A DNA stretch of 64,000 nt, taken from assembly GCA_964036045.1 (NCBI GenBank), contig OZ038378.1, forward strand, positions 9,238,001-9,302,000. Direction: 5' to 3'. How positions within the stretch are numbered: the stretch's first letter is position 1; each line of letters begins with the position of its first letter. The notes under the pieces were generated by a model. The model made no database searches, was not told the origin of the DNA, and worked only from the letters and a program-made list of their open reading frames with translations. The translations under genes were made by a program, and so were the position numbers. This stretch comes from Eutreptiella sp. 'Long Island Sound 2002' (Eukaryota; Protista; Euglenida). This document shows, piece by piece, positions 1 through 64,000 of this stretch.

Positions 1-94
1 CCATTCATTCATGACTCCATCATAATGATGCAGACGACGGGATGAGAGGGTGGGGTATGCGATTCACAGGCCACATTGCCCCAGGGAGAGCCAC

Positions 95-2059
95 CTTTGG
101 TGCTCATCCACTCGACCACTCGGTTTTCACAAAGCATTCGCTTGCTGGACGTGGCCGTGTTCTCAATCAACCCCACCAGCCTCGGGTCCACCAAGATCTT
201 CTTCCCGGACTCTGATGGAATGTACTGCCACACCGTGTGCGCCAACTGCATCCCCTGCGTCGTCACTGTCCGGAGCAATCGGCTGTCCTTCACGCTGACA
301 ATCGTCCCAACTCCCGCCTCCAGCACTTCAACAAGCTTCTCATTGCCAGTGGCATTCTCCAATGCTACGCCGGCATTCTGCACTGCACCCACCAGAGTCT
401 CCAATGCCTTGTCTGCCCCTGAGACGGCACAAGAATACGAGCGCACAAACCAAGCCCCCAGCAACAAAGGCTGTAGAGGCCCCTGAAAAAGCAATATGGG
501 GTGAGTGGGGCAGCGGGGGCTCTTCCCACCCCTACTGCTTCCGCTGGAGGCGAGGAGGATCAGGCGGAGCGGTCACTTTGCACTAGGGGCCCCAACCATG
601 TCACACTCACCTGCACGCATGCATCCTGGACGGCCAGTGCTGCACCCCCTACAGCAGTTCAAGCCCCGAGTGAGAAGTCTGTTCAATGCAGAGCACATGG
701 AAGCGTCAGCAATGCATAAAACAGAGAGCAGGCTCATCAGTGATGGGTGTCCGGTAGCACCAGTGAGTCTGGCGTTGTTCGGTGGCCGGCACCATGCTGA
801 GCCCTGAGTCCATTGTCTGAGTCACAGCTGGGAAAGCGCGAACCCCCCCCCTCCCCCTCCCCTAGCACCCTGCACAGCCCAACGTGCTACTACAGCGCTC
901 CGCACCTCCCTATAGACTCGCACAGCGCTTGACAACCCCCACACATTCCTGCGCCACTGATACGCCTCCCGACGCACTCCTACAGCGCCCTACGCCTTCC
1001 CACGCTCTCCTACAACGCTCTAGGCCTCCAGATACATTGTCAGACAGGCATGCTGCCACCAGGGCACGACCGTGGTGCCGGGTGGAAGGGGTTTGGCCTC
1101 AGGTGGACAGCGTTTGGCTCTGAGCACCGGCACTGCAGACCGTCATACCTGCAGCCACACGCTCATCGTCCAACGTTGTTGCCAGGCTCTTGAGTCCATG
1201 GGAAAGCACCTCCCGAACGCGACTGTTCTCCAGTGCGTCCGATGTCAGCCGGAGGACGTTTGCTGCCGTACGGGTGATGAATGGGGTTTCCATCACCGTT
1301 GCACTGCAGCGCATTCCCATGGCCAAGGGGGCAGCGGCATTGTCAGCCTCCAGGGCCCGGCCCGCCAGGGAGATGGCAGGCACTGCGACTGACAGTACCC
1401 GCTCCGCCGCTTTGCCGTGCAGGATCGTCAGGACACGTGATCGGAAAGCACTCAGCTGCTCTCGGACATTGTACTCGTGCACATCAAATGGGGCCTCTTC
1501 AGGGGCATATTCCGGTGAAATTTTGCACATTCTGATCGCATAAACAGTGCCTGTGTAACGAGGCCAGGCAATACTTACGGAGCGCATGAAACGAGCCCCA
1601 GCAAGGTCTCCAGAGCAGAGAGGAGTAACATGACTACACAAAGTCTGCCACATTTGGGTCTCCAACTCGGAGAAGAGTACCGTGGCAAACCCCCGTCCCC
1701 CTTGTCCGAGCGGTAAAATGACCAAAAGATGCGGAAACAGCGCCCTATGCTTCGGACATGGCGCTGTTTGCGCGCAAGAGCACACGAGCGATACTGCAAT
1801 AGCCTTCAGCACTGAATCAGAAAGGAATGTTTGCCTCAGTCCATTGTCATTAGAAGAGAAACTGGCCTTAAGGGTCACATGCATGACCTGCCGGAGGGCA
1901 TGACAATTGGCATTGCCTTGCTGCAATCCCACTCCTGATTTGCAGAGACAAAGCCGTCGGGCTAATTGAGCTGCAACCCTCTGAATCCGGATATAGGACT
2001 CGTCATTGCCATGCGGGCTTTCTTCTCCAGAGGCTTCGCACAGCTCGGCAGAGTCTCTG
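95..2059 (-). CDS. Internal exons of an unidentified, probably alpha-helical protein; gene continues past the left edge
   Basis: Exon 95-418 has acceptor tctcag| and donor AAAG|gtggct (phase 1 at both ends). The upstream exon ends at 1149 with GCAG|gtatga (phase 1), splicing in frame to give ...ERVAA-G-ADKALETL.... That upstream frame is stop-free from about 2060 to 1149; its acceptor (about 2059 or 1934) is uncertain. No family recognised. Confidence 0.6.
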
Positions 2060-3872
2060 ATTTATGTAAGATCTGTCAGCATCAGCAAGAATTGGTGCAA
2101 GGCTGTGCAAGAGAATTAGTCACAAGAGAAGAGTAGTCCGACTGGCCCTTACTCTATCTAGGTTGGGGCCAGGCAGGAAAGGTTTGACATCCGCTTTAGG
2201 CTGTATAATGGAGCCCTTTGAGCGGCAGCAAGCAGAAGGTTCAACATGGCAAAAAAATGAGAACTCGGCCTTGGTGGTGCAGATACCACCCAAATTCTAT
2301 TGGATGGTACCTCAACTCCTTTTGGATCAATTTTCCTAATTCCTGGAACCAGACCCCTTAACTTGCCGTGCCCCATCATGGTCTTTTGTTTGGTGGGAGA
2401 GTTTGAATGTCCCTGTGCCACTTTAGGGACCTCAGGGGATTCAAATGCAAAGCACAACCAAAATCAGCGAAGTGTGCGGGAACCTCAATCTTCATCTCAG
2501 CTGACATAGAACCTTTGGCGGAAAGCTGGTGGTTGCGTGCTTGCTTTGCACAATCATCAGTGGCTCGAACAGATTCAGGACTGGCGAGCAGGTCCAAAAC
2601 TGAACATGCGGGTTTTTCTCAGATGCCTACCACCATCTTCATGATCTGTTGAAGCTTCATCATGGTCACTGCAGTGCAGCACCATTTCGCTGAAACAAGG
2701 TGGCTGCCAAAGTGCAGTCCTTTGCACCTTCTGCAGCTTGATGTGGCTGGATTTCAGATAGGGGCATTGGGGGTGGTGGGGGTGGCGGTGCATGGACTTC
2801 TACTCCGCCGACTGAAAGTGGCCCAGGGCACCAAAATTAGGGTGCAGTGCCAGATGGTTGTCAGAGTGGTTTTTAAAACAGGTTTGTGTCTTAAGCAAGG
2901 AGAGAAAACCAAACGAAGTAGCACCTGACCTTGGAGGCCCTTTGCAGTAGTGCAGGCATGAGGGTTGGGCAGTGCTCAACTGATGCCGGACCCACAGCCA
3001 GAGAAGGCTTGGGGGAATGCGGCTGCCTTCAATGTACAGTCCCAAATCCCTCACATCGCCGGCCACTGGCCAGCAGAGCAGGACCTATGGTGAGGCAATC
3101 GTTGGCGGGCTGTCCAGCCATGGTCACCTTGGTCGTGGCAATGGGCCCTAGTAGTGCAGCCATATGATCTACGTGAGAAGACACGGAGTGCCTAATGATG
3201 GCGATGATCTCAGTTTCCACTTGGTTGACAAACATGGGTGAGTCCCTGAGCTGCGATCCCTCCCCCCCCCCGAGACACACATGAAAATATGGAGAAACTG
3301 AAAAGGGGAATTTACATACACAGCACACCCCTCTTCCTGTACCCCAAACTTCAGTTTCTGGTGAAACTTCTAATTTGTTTCGTTCTAATCTGGAACTGGC
3401 TAGATTAGATTGAGTCCTCTGAAAGGCGCCAAGGGTCCCTTCAGGATGACACACAACATGACCACTGGCCACATATCCCAACCTAGACTTTCACCCAGTG
3501 CCGCCGGCTCCTCTGTTTTATGTTCCTATTCGTCCTCCTTTTGGGCAAACACTTCGTGCACACCTTTAAGGTATTGTTTAATTGGCCCCAACCCCAAATT
3601 GCTCGCAGACTGATCTGGACAACAACATGGTGTTCAACCTTGTAGAAGCTGTCCAAGAGGTCAAACCTACTAGGAGCATTGTTGTTCTATGCTTCACTAG
3701 AACTTCCGTAGGCAGCGGAGGGTGTTGGATGAGGGCTGACTGAGCCGCTTCCAAAACATTGGAGGTTCTCTGCCAATAGGCCTTCCAACGCCAACCCATC
3801 TGGCATCTATGTCTGCCTTTGAGCTCATTGTCAGGTAGCAAAAAAAATGTGAATTACAAAAGGACTCACCCA

Positions 3873-4362
3873 GGGGGAATCTTTGCACTGCGCGCTACTT
3901 TTAGACTATGTTCCCCCCGAAGAGCCCCCAAGCACACCCCTTGGAAACGCCCTTAGAATTAGGTGACCCAAACTGCCCCAGCTTTCCTCATGTACATGGA
4001 GCAACATCTCCAGGTGAATGTTCGAGGTTCATCGTTTTGCTTGTTTCTTGGCCTCTCTCTCTCTTTTCTCACGGCGCAAACGGTCAATCTCAGGCTGCAG
4101 TGTTGGCGCTTCACTGCCGCCTTCAGGGAATGGTTGGCCATCAAGCCCATGCTGGATAATTACACTTTCCTCATCCCTTGGTAAGTGGTTACCCTTGCCA
4201 AACCGCAAGACTTGCTCAATCACCTTTGGCGCACCCGTGACAGGTTGCTCCGGATACTTTGGGCGCTCCTTGCGGGCCCCTAGTATCTCAAAGTATGGGT
4301 TTCTAGTACGGCCAGACGCCCAAATAGTTGCACGGCGCGCGCACTGCGCTTAAGGCTCCCCC
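3873..4362. mobile_element. Non-autonomous element, GGGGG...CCCCC family, copy 1
   Basis: Left ~110 bp (GGGGGAATCTTTGCACTGCGCGCTACTTTTAGACTATG...) nearly identical to 38415 onward. Right ~70 bp (...TAGTACGGCCAGACGCCCAAATAGTTGCAC..CGCGCGCACTGCGCTTAAGGCTCCCCC) shared with the other copies. Flanks cca/cga, an imperfect 3-bp TSD. Confidence 0.85.
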
Positions 4363-4369
4363 CGAGGAT

Positions 4370-4960
4370 GATATTTATGGCATTGATGTCAGAGGATGAT
4401 GTGCAACACTTCCTTTCCTACAATACTACACTACAAGCCATTCAGTGGGTGGGGGCCATTTTTCCACGGCAAGCAACGTCACTTTGCCGCCAGTTTGCAA
4501 GAGCCACGATAGACTGGATGGTCATCCGGCGGAAAAGTCAACCAGGTTCACTTTGGATTAAACCCCAAAATACCCACCATAGGTGCTCCAAACCCCAGCA
4601 AGAAAAAGCGCTTGAATGCGTGTTCTTGAATAGTGTAACTACTACCTTAACGGTCCTGGCAAATTCAAGATTGTGTGGTCCACAAAACCAACATTTTCCT
4701 ACCATCACCTTGTGTTTCGCTGGATGGGGCTCCTTTTTTGGAATTATGAAAGGCCGTGCTGTATTCTGAATAACCTACGCACAATTAGATGTCTGCCCTT
4801 GATTACCAACAACAATTTTGTTGTGTTCAGCAAAATATTGTTCAACTGAACATCATTTGCCTGTCGTTGGACAGTTAGGCATTGCTGAGCGAACCAGGGC
4901 CTTCACCAAAGCCAACAGAGTTCTGCGTTGCACTGTTATCAAATAGAAGGCTGGTGATTT
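4370..4960 (-). pseudogene. Possible decayed non-LTR retrotransposon RT fragment
   Basis: Stop-riddled minus frame contains TARPFIIPKK...HKVMVGKCW, loosely like the RT motif IPK...RPI.VG. Weak match. Confidence 0.2.
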
Positions 4961-5560
4961 CCTGCCTCTTTCGCGCCCAATCAGACCACAATAGGCAGTA
5001 ATGGATCAAGCCCTGGTATGGCAAACGCTTTTGGTGATGACCCTGACCAACTCAAACATTGGCAGCAGGGACCATTGATGCTAAACTGTCCTGGGCAGAG
5101 CCCAGCATAGGACTTTGTAAAGCGGCCTCCATCAAGGTGGAATTACTCACCCATGGTGGCAACTTATGACCTGCTCGTCCAATGCTTGGTGGACCGTGGA
5201 CATACGCTAAGCACATGCGAATCACCACCTGAGTCCCCCTCCCCCCCATGGAGGACAGCCCTGCCCCATCCCCATCTGTTTTGCCGATGCAGCACACAGT
5301 CACACAGCTGCCACGAATTCTCGTAAAGGGCAGACACACTACATTTTCTTGCTTCTGGCACATGTGTCTTGCACTTCTTCTGTTGACACCGCGCCTGAGG
5401 AGCAGAGTCACCAAATACTACCAAATACAGCCATGCCACATACATCACATATGCCCTGCCAGCACCCAGCACGGCACTGGCACCCCCCCCCCCCGCCTCC
5501 TATGCATACTTCCAGGGCCTTAACCTCCGTCCCTTTTATCCCTGTGCTCTTGCTGATTGT

Positions 5561-5640
5561 CATACACCATTCAACGATGCATGGCTCTCACACAGCCATG
5601 CATACACCATTCAACGATGCATGGCTCTCACACAGCCATG
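5561..5640. repeat. Perfect 40-bp tandem duplication
   Basis: catacaccattcaacgatgcatggctctcacacagccatg occurs twice back to back. Confidence 0.95.
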
Positions 5641-5699
5641 GTCAATTCATCAGATCTCTGGGGGCTGAAAAATGGCGCAAGGAAATACGCGCAGGGCAA

Positions 5700-6650
5700 A
5701 GATGTCATTCGAAACGGAAGAAAGAAAGCGAAGGGATGTTTGCCAATGCCATTCCCTGAGTGATATGTCATTCCAATCTTCCGTCGGTACGTTGGGGTTG
5801 TGACCCCCCTTTGCAACCAACCTCCTCCAGCCGATTCAAGAATAACACCATCCCCGTGGTTAGACCCTGGCCTCAATGAAGCCCAGCGCTCTTTTCGACT
5901 TGTCATGAAGAGCAGGAGTGCAGTGGACTTATGTACAGGTTTCTTTGGACCTCACAAGCAGGTCACATGCAGCATCCCCAACGACTTGAAGAGATGTATG
6001 ACATGTGAAAAGCGTGAGGAGAAAGTGTGAGGCACAATTAGCATGCGAATAAGTATATCACTTTGCCAACTCGTCTCCTTGCACCCGTTTTGCTGTGTGT
6101 GGCTGTGTGTGGCTGTGTGCTGTGTGGCTCTCTTTGCCTGTGTGTGCCTGTGTCTGTGTATCAGTGTTAGATATGTTTGAATCAGTGGGACCATCTCAGA
6201 TCCCCACCTATACTCTCCCTGTTTGTCCGTGAAGGTGCCCCTCACAGAAAAAAAGAGATCCGTTTTTGAGCTGAAAAGCCTGTCACGCAGCACAAAAGGC
6301 ATGGCAACAGATAGAGGCACATGAAAAGAAGAGGAAATGAGGGTTTCTTTTCCATTACACCAACAGTTTGGTGGGGCTGGCAAAACGGAATTGAACAGTG
6401 GACTGTTTCACCCTTTTTCGTGGGGGTGCCATCGCCATGGGTAGCGCTGTACGTTGGACAGGGTTCTGAGGAGATGTACGAACTGTGGCTTACGGTTGGC
6501 CCCTATGGAAGAGTAAACTGAAATTGCCTCCCAAAACTTCGTAGCATCTGAGCCCACCTCTGTAGATGGCATTTATCCAAACTCCTGCCGCACTGTGGAA
6601 CCGCCCCCCGTTCTGTGAAAAGCACAACATCTAGACACATGGCAGAATGA
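5700..6650 (-). pseudogene. Probable highly decayed LINE-type reverse transcriptase relic
   Basis: Across shifting frames, in the expected order: HSAAGVWINAIY (like KSAPGPDG), AMAPPRK...QFRFASPTK (like IPK...YRPISL), FSHVIHLFKSLG (like H..L...L..G), WLQRGV (like RGV.QG). Every motif is degenerate. Confidence 0.3.
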
Positions 6651-9600
6651 ATTTCTCATGACATATGATCAGAACTTGTTGCATCCAGTGATTTTGCTTC
6701 CAAGAACAAGCAAACGTTTGGCCACAGGATGCGAGAAGGACTCCCAATGCCCAGAAGATGAACTTCGCCAAAAGCAAACTTCATGCCTCCACTGTTGCTT
6801 TGCATCGGTACAGAACGAGAAGGAGAGCCAAAATTGAAAAGATTTCCTGTAGTTGAGTCAAGAGGGCAGACGGAGCCATGCGTCACACGTCATGTGCCAG
6901 CAACTTGCGTCTGTTATCGCCAGTAGGCCACAGGCTCGTGAAAAGAAAGCAGGTGGGGCAAGGGGATGGCAATGACCAACATCTGAGGTATCAAAGATGG
7001 CTCCTGAAACGAGATCCCTGGCCTTTGCACACGGGCCTCCTGCGCATACAGCGGCTGTTTGGAAAACAGATGTGGAGGCGGGTTCCCATTCACTTGACAT
7101 CGGCGAGCGTGGAATTGGTGTTGCAGAGAGAGTTCAGCGGGCCATAGGTCAGAGCCAAAACGTTCCTCGACAGCTTTTTGAAAAAGCAACAAGCCAATAA
7201 CGCGCTGTGAATTATAACTGTGGAAGACGGTCATGGGTGCGGTGTCGGAAATTTGGGTGGCTTGAAGTCACATGTGGCGCAGGGGCAACACTGATCAAAC
7301 TTGGATCCCATGCTTCGGCAAAGCCAAGCTTACCCATTTCAAGCAGGTAATTTGCCCCGGGTTCCCAAGCAGACCATCTACACCACGTTTGCAGGACCGG
7401 CACTCCAAGGCACAGTGTTGTTGCAAGCAAATGCAACTCTTGCATGCACAACCCAGCACCTTTTTCCGAATCACAATGGGCCCACTGGCCATCTAAGCTT
7501 CTGCGCCACACAAACCGTGGTCAAAAAACAATGGTCAGATAAGGTGGTCGTGCTTCAGACCAAGGTGTGGATTGCACAAGGGGACCGGGGCGGAGGGGGA
7601 CCTTAAGTGCTGTGCGAAAAATAAGGGTGTCTAAGGGTGGAACAGGTGTGCATCCGTGGGGCCGGGGAGCAAAAGGGGGGGCATGCATGACACGAGGTCG
7701 CCCTCCCCCATTTCCGGGTGGAACGGTAATCGCCAAGAGTATCCGGTCCAAACCATTTTTTCAACCGCTCCGACCTCTTTCCGAAGCGCCCCTGACATCC
7801 TGCTCTTGCCCTGTCCCGTTCCAATCCATCCCTGGGGGGATATCACGTTATGGGCCTGATGAGGCCAATGTGCCATCACTCGTGCATGGGAGGGCCATTG
7901 GTGGTTTAAGGAGCGGGTTACCCCGCACTCCAAGCCTCTACACTTCCCCTGTGAAACAGGCTATGAGAGAGTGACCTTCGGAAAAACTCCACCTATTTTG
8001 TCGGTGTCCAGAGGCCCTCTGCAAAGTCCCAACTTCACCCATCCCCGGCTGGTGGAGGAGCTGCCAGCGGGGAAAATGGGGTGCTGGGGAACCACAGTGA
8101 CGCATATTGAGTCAGGAGATCAGCATGCGTTGGAGGAAATGGACCTTCAGAGCGCTGAAGACCGCAGGGGCCACCAGCTGAGGCCAGTGTGTGGGGATGG
8201 GGACTGCAGCAGCACCCAACTGAACAAGATGCATGCTTAGTCCTGTGCTTGAACCTTCAATCATACTGTCATATTGCGGTGTCCATGCGGATTGCCACTG
8301 AACCTGGTTCACCACCGCCGACGGGATTTCACAGCTGCAACAAGTGCAAGCACTTTGATTGATACAAACACCGCGGACTGAACATATTCATGTGGATCCC
8401 ATGACAACAAAGACAAGAAGATGCCTGCTTCACCCCTGCCATGTTTCATCCCTGCTGTGCTTCAGCCGCTGCAAAACCAGAACCCTGCTGAACTGCAGCC
8501 CTGCTGAAATTTGCCCTGCTGAGCGTCAGCCGTGCTGTACCTCACCCCTGCTGAGCCTCAGCTGCCGTGCCTCAGCCCTGCAACAAGTCAGCCCTGCTGA
8601 ACCTCAGCCCTCCTGCACTTCAGCCCAGGCTCAGTCTCAATTGTACTATGCCTCACGCCTGTTGTATCTCAGCCCTGGTACGCCGTCGTGTTGCCATTGT
8701 AGAAGTCTTCCTTTTCCTTGTCAGTCTTGTCATACGTATCCGAAAGGCGCATCACCCTCGCTCCCCACTGCGGTCGCTGGCTTGAGGCTGGGCGATCTGT
8801 CGCTGGCTTCGGGGCGCTCTGTGACAAATTGGGTCAAGGGCAACTTCTGCTGGACTGGTCTGCCCCTTTGCAACGTGCACTTATGCAGTAAACGGCAGCA
8901 CGTGGTGTGTCGGGGAGGAGAGTGGCTTCGTGCAGCGACCACAGTGTATCCAACAGCAACTTGGGGCACCGAACCGAAACCGCAACGGACTTGCAGCTCC
9001 AACGAGGGGATACGCCAACGTCCAGCAGCTCAAACAATTCAGTGGGTTTCAATCCGACACACAACTTTACGCGATGAATTTTCATCCAGGGACAGACTTC
9101 ATAATCCTTTCCCTTGGGTTGAAATGATGCTCCATTCCTTGGTAATTCTGGTGACATCCCAAACCAGAACGTCCCAAACAGGCCACTGCTTCGCGACGTG
9201 TCGTTTGCGTGACCGACTTTTGTTGGTCAGGTTCATTTGCATCTGTTGGGGGTCAGATTGGAATGTTCGTCGCACCACTCATCACTGCCCCGGTGGCCCA
9301 CCAGACCACATTGCAGAAATTGTCTCCGGGGGAAATGCCGGACATTTCAGGCTAATTTGGGCATGACAGCTTTTTTGGGGTCCCCTTCGGGGGTCAGACA
9401 CAGGGAACATCAATCACAATGGATCACGAAGGCTCGCCGCAACATGATGACACCACCTGCAAATTTCCTTCACTTCGACCGTGCCTGCCTATCCACATGT
9501 GCCGAAAACTGACGCCAAACAGCGTCCAGACAGATTTCCATGCAAAATGCCGCGAGGCTCAAACGGCTCCAATAGCTAACTCCTCGAGGCAATGAGTTGG

Positions 9601-12600
9601 ACATCAAGCGCTGGTGTCCATTTGCTGTGGAGCTTCTCTAATAATTCTCAGTTACGTACGGACAACTGTATAAATCCAACAACACCTCCTGATACTTGCC
9701 TCCCTGCTGCCAATACTGTTACCCCTTTGTGGGCTTTCTGTTGAAAACGAGAACTCCGTTGGCCCCGGAATTGCCTGCGCAGTCCAAAATACATTGTGAG
9801 AACCACATCTCAAAGAAAGTAGAGGGCCAGAGGGCCAGTAACAGGAGACAGCTGCGGTATGAACTCGTTGGAGAGTGCACGAAGGCACATGGGGCTGGCC
9901 CAGCATATGCCCACCAGTTTTGTTTGGAAGTGGGAAGTGAGGAGGACGAAATTGATCTGAAAAAAGGCAGGCGAAACGTCTTTTCAGTCGTTGAGGAGAC
10001 AACAGCAAGAACTAGTCGACAAAACGCCGGGGGGGGGGGGGGGCACCGAAAGAGGAAGCAACGCCTTCAACACGCTGTGATGAGTTTCGGAATGATGCAG
10101 CACTGATCCCGCCTCCCGTTAGCGCAGGTCAGGCATCATGCAAATGCCCTCAAGAGTGCAAGAAGTGGATGAGTGGACAGGGGAAGATGGTTTGACGCAA
10201 AGCATCAGCCCCATGCCAACACGAAGACCAGCACGGTCGCGCACCTGCTGCTGCTGTGGCTGCGGGCTCCCTTGCGTCTGCGGTGCACTTGGGACATAAT
10301 TCAAAGGATTCGCCCATGTGCCGGCCCAACTGACCCATCCCCAGAGTCCAGCACCATCGGATTGTGGAGGGTTGGCAGGTTTGGACTGTGCCACCTGATA
10401 ACATGCAGCGCAATTGGATGCAAGTTTGGAAGGTGCACGCCGAGTGAGGATGGCAAAACTGGAAGCCCGACCACAAATGCAGCCAAAGAACGCTTTTTTA
10501 TGACCTATAAAAAAAAGCAATGGGGCTGTCCGGAAGCTAGCTCATAGCCAGCCTGAAGGGCCGGTCCGAATTTTCTGAGGAAATGGCTGGTGCGCCAGGC
10601 AGGAAGCCGGTTAGCCAGAAATACGTCGGTTGGGTATGGAGTGTGTTTACTATCAAAACAACAATGCCTGTCCTCGAGAAATGCCCTGTGGGACATCCGG
10701 AATCCCAACAAATCATGTCACCACACATGGAAGTCGGTCAAGTGGGAGTTGCTGGAGCGCTATGTCCGTCACCAAGCGGCATTTGCTGCAATGAATGGGC
10801 ACCTACAGACCCATAACGAGGAAGAAGACCCCAACGAGTACGAGGGCCCACTTCTTTTGAATGTATCCAGCCTCTACTTTCTCCAGATCTCAATGCCCAG
10901 CTGTTGGGCCTAAGCCAGTTTTCTCTGCATACCCTTGTGTCACTCTGCCAAATGGGCCAATGGTAGTCAGAAAAGGCATTCACCACAACCTGACACACTC
11001 CGAACAGGGGTGAACAGTGGCAGACTACATCCCCTCTACAACATCCTCTCCTCCTGTGCTTTGCCACAGGCGCCTACAGTGAGGCACCGTGTGAGTAACC
11101 ATGAGTGTCATCTGGCCCCGGCAAGGAAAAAGGGCACATTGATACATCTGTTGGATACCTTCTGAGGAGGCGCAGCGGACTGGGTGCAAATGCACACCTT
11201 CCTAGTGTGATAAATTGAACTTGTGTACAAAAAAATCTTCCGTGCGAGGAATTTTTGTTGCGGTAAGGTTGACTAATTTTTTTTGCAGTTGTTTGAAAGG
11301 AAAATCGGAATACTTCCCAAAAAAAAATTGTTGGTGCACGTAATTTTTTTTGTGGTAAGGTCCTGTAATATTTTTTTCATGTAAAAGCAAGTACAACTTT
11401 TTTTTTCAAAATAATACCTCTTTTTTTTTCTTGCATTGTGCACAATTGCCGGTTCCGTACGGCGCCCTATAGCGACCTTAACGATGGGGCGTTGAGTCCA
11501 AAAAACACAAAATACTCTGTGTGGCCACCAATTAATTGGGACTCCGCCAATGTGGAGGTCCAATGGAGGTTTTTGTGGAGGTAGGACAGGGCGACTTGTG
11601 GTGGAGTAGCACAACCTTCCGAGCTACCAAAGAGCATTAGGTAGCTTATACACTCCACTAGAAAAGGGCAACATTTTTCACACACCACCTTTGGTGCACC
11701 AAATAGGAGGAGAAACTGCAAGAACGTGAAACGCCTGCACATAGTGCACACTACGGAATGCACGTTTGTAGATGAGATCAGTCTTTGAATCGGAGGACTT
11801 GGGCTTTGCACCAAGAAGGGCCACGGACAATTTCAAAGGGGTGGCTGAGACTCATACCCCTCCTACCTCACCCTCCAGCACCCAAGTTCAGGGCGCACTT
11901 TCTGAGACCCAAGACAATGTCCAAGCAAGCCCCACCCCACTAGAAGGCAAGGATGCCTACTCCAAGCGAAGCATGGAAGCCTCAGAGTCCAAGGGGCAAC
12001 TTGCCATGGCCACTCCTACCATAGAGGAGGACAACCATCAACACCCCACATGCCGGATTGTGACCCCAAAAATACATCCGGCTAGCTGGAGTGTGATCAG
12101 CAGTTCATCAGTGAGCTGACCATGCGGCCGAAAAGTAAGTTGTATGAGGCGGAGCACCGAATGCTCCGCATAGAGCGATCAACATTGACGATGCTCAACA
12201 CATAGTTCACAAAGCCTAGAAGCATTGGGGTGGCGCACATCTACAAAGGAACCACGGTGTTCAACTACCTGGTTTGTGATGTGTAGGCTCTAAAGACCAG
12301 AAGACCAACCGCCCTTTTCAAATACCAAGGCCCAGTGCTTGGTCATAAAATCAAGCTGCTTGAGCTCCGCTAAGAAAAGGCATACCAAAGCAGTTGAGCT
12401 CAAGGGCCCCCAAACCCAAACTGGGAGACGGTCCAACCAGATACAACAATTCATCCCGGGATCCCCAAAGCGAGGACGAAATCAAAAATAGCTACATAAC
12501 CTCTAGTGTCTTGAGGACCCACATGTGGGCAAAAACGACTACATAATCCCTACTGTCTTGGGGGTTCCCAAAGCGGGGACGAAATAGGAAAGGGTGAGTG

Positions 12601-12619
12601 GCCACCATTTTTTTTCACT

Positions 12620-12960
12620 TTCAGTACAAGTGATTTTTTGGGCAGCAAACGCAAGTACCAAAAAATTGTATGCTATGTAATTTCTTCATTGCAATAAACG
12701 CGACTACAAAAAAAATTGTAAATCGTGTAATTTTGTTTGCGGTAAACACAAGAACAAAAATTTTGAAAACATGGGTCATTTGTTGATGCAGTAAACACAT
12801 GAGGAACAAATTGTATGTTGTGTGATCTTTTCTGTTGTAAATGCGAATACAAAAAAATTGTACGGTTGAGTCGTTCTTTTTTCCGGTAAATGCGAGTACC
12901 CAGTTTTGTGTCCACATTTTCTGCAAAAAAAATTCTGGGACTGTGTGATTTTCGTGTACT
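12620..12960. repeat. Degenerate AT-rich minisatellite, ~48-bp unit
   Basis: GTAAA(C/T)RCGA.TACAAAAAAATTGTA-like units; anchors at about 12742, 12791, 12837 and 12885. Confidence 0.6.
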
Positions 12961-14136
12961 CGCGTGCAAATACACCACTTACAACATATACCTTCCTGGT
13001 TGATGCCAAACTTCACCTATCCTCCCATCTACCTTGCAAAGAACGCGTTGATGCCGTAGCGTTTTGGTCGGCTGCGTGCCCGCGATGCTACTAGAACAAC
13101 CAACAGTTGATTCAGATGTTCTCAACATTACTTGTCGGGTTTCGTGCAAAAACAAACATTTGTTGTCAGTAGATTGCGCAATATCCGAACCCAACTTTGC
13201 TTTTTGAAATGCGACCATCTCAATGGGTGCAGCCATTGACAGGAAGTAGAAGAAAATAGCAGATGGGAGGGGTGTTCAAAGCGCTTCTAAAAGGAAGGCA
13301 GGGACTGGGAACCCTAGAGATGTGTCCCAAAAATGGCCTGGGAATGGGGCGTACCATCCATGAATGCAGCATCTAGACTGAGCATCAAATACTAGTGCAC
13401 TGAAATGGGGAGTTGGAGGGAGTGGGGGTGTCCCTGCCCTTTCTTGCTAGATGTCCAATTCCCAAGCAGGCACAAACGGTCCTCAAGAAAAAAATTGCTG
13501 TGCTACTGCATGCGGCAGCGTGCTGCGGCATGCTGCAGCATGTTTCAAGCTGTAGGTGGGGGTAACCCAATTTTCCAAAAGCTGCAAAGGTGGCCACAGT
13601 TTCAGGGGCATCGTCCAGAACCTGAACCATATCAATGAGAAACTGTTTGAAAGGCACAAAACAACCTCTCCAATACATATACGCCAAAAAAAACCGCAGT
13701 CCAGCGCACAACACTCTTAACCGGCAAAGGGTTCTCCTTCTCATGCCGCTCTTTGACGTCACCTGACAGCTGTTCATGGACAAGAGAGCAAGGAGCAAAT
13801 TTCAGTGTGCCGCAGCATGCTGCGGCTTTCTCCACCTGTTGGCGCCTGTTCCCAAGCCATGATCCTCCCCAAAAAAGCCCATCGGCGACACCGTTACTAT
13901 CTGTCGGTCAAATATTAGCAGTTCCACTCATCCAGTCAATGAATACTTGTGGGATGGTCAACAACAACCATTCAGAAGAACAGAGGCGAAACACAGCAAC
14001 CCAACCCCTCCAGGGCCACTCCTGCAGACGCCTACTACGCCCCAGCAACAGCACAACCTGCACCACCTAAAAAGTGTTGTTCCAAAGCCATTACCACTCC
14101 ACCAGAACAGATCAGGTGCACTGCACGTATGTGAGG

Positions 14137-16472
14137 TCACACCGGTGAACAGATGAGATTCGCAGAGGGCACAAGCTCCAATGCGTCAAGGCTCGTGCCA
14201 TCGTCATCAGCTGTGAAGCGCTTGTGTGGGAACGTCTGCAGCAGAGAATATTGCAGATCCGGTTGATGCTGTTGGATGAAGTCGCGTACGTCCTGTTGAT
14301 ATCAGGAGAGGACAGCGAGGGTGTGGGAGTGGCGGGGAGGAGAGTGGGGCCGAGGGGAGCAAAGAGGGGCTATGAGGGGGGAGCTGAGGGGCATGGGAGC
14401 ACGTCAGCAAGCGACGGCACAAAGAAAGCTCATCAGTGGTGCATATCCATAGGCGCCTTTCACTGTGATAGGGAGGCAATGTGCAAGCAGTGGCCAAGTG
14501 CATGCCTTGTCACGTGTCCTTGATCACAACACTACACCTAAGCTATAGTGATGTGGTGACAACCATTCTACACAGTGTGGCACTGGTACCCGAGGTCATT
14601 GCTAAGCTATCACTGTGAACCCAACGTCTGTTTCTGTACTTGGGGGAACAGCACATGCATGGGATTTGCCACTAGCCCATTGTTTGGCCGAGACTGCGTG
14701 CCTCGTGACACGAGGTGCATGGAGGTTGGAGGTTTGGCACTGACGAGGCGCACGGGAGGGGGGAGGGGGGGGGGGGGGGGCTTGGCGCTAACAAGGCGCA
14801 CGGGCGGCAGGGGGGGGGGGGCGGGGGTTGGTGCCAACGGGGCGCGGGGGGGGGGGGTTGGCACAAAGGGGTTTGGCGCTAACGAGGCGCACGGGAAGGG
14901 GGGGGGGTGCTGGCGCAAAGGGGTTTGGCGCTAACGAGGCGCACAGGAGGGGGGGGGGCGGACATTGCACACCGAATGCCACCCCGTTTACCCGTGTGCC
15001 CTTCCCGTTTCGCCGCCGACCATGGGAATTGCGGTGCATACAGAAGGCGGTGCACACAGAAGGCGGTCTGTAGCCATTGCAGGAGTCTTGTTATTTAAGG
15101 GTGGTGCGGGGGCTGGCCCCACGTCGAGCGTAGCGAGCCATAGTGTGGGTACGGTTGGCGCACACTAGGGGGGGGGGGTGGAGCTAACGAGGCACACGGG
15201 AGGGTTGGGCGTGCAGGGGGGTTTTGGCATTATCCAGGCACACGGGGGCGGGGGGTGTGGCGCCAACGAGGCACATGGGGCGGGGAGGTTTGGTACTAAC
15301 GAGGCGCGCGGCTTCAGGCAAACACCCCACCAGTCGCCCATGGCCCCGTGAGGCCAAGCTACACGTTTGCTTGAGGATGGGGTAATCATGGCACCATACG
15401 GCGCAATGGGAGTCACAATGGTGCTTAAAGGATAGATGCTAGGAGGTGTATGCGCCGTGTACCTCCCCCCTGCCTCCAGTTTGGATCCCTTTATCCCCTC
15501 CTATCCCCTCTGCTGCCCCCTCATGTCAACCCAAGCCCCCCTTGCGGGATTTCCATCAGGAACAAGGTGTTGCTTTTGTACAGGCAAAGGAAATTCTAGT
15601 GACCCAATTTGGTGGCGGCTGCAAGTGATTGCAGATGGCGATCAAACAACGACGGTTTGCGGTCAGCTGACAACCCCAGCTCGTGACCTGATGCTCAGGG
15701 CCGCAAGCCCCCCCCCGCCCCCAAACTGTTTCTGCTCTTGACTTGCATTCATGCCACGATGAATGTCATTGTACCTGGCCATCCACTCTCCATCTCTTTC
15801 ACTTCCACCTTCTGAGGCCCATCGAGCCCAAGGACAGTCACCAAAGAGCCTGTTGCCTCACTGTCCCTGGTGCTGGGGCGGCAGGTGCACCACTTCATTC
15901 CCACGCTCCTCTCTTCTGCCCTCCCTCGATGTGCAGCCATTGCCGTGTCACAAAAAGTGTATTTCTTGACGGCATTGTGAGCAGGTAGTGGCTCCGCCCC
16001 TATCCCCTCCGCTTCCCCTCGCCCCCCATCATGCCAAACCAGGCGCAGGGCGCCACTACCGCCGCCTGAGCCCCCGGGTGCATGCAATCCCGTGTCATCC
16101 CATCCTGCCCAACGCGACTCCACAGTGCAGGAGCATTGGATGGGGCACTGCATTCTGTTCAGGTGCGCATTCTTTTATGGTGCGTTGCACAAATCGCAAC
16201 CAAACAGCACCTGCAGAGGGCTGCCGCTTCCGAATACATGTGTGACCGTCTCGCCCGAGAGAAGGCGCACGCGGATCTTAGTGACGTCAGGCCGAGTGAC
16301 GTCAGGCGGCTGCGCCGCTGGGGCAGCCGCCGAAGTTGCAGAGCAAGCCCCTTCTGCTTCAGCAATGTCCATTGCATTGACGTCAGGCTGGGGCTGCTCC
16401 ACAGCGCAAGCCTTCGGAGGTGCGGGGCTGCAAGCCCCGTCGACTTCAGCAACATCCTTCGCATTGTTCAAA
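14137..16472 (-). CDS. UBX-domain protein (p97/Cdc48 adaptor type), last two exons
   Basis: Exon 16211-16472 ends ...TKIRVRLLSGETVTHVFGSGSPLQ with donor CAG|gtgctg (phase 0). Exon 14137-14292 begins caacag|GAC and reads DVRDFIQQHQPDLQYSLLQTFPHKRFTADDDGTSLDALELVPSANLICSPV*. The join gives a complete UBX domain (IRVRL..G...F, FP.K.F, L..L.L.PSA.L). Upstream exons not resolved. Confidence 0.88.
14735..15310. repeat. G-rich intronic repeat with recurring GGCGCTAACGAGGCGCACGGG motif separated by poly-G runs
   Basis: About 8 variant copies of the motif lie inside the UBX intron. Confidence 0.75.
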
Positions 16473-17599
16473 CTGGAAAACCGTTGGCAATAGGTGACAC
16501 ATCCAATCCCAAGCCCTTTCTGTGGACTCAAGAGGCAACACCTCGGAAACCCCAATATTCTTGTGGAACCAGTGGTTGGAGGAACGACAGCCCACTTCGA
16601 TGCCCTCTAGGGACGAGGAACACTGAAGTGGGGGGCCACAACCCCTTTTTCCAAGCAAACCCACCACCCTCCAAAGGGGCTTACCAGGCACTGCGCATGC
16701 GGATTAAAATTGGGCTCCACCAAAGGCAGCAAAGGCACAGACGGACTGCTTTTGCTGATTGAGGCCGTCTGCATCTACCTGGAGTGCAGCATAAATGCTG
16801 TTTTGGCGATGAAAGTGGAATGATAGTCGCACTGCAAGGACCAGACCTTCCCGATCCGGCCGACGATGAGCTTCCGACAACATTCCAGAGGAAAAACGGG
16901 GGAAAAGAAAAATGGGGGGCCAGCTCAGCCAATTTTTCCTCAGGTCATGGCCCATTGTATACACCCCCCCTGCACCCCATCATCTGCTAAAACCACCTTC
17001 CAATATTTTCGGGTGTGTTTCGCACCAGTTTCCACAGAACTTCCCCAAAATTCAACATTTTCACACACTTCCCCCCTTTCACCCTCATTTCCCCCATTTC
17101 CGCGGACCTTCCATCGGTGGGAAGACCTGGCCCTTGGCACTGCTCACCATGGCAGCGCCCACATCACGTCCAATCTCCTGCCAGCGCTGGCAGGCTTCGA
17201 TGCAGCCACTCCCAACCCTGCCACCTCCTGTGCGGCATTGCCCGTCTAGTACAGGGCCTTCAACAGATACACGTTGCTCCCTTTGCTGTCCCACGTCGAT
17301 CCCATTGCAATCTTGTTTCCCTCTGTCCTCACGTTGCCCAGCAGTTCTCCCAGGCTACACCTGCCTCAAAAAGAGGCCCTCTCCTCAATCACGCTCAACC
17401 TTTGCCAATCCTTGAATGTGAACACGTTTACGCCTTCCGCCACCCACCCTGCGAGCTTTCACGACTCCCTGCACAACACGTTAAAAAATACCGTTGCGCG
17501 GTTTCGGAGAAGGATTCAAGCTTTTCTGTTCATAGCCCAAACACCTGAATCCCCTTGGGTAACTTCAAGAGACACCCAACAGCCCATCAAAATACCAAA

Positions 17600-18100
17600 T
17601 GAATTTCAACAACAACTATCGTGCTCGAACTTTCCGGACTCGGTGTTGTTGGTACTCGAGGGCACAGTGCCGGTGGACACATATGGCGGGGTGCTGCAGC
17701 GAGAGATGACACCAGCAGTTGCACTACCAGTTTTCTTTGGTACTCAGACTCTCACGGGAGTTATTTCTGTCAAAAATTTGTCCCTGTTTTTGAGGACTGT
17801 CCAGAAATCTGTTCCATCCGTCCCGACATGCAATAGCGACCCATTATCATTGAGCATGAGGACCGCACCATGGGCCCTGGTAATGGGAATAGGAGTAAAC
17901 AGAGCAAATGTGTGGGCACTGACCACCACAGCACAGAAATACCTGTCTGTTTGGTCTTGGGTAGCGGCCATTGCAACAGTCTGCAGACAACGATTTCGTG
18001 CTATGGTGTCCAGTTGCAATCCTCCTACATCTCGAAATACGATGAAACAAAATACACGCGAATGCGCAACCACAATCTGACCCGTTGATGAATGAAGGGA
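17600..18100 (-). pseudogene. Possible Mutator/MULE-like DDE transposase relic
   Basis: QLDTIARNRCLQTVAMAATQDQTDRYFCAVVVS resembles the MULE D1 block. LHVGTDG lies 64 aa later, as D2 would. After a stop comes STNNTES, like TNN..ES. The CxxH motif is not intact and the D2-E spacing is short. Confidence 0.35.
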
Positions 18101-21100
18101 ACGATGGACCACCTTAGGAAATCTTAGCAAAGACACGTCGGATGAAGACGAAGGGACAATAGAAGGGGAGGGACCGGCCAGGAACCTCTTCCTTTCCAGG
18201 GTTTTCAGTGCCGCGCTGCAATTCAGCCTGCCGGGTCTCCGGCAAATGCTTTTCATCCGAGGAGCGGCCATTCTGCTGTTCATGGTCTTTGTGGCAAGGC
18301 TGAGACAAAGCTGCGTCCGGTGGTGCTGCATTTGGAATGTCCTCAGGGGCGTCTGTGCACGACAAAGATGACATGACGAACCCTACTGCAGATGCTTGCG
18401 CTGTCCACTTTCTCCCATCCTCTTGCCGGATGTGCTCAAGGCGCACGTCAAATCAGACTTAGGCTGCCCCTCCGGCCGACCTATCATGCGAGTCCAGAAG
18501 TGGTTCTGCTGAGTTCGAGCTAATCGCATTGCACCCTTGGCAACGCTTTTCTGGATCGAATGGGGTGGGAATGACGACGCTGAAATGACGAGTGGAGGTG
18601 CCGCGTCACTTGGCTTGCGGTACTTGGTTGTCTTTGTTTGTACCGAAATTGTCGTTCTTGTTAACGATTCTACCATGTTGACTCAACCACAGGAGGTTGC
18701 ATGAGACAGGAGTGCGCTCCCAAGCCCTGTACGTGTGCATGCACGCAGTGGAGGACGAGAAATAAATAGTTTTGCAGACAATGGTTGGCCGTTTCCGAAC
18801 CAGCACTATGGAGGGGCTCACCCGAGGTGTCTATCATTTGTAGCGCCTGGCCGAAGCATACGAGCGTAATGGTGAGCACCTGCGACATCCACCTCCACCG
18901 GTGGGGCGGCATTCACCACGTTGGGACTTGGACTTGCAACTTCTTCCGTTCTCGGACTCAAATTTTCGTTCTTCTTGTCAATCGCGGATTTCAACGCAGC
19001 ATGGGTATCTTCCAACGACTTCTCACCAACAAAGCAATTGAGAACCAAACCAGACGGTGCAATGAAATACACCGTTGGCAGGCTAAAAACTGTAAGAGGG
19101 CAAAGGGAACCCAAGCAAACACCAAAAGCAAGGAATACCAATCAATGGTGGACCAAAGGCCACGAGGTCGCCGCAATTTTTCATTTTCGGCAGTTCTCTT
19201 TCATTACACACGCACCACAAAGCGGAACTTGGAGAGGCAAAAGACCGCCATCCCCCCCCCCCCTTCGAAAAGGACAGTGCAACCAGCGAGGAAACACAAC
19301 ACGTGGTGTGCGCGGTGCGCCCATGGTGCGCTGTCTTATGGGCGTTGTGTTTCATGCTTGTTTAGCTAGAACCCCGATATCTTCCCTTCGTGGTTTTACT
19401 CGGAGCCTGTCTCCCGTGGCTGCGGGATACGGCCCCAAGCCCCGATGGCTGACCCGATGGTGGACAATAACCAGCGTGCCTCAACCCCTCCCCTTTTGGA
19501 AAACCACAACCCACAATCCGAGGCCGTACCAAAGAGTGCATCCTTCTCCTCTCATCATAAATCAACGGCCTCCCCCGGCAAGGGCTGTGGGTGGCTACAA
19601 CCACCATCGCATGGGTGAGGAGGTGGAATGGCGGCCTCCGTTGTTGGATACTTACCCCTTAGGGCACCGCATCCTTGCCAAGCTGAAAAACCAAAGATTC
19701 AAAAAACAACATGCGGAAGACATCGCGGCGGTGCGATGCGCAGTGCGCGTGTTTACCCCTGTATGAATTGATCAATGTCATACTTTCATTAGGCACGGGG
19801 TTTGGTCGGAAATACTTTGCGTCGCGGTTCAACAATGTGAGGGCAATTTCGTGGGTTCACGATCGAACCCTTGTACCCTCCTATGCGGGTTGCGAGGGGG
19901 TTCGGGCCTCATCACGGTATCAAGTGGTATCAAGCCTTAGGGCCGCGCATAACTCGCTCGGGAGGGTGCAAAAGATGTTCATAAGAAATCATCGGCGGGG
20001 ATAACCCCGGCCCGAACCCTATTGCCTTTCATACCATAGCGAATGCAAAATCCCATCAAAATATTCTTTGAGATTTGACATCTGGCCAACTTGGCGAATT
20101 CATTTGCCTCGATGTAACCCCCCCCAACGCCCTGACATAACGGATCGGGTCATAGATCGGACGCTACCATTGACACGGTCACAAGGCCCGGAAAAATGGG
20201 AAGGTCGATGAATGGAGTTGAAAGCACAATTCCGCAAAGAAATTATGCACTCAACCTTCTAGAGCGCCAAAATAATTGAGTCAAACGTCCGACCATGGCA
20301 TGGATGCCAAAAAGATAATGACGTATGTTCTTGATCCATAGCAAAGGTTTTGGCCAACGGAAAATTAACCAAGCAAAGGGCAATAACCCACATTACAAAA
20401 AGGTGTATCTAAATTACCACTTGAGCGAAATGGATTGGAAGGACGCCAACTACAATGGATCGCAATGCATCGGGGTTGTCCCCCCCCCCCCACAGATCAA
20501 GGATCCGACCCCTTGCAGACTCTCCACAATGGAACGTTAAAGAATCCTTTTCATTTCTCGTTGTTCTTCCATGGCATTCTTCTTGACTATGTACTTCGCC
20601 ATGCAACAATTTTACTGTTGATCCCACAACACTTCGTACGCCATATGAACCATTGGTTTTGAATCATGGCATGTCCCTGTATTCGCCCCCTTAGAAAAGC
20701 CCCAGCGGATGCTTTGCATTGCGTTTTTGGGTCATTTCCCTACGAAGCCTCCCTACGAAGCCTAGACCCATGTGGCCATGCACAAAAGCAACCCTGCGAA
20801 GCGTGACACACCGGGATACATTTGTTTGAAGTGTTCAAAATCGGGTTTGCCTAGGCGGAAAACACGTGCAATGTTGTTGGGCATGTGTGCGGAGGTGCAA
20901 CATGGACAATATAGTGTAGTGGATGTTCGGCATGAGCACGGCAATGATCGATTTTCATTGTCGTTTGTGGATTCTTTTCATCATGAGGTGCAGAATCAGT
21001 CATACTTTAGACGTGGGGGAGTGCTTTCATAGATGTGTCGCTGTCCATTGTTCTGTACCATGATTGCATCACCAAACCGCGAACAATTGTTGAGAACTTC

Positions 21101-22490
21101 ACATTGTGCCAAGCGAGGCTCCAAAATTGCCTCCACAAACAATTGAAATGCGGCAATTGGCAAAGCAACGGGTGGAGACATGAAGAAGTCTTTGCGGCGT
21201 CTAAGGCCTTTGCGGTGACGACACATTCCATGACGGCATAGCAACCAATCGTACACAAAGGGAGGGCGAGTAACATGTACCCGCGCGGAGGTCAATGGCC
21301 ACAACCCTATTGCTCATTGCCATTGAACAAAAGTCCGGATCTTCGAGATGTTTGCGTACTTCGGGGATGGCGTCACCCTCGCCACCCAAGAAGACAAGCA
21401 ATATTCCGTCCTTTTGTTGGACTTGAGCGATGGCAGCGCTCACATTATTGTCGTCGAAGAAACCTAATGAATTAGCGCGAATGAATTAGCGCATCATGTC
21501 GACGGCGACATAGTAGTGTGCATCGTAAAGTGGACACATATCTCATTGCCGAGGAAGCATACCGGACATGAAGGATTGCGTTGTTGCAACGGGCAGCAAA
21601 GATCACACGACAACAACCGAAAAAAGTCTGCATGGATATGAAGCACCGCGAGCACGAGTTCGAGAGAACCGCGAGAAGACATAGGAAAGGCAAAGGCATG
21701 AGATGATCTCCCGGTGGACGATGTCTTTCACCCTAAACTAGGTCCATGCAACTAATTGATCATGTTTGATGCGAGGGTGACTTGTTTAGGTTATAAGTGC
21801 ACTCATCAGCAAACGAACTTGTTTGTGGTGTGGGCCCATGGCATTGGAGGACAGGTAGCCCATCGAAACATCTCCCCTTCGCACCGAGAAAGACCATGAT
21901 CCCTCAGACGTCCCCCCAAAAACCCGCTTAACGCCGTATCGGGACCCACGGCAAAGGGGAGGGACTTTTTTTTTCGAGCACGTTGTATGGCAACCGGTTT
22001 GGGGGCATGGGGATGTTAGGTACGCCATTCCGTTCCGCATGAAATCCCATATCCTAAATACCCCCCCCCACCCCCCCCCAATTGGCACGGAACGGTTTTG
22101 GGCCAAAAAAGAATACCCCGCCCCCCCTGTCCCGTACTGGTCCCCCGGGACCCAACCCGAGGGATGTGTTAGAAGAAATGTGCAACGTAAAAGTAATCAA
22201 TAACCAATGCAACGTCTTGAAAACTCGGCCCCCCAAGAGCCCCGTCCTGCGCCTTTTTGTTTGGGCTCGAACATGGGGCCCCATAGTGTCACCCATTTGT
22301 AGTGTTCTTGATGATGTGATCAATTGCATGTCAGACCCTTTCCCAAAGGGCAAGGTCAAACGCTGCTGCATGGTATGTCAACACTTGCCGACGATGTATT
22401 TCGCAAAGGGGCCGGACTGGTGCACCCCCTTCACGCGCCAGCTTCTGCAACGCAAGCACACGGTTCACATGCATTTTGCATGGCCTTGTA

Positions 22491-23619
22491 CCCTTCGTGA
22501 ACGGGGTTAAGCGGCTGTTTGAATGGCAAATTCGATTCACGTGAATTTGACCCATTTTTTGAGTTTTTTTTTTGAGATAACACTACATTTTGGCTTCAAT
22601 ATGACGTATCTGATGGGGTAAACCTCAGGACCCATTTTCAGTCCCCATGATGCAGTGAAAGTCCCGCCCCAAACGGACCCCTAACGCCCAAACGGCGCCC
22701 AAAAACAATCCTGGCAACATTTACGGTAGACTTGGGCATGAATTTGCGAAAATCGTACGAATTTCGCACCAAATTCGTGCGAAATTCGTGCGAATTTGGC
22801 AGATTCGTACGAATTTCGTGTGAATGTCGCGCGCGCTGCCTGCGAACTTCACCAGAATCCCCAGATGCGTACAGCAGAATGTCCAATAATGTCCCGGCCG
22901 AAATCAAGCCAATTGGGACATTACAAGACTTTTCGGCCACCCACATGGGACGTTCCGAGACTTTCCTTTTTGGGCTGGTTGGAACCATTTGGAACATTAC
23001 AAGACTTTTTTCCGGGACATTGACACACTTTTTGGTCGAAGATGGATGGAAAATTCTCCTCTGGGCGCGTTGCGCCCGGTTTCTCCCTCCCCCCATGTTG
23101 ACTTGGGTGGTGTTGGTTTTTGGGAAAACTTGTCTTCCAGGCGCTTCGCGTCATGTTTTTATCTCTCCCCCCCGTGTTGACCAGACCATTTGGGCCATTA
23201 GTAGACTTGTCCCAAGACGTCAGAATGTGAAGTATTGGGACATTACGAGGGCCATTTGGGACATTACCGAGACTTTTTTCTGAGACATTATTGGACATTT
23301 TACTGTACGAAATTCGCACGAAATTCGTACCAATGTCCAAAAAGGCCAAATTTCAGCAGAAACTAACTCGAATTCGCGCGAATTCGTGTATGCTTGAATT
23401 TCATAAATTAGTGTTGCGTTCACGGTAACCGAGCCGAATATTTGCAACCTACCAACAAGGTAAAACATCAAAGTTCAAGACATTTCTAGCGACAACGTTT
23501 TGGCGAAGATAGCACGAGAAACACACACGATGGAGCCAAGTTACGAGCAAAACACAGCAAAAAGTTCTCAAATTCACGCCTCCGTGAATCTCCCATTCAA
23601 ACGGCCGCTTCACGAAGGG
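22491..23619. mobile_element. Non-autonomous TIR DNA transposon with TA target duplication
   Basis: TA|CCCTTCGTGAA at the left and TTCACGAAGGG|TA at the right; the imperfect inverted match extends ~60-70 bp. The interior has inverted arrays of AATTCGYRCGA-like motifs (22750-22820, 23305-23390) and TTGGGACATTAC repeats. No credible ORF. Confidence 0.8.
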
Positions 23620-23959
23620 TACACTCTTGCCCTCTGTCACGTAGGCGTTCACCGCCGCCACAAAGTGTTAGATAGAGAGGCGAGTTTTCAGGACGATAAT
23701 CGTTAGATGAATATCAGCGGCCTCTAGCCCCTAGCTCATTGTGGCAAGCCCCGAGTGTGAGGTTGCAACCAAGGGGAGGAAACGGTAGGGAGCAAGCACT
23801 AGCAACAAGACATGGGGGAATCCGGTACTGGCTTTGAGTATAAACTGAGTTATCACGCTACTTGTGGTGATGGGTACCGGTCTCTTTCAGCGAGAATCGA
23901 ATGTGTGGCATTCCTATAATGACATGGTTGCCAAGCAAAATTGATGGTCAATAGTCAAA

Positions 23960-25650
23960 TTACTCGCGACAACAAGGACCCACACCATCTTCCACTTTCA
24001 TGGTAGAAGTAGACGAGGTGGCATAAAAGCAAGACTCATGGTAAGGTGCATTGCACACTTTGCACTGAATGCGGGCACCACCACGCAAGGGGCCAAACAA
24101 AAATCTCACGCGAACACTTGGAGCACGTATTCTCCCGTGGCACTTAGGGAAGAGTTGAGGACGAAGACACGGACATGCCTTGGAGGATACCGTGGGCGAC
24201 GCATTCGCTTGAATGGTTGTGGTACAATGGACAAATCCTGATTGACTAGGGCTCCCTCGGGTGCTGGCGGGACCTCCCAAGTCGCGGTCCTATAAATTTC
24301 ACGGGCTTCCTCGAGGGAACGCTTGAGGGAGGGCTGCGTGAGAGGCCGTTCATCATAATCCCACTCACTATCATCCTCATTCAAAGACTTTGCCGAGTTC
24401 TCCTCCTCAAGGAGATCTACAGACACACCACTCAAAGACCCCAAGGATGAGCAAATAGAAGCAGGTGAGGCATACACATCTTTGCCAGGCGATTCCGCCC
24501 CCACAAGCACAAACTCACGCAAAGAACCCAACGATTCACACAACGAGGATTGTGAATTACGAACTTCTTCAGGAAAAGGAGCAATTGTAGCCACAACGTC
24601 GGCATTGTTTTCGGCAATGCCGAGGGAAGTTCCTTCCAAAAGGAAGTCACCGTCCAAGAGGCCAAGCCCCTTGGCGTTAGATGACACAGTCTCATCTTCA
24701 TGAACATCATACCGGCTCAATAAGTTTGCAGCCTTGATAGGGGTATCAAGGGCAGCACGATGGTACACCTCCCACGTTTTTTGGGCAACACCCAAATATT
24801 TGGCTGCATCGGCCAAACTAACCTCCGAGTTGGCAAGTTTTGTGAATACTGGACGCCTACCAATATCTTTCATTGTTAAACCGGGACGTTCAAGCAATTG
24901 CCCTACCCAATTTGCTGTTCCACGGTAGACTCCGTACCCTGCTCGCTTACCTTCTTGCACGGAATTGCTAAGTGGATTGAGGAAGTGGAACAAGGGCCCT
25001 TTAGTCTTGAGTGGGCTCATGCTTGCCAATTTCTGAAACCACCAAATGGCACAAAATCGATGATCTTCGCACTGAGCCACACGTTGCTTGAACAATGCTG
25101 TTTCTACTTTATCCAGTGAGGCAGCAAGGTTCTTCATTGTTCCAACCACAGGTTGTAGATATTTTTCCCCACCCGCTACAATAAGAGTCCAATTTTCAAA
25201 GGGTGTCGCCACGGAGACCCGTGCGGAAGGCTAAAATTGCCATACCCATCCTTTGGACTTCATAAAGGGAATCAAAATTTGTATTGTTCCAAAGCAAGGG
25301 GAGTTCGCGATCTTGCAATATCTCAAAGGCCGCAGCATCTTTGGTAGCTTCTTTAATGGCCACCAATCCACGGTGAATGGTCACACACCCACGCATGAAA
25401 GCATTAAACTTTGGAAATTGCATTGTGGAGGAAAATGAAACCTTGGTTGTCCGACCCGATTGATTGTACATGACCGCAAGGCCATTCACATAGGTTCGCA
25501 TGGGCAAAGGACTAATACTACGAAGAGCCTTAGCATCCCCACTAAACTCCTCGCGCTTTTTAAGAATTCGCTTCTGCTGTTCTTCGTCTTGTGTAATGGT
25601 GCGAACATCGATGACGAATTTTGCGAATTGCTCGAACCATACATCTACAA
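23960..25650 (-). mobile_element. Frameshifted Crypton-like tyrosine recombinase with a C-terminal PHD finger
   Basis: Frame A (25650-25196): FAKFVIDVRT...PMRTYVNGL (Crypton N-terminal-like) and box I LAFRTGLRGDTL. Frame B (25212-24106): GTMKN, TMKDIGRRPVFTKL, YLGV, VYHR, then an acidic linker. Frames C/D (about 24125-23960): CSKC ... IQCKVCNAPYHESC ... PCC, a C4HC3-like PHD pattern. Three frameshifts in total. Confidence 0.8.
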
Positions 25651-25821
25651 ATATTTGGCTGCATCGGCCAAACTAACCCTCCAGCTCGCAAGTTTTGTGA
25701 ATACTGAAACTGAAATTGCAAAGGTGGCCCAAATGGTTCAACAACATTGTGAGTGGTGTTGCGTGCTTTTTTGGAATTTGGGGGATAATTTTTCCCATCC
25801 AACAGTTTTAACGCTGTGGGA

Positions 25822-26245
25822 TTGAAGGAAGCACCTGCACTGCACACGCTGACTTTGTATCTTTTATGCGACAGCTTGGGAGACAGTGGTGCGCAGGCGC
25901 TTTGCAGGTTTGAAGGAAGCACCTGCACTGCACACTCTGACTTTGGATCTTTGTGACAACAACGTGGGAGACAATGGTGCGCAGGCCTTTGCAGGTGCAG
26001 TCTGAATTTGGATCTCTGTGACAACAACGTGGGAGACTGTTGTGTGCAGGCCCCCTGCACTCCGCACTCTGACTTTGGATCTTTGTGACAACAACGTGGG
26101 AGACAGTGGTGTGCAGCGCTTGCAGGTTTGAAGGAAGCACCTGCACTGCAAACTCTGACTTTGCATTTTTTACGCAACAGCTTGGGAGACAGTGGTGCGC
26201 AGGCCCTTGCAGGTTGGAAGAAAGCACCTGCACCGCACACTATGT
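25822..26245 (+). pseudogene. Degenerate tandem array of 84-nt (28-aa) ribonuclease-inhibitor-type LRR units
   Basis: Units read LKEAPALHTLTL(Y/D/H)xxxNx(L/V)GDSGAQALAG. About 5 units, two internally deleted, with frameshifts. Confidence 0.8.
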
Positions 26246-26760
26246 TGTACAGTACAGTTCCACACACATCATCGTGTGCAATGCCATCTGAAGTTCCCCT
26301 ACATGGGTGTTGTGCAGCACTACAGACAGAACACACACAATCACTTTGCAGTACGCCACTTGCTTGCAGTCTGCACATGTTGCTGAATTGAACATGGGTA
26401 AAGATGTGTGTGAGGGGTTCGGTATCACCCAGGTAAGGGCAGAGGGGTTGGTGGAAGGAGGGACACGTTTTGCAACACGTGTCTGCCACAGCCCGGCAAC
26501 AGTTCTTGCCCCCATTTTCTAACAAACAAGCTCAAAATGACACTGCAAAGGGCCCACACAGGGCGTGGAGTGTACTGGTATAAACAGGTTTCGGCAGATA
26601 TCAGCTGGGTTAGCCACACAGACTTCAGCTCATAATTGGCAACCCATTGGGGCACAAAGAGGGCACACTCCGCACTTTTCGCAAATTCAGCCACTTTGGA
26701 ACCCGTTGCAGCACGAAACAAGAAACACACCCTAACCAGCCACATTGACGTGCATGGCAT

Positions 26761-26913
26761 GCCCTTGAGGTATTAAGTCCGAGATGCTTATGTTCCAGCG
26801 TTTGGCCGTTTCATTAGGTCTTTTGAGTGGTTTGGGGTTTTGGGGTTGGTTCTGGTACAGTATCTCAGATACCAGACGCTGTGTGCGCGCTCTGCGGAGA
26901 CGGCCTCAAGGGC
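26761..26913. mobile_element. Putative ~150-bp MITE
   Basis: 10-bp terminal inverted repeat GCCCTTGAGG ... CCTCAAGGGC; no clear TSD. Confidence 0.5.
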
Positions 26914-26975
26914 AAACGGATGGCATAAAGGGAGGGGCAGGATCAGGGTATTACCTCTCAGCCCACCAGGGAGAA

Positions 26976-27065
26976 GGTGCACAAGCCCTGATTTGAACCT
27001 TCGGGTTAGGGTTACCTTCCGCCTTACTGATATCTGCCCAACGCGCTACCACTGGGCTTGACACC
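26976..27065 (-). mobile_element. tRNA-derived SINE-like head or tRNA pseudogene containing telomere-like sequence
   Basis: Minus strand has an A-box-like AAGCCCAGTGGTAGCGCG, a B-box-like GGTTCAAATC, GGTG...CACC ends, and TAACCCTAACCC just before the B box. The cloverleaf is not intact. Confidence 0.6.
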
Positions 27066-27157
27066 GCAGGGTCAGTTCATCGGGACGGAGAGGATAATAG
27101 TGGGGGTAGGCAACGCGAGACGTAGTGGTGGGGTGCCTGTTTCCCGTTCTATCACAG

Positions 27158-30100
27158 ACGATGGACTCCTTCCGCAAGGCTTGCAGGGATCTCCCTCTCA
27201 GACGGTCCACCCATGTATTATCGCAGTCGGCGGATGCCTTCCTGAAACCCTGCGGTGCGCCCCACCGACGGTCCACCAGCGACGTCATCCCATCCATCGT
27301 CGTGGGCCTGCCTGGCTCCGACGGGGACTTCACCAAAAGCATGTGCCAGTGGCTTGGCACCGACGCACACTGCCCGGCCCCTCGGAAACGAGTCCGCTTC
27401 GCCGTGCTCGTGTCGTCCCGGCCCGGCACCGCGGACTCCGCTGCAGAGTCCGCGAGGCCCACCACCCCACGCTCGGTGCCGCTGCCCCCTCCCACCCTCC
27501 CGCACATCGCCCGCCTCCCCATCGTCGCGGGCCGCCCAGAGCACGCCGCCAGTGCCACGATTCCGAACATGGGCACTCCGCGGACCCTCCTCGACGACTT
27601 GCCGGAGCATCCGGACACGCCGTCCGCCGACCGCACGGCGCTCGCGGGGCTCCAGGCGGTGGATTTCTCCCCGCTGCTGCAGCACAAGCGCCGGCAGTGG
27701 CTGTACGGCAGTCGGGAATGGGCCTTCGACCAAATGGACGAGTGGCTCGCGGAGGAGGAGGCCGCCCGCATGTTGTGGCTCGTCGGCCGCGGCGGGACGG
27801 GCAAGACCGTGGCACTGGCCGTGTGGCTGGACCGCGTCGCCGCGCAGCACGGGGCCGTGGCCGTGGCCTGCCACTTCTGCGACACGCCCGCCCACCGCCG
27901 CCCCGCCGCGCTGCTGGCGTCGCTGTCGGCGGCGCTGTGCCGCCACGTGCCGGGCTACGCCGCGCAGCTGGACACCCCGGCCGTGCGGAGCGCCCTGGCC
28001 GCCGGGGCACCGGCCGAGCTCGTCCGGACGCTGTTCGTCGAGCCGCTGCAGCGGGTCGCCCCGCCCTTGCGGGGCCCGCTGCTGCTCTGCATCGATGGCC
28101 TCGACGCCCTCGACGCGCCGGAGCCGCACGCCGCGTGGCTGGGGCTGTTCGCGGCGCTGCCGCCGTGGGTGCGCCTCGTGGTGACGTCCCGCAACGACCC
28201 CGACCTCCGCCGGGCCCTCCAGACGTTCGAGCCGGGCGCGCTGGAGCTGGAGGGCCCGCTCCACCGCGCGGACCTGCGGGCGTACCTGCGGGCGACCGCC
28301 GAGCGGTACGTCCGCGGCGACCTCCCCGCCGCCGCCCTCGAGGCGCTGGTGGAGGAGGAGTTCCCGCCGCTGAAGGGGGCGATGGCCGGGCATTTGCAGG
28401 AGCTCGGCCGTGCGGAGGGCCCCGCCCTCGACGCGCGGCTGCGGTACGCGGCCCAGTGCCCAACGCCGGGGCCCGGGGGGCCGGCAGGCCCCGCCGCCGT
28501 CCGCGCGTTCCCCCGGCAGATCTGCCGGGACGCGGGCGTCAACCCCGACGAAGTGGAGGAGTTCGTCGCGGAGCAGCTCCGGTCGTCGGCGGCGGACGCG
28601 CGCGCGCGGGCGGTGCGGCTGCTGGACCGGAAGGCGGACGGCCTCTTCGTGTACGCGGCGTTGGTGGCCGGGCTGCTTGAAGCGGAAGCGGAGGCCGGGC
28701 GGGTCCTGGACTTTGCGGGCATCGCGCGTCTCCCGCGCGGCGTCCCTGACCTCTACATGACCCACTTCCAGAAGGCCTTTCCGGAGGGTGTCGCAGGTGT
28801 TTGCTCGGGAATCCCCTGTTTGCTGCCACGTACGCCTCGGGGCGCCGCAACGCCGTACATTGGATTGCGGTCAAGAGCGCTGTTCTCTCCGCGTGTTGGG
28901 AAACGCGCCGAGGCCTGTGCACTGACTTGTTGTCCTCAAACCGGGCTAAACACGCCGGGCCTCCAAACCCCAACCGCGAGCAAACTCACGGCCTCCGGTT
29001 GGGGCGCGGATCCCCCTAATTCAGCAACAGTCAGAGTGTTGTTTCTTTTTGGTGCGGTGCTGTTCTCGGTTCACAGTGCTACAGCGGCGGCAGAGCTGGC
29101 TGCCCACTCCTCACCGCTTTTTTTTTTACCCACCCCCTTCACCCCCAGGGCACCCAACCCACCTATTGACGCGTGGAGGATTCCCTCCTCAAAAGGCGAA
29201 CACACACGTACACCCGGAAGTACCAACTGGCATACTCACTCAGCCTCGTGGCACCCTCCCTCCCCCACTGTTGGCACACGCCGGTATGTTGTTCCGCACA
29301 AGTGTTTTTTTGGTACATGACAATGTGGTGAACGAGGCGGTTACGTGGCGGTTTGGCGAGGCGGGCGGGTAGCAGGAATTGACGGGCGTCGAGTCTGGGT
29401 TCGGGCACCGGTCTGTTGCGCTCGTTGACATGGTCCACGCAGACCGGACACACTGCAAGGGCAGGTGGCGGCAATGGGTTCCGCCAGCTTCAGACAGCAA
29501 TACAATCCGGCGTCATGCCAAACGTGTGCACCACACACACCCTTCAGGAGCACCGCAGTTCGTGGTCAACGATGGTAATCGCGGGTCAGCAATCTGCAGG
29601 GACTCGCCCACGCCGTAGTCGCAGTTGCGGCATGCGCAGTGCGTGCCATCTCTTTTTGGGTCAGCACCGCCAACCCTAGTCCGTTTTGAGCTATTTCCCC
29701 GCAACCAATGGCCAAGCCTTTTGGCCTCAGTGTCCCTCTCGGCGTCTGATGGGGCGACTCAACCGGGAGAATGGGGCGCGGCGCACCGTGTGCAAGTGGC
29801 GCACACGATATGCACTTGTCGGGGCAAACAAACGGTTGGGAAAGGCTGCATGGCCATGGGCGCCGAACAGTGGGCGTCGGTCGCCAGATTGTTGCAGACC
29901 GCCGCCGCCGCCCTCTCCGCAATACCCTCAAACGCCACCGAAATCCCTGCGGGCCAGGCAGGTGGAAAATTGGCTTGCACAAGGGGGGCGGGGTCGTTCG
30001 AGCCCGCGGAAGGAGGGGGTCCGGGGGGTCTGGAAAGGGGGCTCTCGTGACAGGCAGTCCAAGAACGCTAGTCAAAACACTAGTGATGACTCACCACCTG

Positions 30101-30692
30101 CGCCGCGAAGCGGTCCGGAAGAAGATTTTTTTCAAAACCAACATTCCCCCCATGACACATACCTCGAAATGATCAGCGCATCTTGGGGATCACTTCGAGC
30201 CACAGATGTTGGGGGTATCTCAGGACCCCCCCCCGAACCTCCCCCGTTGGCCCGTCGGGGGTCTCCATCACGGGAGCCCTGAAGGGAGGGGGAAGGGGTC
30301 TGGAAAAGGGGCTCGAATGACCCCCTGCCAGCGCACGCCAATTTTCCCCCGCCCCCACTGTGAACACAGGGCACCCGGACCATTACCCCTGGCCTCCCCT
30401 GCAACCCCCCCCTCCGGTCCTGCGCAGATGCCCGCTGGACGCAGGCCGCAAGACTTCTGGAGGCTGCCGTGGCGGCGCCGGACGCGCTGCCCGCCGAGCA
30501 CGCCCAGCGGGTCCTGGGCCTGGAGGCGGGCCCCACGCACGTGCTGGCGGAGGCGGTGGGGCTGGAGCTCCTCGACGGGCGCTACCAGTTCGTCAGCCGC
30601 TCCCTCGCGGAGTGGCTGACCGGCCGCAACCCCCAGACCGGGATTCCCACGGCGGGGGCCTTTGCGGTGCAACTGCCGCAGGGGACGCACCG
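27158..30692 (+). CDS. NACHT/STAND-class P-loop NTPase, two exons (27158-28787, 30428-30692); incomplete at both ends
   Basis: GSREWAF pre-P-loop segment, Walker A GRGGTGKT, HFC, Walker B LLLCIDGLD, VVTSR sensor, KADGLFVYA, LPRGVPDLY. Acceptor cacag|ACG; donor GAGG|gtgtcg joins in phase 1 to gcag|AT giving FPEDARWTQ; the second exon ends CACCG|gtgaca. Very high GC3. Confidence 0.87.
29958..30357. mobile_element. Putative ~400-bp MITE in the NACHT intron
   Basis: GGAAAATTGGCTTGCAC...GTCGTTCGAGCCC at the left is an imperfect inverse of GGGCTCGAATGAC...GCACGCCAATTTTCC at the right. Confidence 0.5.
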
Positions 30693-30940
30693 GTGACAGG
30701 CACGCGTCGCCGCGTTCGTCGGGCGATCTGCGGTGTCCAAGGCCAAGGCCCAGCCGCTGTCGGGCATGCGCCTTGCGATGATGTGCGATGTTAACGGGCT
30801 CTTTGCACCGCGACGCTTCAGGGCACGCCTCAAACCCCCGTCGCGTGTGCGCTGCGCCGTCCATCGTTACCCAGCGGCCTGCGCTGCTTGGCCGCCTCAT
30901 GTGTGATGTCCGTTCGTTTGAGCAGCGGAACAATACGAAC

Positions 30941-31683
30941 AATTAACTGCCCACCCTGTTCCTCAGCGGGCGCTAAAGTCTTCACGTGTCCTGCTCGCAC
31001 TTTGGGTGTCTTTAAACGCCGAAAGCTTGCGTCCAGAGCGTGAGAACGTGCAGTCGCCCGTTTGAAACAGACGTGGGCGATGCTATATTTAATGAGCCTG
31101 TTTCCCCAGTTAGACCCGTGGGGGATGCGCCGTCGAACTGTCGCAGTGGTCACTCGTTCTTCGCTGGTAAAGGGTCTTGACGTATAAATGCCTCGGGGGG
31201 GGGAGGCTCGGACACCCCCCCCCTCCCCGCCGACCCAGGCCATCGCAGTGCAGTGCAGCTACACATAGGCCTCTTGTTATGTTCCCGAAGCACCAACCGA
31301 CGCGTTCCACCGAACAGAAAGTACGTGCTGACGGCGGTTGGTAGTGTGTCTGACGGTGGGCGGACGTCGCCAGTTTCTCTCCCTTTTTTCGTTCTATAGA
31401 AGACCGCCGTCAAGTTCTCCGCCCTCCCAACGACGCGGGTCCGCTGCGCCATGCTCGAAGCGTATCGGGGCGTGCGTTGTTTGCCATACTTGCGATATGA
31501 AACAACGAAATAATAAAATTAACTGCCCACCCTGTTCCTCAGCGGGCGCTAAAGTCTTCACGTGTCCTGCTCGCACTTTGGGTGTCTTTAAACGCCGAAA
31601 GCTTGCGTCCAGAGCGTGAGAACGTGCAGTCGCCCGTTTGAAACAGACGTGGGCGATGCTATATTTAATGAGCCTGTTTCCCC
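30941..31683. repeat. Pair of identical 167-bp direct repeats (30941-31107 and 31517-31683)
   Basis: aattaactgccc...gagcctgtttcccc looks identical in both copies, which start 576 bp apart. More diverged partial copies occur at about 31870-31940 and 32840-32905. Confidence 0.9.
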
Positions 31684-34196
31684 GCAGACCCCCGTTCAAG
31701 ACAGACGCAACGAATTCGACCTCTGGTCGACACGGCCCCCGTGTTGCCCTGCATTCACCCATCCTACCAAACCAAGTGTGTGCTGAAGATTTATATCCCT
31801 GAAGGTTCATATCCATGCATCGATAGCTTGGATTTGCCAGCCCTTGTGCCAAACTGGTAGATGTTCCTATCGTGTCCTGAATGCACTTTTGGCGTGACTA
31901 GCTCAAATCGGAAGTTTGCTTTCAAAGCGTGGGAAGTGTTGTTGCCAAGTGAAGCGAAGGTGCAACAGCAACTCCTCTCCACTACGCCCCGTCATACTCC
32001 TTTCCTTGCACTGCTTCCCTGCTGATCCCTGCCTCTGCCACCTGCGAATGCTCGCCCGATTGTGCACATCGCAGGCGCTTGTTGTGGGTTTGGCACAATA
32101 TCATGGCGAGTTTGTCGAGGTTGCCACATGGGGGGATTGCTGAGGAGGCTGCTCGATGGAATTCTGTGTGTCCCTCACAGGCAGCAGTTACAGACATGTA
32201 TAGTTATATATGGATTTTCACACACATTTTATGACCAGGCATGTCGTGTATGAGCACACGCCTGCGTGGTCCGCTTGCGACGTTAGTCCCATTCGTTCAG
32301 AGCTGGCAAAATTTCTGGGCGCAATTTGCACGCAATTTCGTGGTCTCGACGCAGACGTGAATTTTTGCGTCCAAAACGTCAGGAAGTGAATTTGCCCGTC
32401 TGAAGCAATGGTGAGCAGCGTAAGCTCGCATACGAGATGAGTGTGATATCTTATGTTGAAAGTTAAACGGCGCAGCCACCCAGATTAGCAGGGCGGCAAA
32501 AACTCCTTACCACTCCCCACCCCTATGCGCTAAATCGGTGTTGTCACAGTGCTAATCCTTCATATTTCTCTGGTTTGTAGCCATGAGTGATATTGCTATT
32601 CGTGGCATTGCTGCCACTATACCCCGTCCCACGGGGACTATGCCGGTGCCACTGTTATCGATCCCTACCGTTTTGGGGCCTGACACATCGGCTTGAAGTG
32701 CCTGCGGAGGTACATGCAGAATACAGGCATGGGATAGATCACTGATGACAAGAGTGTCAGTAGTTCAAAAACAACGGATGGGCTGGGCGCCGGTGACCCT
32801 CACTGGTCAGTCATGTCCTCAGTTGACAAACCTCTTGATGTGCCCTGAAGGCACTTTCGGTGTTCACAGACACACACCAAAGTTTGCTTTCAAAGCGTCA
32901 GAGAATGTCCTTGTCAATTGAAAGCAGACATGAACAATGTTGAACGCTGGTTTGCCCCTGGTCTACTTCTCCTGCTGCTCTTGCCTTCATCTCTGGCTTA
33001 CTGCCTGCTTCTTGATCATCCTGTATGCCCTTCAGCACATCGCTACCTGGCTTTATTGCAACACAGAATCATGGAGCGCGTGAGATTGGCGCCCGTCTAC
33101 CGCTGCGTCTGCAAAGCGGTTCCACATTACTGCTTGGCACTGCTCTAAACGGCACGTTTGGCAATCTGTAAGATTACGATCTGTCGATGTGTCTGCAAAA
33201 GGCGGCATCCCGGCTTCTCGCCATCTATTCGAATGTCAAACAGCTTAGGGGGGCGCACTGTGCGCTGTGCGAAAAGTAGGCTATTTTGGACCCATTTTCC
33301 CCGATGGCTGAGGTGACACAGTAACTATTGTGTTCCCATACACAGCACTACTCAGATTCTTACTCAGTCCAAAAACTCAGATAAAGAGTTAAGACAAACT
33401 GTATTACCCACTAAAAATGCCAGATTGCTGTCTAGATCTGCTGTTTTTGCCCTGTGGACGTAGCTCCTCCGGTGGTGGGTGGTTTTGAGGGTGGTCACGG
33501 GTAAGCTTACTTACCATTCGGCGCTGTGCGTGCACTGTGCGCGCGCTGTACCCGCGCTGCGCAGAAACGCCCCCTAGGATGCCAATGTGTTGGTTCCACC
33601 TCTTCTCCACCACCACTACTCGGCGCATGTGCCTTGTCTGTGCAGCACTGCGTGGCTCATTCTGAACCAGGCACGCCCTTGGCACACCCTTGGCTTCCCC
33701 GAGGTGCACACTGCAATGTACATTCTTCTGCTTTGTCCATGACTACACACCGTTGACTGTTGCTTTCTGGCAATACCGCTGATGACTCCTCAGTTGCCTG
33801 CTCCTGGAGACAGCAGTCGGTGAGTCGTGGCAGAGCGCACCACGTGGGCTCAACGATATATGGGAGCACAAAGGCAAGCCTGTTGCGACCGACCTGAACT
33901 CGACACATGAAACGAAAACCCTTTTGTTTTCCGTTGACAGAACAGAACAACTTCGTCACTCTATGCCGCTACCCACCGATCAGACCATCGTTTGCTGCTG
34001 CTGGACAACAGCATCATCGTCTGCAGCACCATCCGTGTCAAGCTCTCACAGAATGTACAGTGATTTCCGTGCACTCATGAACAAAAGCTCGTGACTTGGT
34101 GAATTGATGGCCTTATTCGCTGTTGTTTTTGGCTGGGCACATTTGGAACACGACCTCAGCAAATATCTTGTACGCCAACACTCAAGACAAGTGCCC

Positions 34197-34892
34197 CCTC
34201 CCCCCCCCCTTGCGCATGCACGGTCTTGTCTAAGCACGGGCTGGGCGTTGAACCGCTGTTTTGAGGAAATCACCTCGATTTTGGGACCGTTGGTTTTTTT
34301 GGTCCAGAATGGAGGATTGGGTTTGTAGAGCGTTTGTACAGGGAGAGAGGGGCTCAGTCATGTTTGTGATAGTGCATCATGTTCATAACAACATTGTACC
34401 ACACATTGCAACCCCATGCTGTTTGTTCTGATGTGATTTTCAGCCATGGCTAGCAATGTTATTCCCCGCATGGCTGTCACGTACGTTTGGAGCGCTGGAG
34501 AACATGTGTCTGCCAAGGTGTTTGGTCCCTCTTGTCATGGGGACAACTACATCCATTTGAAGTACATGCGGAACACGAAGGAGATTGAGCACAATGCCGC
34601 TTTGATAAAGTGCTCTTCCCCATTCGCAGCCCCTCGCCATCCCCATCTGAGGGCTCCCCCACACGTTTGCTGTCACGTGTGTCATGCGCATGCACAACCT
34701 TGTCTAAGCACGGGTTGGTTTGTGGGCGCGGCTACGCCGCATTTTTGGAACTGATGAACAGTGTTTTCCCGCCGATGGGATACCAGGGGTGACGGCCATC
34801 GTCGGATGATGGCTAAGCACGGGTTGGGCATTGAAGAGCCGTTTTGACCTGACTTTTGGGACCGCGGCCGTGCTTGCGCAAGGGGGGGGGGG
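34197..34892. mobile_element. ~700-bp TIR element with an exon-like internal ORF
   Basis: CCCCCCCTTGCGCATGCACGG at the left and CCGTGCTTGCGCAAGGGGGGG at the right. Three internal CTAAGCACGGG(T/C)TGG motifs. ORF 34446-34754 is preceded by a ttttcag acceptor-like site. Confidence 0.65.
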
Positions 34893-35679
34893 GTACACGA
34901 CAGTGATTTCTCAGGTTGATAAATGTAATTGCCACTTGAAGGTGAGCTATGCTTCACCAAGCAACGGTGAGCCGTGTCCTGCCCGGACCCCAGCCCCCCC
35001 TCTCAGTCTCCCAGCCTCTCTGCGCAGGTTCTCTCACAAATTGCATGCAGACTTGTTGGCACAACGGTCATCGGCGGTTGCAGCGCCGCGTCCTGGCCTA
35101 GCCAAGTTTCTTTATAGTTGCTGCAGTGGCTGCACTTGCACTTGTGCATTGCCTCTCATGTGGCATTATCTGTGTCAGCCTGCATCATCCATTTGCGACT
35201 GCACCAGAGGAACTTCACAGAACGTGGTGACTCTACACAGCATGAAATGTCAACAGCTAGTTCTGCAAATAGTTGTCTTCTGGTTGGGATGTTTGCATGG
35301 TGTGCGTGGCTGGTTGCAGGAAAGGGTCCTAGGAACACGCAGTATTTTTGGCAGCCACACCCACAGCACGGTCAGCCGCAAACGGCTCCGCCTAGCAAGG
35401 ACACCGAAGGTCTCGATGAATTTTGTAGTGCGACCCTTTGACAAACGCTACCCGATTGTTGCCCCATTGAATTCGTGGGCACACATGAGGCAAGTGGTCA
35501 CATGTGTGATGTAGTGTTTGCCCTCTCCCCTTTGCGGGGCCGAGAGCATTCCCCCCGCCCCCCCCTGACCCCCCTCCATGTGATGCCAACAACGTCACTT
35601 GAAGTGGAACGCCTGTCCGTCGCTTGCGGACAGCGAACGTGCAAGATCTACCTTGGGGTGGTGTTGTAGGTGGCCATTT

Positions 35680-36435
35680 CAGACGGCGGTAGATTTATTA
35701 TTTTGGGCCATTTTGGGGCTATTTTCAGAGGGCTGTAGATTTATTATTTTCGGCCATTTTGGCCGTTTTCAAAGGGAGGTAGATTTATTATTTTCAGCCA
35801 TTTTTGGGTGCTTTCGGAGGGCGGTAGATTTATGGTTTTTCGGCAATTTTTGCTGTTTTCAGAGGGCGGTAGATTTATTATTTTTGGCCGTTGTTGGGCG
35901 TTTTGGAGGGCGATGGATTTATTATTTTCACTCATTTTGGCCGCTTTCCGAGGGCAGTATATTTATTAATTTCAGCCATTTTTGGCCGTTTTTCGGGGGG
36001 GGGTAGATTTATTATTTTCGGCCATTTAGGGCTATTTTCGGAGGGCGGTAGATTTATTATTTTCGGGTATTTTTGGCCGTTTTCGGAGGGCGGCAGATTT
36101 AGTGTTTGCACCCATTTGGGCCGCTTGCGGAGGGCGGTACATTAATTTTTGATGCCCATTTAGGCCGCTTGCAGAGGGTGGTAGATTTATTATTTTCGGC
36201 CATTTTTTTCCATTTTCGGAGGGTCATAGATTTATCGCTTTCGGCCATTTTGTCCGTCTTCGGAGGGCCGTAGATTTGTTATTTGCACTCATTGTGGCGT
36301 TTTTAGGAGGGCGGTAGATTAATTTTTTTCGCCGATTTTGGGCGCTTGCGGAGGGCGGTAGATTTATTTTTTTGAGCCGTTTTGGGCGTTGTTCGAAAGC
36401 GATGGATTTATCATTTTCGGCCATTTTGGCCGTTG
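35680..36435. repeat. Minisatellite, ~45-bp unit, about 17 copies
   Basis: Consensus about GGAGGGCGGTAGATTTATTATTTTCGGCCATTTTTGGCCGTTTTC; anchors at 35689, 35735, 35779, 35824 and 35869. Confidence 0.92.
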
Positions 36436-38414
36436 GATTTCTTTGATAATGATGTTATAGCACCAAATGCGGCAATACAAAAGAATGTAAGAAAGGAATA
36501 CCAACGATATGGTGGCATTCAAATTAATGAACCGTCAAATTTCAGAAAATTTTAATTCGTTTCGTGTGCAATGACTTTTCACCTGCCTTCTAATATAAGA
36601 CCAACACCGTCTTGGACCTGAGAACACTCGACTATTTACGCCAACAAAAGCTGACAAAGCAAGCAAAATGACAGTGAAACAAAGTCCGCACGCTTGGACA
36701 AGCGCTTGCTTGTGCAAGGCAGGGCAGGACCTTTACATGAGACCATCTGAATAAAAGTGCAATCATCGATTTTACTTATTATACGCTAATTTTATGTTTC
36801 TGTGGCGTCGTCGTCACACACATGATTCGGCACAAGCAAGCAAAGGATGCTCAACACATTCTCTGGGGCGAACACACACAAAACCGCCACTGGCCAGGAT
36901 TTGGGTGCCTTACGATATGTCTTTTACCCCTCCGCCATGCGGCAGTATGCATGTGGTATCATAGCTAGAATCTTTTCTAGGTCTATCATGCCTTGCCCTT
37001 TGGCGTACAAAGCACCACCACAACTTGAGCCGGAAAATTCCGCCTTGAGACTAAGCCCTACACGCCCGAGCAGTGGCAACATCGGCGCACAATATAGTCA
37101 ACGACGATCGAAGGCTACTGCGGCGGATGTGGAAAAGTGACAAACTCTATGGGATGGGGGCAACAACAGTGTATGTTGACAAAACACCGGTCGCAACCGA
37201 TCCCCGTCATACCATACTCACACAGTTGAAGCATCCCCATTGTACTTTGCGCATAAAGCCTTTTGCCTTGCCACCGTAGCAACAGAAACTATAGCAGCAC
37301 AGAATATTGCCCTGTGGTCACTACACCCATGCGCCTATGGAATGCACGGGTCCGTGAAGGGGTTGGGGGATCCTAGGTACCCCCACATATTATGGCTCAA
37401 GTGATTCCCACGATCCAGCATTTTTCACCATATCGTATGGGAAATCATTCACAATGCTTCAAGCAAGCTGTCAACTCGAGCAATAGCCTTCTATGGTGAT
37501 GTATGTAAAAGAACAAACAGGTTCCCCCGGCAGCAGAGAGTTCGATAAAGCCGACCTCTCGTGTCCACCCTTACCACCACTTCTTTTGGTACAAGCTAGT
37601 CCTTCAAAAACGATTCTTCCGCCGGATGCACGCTCGAAATCACTGTGTACAACTATGAAAAAAATTTTTGTTTCTAGTGTTTGTTTGCACCATTTCGCTG
37701 ACATTCACACTTCCTCAGGTGTATGAAAATCTTGTCACGCTAAAGTTTGATATTCAACATGGCTAGGGTAAAATTTTTTTTACATTATACGTCTTTTCTT
37801 CAAAATGAACTTCCTTGTTAAAAGTGAAAAATAAGATTTAGCTGAATGTAGTGTCTATTCCCAGTTGACGGTGTACTCCACTCTTTTTGGAGAAGAAATC
37901 AAAGCAGAAAAGACCTCTGCCCTTATCGTTGCGGTTGTGGTGAGCTTCATGCCCGTGTTTCTCTTCCCGCTTCAGTGTCGTGAAAAATACTTGTCGAAAC
38001 ATTTATCTTTTTGTGTGTTTAAAATCAACAATGATTGGGGCATCTTTGAAAATGTTTCTCAAATAGCAGAACCTTCATGAAAGACATGTTGAGCCACTTT
38101 TTGAATGTATTCAACCCAACTTCGCTCTGGATGAAGATACAAATAGCTGCATCACGCACAAAAGGCATACAACCAAAATGAATTCCGACCAATGCGTAAC
38201 CACAAAAACATGTTGAGACCATCCATGCATTACAGAACACACCCTAATACATACCGTAATTTTTAAAACAATGCCTCATTCTGTTGTGACTTCACGGCTG
38301 CAACTCTTGAATGGATCTACAGAAATGGGTTGCATCTACCGATTGTGCGGCGTGCAATCAAATTCTATTGTCTTCGGCAGAGCACCTTCGAAGAGAGGCT
38401 AACAGTCAGCCAAT

Positions 38415-39110
38415 GGGGGAATCTTTGCACTGCGCGCTACTTTTAGACTATGTTCCCCCGGAAGAGCCCCCAAGCACACCCCTTGGAAACGCCCTTAGAA
38501 TTAGGTGACCCAAACTGCCCCAGCTCAAGAAAGTTGCAAACCACCTTCCCTGAACATAACACACATCATGCACATCTGGAAAGGCCATGAACAGCGCATT
38601 GGTCGCCACCCTCAAGAACACACAACTGTCTTTGTGTTCCATTGTCAACTAAGTACCCATTGAGAATACGCAACTTGTGTGCACAACATGACACAGTTGC
38701 AGAATCAAAGAAATGTCACACTGTCACATGTGTGCGTGTCAATGCAATCCGTACAATATTGCAATTCACACTTGTCACACATGGACATCTTTTCAGAGTC
38801 AAACTTGGTGCAACAAAGGGCACAAACATCCCCATCATCACCCACAACATCCTCATCATCATTGTTCTCCTGTGTAGGTGCGGTCCATACATGTGCAGGT
38901 ACGTGTTCCCATGGACCATATGGAGGGTACCGTACCTGTCTTCGAATCAAAAATTGCTGCAAATGCAAGAGTACACGCACGTACTCATGCAACTTCGTAC
39001 CGGATCCCCTCCATATGTTCCTTACGATGCCCCAGTGCCAGTATGGGTCTCTAGTACGGCCAGACGCCCAAATAGTTGCACTGCGCGCGCACTGCGCTTA
39101 AGGCTCCCCC
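38415..39110. mobile_element. GGGGG...CCCCC family, copy 2; interior encodes a Cys-rich zinc-ribbon fragment
   Basis: Same ends as copy 1; exact TSD AAT/AAT. Minus-strand ORF 38705-38992 contains CALC-x11-CDKC-x4-CTDC-x3-HTC. Confidence 0.88.
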
Positions 39111-40891
39111 AATAAGTCAACTAGTGAGGCAAGCAGACAGTCATTTGGGCAATTAGCAAGCAGACAGAAACACACAGTTTGGATTGTTTTTAGTGGCAAA
39201 CTCAGCTCCCAGCCGTGGGGAGGGCAACGAGGGCCAGAACAAATAGCAGTCGAACAGTAATGCAGCCGGCTGCAGACTTTGAGGTCAGCAGTTAGAATCC
39301 CGGTGGGCCAACAATGGTGGCGGCGCCACACATAATGCCGGCCGACCAGGATTCAACGTGCAATTGTGCAGTTGCCTACATTACCATTTGACCGTCGTTT
39401 GTTTTGGGATGCGTTGCTCTCCCCACTGATTAAACCTTTCTAACCACAAACTTTTGACCTCCCCGGCCTCCAAAAATTGATATTCAATTTCAGAAAATGC
39501 AAGCATCAAAATCAAAAATTCCATTGGACGATTGTCTTATTGGGCAAAATGTTGGACATCAAATATCATGCCTTGGGGTATGCTATTCGAATGACCCACC
39601 AAAAAGGAAGGATATATGACATTACAGCACCCCCTATGTCAGGCCTGGTGCATGCCATTACACTGCCATTGAGGGCAGTGGACATGGGGGGAGTGCACAA
39701 CCTGGGAGGGGGGGTTACTTTGGCCGCGATGGGTGCCCCCCACCCCCCCTGTTTTTCAATTACCCCCCCCCCCCCCGGCCCCCTCCCTGTGGCTTAGCAA
39801 GTCCTTGGTCCAGTCAGCAGTACTAAAGGCGAATAAAGCCCAGCAACAGGTCCACGGTCCGACTTCCACATCCCACACACCCTGTCGTCCTTTTTTGCCT
39901 GGGCACCGGAGGTGTCTTGATCTAACCTCTCTTCGAAGTGATTTTCCATCGGGCAACCTGCCCTACCCCTGTAGGCCATTGAGGATTCCTTTGCGCCAAT
40001 GAGGATTCCTCTACATCAATAGGCACCTAAAAAAATAGCACCCAGGTACAGGGTCAAATTCAAAAAAATCATTGGAAACTCCTAGTATAATGATGGTTTT
40101 ACAAAGGGTTGGACATCCGATATCACACCTTGGGGTATGCTATGCCAATGACCCCAAAATAGTGTGTTATATGGTGCCTGCGCCTGCACTTGATCCAACA
40201 ACCTCTCTTCGAGGTGATTTCCTTCGCAGTCCAAACATGATTCCAGAGTGTGATGTCCCGAGTGTGAACATCTTCTTGACACCACCCGCCAAAACACTTC
40301 TGTCCACCACTTGCCAAATTGACCAAAATTGCCCCCCCCCCCCAAAAAAACAAAAACAATGAATGAGATGAGATGAGACGAGAAAATATTCTTGATCATT
40401 CAACGTTTCTTGCGGCAAAAATGTTGCCATCAAAATCATCCTACTCCTTGGCTCCTCAAATGGTGCACATTCCTCCACATTCCCTGAACAACTCGACGAT
40501 GCAGCAGATGATCATCTTGTGGCGGTGTGTTGTCTGGATTGCTGCAGCCACATGCCAGAGCGGGGGGGGGGGGGGGTTAAAAAAAATGCACTGCACCAGA
40601 TCAAAGCATTCTACAATCTGACCATATCCATCAAAATTCTTAACCACAAAACACCAGGCTCGTCTCTGGTATCAAATTGAACTAACTCATGAATGAACAC
40701 AGCACAGCTCCTCGGATACCTGGACATGCTGCATGCTCACAAGAGTTGATACAAAAACAGCACAAACCACGTTCACTGCCCTAATACCCTACCATACTTC
40801 CATTTCACCAGCCCTGCACCCTCTTTGGAGCACCCAGTGACATCGAATGCCTGACACTTCTATCAGCATCCCTGTCTACTGCAACCTGTGT

Positions 40892-41015
40892 GGAACATGT
40901 GCAGGAACATGTGCAGGAACATGTGCAGGAACATGTGCAACAAATACCCTGCAAACCGGCGCTGTGTGGAACATGTGCAGGAACATGTGCAACAAATACC
41001 ACTGCAACCCGGCGC
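40892..41015. repeat. 12-bp GGAACATGTGCA tandem repeat in two blocks (4 + 2 copies)
   Basis: Each block is followed by ACAAATACC..TGCAA.CCGGCGC, giving a higher-order duplication. Confidence 0.9.
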
Positions 41016-42914
41016 AGATACAATCCGCATGCAAACGGGTGCAGGTGACATCCGCATTAATATGGTCAAATAACCGGGACAAAGATGAAGAAATATATAA
41101 CACCGACTTAAAAATAACTGCAAAAATGTGATGATACAAGCGGTTGCATCAAGCAACTTTTGACAGGTGTCAAATTACAGCACACGTATAGCAAAATCTT
41201 GACGGTACAGATATGCAGAAAATGTGTACTCCAGAAGAATCTAAGCAAGGAGCAAGGAGGGTGGTCATCCATTCCTCCAAATATGTCATCCAACGGGTCG
41301 ACAGAACATCTTATGGTTTGGCCAGTCGGCTCTTTGGCAATCTACGCTGCAATACCAGACATTCTGGCACTGGCCGCAAAGCATGAGGGGGCCTTTCGAG
41401 GGACCAGATTGGGCGCTGCAGCGGTTGCATTGTCCAGGGTGTTGTTGGAATCCCATAGCACGGGCATCACCACTGATGGCCTAGGACAAATATAGCGGAG
41501 AATGGCTCAGCGTTCGGGAAAGGGTCTGGAATATCTCAATGGCAAGAGACTGGGAGCGCACCAACTAACCACCGCAAATGGTGTGGGGTAGGGCAAGGGG
41601 GCGGTGGCCCACACCCAGGCCAAAGCGGGCATGTTTCAGGTCCCCATGTCGGACCATGTCGAAGAGACCAGTCTTCGTCAGAGAAAAAAAAGCCTCGAGA
41701 ATGCGGTCTATCACGGTCTGGCGTGGGTAGGTTTTGTTCATTCTAGTGCCACATCCAAGACCCCAAAGAAGATGACCATTTGGTGTGGCTTGTTTGAGTC
41801 GTGACTGTCCAACTTTCTGTGGACGTGTTCGGCACAAATAGCACGAAGACAAAACCGCAACGCAGGTTTGGCACAAAACAGTGGCATTAGTGGGCAGAGG
41901 GTCAACGGGCAAACCCTTCCAAACGATGCATGCAACCAGGGCACCACATGGTGTTAACCGTGCGCTGCACTTGTCGCACCTGAGCAAGCTGGACAGACGC
42001 ATCACAGCACTGCTTGGAGCTGCAGAGAGGGATTACAGGGTCCACCAAAATGAAGTTCTGATTTGCGTTTCCAAAACATTGCGGGGTGATTTGAAGCTGC
42101 ATGGCCTGTTTCGAGCATGCTGAGCAGGGGACTGGGGACACAGCGGCAAGCATTTGGCCATGCATCGCCTGGCTCAAGTGCCGCAAGAAGTAGATGGAAT
42201 CCTCTTGGTTGCGGTTGAGAGCGGCCAAGTCCTACGACGGAGTGTAGATCAGACGTGCATTCGGAAAAACGGAGAACATGGAGGGTCATGAGACAGCGCA
42301 CAAAGAAAGCTGACAAAGCTCACGTTACTTGTACAGTCGCAAGTCGCAATGGTGCCAAGGTGTGGTGCTCCCAGCTATATGCCAAGGGGGTTTTGGCATG
42401 ACGCCATGGTGTGATGATCTCGTCTGCAGCTGGCGGCGCCTACTGGCCGTATGCCAAGGGGGGTGACATCGCCTCCAATAATGCGTACTGCAGACATGAC
42501 CTTGCACAGGAGGGTGGGAGGGGATTGATACAGGGTGCTCCGAACTCGAGTGTCTGACGTACCGTGACTGCCACTGCGCAATGCACAAAGGCATCTGTTG
42601 TGTAAATGCTACCTGCATAATGTAAAGCCATTGCAAGTGCAAGACCTGCTTCCTACCCCTCAGTGATCATACCCCTCCACAAGTGCTGCAGTCATCGGAA
42701 ACCATATGTATGGTGAGACTGCATCACATATCAACGATCCACGCGCTTGCCATCATCTTTCAAATCATCATCATTATCATCATCAGGGCTGGGTTCCATA
42801 TGACTGCATACAAGGGGGGCTACAAAACGAGACATACAAGACCATTTTCACAGATGCAGCACAGAATGGCACAGGGCACAAACCAGAAAAAAAACACCAA
42901 CAATCCCCCAGTCC

Positions 42915-43005
42915 CGAGATTCGGAAATATTCGGAATATTCCGAAGTATTCGGAAATACAGGTTCCGCTCTGATTCGGAAATACTCGGCAGTATTTGGAA
43001 ATCTT
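42915..43005. repeat. Short cluster of TTCGGAAATA-like motifs
   Basis: About 6 variants, some in inverted orientation (ATTCCGAA); typical of subterminal TE motifs. Confidence 0.6.
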
Positions 43006-46000
43006 CGTGTACGGATGGGCCAAAAGCCCTGTCGTGTGTAGTTATTGGTGTGCCCATACTCACTATATTTATTTATATCCATTTCTGGCATGTGACCACA
43101 GCACAAGGTGCCCCGCTCTCAAATTTGTCTCGCCGTCCACCTTCAATGTGCCAAGCACTTACGAACCGAGTCGAATCTGGCGTGTAACGTCATATTGTAT
43201 CTGGCTCAATTCGTCATGGCAAACCGAATTGCGAGGACCACACCCGAGAAAGATGGAACGGAAATGCAACTCAGACACCACATCCCTCTTTTTGGTGGTG
43301 CCATGTGGACCGTGTTGTATGATGTGATCTGGAGACCGACCATATGGGGGGGGGGCGTGATCCTGCAATGTTCTGCTTGGATATGGGCTTCTTCCATTTG
43401 TTCACGTCTCCGTGATGCTCACAAAGGGCAATCGCATTGTGGTGGGTGTCACTTTTAGCTTTGTGTTCAGAAGGTGCACATCCTCATGCCGATGCTCATT
43501 CCCTTTCTGAATGGTCTTCTTCCTTCAACACGTCAATTAATGAATTGGAACGTGCAGTGGGGTGACAGACCACAGGGGGCTAAAACAGGAGACTGTGCAC
43601 GAGGGGACTGTTCTCATGCATGTACTGTAGACCTGCACACACGAGCGTTGTCACAGGCAGAGGGGCTTGACACAGGTGGACCCAGAACACACGGGGACCG
43701 GCGATAACAACACCATAACCAAGCTTGTTTGGGACACGATGTAATTTCTGTGGTATTTCACGGATGTGAAGTTGTTGAAGCCTCCCGGCACAACCGCTCT
43801 GGTCTGTCAACGCACAAGTGTGATTTGGTGTATGCTGGATAGTGGTTTTGGGCCTTTTTGTGTGCACACACCCAAGTCACCCTGCACCACCCCTGTGCGA
43901 CGCGTGCGAGATCAGCGCGAGTCGATGGCAAATCTGAGCACACTGAGGGTCACATCGAAACGGGCAACACTGAGAACCGTGGGATGTGGTGCGGGGGCGG
44001 TTCCGTGCTGTAGCATCACCCAATACTCAGCCTGGGCTGACCCCGTACGTGTGCCAATCAGCAATACCCGTTTCCGTCAAACCGAAATCAGCAGGAACTA
44101 ACTGCATGTCTGTGGCCCAGTTCCTTGCGAGTCGTCTCAGTCGTCTCTGTACCGGCATTCTTCTTTCTTCCGTCAACAAATAGCCCCTCTTCCGGGTTTC
44201 TTCGGCGCTGCTCGGGACATTGGAATTGGTTGAAGAGGTTGACACTGCATCCCATTTTCACCGTATCAGCGCCGCTGCGAATCGACCGCTGCCAGCACCC
44301 ACCGTTTTATGCATTTTGGATACCACAAACCCAGGAGCCTTCCTCTTCCCCTCCACTGTCGGTACTCGTGAGCGGTGTAACCTCCCACTGCTTCCTACCT
44401 GACTCTTCAGCTGTTTGATCGTTGGCAGATGGAGGATACCTTGTACTGCGGTGGCAAATCCACCACCCTGACGAATGGTGCTTTCTGAGGTCCAACTCTT
44501 GCCAGGAACAAAGTCTGCCCCGGTCTCACGGGGTTGCTGGCGACCATGGAGTCGATCCATGCTGCAATTTCACGTTGAGCCGACATGTGCTTCCCTACAA
44601 GAGAGCATGTCGCAGTTAAAAACGTGAGCGGGATGTTGCATCTGTCCCCGGCAGACAGTTGCTGTTGCCGGCACTGCGGCGGGTGCAAAATATTTGAATG
44701 ACTTAAAACGCACCGTTTTTGCTGCACGGCCTCTTTTGACAGTCGCACAAGGTAAGTTGCAAGGCTGTTTTTGAGCCCAGCTCGACTTCCGAGCCCCCAG
44801 CTATGCGAACACACAACGTCTTGGGACTTGCTGCGGGCTGCTGCGCTTTGAGCAAAGACCTGCACTGCATTGGAGCAGGAAAAAAAAAACGAAACCCCAG
44901 TCCCAGCGACGTCGCTTCATCGCGCAGCACCTCGCACGCCGCAGTCAATACGAAGAGAGTTGTGAGACCTGACTACTGGAAATTTCCGAAAAGTGGCAGC
45001 AGCGAGAGTACGACCTGCTAAACCTCGACGCGAAATTGCTCCTGAACTGAATGCTGAAGCGAAGAACCACTCCGCCAAGCATTGCTATGCACGTCGCCCG
45101 ATCACGGTCTCAGTAGCACTGAATGTCCATGAAATTGGCATAGATGCAAGCGCGAGTGAAACTAATCCAAGAATAACCGAATTCCCAGCTTTTATCTGGT
45201 CCTGATAATCTGGGTTCTGCTCATAACAGCATCATCAGATGGTGCCACGCCTTGTTGCGCCCTCTTACAGCTCACCGAAACGCCATGTTTAACCTTACCC
45301 GTAAGGCTCTGTCCGAGGGTTCCTCCCTCTATGTGGCTCTGGAGCAGCGAGTTCAATTGCCCCAAAAGGGCACGATTTACCGCCACCTGTCCCCCTGGGA
45401 ACTGAAGGTCACAGGCAACGGCCCCCGTCAGATGTACCGCCTGGGGCTGCAGAAGATCAGATATTTCAGCATTATCACCACACCCGCTATCATGATGGCA
45501 GGAGTCTATCGTCTGATTTGGGTGTATTGCGAGAAGTTGGAAGAAGAGAGGAACTGGGCGTGCGCGGTCTGAAGGGGGAACGGCAGCCTGTATTCTCGCA
45601 TTTTCTTCAAACTTTTGTTATATTTTTATAAGGAGCGGGTGTTTCATAGCTTCATCCACAAATGGAAGTACAGGAACTCAAACGTTCAAATCCAGCGCTC
45701 TATCTTTCATTGCTTCTGTGGACGGTTGGTGTGTGTTGTGTCGTGTTCTTGTGCAGCCGTTCACTCATTTCGAGTGCGAGCAGCCGATCCTGTCGTGAGT
45801 GTGCTGCAATAGTGATGCGGTGCTTTCCCTGCATGCAGAGTCTTCAGTCCCAACCGATCAAATGCATGGAACCTTGTTCAAGTTGGCCCGTCAAACGCGA
45901 AGTGGTTGTGCGAAATTTATACAGTTAGCAGCTAGCATTTAGCAGTTGCCTTCTGCGGTTCGTCTGAGCGAACGCAAAAATTTGAGACCTCCTTTGAAAG

Positions 46001-48239
46001 CTGGACTGCAACAAACGGTTTTCGAGTGGTGCGCATACACGCACGCACAGCACACGCAGCGCATACACCGTGTCCGCTTCTTTCCGGCTATGCCTGGTCA
46101 GCTCTTTGAAGCAGTCTCAGAAGTAGTTTTGTTGTTGGTGAGTGATCCCTGTTAGATGTAGCACCAAAATTATCACAAGCAAATGGAAATTCGTTGACAA
46201 ATTGAACAGTTTTGCAGCAGTGTCCTACATGCTTTTTTTTGTACGAGACGGCGCCTGTGTCTGGCTGTTGGGCTTCTGGAGACGAGGTGTCAATAGGTTG
46301 GATACGGCAACAAGGAGGATGGCAACAAGCCTTGGTGGCAGAACGCAAACCAAAACCAGCCAGTGCAGAAGACCAGTCACACTGAAAACCAAGATTTTGT
46401 TGTTAGGGGTTGTGGTTTCCTGCTACACACACATTTTCCCTTCCTACTGCACCCCCTCCCCTGCCCCTGCCGCAACGCGGCCCACATACAACTTTTTGGA
46501 AGTAGTCCCACAGCGAGGGCCACACCTTACAATTGGTGGTACACTGGGCTACCATGCAAAAAAGTGTGAGAGACAAAGCACAACGTTACTTCATGCATGA
46601 TGAACATACAAACAAATGGGGGTTGTGTCCAACTCAGAAAGTGCTGCAACCTGAATTGGATCAACAACGGTCCTGTCAGGTTGTGGTCATTGGATTGGAC
46701 CTTGAATTATTGATGGATATCATTACACGCCCAACTTCAACATATTGCATGTATGATTTTTTTGCACATGCACGCTCTTTCTGGCCATCTAGGGAATGTG
46801 TGCACACGTACGCAATTTATTTGTATTAGGTAATTTGTGTGTGGCACCTTTTTTTCGAAGACGAAATGTATGCGCTGGCCCATTTTCTGAGTAGTGCAGA
46901 AGGGAATCTGTGTGCACCCACCTGCAACAAGGCATTTGTGCACACATACCCACCCGTGCTTTTCCGGGCTATGCATGAGGGATGTTGTGTGCAAAAATGA
47001 CCCCACAAAAACGCCATCTTTTGCCAAAATTCACTTTCGGGGTAGGGTGGCATAGTAGTAGGTCTGTGGTACAGAAACTGCTCAGTCTACCTTGTGGGAT
47101 TCCCATGGGACTCACCCATTCCAAATGGCCTATAGATTGCGAGGGACAGACATGCTTTTCAATGCATCCGAAAGGTTGCGGGTCACATTTGAATAAACAA
47201 GCAATTAACAAAGAATTAAAGGCTATTTTAGTTCAGTTCTTGGCGAAAAATTTTCATCTCCGGTTAAGAAAATGAAAAGAAAAATGCTTCACGATCGTAA
47301 AAATCGATTGCCATGTGGACGAAAACAACAAATGCTAAATTTGTAAATTCAACCAAAAGAACAACCCGTGAAACCAATACAACTTGTTACGGCAAAACTT
47401 TTTCAACAAAACATTTAAGTTTGAGCTTAAGTTACCCTAAACCCAAAAATTGTTACGGCAAATATGTTTCAAACTTCCAAGAATTTAAAAAAAAACCTTT
47501 CAAGCCATACTTGACAACAGGGCTATAGTGAAAAATATAGGAATTGCGGCCCGATGAAACAACAAGTTAGAAAAGACGTCCAAATGCCCCCTTGGTTGGT
47601 GTGCTACATAGGTACAATTTAGAGTCAAACTAGTGCCATGCGCAACCTAACAGTAGTAAACGGAGAATTTTTCTTACATATTGTTGCCTAGAGCCGTGTC
47701 CCCCTCATTTTGGAATTCAGTACTTCAAACTGCACACAACCACGACTTTCTACTTTCGGAACATGTTGGAGCACGTAAGCAGCTTGGCAAAAGCAAAAAA
47801 GAGCCCAGGACCGCCTACCTCAAGTTGATTACTTTTGATCGCACAAAGAGAAATCAACCCATGGAAGTTCCAAAGAACCACCAATTTCTACAAAAAACAG
47901 AGCTGTACGACAACTCTTAAGCATCGTATGGCCCATCTCTATGTCAACCTAGAACCATAGTACGGGAAAACAAGTTTGGGTATGGGGGTAGGAGACGTGA
48001 TAGAGGGTGAAGGAACGACGTATGGTTTTACACTCACTGTTTTATTTCACATTACTCTTTGTATATGTGTTATGAAATGTCTGACCTGGCTAGGGACAGT
48101 TTTACAAATGGGGTCTGGGATCGCATTTGGGCTTGCTATTCATCCACTTCGACATACATTGCTATTAGAGTAGCATTGCTCAAACTGCTTCTGTTTGCTG
48201 TGTTGTGTCATTTGTTGCTTTGGTGGCATAAAACTACCT

Positions 48240-48460
48240 TAGGGTGGTTTTATAACCGCGAAAAGTGTGGTTTTAACAACGTGGGTAGTTTTAGTCCCCA
48301 AAAAGGGTGGTTGAATCTCCCCAGAGCGGTGGTTGTATCCCCCAAAAAGGTGGTTTTATCCTCCGTCCGAAAAAGTAGGCATAAAACCATCCGGGGTGGT
48401 TCTAACGGTGGTTTTATCCCCCATTTGGGGGTGGTTTTATGCCCGGAACCACCCCTAGGA
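48240..48460. repeat. GGTGGTTTTAT-motif repeat cluster
   Basis: About 8 copies at ~20-30-bp spacing, plus inverted AAAACCA(T/C)C copies. Confidence 0.7.
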
Positions 48461-48943
48461 GCTTCGTTGCCTCCCCATCTAGGCATGTGTACCTAGATGC
48501 CAGGTCAGCAGCAAGCCGCCGGCACATGGCACGGAACACAAAATTTTGAGTCAAGCCCGAACATATTTCTTCCAACATGTTCTCTTGTGGAGCTGAATGG
48601 GACGTGCATTAAGTGGCCCGTTTCGCACTAGCAGTGCCTCATGGCTGTGAAACACAAGGGTGCTCTGCTCCAGTGGTGCGGATTGCCCCAACCATGCACA
48701 CCTTGACCGGCAGCAGTGACTGCAAAGTAGCTTGATAGTGATACACTAAAAAGCAGCAACTTGCCCACAAAGAGGATGAGGCAATAAGCAACTATCAGTA
48801 CATCCCTACTACTGGGCAGTTTTGCACACTTTAAATCTACGGTATGTTGTAGGAAATACTGCTACCTATTGCCGAGTGCTTTTTTTTTCTTTCAAACATG
48901 AGATGAAAATCAAAACTGTGGCATGGCTTATGTCACGAACTAT

Positions 48944-49666
48944 GGGGGAATCCTTGCACTGCGCGCGCACTGCGCGCTACTTTTAGACTATCTTCCTCCC
49001 GAAGAGCCCCTAGGCACGTCCCTTGGAAACACCCTTAGAATTAGGCGACGCAAACTGGACCAGAGGGGACCTTGGGGGGGGCCTTCCTAGTTCTTGTGGC
49101 ATGGTGAAAGACCAGGGGCCTTTGGGGGGGAACTTGACTGTGTGTTAGGCAACGGAGATGGAGGGCAATCAGGTGGCGAGGCTGAACTTGGGATGGCAAA
49201 AGAGATGGACTACATCTTGCATTGCCCATTCACCACTCTCAACCCATCTTGGTAGTATTCCAAGTGGAGGAGTCCGTCTTCAGCCGTCCCAACCACCGTG
49301 GCAGGAGCTCGCAGGCCATTGGAGCGGGTGTAGAACACCCTATCCCCAATACTGAGATCCATGGAGAAAATGGGCCTAAGAAATGAGGAGGGAAGTATGA
49401 TGTCCTATAGCAGGCACCCTCAAAGTGTATCACCGTATCAATCAACCGAGAAAAAGAGTAGATGTGGTGGAAATGGACAAAAAATGTGTGCAAAAAAAAT
49501 AGAAATGGGTGAACCAGGGTGAACATCCAAAGATGCTAGATCCCCGATGCATCAAAACCTACTACCAAACAACAATGATGCCCAAAGTACCACAAAGTAT
49601 GTGTTTCTACTACGGCCAGGCGCCCAAATAGTTGCATTGTGCGCGCACTGCGCTTAAGGCGCCCCC
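48944..49666. mobile_element. GGGGG...CCCCC family, copy 3
   Basis: Conserved ends; exact TSD TAT/TAT. The interior shows no visible similarity to copies 1 or 2. Confidence 0.85.
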
Positions 49667-49915
49667 TATGGGCAAAGGTCCGCCCAATGATTTTCCATGG
49701 TGCTATGTGCATCAATGACAACGCTTTTGTGATATTGTCTCATTGTGCGAAAAAGGCTCCCCCAAACCATGCCGAATGCTCGGTGAGTGGAGGAGACACA
49801 CAGCATGTGGGTGCAACCCTCTCAATACCACCAAAAGTGTGCCCAAAGGGCCTGATTTCAAGATGACCATGACCGACACCGTTTTGTTACAAAACGGCCC
49901 ACCCAACGGTGCCTA

Positions 49916-50672
49916 GGGGGAACGTTTGCCCAGCGCGCTACTTTTCTATTAATTATCCCTACTTAATTCTATTAAGTATCCCCAGATTTATCCTCTCATG
50001 GAGAAGCCCCCCAAGTGGACCACGTTGCACTGCACACCTTCCCTACAAAGCACGTTGCATAATAAGGCAATAGCGTTGAATTCAACAACTCCAAATGTCA
50101 CTTGTATTGTACTTAACAAACAACATTGGTCCCACAAGTGTGGGTGTCAACACATTCAGTACAATAGTGCTTCTTACACTCATCACAAACTTTGATGGTG
50201 GAACGCTTCTGACAACACGACACACACACACACACTTCCACACACTTTTGCCTCATCTTCTGCCTCATCTTGCATGGTGGCCAACTTGCTTTGGTCAGTC
50301 CCAACATGAGGCGGTACATGCTCCCATGGTCCATAAGGGGGGACGACTCACCTGCCCGCGAATACAAAATTGCATAAAATGCAACAAAATACGGACTGAA
50401 TGGTGCAACTCATTGGGGCCACCTGCATTCTCGGGGGACCCCAACAAAAAGGACAAAATCAGAAGTGGCTGCCTCACCCTTGCCTTCTCAGGGGCCCAAA
50501 AGAGGGCGGAAGTGCTAGGTAACCCCTGCGTTCTTGGGGGTCCCCAAACAAGGGGACAAAATCAGAAGTCAAAACCTAGGGGCAACAATGATACCCCTAG
50601 TATCTCAAAGAATGTGTTTCTAGTACAGCCAGACGTCCAAACAGTTGCACAGTGTGCCCTTAGTGCACCCCC
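49916..50672. mobile_element. GGGGG...CCCCC family, diverged copy 4; zinc-ribbon fragment plus a nested repeat
   Basis: Left end GGGGGAACGTTTGCCCAGCGCGCTACTTTT; right end CCCTAGTATCTCAAAG..TG.GTTTCTAGTACAGCCAGACGTCCAAA...GCACCCCC. ORF 50113-50367 has CVSC-x9-CDEC-x4-CTEC-x3-HTC. Segment 50430-50580 resembles 12450-12600. TSD not exact (cta/taa). Confidence 0.75.
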
Positions 50673-53136
50673 TAAAAGGTCACCAGTGGGGCACGGGTCA
50701 AAAAAGATGCCCGGCGTGCGCCCGGCGCACTAACGCTCCCCCTCAGTGGTAGTGGAAACAAAGTACCGTGTGAGAACTAGACAAACGAAGAGCACACACA
50801 GGTGCAGGCAAGCAGGTTAATTCCAAACCCAGGGCCTTAACGTTTGTGTCACAGATGCCGATGTGCCAATTGAGCAATCAATCAAATATCAGCATGTGGT
50901 CGGACAAACGGACTACAACCGGAGTGCACCCCTCATGCTGGGTGTTGGCGCTGATGTATGTTGCTGAGCAGGGGTATGCGCAGATTGGTGATGATTTGCA
51001 GCAAAGGACATGACACAGTCTCCAGCAATAAGGGGACAGAAGAGTATGGAAAGCGAAGAGGGCTCTTTGCACAGAAAAATGCCCCTGGTACGCGAAACGG
51101 AAATGGTTCTGCAGGAAAGAAAAACAAGCAGGCGGACGTGTGTGGGCATCGGGGTTGAGCCATCCAGGCATGAATGCTTCAGTAAGGACAAGCCAGTCAC
51201 GTATGGCACAACTTTTGGTTTAATGTACAAAATTCTGGGGGGGGGGGGAGTTGATCAACAGAGAGCTACTGATTTAATTAGGCTGGTTACTTGCAGGTGT
51301 ATGTGAAAGCTTTGGTGGGCCCCCGGTTTTTTCCACAATGACAGAGAGCTACTGGATTGCAACCACTCAAATGCATGAAAATGCAAAAAAAAACAAAACG
51401 AGTGGGCAGGAAGGACAGTACACATTGGACGACGAGACAGCGCAGTGCCAAAGTGAGAAACAGCATGCCTTCAGCCAGAATAAGGGCAGCCGAGCCACGC
51501 ACACAAGAAACTAACACTGATGCAGCCACTACACACCCAAATATCACCCTGGCTGTAGCATCTGGCTATGCTCTGCGTGTGCATTTTCGAGACTGCCTAT
51601 GAGAACTTATAATCTAAAAGGGGCTGTGGCCCCATTATCTTATACAGGCCATATAGGGATTGCAGATATCGATGCCAACTGCTCACAAACAGCTCTACAA
51701 TTTGCTGCAAGGTCCTGCAAGGTTCGTTTGTTCAATGCACTCACTTTTCCCACTGACAGCCCCTAAAATTCCTGCAGGTGCACAGCGAATGTTGTCAGGG
51801 CTCAATTCTGTGTTGGCCATTTCAGGGCATGTTCAGGTGCATGTAGGGGGGAACTGTGTGCCTGCACATACATGCGTGACCCTGAGTGTATGTGAAGCCC
51901 TGTAAAGCCCATGTGAGGCCCAAAAAAAATGTCAAAATGCCCCTCAGTGTTTGCTCAGGTACAGCTCTGTCCGAACTGGTAGGAATGTCTCCTGAATAAC
52001 CCTAAGCTGCCCACCATGTTGCATTTTCGCAACGCAAATCAATGATCTTTTGAACGAACTTGACCCCCCCCCCTTTTTGACTCCTCAGCCATTGCACACA
52101 GACACGCCCTCTTCCCACGGCAGCGAGGCAAGAAGCCATCCAATAGCCACTTTGGAACCAACTCTTGGAGCCATGCGGCGTGGGGGGAAATGAGTGCAGA
52201 CAATCCCCCCGAAAAGCACAGGGCCCTCCTGTGCCTGCAAAGTGAAAGATGCATCATTGCCAAGGTAAGGACTGCTCTCTGTCCACCAATAAGAGAAATC
52301 AGAAAAATTGTTCCACACCGAAGGCACAGAGAAACACCGCAGGAGGAGGCTGAGGGGCAGACGCAGGAGCAGGCTGGGGAGGAGGGGGGCGACTCTCGCT
52401 GTTTAAAACCGAGAGAAGAATGCTGTCCAGATCGCAGTTGCGCTTGGGATCGTGGGTGGGAATGTTGGTGTACATTCAAGGTATTTGTGGCTTCAAATTG
52501 CATTGTCTTGGGCGCATCGTCGCAATCTTAGAGCGCAGTGCCTCCCACAGCCAGCGCACAAGAAGAGCGCAGCCGCCCCACATGCGCCAGGGATGGAGGA
52601 GGCTGGGAGGGTGCGGGGCGACTGGCACAAATGGATAGGCACGGGGGAGCGGCGTACCTGTGCAAGACGGTTTTCTCGGGCCTCGGAACCAACCATCCGG
52701 GTGTTCCCGTGAGGCCCTCGCGGGAAAATTCCCCGGCTCTGCATCAGCAGTGAGCGGTGGCTATCAGGTTTGTCTACAGAGAAAAGATCTACTTCCGCCC
52801 GTGCAAGACTTAGGTATCAAACACCGCAGTTCGGTTCCCTGGCCAAAGGCCAGCGGACCAGTCCACACAGCAACCCCTGTGGAAGTGCAATGGAGGGCCT
52901 GAGGCTCCACCAGTCGGACATCACCGAGTGGAAAAAGCAGGTGGTCCCTGACACGGTGCACCGCTGTTTAGGAACCAAAACCTAAGGAAAAAAACAGTCT
53001 TGGAGGCAATTTTGTTCGGGGCGGCTGCTACATGTTTGGGCCCTTGCACAGTTACCAGTGCACCCAAGATGCAGACCCAAGGTCACGACATGTGCATTGC
53101 TGATTCAGCAGCTTATGGGGTGGGCGGGCTTTCAAC

Positions 53137-53509
53137 TGGGGGGGGATCGATAGAGCCCCCTGCCTAGCCCCCCCCCCCCCCCCGCCCCCGAAGGGCTCAA
53201 TTGAAGGGCCCCCCAAAATCATACCAAGACTGACCCCCGTGCCCCGGAGGTGGCCCGGACTCGAAATTCGGCAAAAAGGGAAAATACGATTTTTGGAATC
53301 AGTGCGTCCAGGGGGTTCAGAAAAGTCACCATTTGCCATGTATTTGGTGGGGGGGGGGGGGGTTGACCACTTTCAATGGTCAAAAAAATTGTCGGCGTCT
53401 TTGGCGCCAGACTTCATAATCACTGATTAATGGTCCTGTCAATTGAGCCCTTTTCCCAACCACCCCCTCCCCCAAGTTTTGGGGGGCTCTATTGATACCC
53501 CTCCCCCCC
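53137..53509. mobile_element. Putative ~370-bp MITE
   Basis: GGGGGGATCGATAGAGCCCCC...AAGGGCTCAATTGA at the left is mirrored by TCAATTGAGCCCTT...GGGGGCTCTATTGATACCCC at the right. Confidence 0.65.
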
Positions 53510-54418
53510 CGTTGAAAACCCGCCACCCCCTGTCTTTGACCTCGTGGCTTGTTGAAGACAAGACAAGCTTGGAACAAACACAATGCAAGCCTCCCTTTGG
53601 TGTGTGTACTGCCGACAGCTGAAGAGTTGGATCACAAAGTTCCAATGAAGTACGTGCGGCACCGGCCAAAAGTTTGCAGGGCGATGAAAACGTTGGTTGG
53701 CCTGGCCAAACGGAGGTGGATGAGGGTTGGGGTCCAAGGAAATTGGTAGGATTGGGGTGGAGAAGGGGCTTGGTGGTTGGTGAGGGTTGGGGACGGTTGG
53801 AGAGTAGTGTTGGGGGAGGGGGGGGGGGGTTGGCAGCGGTCAACAAGATTGGCCAGGCAAAGGATGCTTCAGTTGGCGTTGGCTTGTGAGTTGCATGTTG
53901 AAAAACATGGAACGGGGTCATCACATGAAGAAGCCTGCAGAGAAATGGCCCTGCATGTACACGTCCACTGGCCCGCTCCAACCGGCGGATGTGTGCGTCT
54001 GGGCGCACGCGGGTTGGTTTGTCTCAGGGATAATGTTGTGTCCGTTCATCCGCAACGGCCAGGGGCACCCCGGCCTTTCGGGCTCGGGAGGCCCAACCCT
54101 TAATCCACCTGCAACACCCAAGGCCCTGCCACCGTACTTCCGAGAGGCCGCGGGAAACGACTGCGGGATGGTGCGGGGCCGCCACAGTGGCGGGAGGCGG
54201 GGGGCGGTGTTCGTCGACGTCAAGCGCAATGGCCAAAAGAAGAAATGGAAGTTCGAGAGAGGGTCTGGAGGGGGGCTGTAGGGCCCCTCTTCGGTCAGGG
54301 GTCCTTCACTGTCACTGCGTGGCAGTGTGTTGTCCTGCGGTCCTGTAGTGATCGGATGTGGTCTGATGGGCCAGAGAGAAGGGCTGCAAGGGCAGCCACT
54401 ATGCCACGCCTCCAAGGC

Positions 54419-57400
54419 TCACTTGCCCTTCGGGAAAAGCCGATCAGCCCAAGACTTTTGGGACGCCTCGTCGAGGGGCTTGAACGGCGATTGCTGCGGT
54501 TCGCTCTGGTCGACGTCGAAGGCGATGACGCGCGTGCGAGCGGACAGCCACATGCGGTGCTGGGTCAGCACGTCCTGACCGATAAACGCGGCAGGGCCGG
54601 CGAACTTGCCGAACGGGAACACCGACAACATCTGGTCAAACTGTTCGTCGCCAATGGCGACCAGGACGTCCTGTGGGAAGTCGATGCACGGGTCTCCGTC
54701 CAGAATGTCAAGGCCTTCCATGCGCCATGAGTACTTGTTGGGCATGGCCTTCATCACTGTCGAGGGGTTAAATCTGGGCAGAATGTGCCGGAGTGTGCAT
54801 ACGTAAAGACATGGAACAACACACATTGAGGCGGATAAATGAGGGGGCAGATGACGAGACAGGCAGGCCGCTCGGCGGATGCATCGGCATTATGCTTGGA
54901 TGGGTGGGCCGAAGAACGGACGGATGGGTTGGTGGATGGTGCGCAGTCTGGTGCTACGGGCTGGCCCATGTGCAAAGTCACGCGTGTGCTCTACCTGAAT
55001 TTGAAACATGCATCGCAGATTATGTGACGTTGATGGATGAGAACCCGTGATAACTCATAGAAGTTCGTGGGGCCTGGACCACCATCACTGTTTCGCCAGC
55101 ACCCATTGCTCTGCGACGAAAACACAAAGAACGGACGACGTCATGCTGATGGGGGACAGCGCACCTTTTTGGAAGTTCACGGGGCCTGACCCCCAAGCGC
55201 CTATGCTCACTGTGCCTACCCTGTGCTCGTAAATAGCCCTTGCACCATCCAGGTCTCCGCACCACCTGCCCAGACTCGCCCGCAGCTCAGAACCACCCGT
55301 GCCTCACGGTGTTGGTGTGCTCATCCCAGATGCCGTCTCAGGATACATCAAGTGTTGTGAACGTGGTCCCAGTGACAGACAATATGGGCGTTTTCGCGGG
55401 GGCTCGGCGGGTCTGACCCCCGAACTCCGTCCACGAGCAGTCCACCGGGTGGACTTTGAGGAGTTGCGGGGTGAGGGCACCCTCCCCCGCTATTTTGAGG
55501 GTGGCGATTCCATTTTTCAAGGTTTTGGAGCCTGGATTTCCGATTTTGCGGCATTTTTGCCCTGTTTTCACCAACGGTTGGCCAGGCTGCATAGGGTGTC
55601 TCAGCCTTGCGGCCCTTATTCCTCCAACACATTGCCCGTTAGAGGTCAAGTAATTCAGGTGGATTTGTTGCATTTGCTGCTCGTTCGCATCAGGCTACAC
55701 AGGAGGTGTTCGGGGTGGTGATCGGTCAAATTAGCCAACGTATCGTTGAGATGAGGGGAGCCACTTTGCACCAGGCTTCTACACATGAAATGCAACAAAA
55801 TCACCTGAATGACTTGACCTCGAGCGGACAATGTGTTGGGGGAACAGGGACCGCAAGGTCGGAACCAACCCTATGCAGCCTAGCCGGCAGCAGGGCTGGA
55901 CCTTGAGGAGTTTGGAAGTTGGCCTCCCGTACTCAAAAATATGGCCTCGGGACCCCCATTGACCCGGCCTCTTCAAATAGCCCTTTTCTTGGAGATTTCA
56001 AAAAGGCATAGCATACCCCTCCCCTGGATGACAACACTGTTGAGCAATTCGGCCGAAGAGTTGAGACACCCCTTTAGTGCACGGATTAGACCTCCCCCGC
56101 ACACGAAAACGCCGATATATGTTGCTAGTGTCTGTATCCTGATCGCGTAAATACCCCTTTGCGGGGGCGGCATCAACGAACAACATGTTCCAGGTGGTGC
56201 GATCCAAAAGGCCGTCCCTATCAGGACTCTATCTCCGAGGGTGCAGTTGAGGGCAAATGGTCAGGTTCCTACATAAGCAGTGCCCCCACATGCTATTCAC
56301 CTGCTCTGTAGTGCATTCATCTTCGATGGTCCACTCCAGACCCAGCCACTCTCAGGGGTGCCCCGAAATGGCAATACGGTCTTTCTGGCCTTCCTACCCA
56401 AGTAAGACGTCACCCTGCTTTCACTGCTATCACCGCCGCACGCCATTTCGAGGTAATGATACTCAACATGAATTCATGTCTCGCTGAGATTGCTGCATTG
56501 CTTTGCCACGTGCGGCGGGCCACCCACTCCTCGAGTTCATGGATGCATCAAACCGGTGGATGAGAAGGTGTCAGGCAGTGTGGTGGGGTGGCTGCACAGG
56601 AAGACAGATGCACAGGGAGTGGGTGAACCCGCACAGGTTGACCCGCAGGCGCACGAGTGGCAGCTGGCGCGCCACCCCATCCGGTCCCGTGGACTCGACG
56701 TAGGGGCACTTGGCGATACGCGGGTCGGTCTTGCGGATGCCGAAGACGCCAGCAGCGTCCCAATTGATGATCGTGTAGGGGTGCCCAATGGAAAGGATGC
56801 CGATCATGGGCTTGCGCTTGTAGGGCCGCATGCGGAGGCGGGCCCCCGGGTCCGGCGAGGGGGCGGAGTCCTTGTCCCCGGTCAAGAAGTCGATCTCTGC
56901 AATGGTCTTGCCAAGTTTTGTGACCGGGGGTGACGGCTTGGGGGAAGCAGCCGGTCGACGGGCCACAGTGGGCTCCACCTGCACAGGGGCGGGAGTGGCA
57001 TGACATGACGCGACGCTGCGACGGGTCTCCATCTCAACATTTCGGGAACAGCGTACCGAACAACGGCAAAAGCAATGAAAATGACGGAAGCCATTGGCTG
57101 TGCGCAGGCCAAAACACGTGTTGCCATCACTGCTCGTGTCTTCTGAGGGTGTGCGTAGTCAACGCCCCGATCAGAACAACAGGAGGTTCGTGGATCAAGG
57201 AATCAATTGATCTTCAGAGCCTCGTTTGCATGTGCACATTGCGCCACCAGCTTCCGCGCTTTCCGCGGTGCTGGGCCTTTGCCCGAAAAAAAGGAAACTC
57301 TGTTTTGTGGCATGAGATTCGGTACACCGACTGCCGGCGGTCGCCACCAAACGCCCCACCCCCCCTGTCTTGATGTTCTCTGTCTTACAAAAGCAGGGAA

Positions 57401-60400
57401 ACGTTGTCCTTCATGGAATGGAAGCACAGCCCAATGCCCTGGCTGCACGGCACTGCCCCTGCCCAGTGGCACCCACGGTAGTGTGACGCCCTAACGCCCT
57501 GTTCCCCTCCTCACATTATGTTGTACGCTTTTTTTTCATCTCCATTTTGTCTGCATTCGTCGCAGACTGCCGACAACGAGTCCTGCAGCAGCCAGAGGCA
57601 CGGCAGCAGCAGCCCCACCACCACGCGTTGGCATGGGCATTGGAACAGTGAGCAATAAAGGCCTCGGGGTTGCGTCCCTTGGAACTGGCCCACAGAATAC
57701 TCATACCTCCACATCAATGTCAACCTCACCTCAACAACTCTCAACAACGCCCAACAACCCAAAAGGGCACGAAGGAACTTTGACATTGCCAAATACCCTC
57801 CCCAAGCCTCAACAATCTTAATCGCCCTTAATGACCCTCACCAAGCTTTAACAGCCCTCAAAAACTTACATAGAAAGGCCAGCAAAGCCAAATGAAGGAA
57901 AAAAAGAAGCAAAGTGTCCAAACCACAAATACAGTATTTGACTGTGCAACGGCTGTCAGATCAAAAAACGCTGTAGCAACTGACTCCGGACAGCCGTGGG
58001 GGTAGGCTCATGGCCAGACACTTGGACATGCAGACACATGCACAAGCGGGTACTAAGAGTCGGGCAATGGGCGGGATTCCACATATGAATGCAGGCGCAC
58101 ACGGGTACTGAAAGATAGATCCGCGGATATAGAGGGCACTGGAGGGGTGCTAGGGCGTAAAAATGCCGACGATGATAGCCACGTGTCCCCCTTTCATTTC
58201 GTCTGCATAAAACTGTTGGGGGTGCCCAACACCATGATCTGAGCACCAACGTCATGCCCAGCCCCTTGATGTGCTGTGGCCCTATGCACCTGTGTCAGGC
58301 TGGGCACAAGTGGGGACGGGGCGCCCTTTTTGGCATCCACTTCCATATCTGGGGGCATGCTGTCCAGAATATTGTTGATCAAGGAGTCTAGTTTCTTGAG
58401 GCTTGAGTCCGTCCGGTCCTCGTATCCGTCCCCCAGAGCAGCCCCCTCCCGGGGCTTGTCCTCAGGTTTGGGCGCCGGAGTCGCGGCAGGGGCGAACGGA
58501 ACTCCCTCAGCGGCAGCGGCAGCTGGGGCGTCAGCGGCAGCAGCTGCTGGGGAGACAGCGGCGGCAGGGGGAGCGTACTGCACATTGATGGCATCGGGCA
58601 CCATACTGGAGTCTGGGACCCAGTCATCGGGCACAGAGAAGAAAGCTTTGATGCCGAACAAACTCCCTGGCAGCGTGAGCCCCTGCAGACGGCAGCGGGA
58701 AGGATCAGGCTGATGGCGTCAGCATCGCAAAACTGACAACAGATTGTCCAAGGCACAATGTGACAGGACAAAGTCGTGCCTGAGGCACAGTGCGACTGGA
58801 CAAAGCAGTGCATGAGGCCCCTGGTCCGATTGTGACAGGACAAACCGATGCCCGAGGCACGATGTCAGATGGCACCGCAGTGCTTGAGGCACCGTGCGAC
58901 TGGGCAGTGCAGTGCCTGAGGCACAGTGTGATTGGGCAACTCAGTGCCTGAGGCAGAGTGTGCTGGGCCAACGCAATGCACTTCATGGTGTGAGTTCCGC
59001 CCAGACACGTCGGTGCAGGTTCCCCCCAAAGTGAGGGCCCACGTCCAGGGATCTGGTGTTGTTCCCTTCCAGGCCCAGTATGGCCGGTGATCCCGCAAGT
59101 GTTCTGACCCTGCTGCCCCATGCTGGTGTCCCTGCGTAATATGCCCCCCCCCCCCGCCAACACACACACACACCACGCACAGAGAGAGATTGGATGTCCT
59201 TCAGCAGCACAGACCCCCCCCTCCCCCTGTTCAAGCCACCCCTGGCGTGGGTGCTGCAACGCTCCGGGCTCAGTGACACTGTGCGGCACGCACTGCTTTG
59301 ATGCCTCCTGAAGCACAGCCAATCACCTGCATCAGCCGCGCTCGGGTTTCTGCACGGAAATCCTTCAGCCCATCTCGAGACGGCCACAGCCGCAGGACCC
59401 CGGCCTTCTGATCGAAATCCATGTCGAACTGCTGCAGGAAGTCCATCCCGAGCATCCCTGCGATGGGCACCCCGAGGCGCTCCCCAATCCGCGCCTGGTA
59501 GAAGTCTACCTCGGCCATCACCGTCGACAGCACGGGAACAGTAGCGTTGAGGTTGATGCCGCGCACGACGATCAGGTCGTCCCGCAGCTTCTCCCGGTCG
59601 AACATGTCCGAGTTTTTCATCTCCTTGAAATTGGCCTCCTACATGAAGCATCCGGAGAGCGGCATGCACGGTACACAGGGAGACAGGGCATTTGGTACAT
59701 AGGGCAGGATGTGCAGCAGTCTTTCACAGACCACTTGTACTGCGCAGTGTGCCAAGTGTCGACCACTGCCGGCCAATGCTCGCCTTCAGTGGTTGGGTCC
59801 TTATTCAATCACCGTCTGCAAACTTCCATTGACGCCAGTGACTGCCAACCGTTTACTGCCAGTTGCAGCAGATAAAGGTCGCACTGTGTGTGCAGTGCAC
59901 AGACCTTTCGAATGAAATAGAGTCACAGTCTTAGCGTATGAGCCCTCCATTGGACGCATGCCACAGCCCCCCCCCCCCCCCGCCTCAAGGAATACAAAAT
60001 GATGCATACAAAAGTGCACGGCAAGGCAGGGAATATTTTCAGTGAAACCCTGATGGACGCCAGCAATGAGATGTTCATCCCCGCCCACCGCCACACATAC
60101 ACACACACTGTAATTCCACCCCAGCCCGGCAGTATGCTGCCATGGTGAGTGAGCAGTGGATCTAACAGTGCGCTCTGATCCTCGGCACGTCAAGCGAGGG
60201 GATTTTTGGCATAAGTGCACCCATTCTGAGATGGCAAGCCGTTGCTCAGATGCCGCATAGTGCATAGCTGATGCTATATGACATTGCCGTTGGCAGCAGC
60301 AGTGGTGATGTGATGACTGCATGAATCCCGGTTACTGAAGCCGATGAAATCTTTGGCACCTCCATCCATGACAGTAGTGGTGTCGTGACCATTCCTGGCA

Positions 60401-60625
60401 GCAGTGGTGATGACTGGAAATGCTCGTCGTGCTGGTCCGAGTGAACCTTTGATAACACTATTTCTAGCAGCAATGATGACTGCATCAATGGTTGTGCTGG
60501 TTTCAATGAAACAGGCAGGGCCAGCAGTAGCCAACGCCACATCTCCCTCCCCGCTCCCTGATACACACTGCAACCCCCCCCCCCCCTCCACACACGCACA
60601 TGCTGCAAGCCCCCAACACACACAG

Positions 60626-60660
<35 letters not shown>

Positions 60661-61318
60661 TAAACAATCGAGATTCCTTTGGTGTGCTGCTTGCACACCA
60701 AGAGGGAGTGGTTTGCAGTGGTATGCCTCTGGTATGCCGGTATGCATGTGGATTGGGCATGAGACACCTTTTAATGTGTGCAGAACCGTTGGTGTGTGGG
60801 GTAACTTATGCATATTATGCTGTGATGGTGTGGTTGTGCCTCAACCCCCCACACAGACCCCCACACATTGTACCCCCACACCCACTCTGCAGACCCCTCC
60901 TCCCCAAACACACCCTCTGTAACCTCAGCCCCCTCCCCCAAACACACACATTTACTGTACACACACACACACGGGCACGCACACATGCAACATACACGAC
61001 GCACGCTGCACACCAACCCCAAAAGAACACACACATACTGCATTTCCCCCACCCACACACTCTCTGTGTAACCCCGGCCCCACATACTTACTGTGCCTCA
61101 CCAGCAAATGCACATGCAGAAACCCCCATAAACAGAAACTGTAACCTCACACACCCCCACACTCCCACAGATGCACAACCAATGGATGCACTTTTTGAAA
61201 TTCCGAGTACACACCCAGGACCTGCCACAAAAGACAGGAGTGGGGCAGCAGCAGAGACAGATTGGTGTACACAGAGTCTCCAGCAGGCTGTGTTCGACAG
61301 ATTTGTCCACCAGCTGTA

Positions 61319-61356
<38 letters not shown>

Positions 61357-63958
61357 TGTGAAGCCCTTGATTCCGCTTGCAAAGGAGAAAATTGTGAAAT
61401 CACGAGTTCACAGGTTGTACATGTGCATTCTCGTCAGTAACACATGCCGCCACAAACAAACAGTCAGGGAGGCATGTGGCGTAGGTGCTGTGGGGAGAGG
61501 CGGGGAATGGCTCGTGACCAAGAGGGGGGGCACTTTTCATAACAGCCCCGCACCCCAGGGCGTTGCTTGAGCGGAGGGGGGAGGGGGGGAGGGGGTCCAG
61601 GGGAGGGAGGGAGGGGGTCCAGGGGGGAGCCCCCCCCCCCCCCGGCCGAAATGAACCATATCCACCAGGAATTGCAAAAATGCACCACACTGACGCATTC
61701 ACCATTTGTCATAATGTCTGAAGACAGGTAATCAACTTATCTTTCTGGGTTCATACATTGTGCCCTCACCTAAACACCACCAGGCAAGACAAACAGGAAA
61801 CACGGAGGAATGCTCATTGTTATCAAATTGTTTGCTGAAGATCAATCAGAGTAAAAATCAAAGTAGAATGATCTATATTGGAAGCGAAAATAGAGGGTCA
61901 CGTTTACAGCGTCGTCGTGTTTTGCGTGGGGACACGGCTGTACCGGGGTGCTAAAGAACGTACTTATGGGACGTTGGGACATGGTGTCTGCAACAGGGGG
62001 AAGAAGTGATATGAGTGGAGTGACCAAAGAACCCTACCATAGGTGCGCCGAAGGCACGGGAGGAAAAAATTGGCCCAAACGAAAAAAGGTTCCCAGAACC
62101 CTGATTCTCAGGTGAATTAGAGCGGAGGGGGGAGGGGGGGAGAGGGTCTAGGGGAGGGAGGGAGGGGGTCCAGGGGGGAGGCCCCCCCCCCCTGCCGGAA
62201 TGAAAATTAAAGCAACGCCCTGCCCCCACCCCCAAACACACACACGGCAACACACAAACACAAACACAAACACACACACACACACACACACACATGCACG
62301 CACGCAGGGAGGCACACACGACCACCCCCCTGATCACATAATGCCCCGCAGCCCTCTTGCCTAGGGCGGGCAGAAAATTGTTTTGAGAGGGGGCGGGGCA
62401 CGAAAACCCATTTCCCTAACTCCCCCACCCCCCCACCATGGGCTCCCATGTCTCCAAATGCGGGGCCTGCTATGGTGAGGGGCTGCTCGTTTCAGCAAAC
62501 AATTCCGTGAGAAAGAAGGAGTTTGATGATTGAATACATGAACATTCTCTGCCTATTTTTTTCCTGCAAATCACTCAGAGACAAAAATACCCCTTTGATG
62601 GTCAATGGGGATGGCAATGCACTGAAAGGTACCATTGCCCACTACGCCCCTACAGTGTGGTAGTGCGCTGAAGGATACCACTGCCCACTGCACCCCTGCA
62701 GTGGCAATCTGCAGATGGACGCCACTGCTTACAGCCCTACCCCTGAATGTGGCAGTCTGTTGAAGGATACCCCTCCCTTTGCGCACATGCAGTGTGGCCG
62801 TGTGCTCTAAAATATCACTGCCCACTGCACCCCTGAGGTGTAGCAGTGTGTAGAGGTATGAGATCCCTGCCATTGTCGTGTTTCTTTGCAAGTGGATTAA
62901 ACACCTTTGTTTCTGACAAGAGTACAAGCTACAAATTCTGGAAACAGGTCAACTTGGAAGCTTCATTCATGCCCTCCTTGCCCTATGAAATGACGGTGTG
63001 TCAAGACTATTAATTAAAACCAGTCCCACCAGACCCACCACCCTGTGTGGTTACAGACAGCTGTTGACGTCATGTAGTGCGTTTGAAGGAACCACACCAG
63101 GGGTGTTGGGTGGACATCACCCCTCTATATCAGGGAATGTTTGGTTTTGGTGAATGTTTAGTGACCTGTTAGCCTTTTCTGCATGGGTACCTGCAATTCA
63201 CATGCGTGCAATAGTAGATTAGCAGATGACAGCTTGCGTGAAAGTTGGCTGGAAATGTACCTGGGGGGACATCCACTACCAGTGGACCAACCACTAGTGC
63301 AGAAGGCACTGTTACCGAAAGGGAAACGAATGTATGCATGAGCGCGCACCCACACACTATGGCAAAGACACTGACATGGTTTGTTCCAGTCTCAGACAAA
63401 ATCCAAACTTCTCACACGCGCACACACACACACACCAGCAGACACAAAGTGCGAAAGGTGCCGGAGCTGCCTGTTTGTGAACCATCCCCTCCAAAACAGA
63501 ATGCCATGGCACACTGTTCCGCCGCGTTTCAGCGTTTCAGCAAATCCCAGCGTCCGAAAGGGTGGGGCCTGTAATCCTTTGTGATACACGCCACCATACC
63601 TTCAGCGGCTGCAGTCCCAGCTCCTTCACAGCAGCGGGGGTGATCACACTTCCCGTGAGGGTGCTGTCCAGGATGAAATTCAGGGGCTTACTGTCCCCAA
63701 TGCAAATGGGGATGATCTCATAGTCCCCCCCAATGAACTCCTCTCGATCCAAATGCAATGACGTCATGGGCACACTGTATGGCCATTTGATGGGCCCCTC
63801 CTGCAAGGCCGACGCCAGATCCTTCAGTCCCGACATCATCTTCTGGAATGGGTTCTTCGGCTCCGGCGCGGGGGGCGGCCCCCCTGCAGCACGCAGTGGC
63901 CTTGCCCTGGGCGGCTGCTGGGGGGCGTGCACCTGCTGCCCCCAAGGCCCGGGAGTCA
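54419..63958 (-). CDS. Tandem retropepsin-like (aspartyl protease fold) protein, probably plastid-type; exons 63600-63958, 59327-59638, 58290-58682, 56629-56978, 54419-54773; 5' end outside the window
   Basis: All four introns are GT-AG with matching phases (0, 0, 0, 2); the fourth donor is weaker. Domain 1: LNFILDSTLTGSVITPAAVKELGL ... GMLGMDFLQQFDMDFD. Ala/Pro-rich linker. Domain 2: IGILSIGHPYTIINWDAAGVFGI ... FIGQDVL. TGA stop at 54419. Confidence 0.85.
55335..56150. mobile_element. Foldback-like element with two nested pairs of inverted repeats, in the protease intron
   Basis: Inner arms about 55575-55678 and 55788-55890 (GGCTGCATAGGG...CCAACACATTG...GAGGTCAAG..ATTCAGG...TTGTTGCATTT and its inverse). 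Outer arms TCAGGATACA...GGCGTTTTCG and CGAAAACGCC...TGTATCCTGA. Confidence 0.65.
58750..58975. repeat. Intronic minisatellite, 32-bp unit, about 7 copies
   Basis: GAGGCACAGTG.GA.TGGGCA...CAGTGCCT; anchors at 58782, 58814, 58854, 58886, 58918 and 58950. Confidence 0.85.
60620..62295. repeat. (CA)n microsatellites at about 60620-60660, 61320-61351 and 62262-62293
   Basis: Direct reading of CA runs. Confidence 0.9.
61568..62205. repeat. Two copies (about 61568-61655 and 62118-62205) of a G-run-rich dispersed repeat with G-quadruplex potential
   Basis: GAGCGGAGGGGGGGAGGGGGG...GGGGGTCCAGGGGGGAG-C(n)-GCCG(A/G)AATGAA in both copies. Confidence 0.8.
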
Positions 63959-64000
63959 CTGAGAACGTGGAGGGCGTCAGGCGGGAGGTCAGGCGGGGTG

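What the first reader, a model, noticed from the sequence alone, without database searches (positions are those of the whole stretch)
23960..25650. Crypton-like tyrosine recombinase ending in a PHD finger, with an atypical catalytic signature
Seen: joining three frameshifts gives a Crypton-style N-terminus (FAKFVIDVRT...TYVNGL), box I TGLR, GTMKN, KDIGRR, YLGV, VYHR, an acidic spacer, and CSKC...CKVC...HESC...CC. Established: tyrosine recombinases use R-K-HxxR-H/W-Y; Cryptons are eukaryotic YR-only DNA transposons, and the C-terminal addition I know of is GCR1_C in some groups. Inference: both His positions are replaced here (DIGR for HxLR, LGV for LGH), and the C-terminus looks like a chromatin-reader PHD finger. 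That could be an undescribed Crypton lineage that reads histone marks when choosing targets.
Basis: partly seen in the sequence, partly recalled or inferred. Interest (0 to 1): 0.8.

Follow-up and report, generated by a model that had tools for sequence, protein, structure and literature searches.

The report
Decayed recombinase jumping gene with PHD finger
This is a broken copy of a small DNA jumping gene from a marine euglenid alga (Eutreptiella); its single protein is a Cre-shaped tyrosine recombinase that lacks both usual catalytic histidines and ends in a PHD-type zinc finger, and its roughly 250-cluster family has no name in the databases and papers I could search.

Summary
Window 23662-25810 (minus strand) is a pseudogenised, end-shortened copy of a 2.55-kb element. 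Intact copies in the same assembly encode one intronless 652-aa protein.

- **Fold.** The AlphaFold model (pLDDT 91) matches Cre over both domains (Z 19.8, 295 residues). No sequence profile (Pfam, PDB) recognises it as a recombinase.
- **Active site.** About 250 related clusters keep Arg, Lys, Arg and Tyr. None keeps a His at either canonical position: the motifs are K-D-[IV]-[AG]-R-R and G-V. This is a family trait, not local decay.
- **PHD finger.** The C-terminal finger passes Pfam's PHD threshold in relatives. It is degenerate in the window's subfamily, where the last Cys pair is "CC".
- **Ends.** These are not Crypton-like in the strict sense. The 5' terminus recurs inverted near the 3' end, followed by a 125-nt terminal hairpin palindrome with compensatory changes between subfamilies. 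In two other loci, tandem arrays start inside that palindrome's spacer.

Best reading: an unnamed lineage of recombinase-only DNA transposons, "Crypton-like" only in the loose sense. Histone reading and target choice remain untested. I did not find this family among the scan's earlier notes.

The parts
23662..25810 (-). Whole surviving copy of the element. It equals L001 9926-12257 of a 2.55-kb full element (L001 9834-12376) and lacks about 92 nt at the 5' end and about 119 nt at the 3' end.
   Evidence: blastn and alignments against intact copies; 96.9% identity
25704..25810 (-). 5' leader beginning with TTAAAACTGTTGGATGG, an internal second copy of the element's 5'-terminal motif. It also holds the remnant of the first ATG region.
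25648..25706 (-). 59-bp filler copied from the element's own recombinase region (about 24794-24852). It replaces a 266-bp deletion (L001 10032-10297) that removed the start of the reading frame.
25199..25645 (-). Frame piece A: the N-terminal (core-binding) domain and the start of the catalytic domain up to box I (AFRTGLR, Arg-I). It ends at a TGA stop followed by a 14-bp deletion.
   Evidence: fold model
24175..25190 (-). Frame piece B: the rest of the catalytic domain (GTMKN Lys, LF, W, KDIGRR, YLGV, VYHR Tyr), the acidic/Ser-rich linker, and the conserved DSEWDYDERPLTQ and VNQDLS..PF motifs.
24144..24174 (-). 31-bp insertion relative to intact copies. It causes the second frame shift.
   Evidence: the same skip is seen in run contigs (joint 24141>24173)
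23963..24143 (-). PHD-type zinc finger (CSKC .. CKVC-x4-H-x2-C .. CC), split by a 2-bp deletion at 24091/2. The stop codon is at 23960-23962.
23662..23729 (-). 3' inverted copy of the 5'-terminal region (TIR-R), containing the motif CATCTAACGATTATCGTCCTGAAAACTCG. The copy ends here, just before where full elements carry the 125-nt hairpin.

Best explanation
The locus is a dead, shortened copy of a 2.55-kb DNA transposon of the euglenid alga Eutreptiella.

The live element has one intronless gene of 652 aa, laid out as follows:
- a conserved N-terminal stretch
- a Cre-like two-domain tyrosine recombinase
- an acidic/Ser-rich linker with two conserved linear motifs
- a PHD-type zinc finger

Shown here:
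- The recombinase fold.
- Family-wide conservation of Arg-I, the beta-hairpin Lys, Arg-II and the Tyr nucleophile.
- Family-wide absence of both pentad histidines.
- Several near-identical copies, with two intact genes.
- Structured ends built from five copies of a roughly 29-nt motif: an inverted pair around a 12-nt spacer at the 5' end, and an inverted copy of the 5' terminus followed by a 125-nt hairpin palindrome at the 3' end. The motif co-varies between subfamilies.

Inferred:
- The recombinase binds these motifs and moves the element by site-specific breakage and joining, probably through an excised intermediate, with strand exchange in the spacers.
- Another residue (K363, D364 or H399) takes over the role of the missing histidines.
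- The PHD finger tethers the enzyme to chromatin.

Both ends of the window copy fall on copies of the terminal motif TAAAA[C/G]TGTTAGATGG (one internal, one inverted). This suggests the enzyme, rather than random deletion, made those ends.
For: - **Intact relatives and architecture:**. A second 652-aa copy (P0168) is in the same 90%-identity cluster as P0002 (not aligned here).
- **Fold:** AF2 pLDDT 91, pTM 0.81. Foldseek's top 28 hits are Cre or its engineered variant Tre, with E down to 1.6e-6. VIA gives Z 19.8, rmsd 3.6 A, 295 residues, both domains. The Atlas fold search returns bacterial integrases and a DUF3504/ZMYM2-like cluster, TM 0.63-0.66. Language-model neighbours carry Phage_integrase.
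- **Catalytic mapping:** hhalign to P1 Cre gives R244=R173, K275=K201, R368=R292, V390=W315, Y398=Y324. Lambda Int confirms Arg-I.
- **Conservation:** R244 102/107, K275 94/108, R367 85/92, Y398 74/82, K363 74/93, D364 69/90, V390 64/83, H399 68/80.
- **Family size:** 248 clusters.
- **Recent copies:** 99.5-99.7% identical.
- **Ends:**. The hairpin has dG -49 to -52 kcal/mol and z -13 to -15. 10 of 49 pairs carry compensatory double changes.
- **Tandem arrays:** their unit starts in the palindrome spacer in two loci.
- **Tolerance of His loss:** Cre H289 substitutions keep activity, and the third pentad position is the least conserved (PMC4381057).
- **Host identity:** an L31e fragment on the same contig as L001 clusters at 90% or more with Eutreptiella.
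Against: - No direct evidence of mobility. No empty site, excised circle or clear target-site signature was found, and the terminal A-runs are too trivial to count as Crypton-type direct repeats.
- No sequence profile recognises the recombinase: Pfam Phage_integrase scores at best about 14 bits against a cut-off of 27.1, and a PDB profile search finds no recombinase.
- The segment around the tyrosine also scores weakly as a helix-turn-helix (HTH_23, HTH_17).
- A Val at the fifth pentad position has no precedent that I could cite, so activity is inferred from conservation and copy history only.
- The RNA evidence is weak. Metatranscriptome contigs are at depth 2-7 and one covers non-element flank, so DNA carry-over is possible.
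- The PHD model of the window's subfamily has only moderate confidence (pLDDT 70.5), and its Foldseek hits are not significant.
Confidence: 0.8

Rival explanations
1. The 2.55-kb unit is a non-autonomous, RT-less derivative of a tyrosine-recombinase retrotransposon (DIRS/Ngaro/VIPER-like) and moves through RNA with reverse transcriptase supplied in trans.
For: - Earlier notes of this scan report gag-YR-RT elements and gag+YR fragments in the same genome (not checked here).
- The inverted terminal/subterminal repeats loosely recall the DIRS layout.
- A gag-like CCHC zinc-knuckle ORF sits in the 1190-bp tandem units next to one copy.
- Relatives are often found on short contigs, and parts of the element occur in metatranscriptomes.
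Against: - No RT, RNase H or gag lies inside the element's defined ends in six copies from three subfamilies.
- The same RT-less single-gene layout recurs in distant relatives on 2.3-3.5-kb contigs.
- The gag-like unit lies outside the element, after its 3' end.
Confidence: 0.07
2. The family is a domesticated or catalytically dead recombinase-derived DNA/chromatin-binding protein, like DUF3504 in ZMYM2/QRICH1. The segment around the 'tyrosine' is then simply a helix-turn-helix.
For: - Both pentad histidines are absent.
- Weak HTH_23/HTH_17 matches over AAKYLGV..T..VY.
- A PHD finger suits a chromatin protein.
- A DUF3504/ZMYM2-like cluster is among the nearest folds.
Against: - Arg-I, Lys, Arg-II and Tyr are conserved at 89-96%. 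DUF3504 proteins have lost the Tyr and the second Arg (PMC3212892).
- The gene is multi-copy, with pseudogenised, internally deleted and near-identical copies at unrelated loci.
- It is framed by conserved, co-varying repeat structures.
- The putative HTH region folds as the two C-terminal helices of a Cre-type catalytic domain.
Confidence: 0.04
3. The shortened ends of the window copy, and the tandem arrays beside other copies, come from ordinary palindrome instability (replication slippage or hairpin breakage), not from the recombinase.
For: - Long palindromes are known deletion and duplication hot spots (general knowledge).
- The flip/flop of the loop in L002 versus L006/L007 could be a one-off hairpin-loop inversion.
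- The L005 array junction lies mid-loop rather than at an arm boundary.
Against: - Both ends of the window copy fall within 1-2 nt of copies of the same 16-nt terminal motif.
- Two independent arrays in two subfamilies both begin in the spacer.
Confidence: 0.3

Closest known systems
Crypton DNA transposons (CryptonF/S/A/I; Goodwin 2003; Kojima & Jurka 2011, PMC3212892)
   Same: A eukaryotic DNA element whose only enzyme is a tyrosine recombinase, sometimes with a C-terminal accessory DNA-binding domain. It has no RT and no LTRs, and is about 2.5 kb with a single gene.
   Different: - It lacks the R-H-R-Y histidine.
- It carries a PHD finger instead of GCR1_C.
- It has a 55-70-nt inverted repeat (5' terminus versus 3' subterminus) plus a 125-nt terminal hairpin, where Cryptons have no TIRs and 4-6-bp terminal direct repeats.
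- It has no Pfam DUF3504 or Phage_integrase match.
- Kinship with any Crypton group was not tested. Kojima & Jurka themselves note that the four groups may be of independent origin.
Cre recombinase of phage P1 and Xer-type simple tyrosine recombinases
   Same: The same two-domain fold over 295 residues (Z 19.8). Arg-I, the beta-hairpin Lys, Arg-II and the Tyr nucleophile align. The 5' site has inverted arms around a spacer, like lox or dif.
   Different: - About 10-13% identity.
- His289 and Trp315 are replaced: by I/D (or K one or two residues upstream) and by V.
- One residue fewer between the fifth pentad position and the Tyr.
- The arms are 28 nt and the spacers 12-18 nt, against 13 and 8 in loxP.
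- It has an extra N-terminal stretch, a long linker and a PHD finger.
PHD-finger-bearing transposases (for example Ginger1, PMC2836005) and chromodomain integrases of chromoviruses
   Same: A chromatin-reader module fused to the C-terminal side of the integration enzyme, which is taken to bias target choice.
   Different: Those enzymes are DDE transposases or integrases. I found no paper describing a PHD finger on a tyrosine-recombinase transposon. The PHD here lacks the cage Trp in most members.
Integron integrase IntI with attC sites
   Same: A tyrosine recombinase paired with imperfect palindromes that can fold as hairpins. Head-to-tail units each end in the same site next to the recombinase gene (L005, L007).
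   Different: This is resemblance only. The repeated units keep only the right arm of the palindrome, there is no evidence for single-stranded substrates, and the IntI fold match (Z 14.1) is weaker than the Cre match.

Membership tests
Tyrosine recombinase superfamily | Two-domain fold: core-binding domain plus catalytic domain | tested here: met
   AF2 model pLDDT 91. Cre Z 19.8, rmsd 3.6 A, 295 aligned, model residues 27-401. The top Foldseek hits (all those with E <= 0.001, and all 50 listed) are tyrosine recombinases.
Tyrosine recombinase superfamily | Arg-I, beta-hairpin Lys, Arg-II and Tyr nucleophile | tested here: met
   hhalign to Cre gives R244=R173, K275=K201, R368 (or R367)=R292, Y398=Y324. 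Each is conserved in 89-96% of family members.
Tyrosine recombinase superfamily | His at the third pentad position (HxxR) | tested here: not met
   The family motif is K-D-[IVCL]-[AGS]-R-R with no conserved His. The aligned residue is I365 or D364 by spacing.
Tyrosine recombinase superfamily | His or Trp at the fifth pentad position | tested here: not met
   V390 aligns with Cre W315. Val occurs in 64/83 members, otherwise I, L, M or C.
Tyrosine recombinase superfamily | Pfam PF00589 Phage_integrase above the gathering score | tested here: not met
   Best 13.9 bits against a cut-off of 27.1. Only 5 of 26 members score at E <= 0.1. The window pieces give no hit.
Crypton | DNA element encoding a tyrosine recombinase and no reverse transcriptase | tested here: met
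   A single ORF lies within the defined ends in L001, L004, L002, L006 and L007.
Crypton | No terminal inverted repeats or long repeats | tested here: not met
   L001 9834-9902 is the inverse of 12193-12262 (89% over 72 nt, with a 35-nt perfect core). There is also a 125-nt terminal palindrome. The extreme ends themselves are not inverted copies of each other.
Crypton | 4-6-bp direct repeats at both termini matching the target | tested here: inconclusive
   The ends read T|AAAAG... and ...AGAAA| in five or six copies. An A-run is too simple to judge, and no empty site was available.
Crypton | R-H-R-Y catalytic tetrad (PMC3212892) | tested here: not met
   R, R and Y are present; H is absent.
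Crypton | Recombinase groups with CryptonF/S/A/I in a tree | not testable with these tools
   No reference Crypton sequences were available to me. No member matched Pfam DUF3504. A DUF3504 cluster matches by fold no better than bacterial integrases do.
PHD finger (PF00628) | C4-H-C3 spacing and a Pfam score above the cut-off | tested here: inconclusive
   Met in relatives: P0045 29.7 bits and P0030 30.2 bits against a cut-off of 24, over the full profile 1-47. The window's subfamily scores 13-18 bits and its last Cys pair is contracted to 'CC'. In the fold search PHD fingers rank first, but E >= 0.13.
PHD finger, H3K4me3-reader type | Cage tryptophan two residues before the His | tested here: not met
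   It is present only in P0045 (GGWFH). The window's subfamily has NAPYH, and other members have V, A or T there. The position is taken from my own knowledge of BPTF/ING2.
DIRS/Ngaro/VIPER retrotransposons | RT and RNase H in the same element | tested here: not met
   No such ORF lies within the element ends.

The most novel reading that the evidence does not exclude
This is a new superfamily of eukaryotic recombinase transposons, with three distinctive properties:
- Its enzyme works without either pentad histidine.
- It recognises long hairpin-forming palindromes, possibly as folded DNA.
- It captures or amplifies neighbouring DNA as head-to-tail units at its 3' site (an integron-like behaviour in a eukaryote), while the PHD finger steers it to a particular chromatin state.
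Probability: 0.15. Interest if true: 0.85.

Novelty: new variant of a known kind. Interest (0 to 1): 0.66.

Why it matters
- **Enzymology.** Tyrosine recombinases are defined by an R-K-H-R-H/W pentad plus Tyr. Here a family of about 250 clusters, apparently active, keeps R, K, R and Y but neither histidine. That gives enzymologists a natural test of what those two positions are for.
- **Transposon biology.** It adds a recombinase-only DNA element from Euglenozoa, with end structures (inverted subterminal repeat plus terminal hairpin) unlike the Crypton definition. I could find no earlier description of a PHD finger on such an enzyme. That makes chromatin-guided integration by a recombinase a testable idea.
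- **Annotation.** The family escapes Pfam and PDB sequence profiles, so it is invisible to current annotation. One member sits in GenBank as a "Genlisea aurea" hypothetical protein.

Tried and rejected
- **Pfam on the four window frame pieces:** no recombinase hit, only a sub-threshold PHD/C1 match.
- **PDB sequence profiles** built from 5 and from 150 sequences: no recombinase. The only hits were chance ones (gp41 mimetics, TCR alpha) and a weak excisionase-type HTH.
- **HTH reading of AAKYLGV..T..VYHR:** considered because of the HTH_17 and HTH_23 scores. Rejected as the main reading because the segment models as the last two helices of a Cre-type catalytic domain and the Tyr aligns with Cre Y324.
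- **C1 domain for the finger:** best Pfam score in the window's subfamily was 20.8-22.9 bits, below the cut-off. Rejected in favour of PHD because relatives pass the PHD cut-off.
- **hhalign to lambda Int:** aligned only box I, so it did not resolve the third pentad position.
- **Word search with the C-terminal 133 residues:** found only the same subfamily.
- **A possible remnant of the 3' hairpin 1.4 kb further on** (window 22218-22240): only 23 nt match and the rest does not align.
- **Other searches that returned nothing:** Rfam and tRNA scans of the window; TRF for the 1.19-kb array, whose period exceeds TRF's limit, so blastn was used instead; a search of the scan's findings by sequence; literature searches for Crypton+PHD and Crypton+Euglena.
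- **No repair.** I did not repair the window's frameshifts or build a consensus. Intact natural paralogues were used instead.
Full report
**What is in the window**

tblastn of the pieces against the window finds no second copy. The only extra match is a 59-bp duplicate of the VSLADAAKYL segment at 25648-25706. Pfam gives nothing for the recombinase-like pieces and only a sub-threshold PHD/C1 match for the last piece.

**Intact relatives**

A word search with the longest piece found ten proteins.
- P0002 is 93% identical, 652 aa, and encoded by one uninterrupted ORF (L001 10001-11959) on a 3.99-Mb contig of ENA assembly ERZ25074135.
- A second 652-aa copy (P0168) lies on another contig, in the same 90%-identity cluster.
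- A subfamily at about 50-60% identity (P0004, P0005) is in the same assembly.
- P0009, at 46% identity, comes from a different sample.
- All of them keep RTG[LF]R, GTMKN, KD[IV][AG]RR, YLGV, VYH[RQ] and the C-terminal Cys/His pattern.

A ribosomal protein L31e fragment on the same contig as L001 clusters at 90% or more with Eutreptiella gymnastica/braarudii sequences. This independently agrees with earlier notes of this scan that the genome is a marine euglenid.

**Damage in the window copy**

Global alignment with L001 gives 96.9% identity, plus the following lesions:
- a 14-bp deletion at about 25187
- a 9-bp in-frame insertion at 24576-24584
- a 31-bp insertion at 24144-24174
- a 2-bp deletion at 24091/2

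In addition there is a TGA stop right after TGLRGDTL. A 266-bp deletion (L001 10032-10297) removed the start of the gene and was patched with 59 bp copied from the element's own recombinase region. I did not repair anything; the intact natural paralogues made that unnecessary.

**Is it a tyrosine recombinase?**

A profile of the core found 248 clusters in the 1.84-billion-protein library. Nearly all are unnamed and on short environmental contigs. One is filed as a Genlisea aurea hypothetical protein, EPS58297.1, which is probably a contaminant of that carnivorous plant's assembly.

With 150 of these sequences as the alignment, AlphaFold2 gave a confident model of P0002 residues 13-425 (pLDDT 91, pTM 0.81).
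- Foldseek's top 28 PDB hits are Cre or its engineered variant Tre, followed by XerH, Tn1549 Int, XerA and IntI.
- VIA-align gives Z 19.8, rmsd 3.6 A over 295 residues spanning both domains.
- The ESM Atlas fold search returns bacterial integrases and a DUF3504/ZMYM2-like (Crypton-derived) cluster at similar TM scores of 0.63-0.66.
- Language-model neighbours carry Phage_integrase and ALOG.

By sequence the family is very remote. Profiles against PDB find no recombinase, and Pfam Phage_integrase reaches only about 14 bits.

**Active site**

hhalign of the family profile against P1 Cre (taken from AF234172) gives this mapping:

| Family residue | Cre residue |
|---|---|
| R244 | R173 |
| K275 | K201 |
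| R368 | R292 |
| V390 | W315 |
| Y398 | Y324 |

Lambda Int confirms Arg-I.

Conservation across the family:

| Residue | Conserved in |
|---|---|
| R244 | 102/107 |
| K275 | 94/108 |
| R367 | 85/92 |
| R368 | 73/92 |
| Y398 | 74/82 |

Around the third pentad position the motif is K363 (74/93), D364 (69/90), a hydrophobic residue at 365, [AGS], then R-R. There is no histidine. hhalign places I365 opposite Cre H289, HxxR spacing from R367 would place D364 there, and K363 is a third candidate. Without the coordinates I cannot decide between them.

The fifth position is Val in 64/83 members. A histidine directly after the tyrosine (H399, 68/80) is a further family feature.

The literature says the third position is the least conserved and that Cre H289 variants still recombine (PMC4381057). 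Prokaryotic subgroups with Tyr there are known (PMC8138268). I found no precedent for Val at the fifth position.

The weak HTH_23/HTH_17 scores over AAKYLGV..T..VY are explained by the helix-loop-helix that carries the tyrosine in all such enzymes.

**The C-terminal finger**

In the window's subfamily the pattern is CxxC-x17-CxxC-x4-H-x2-C-x17-21-CC, and Pfam scores stay below the cut-offs (PHD 13-18 bits, C1_1 up to 22.9).

More distant members have the canonical C4HC3 pattern. These include P0011, P0030/P0162 (a 707-aa full-length protein with the same overall layout), P0045 and P0067. P0045 scores 29.7 bits and P0030 30.2 bits against a PHD cut-off of 24.

A model of the C-terminal 133 residues has moderate confidence (pLDDT 70.5). 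Its best PDB neighbours are mostly PHD fingers, but the matches are not significant.

In a maximum-likelihood tree of 29 members, the PHD-bearing proteins sit on both sides of the midpoint root and in the basal polytomy. Two well-supported clades (7 and 12 rows) lack the extension. This fits an ancestral PHD with later losses, but the tree has no outgroup and some short proteins may be truncated gene calls.

Two linear motifs before the finger are conserved with it: D-x-[WF]-D-[YH]-[DE]-x-x-PLTQ, and A-P-A-x-P-x-G-x-x-V-x-QDLS-x-x-P-x-PF. Only P0045 has the cage tryptophan expected of an H3K4me3 reader. What the finger binds is unknown.

**The element and its ends**

Six copies from three subfamilies share homology from L001 9834 to 12376 and diverge outside it. 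The element is therefore about 2.55 kb. It starts T-AAAAGTGTTAGATGG and ends ...GAACGATTATGTAATAGAAA. The flanks are unrelated to each other and there is no convincing target duplication.

A roughly 29-nt motif (CATCTAAC-NN-TTATCG-N-CCTGAAAACTCG) occurs five times.
- At the 5' end, two copies face each other across a 12-nt spacer. The spacer core TCTCGC[GA]G is shared by the subfamilies.
- L001 9834-9902 recurs inverted at 12193-12262.
- The last 125 nt form a long palindrome with a 14-18-nt central spacer. As single-stranded DNA it has dG -49 to -52 kcal/mol and z -13 to -15.
- Across five sequences, 10 of its 49 pairs show compensatory double changes, for example GTTAGATG, GTTACCTA and GTTAACAC with their partners.
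- The central spacer of L002 is the exact reverse complement of that in L006/L007.

A distant relative (L009) also begins with two strong hairpins. Another (L010) begins with six direct copies of a 15-nt motif.

These ends do not fit the published description of Cryptons, which have no TIRs and carry 4-6-bp terminal direct repeats (PMC3212892).

**Ends of the window copy**

Homology to the full elements starts at L001 9926 and stops at 12257.
- Position 9926 is the first base of an internal second copy of the terminal motif (TAAAACTGTTAGATGG).
- Position 12257 is within one or two bases of the outer end of the inverted copy (..CTATCTAACACTTTT).

The window copy is therefore bounded by two inverted copies of the terminal motif. 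I read this as a hint that the recombinase, acting at alternative sites, produced these ends. Palindrome-driven deletion is the alternative.

**Arrays beside the 3' palindrome**

- In L005 the element is followed by three head-to-tail 1190-bp units (99% identical). Each ends with the right arm and tail of the palindrome, and the unit boundary lies inside the spacer.
- In L007 the same is true of 1853-bp units (99.9% identical), with the boundary at the left-arm/spacer edge.
- The L005 unit encodes a gag-like protein with two CCHC knuckles.

Two independent arrays starting in the spacer fit strand exchange there, but they do not prove it.

**Expression and abundance**

Contigs of three estuary metatranscriptomes cover much of the element at 90-100% identity. 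One contig is identical across the filler and into the flank (25700-25850). Depth is only 2-7 and DNA carry-over cannot be excluded.

In the best-holding run (library type not on record), collapsed contigs over the recombinase region have roughly ten times the depth of neighbouring single contigs, and the 3' half has more still. This suggests about ten recombinase-bearing copies and more 5'-deleted ones, but it is a rough reading.

**Comparison and verdict**

Functionally the element is a recombinase-only DNA transposon, the class called Crypton. It fails three of the listed Crypton features: the histidine of R-H-R-Y, the absence of inverted repeats, and clear short terminal direct repeats (this last is inconclusive). 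Its kinship to Crypton groups could not be tested.

I found no description of a tyrosine-recombinase transposon with a PHD finger and no Crypton report from euglenids. Earlier unchecked notes of this scan list PHD fingers on several unrelated transposon families of this genome, so acquiring a PHD finger may be a recurrent habit of its mobile elements.

I rate this a new variant of a known kind, with good interest for recombinase enzymology and transposon classification. The chromatin-targeting idea remains a hypothesis.

Noticed in passing
L005:5291-8859: Three head-to-tail 1190-bp units (99% identical) directly follow the element's 3' end. Each ends with the right arm and tail of the element's terminal palindrome, and the unit boundary lies inside the palindrome's spacer. 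The unit encodes a 135-aa protein with two CCHC zinc knuckles (gag-like).
   Followed up: partly
L007:5520-9155: A second, independent array follows the element in another subfamily: 1853-bp units (99.9% identical). Each ends with spacer, right arm and tail, and the boundary is at the left-arm/spacer edge.
   Followed up: partly
L002:7848-7974 versus L006:5393-5519: The 18-nt central spacer of the 3' palindrome is present in both orientations: the L002 spacer is the exact reverse complement of the one in L006/L007 (flip/flop).
   Followed up: partly
window 25648-25706: A 59-bp templated filler, copied from about 24794-24852 of the same element, bridges a 266-bp deletion. This looks like the footprint of an end-joining repair.
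   Followed up: yes
window 22240-23661: The DNA next to the element's 3' end is a very high-copy repeat. In run X1 its summed contig depth is 15,000-43,000, against 300-4,000 for the element. Its ORFs repeat a NVP-containing motif. At 22218-22240 a 23-nt stretch matches the element's palindrome arm, but nothing around it aligns.
   Followed up: partly
window 25816-26230 and 27125-29320: On the other side of the element lie broken RNI-type leucine-rich-repeat units (LTLDLCDNNVGDSGAQA). Further on there is a 731-aa ORF with a P-loop (GRGGTGKT) of NACHT/STAND appearance, inside a block of 60-67% GC. This may be an NLR-like gene or pseudogene that the insertion sits beside.
   Followed up: no
L010:1-240: A PHD-less relative has six direct copies of CTGAATTTCGTGTTA[TC] upstream of its gene. 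These are likely recombinase-binding repeats, of a different design from the window's family.
   Followed up: no
L009:1-130: The contig of the 707-aa relative (P0162) starts with two strong hairpin palindromes (dG -40 kcal/mol, z -10.6) just upstream of the gene. Hairpin ends are therefore shared by distant members.
   Followed up: partly
P0017 (GenBank EPS58297.1): The only family member with a public name is a 'Genlisea aurea' hypothetical protein on a 1.9-kb contig. It is probably a protist contaminant of that plant's assembly.
   Followed up: no
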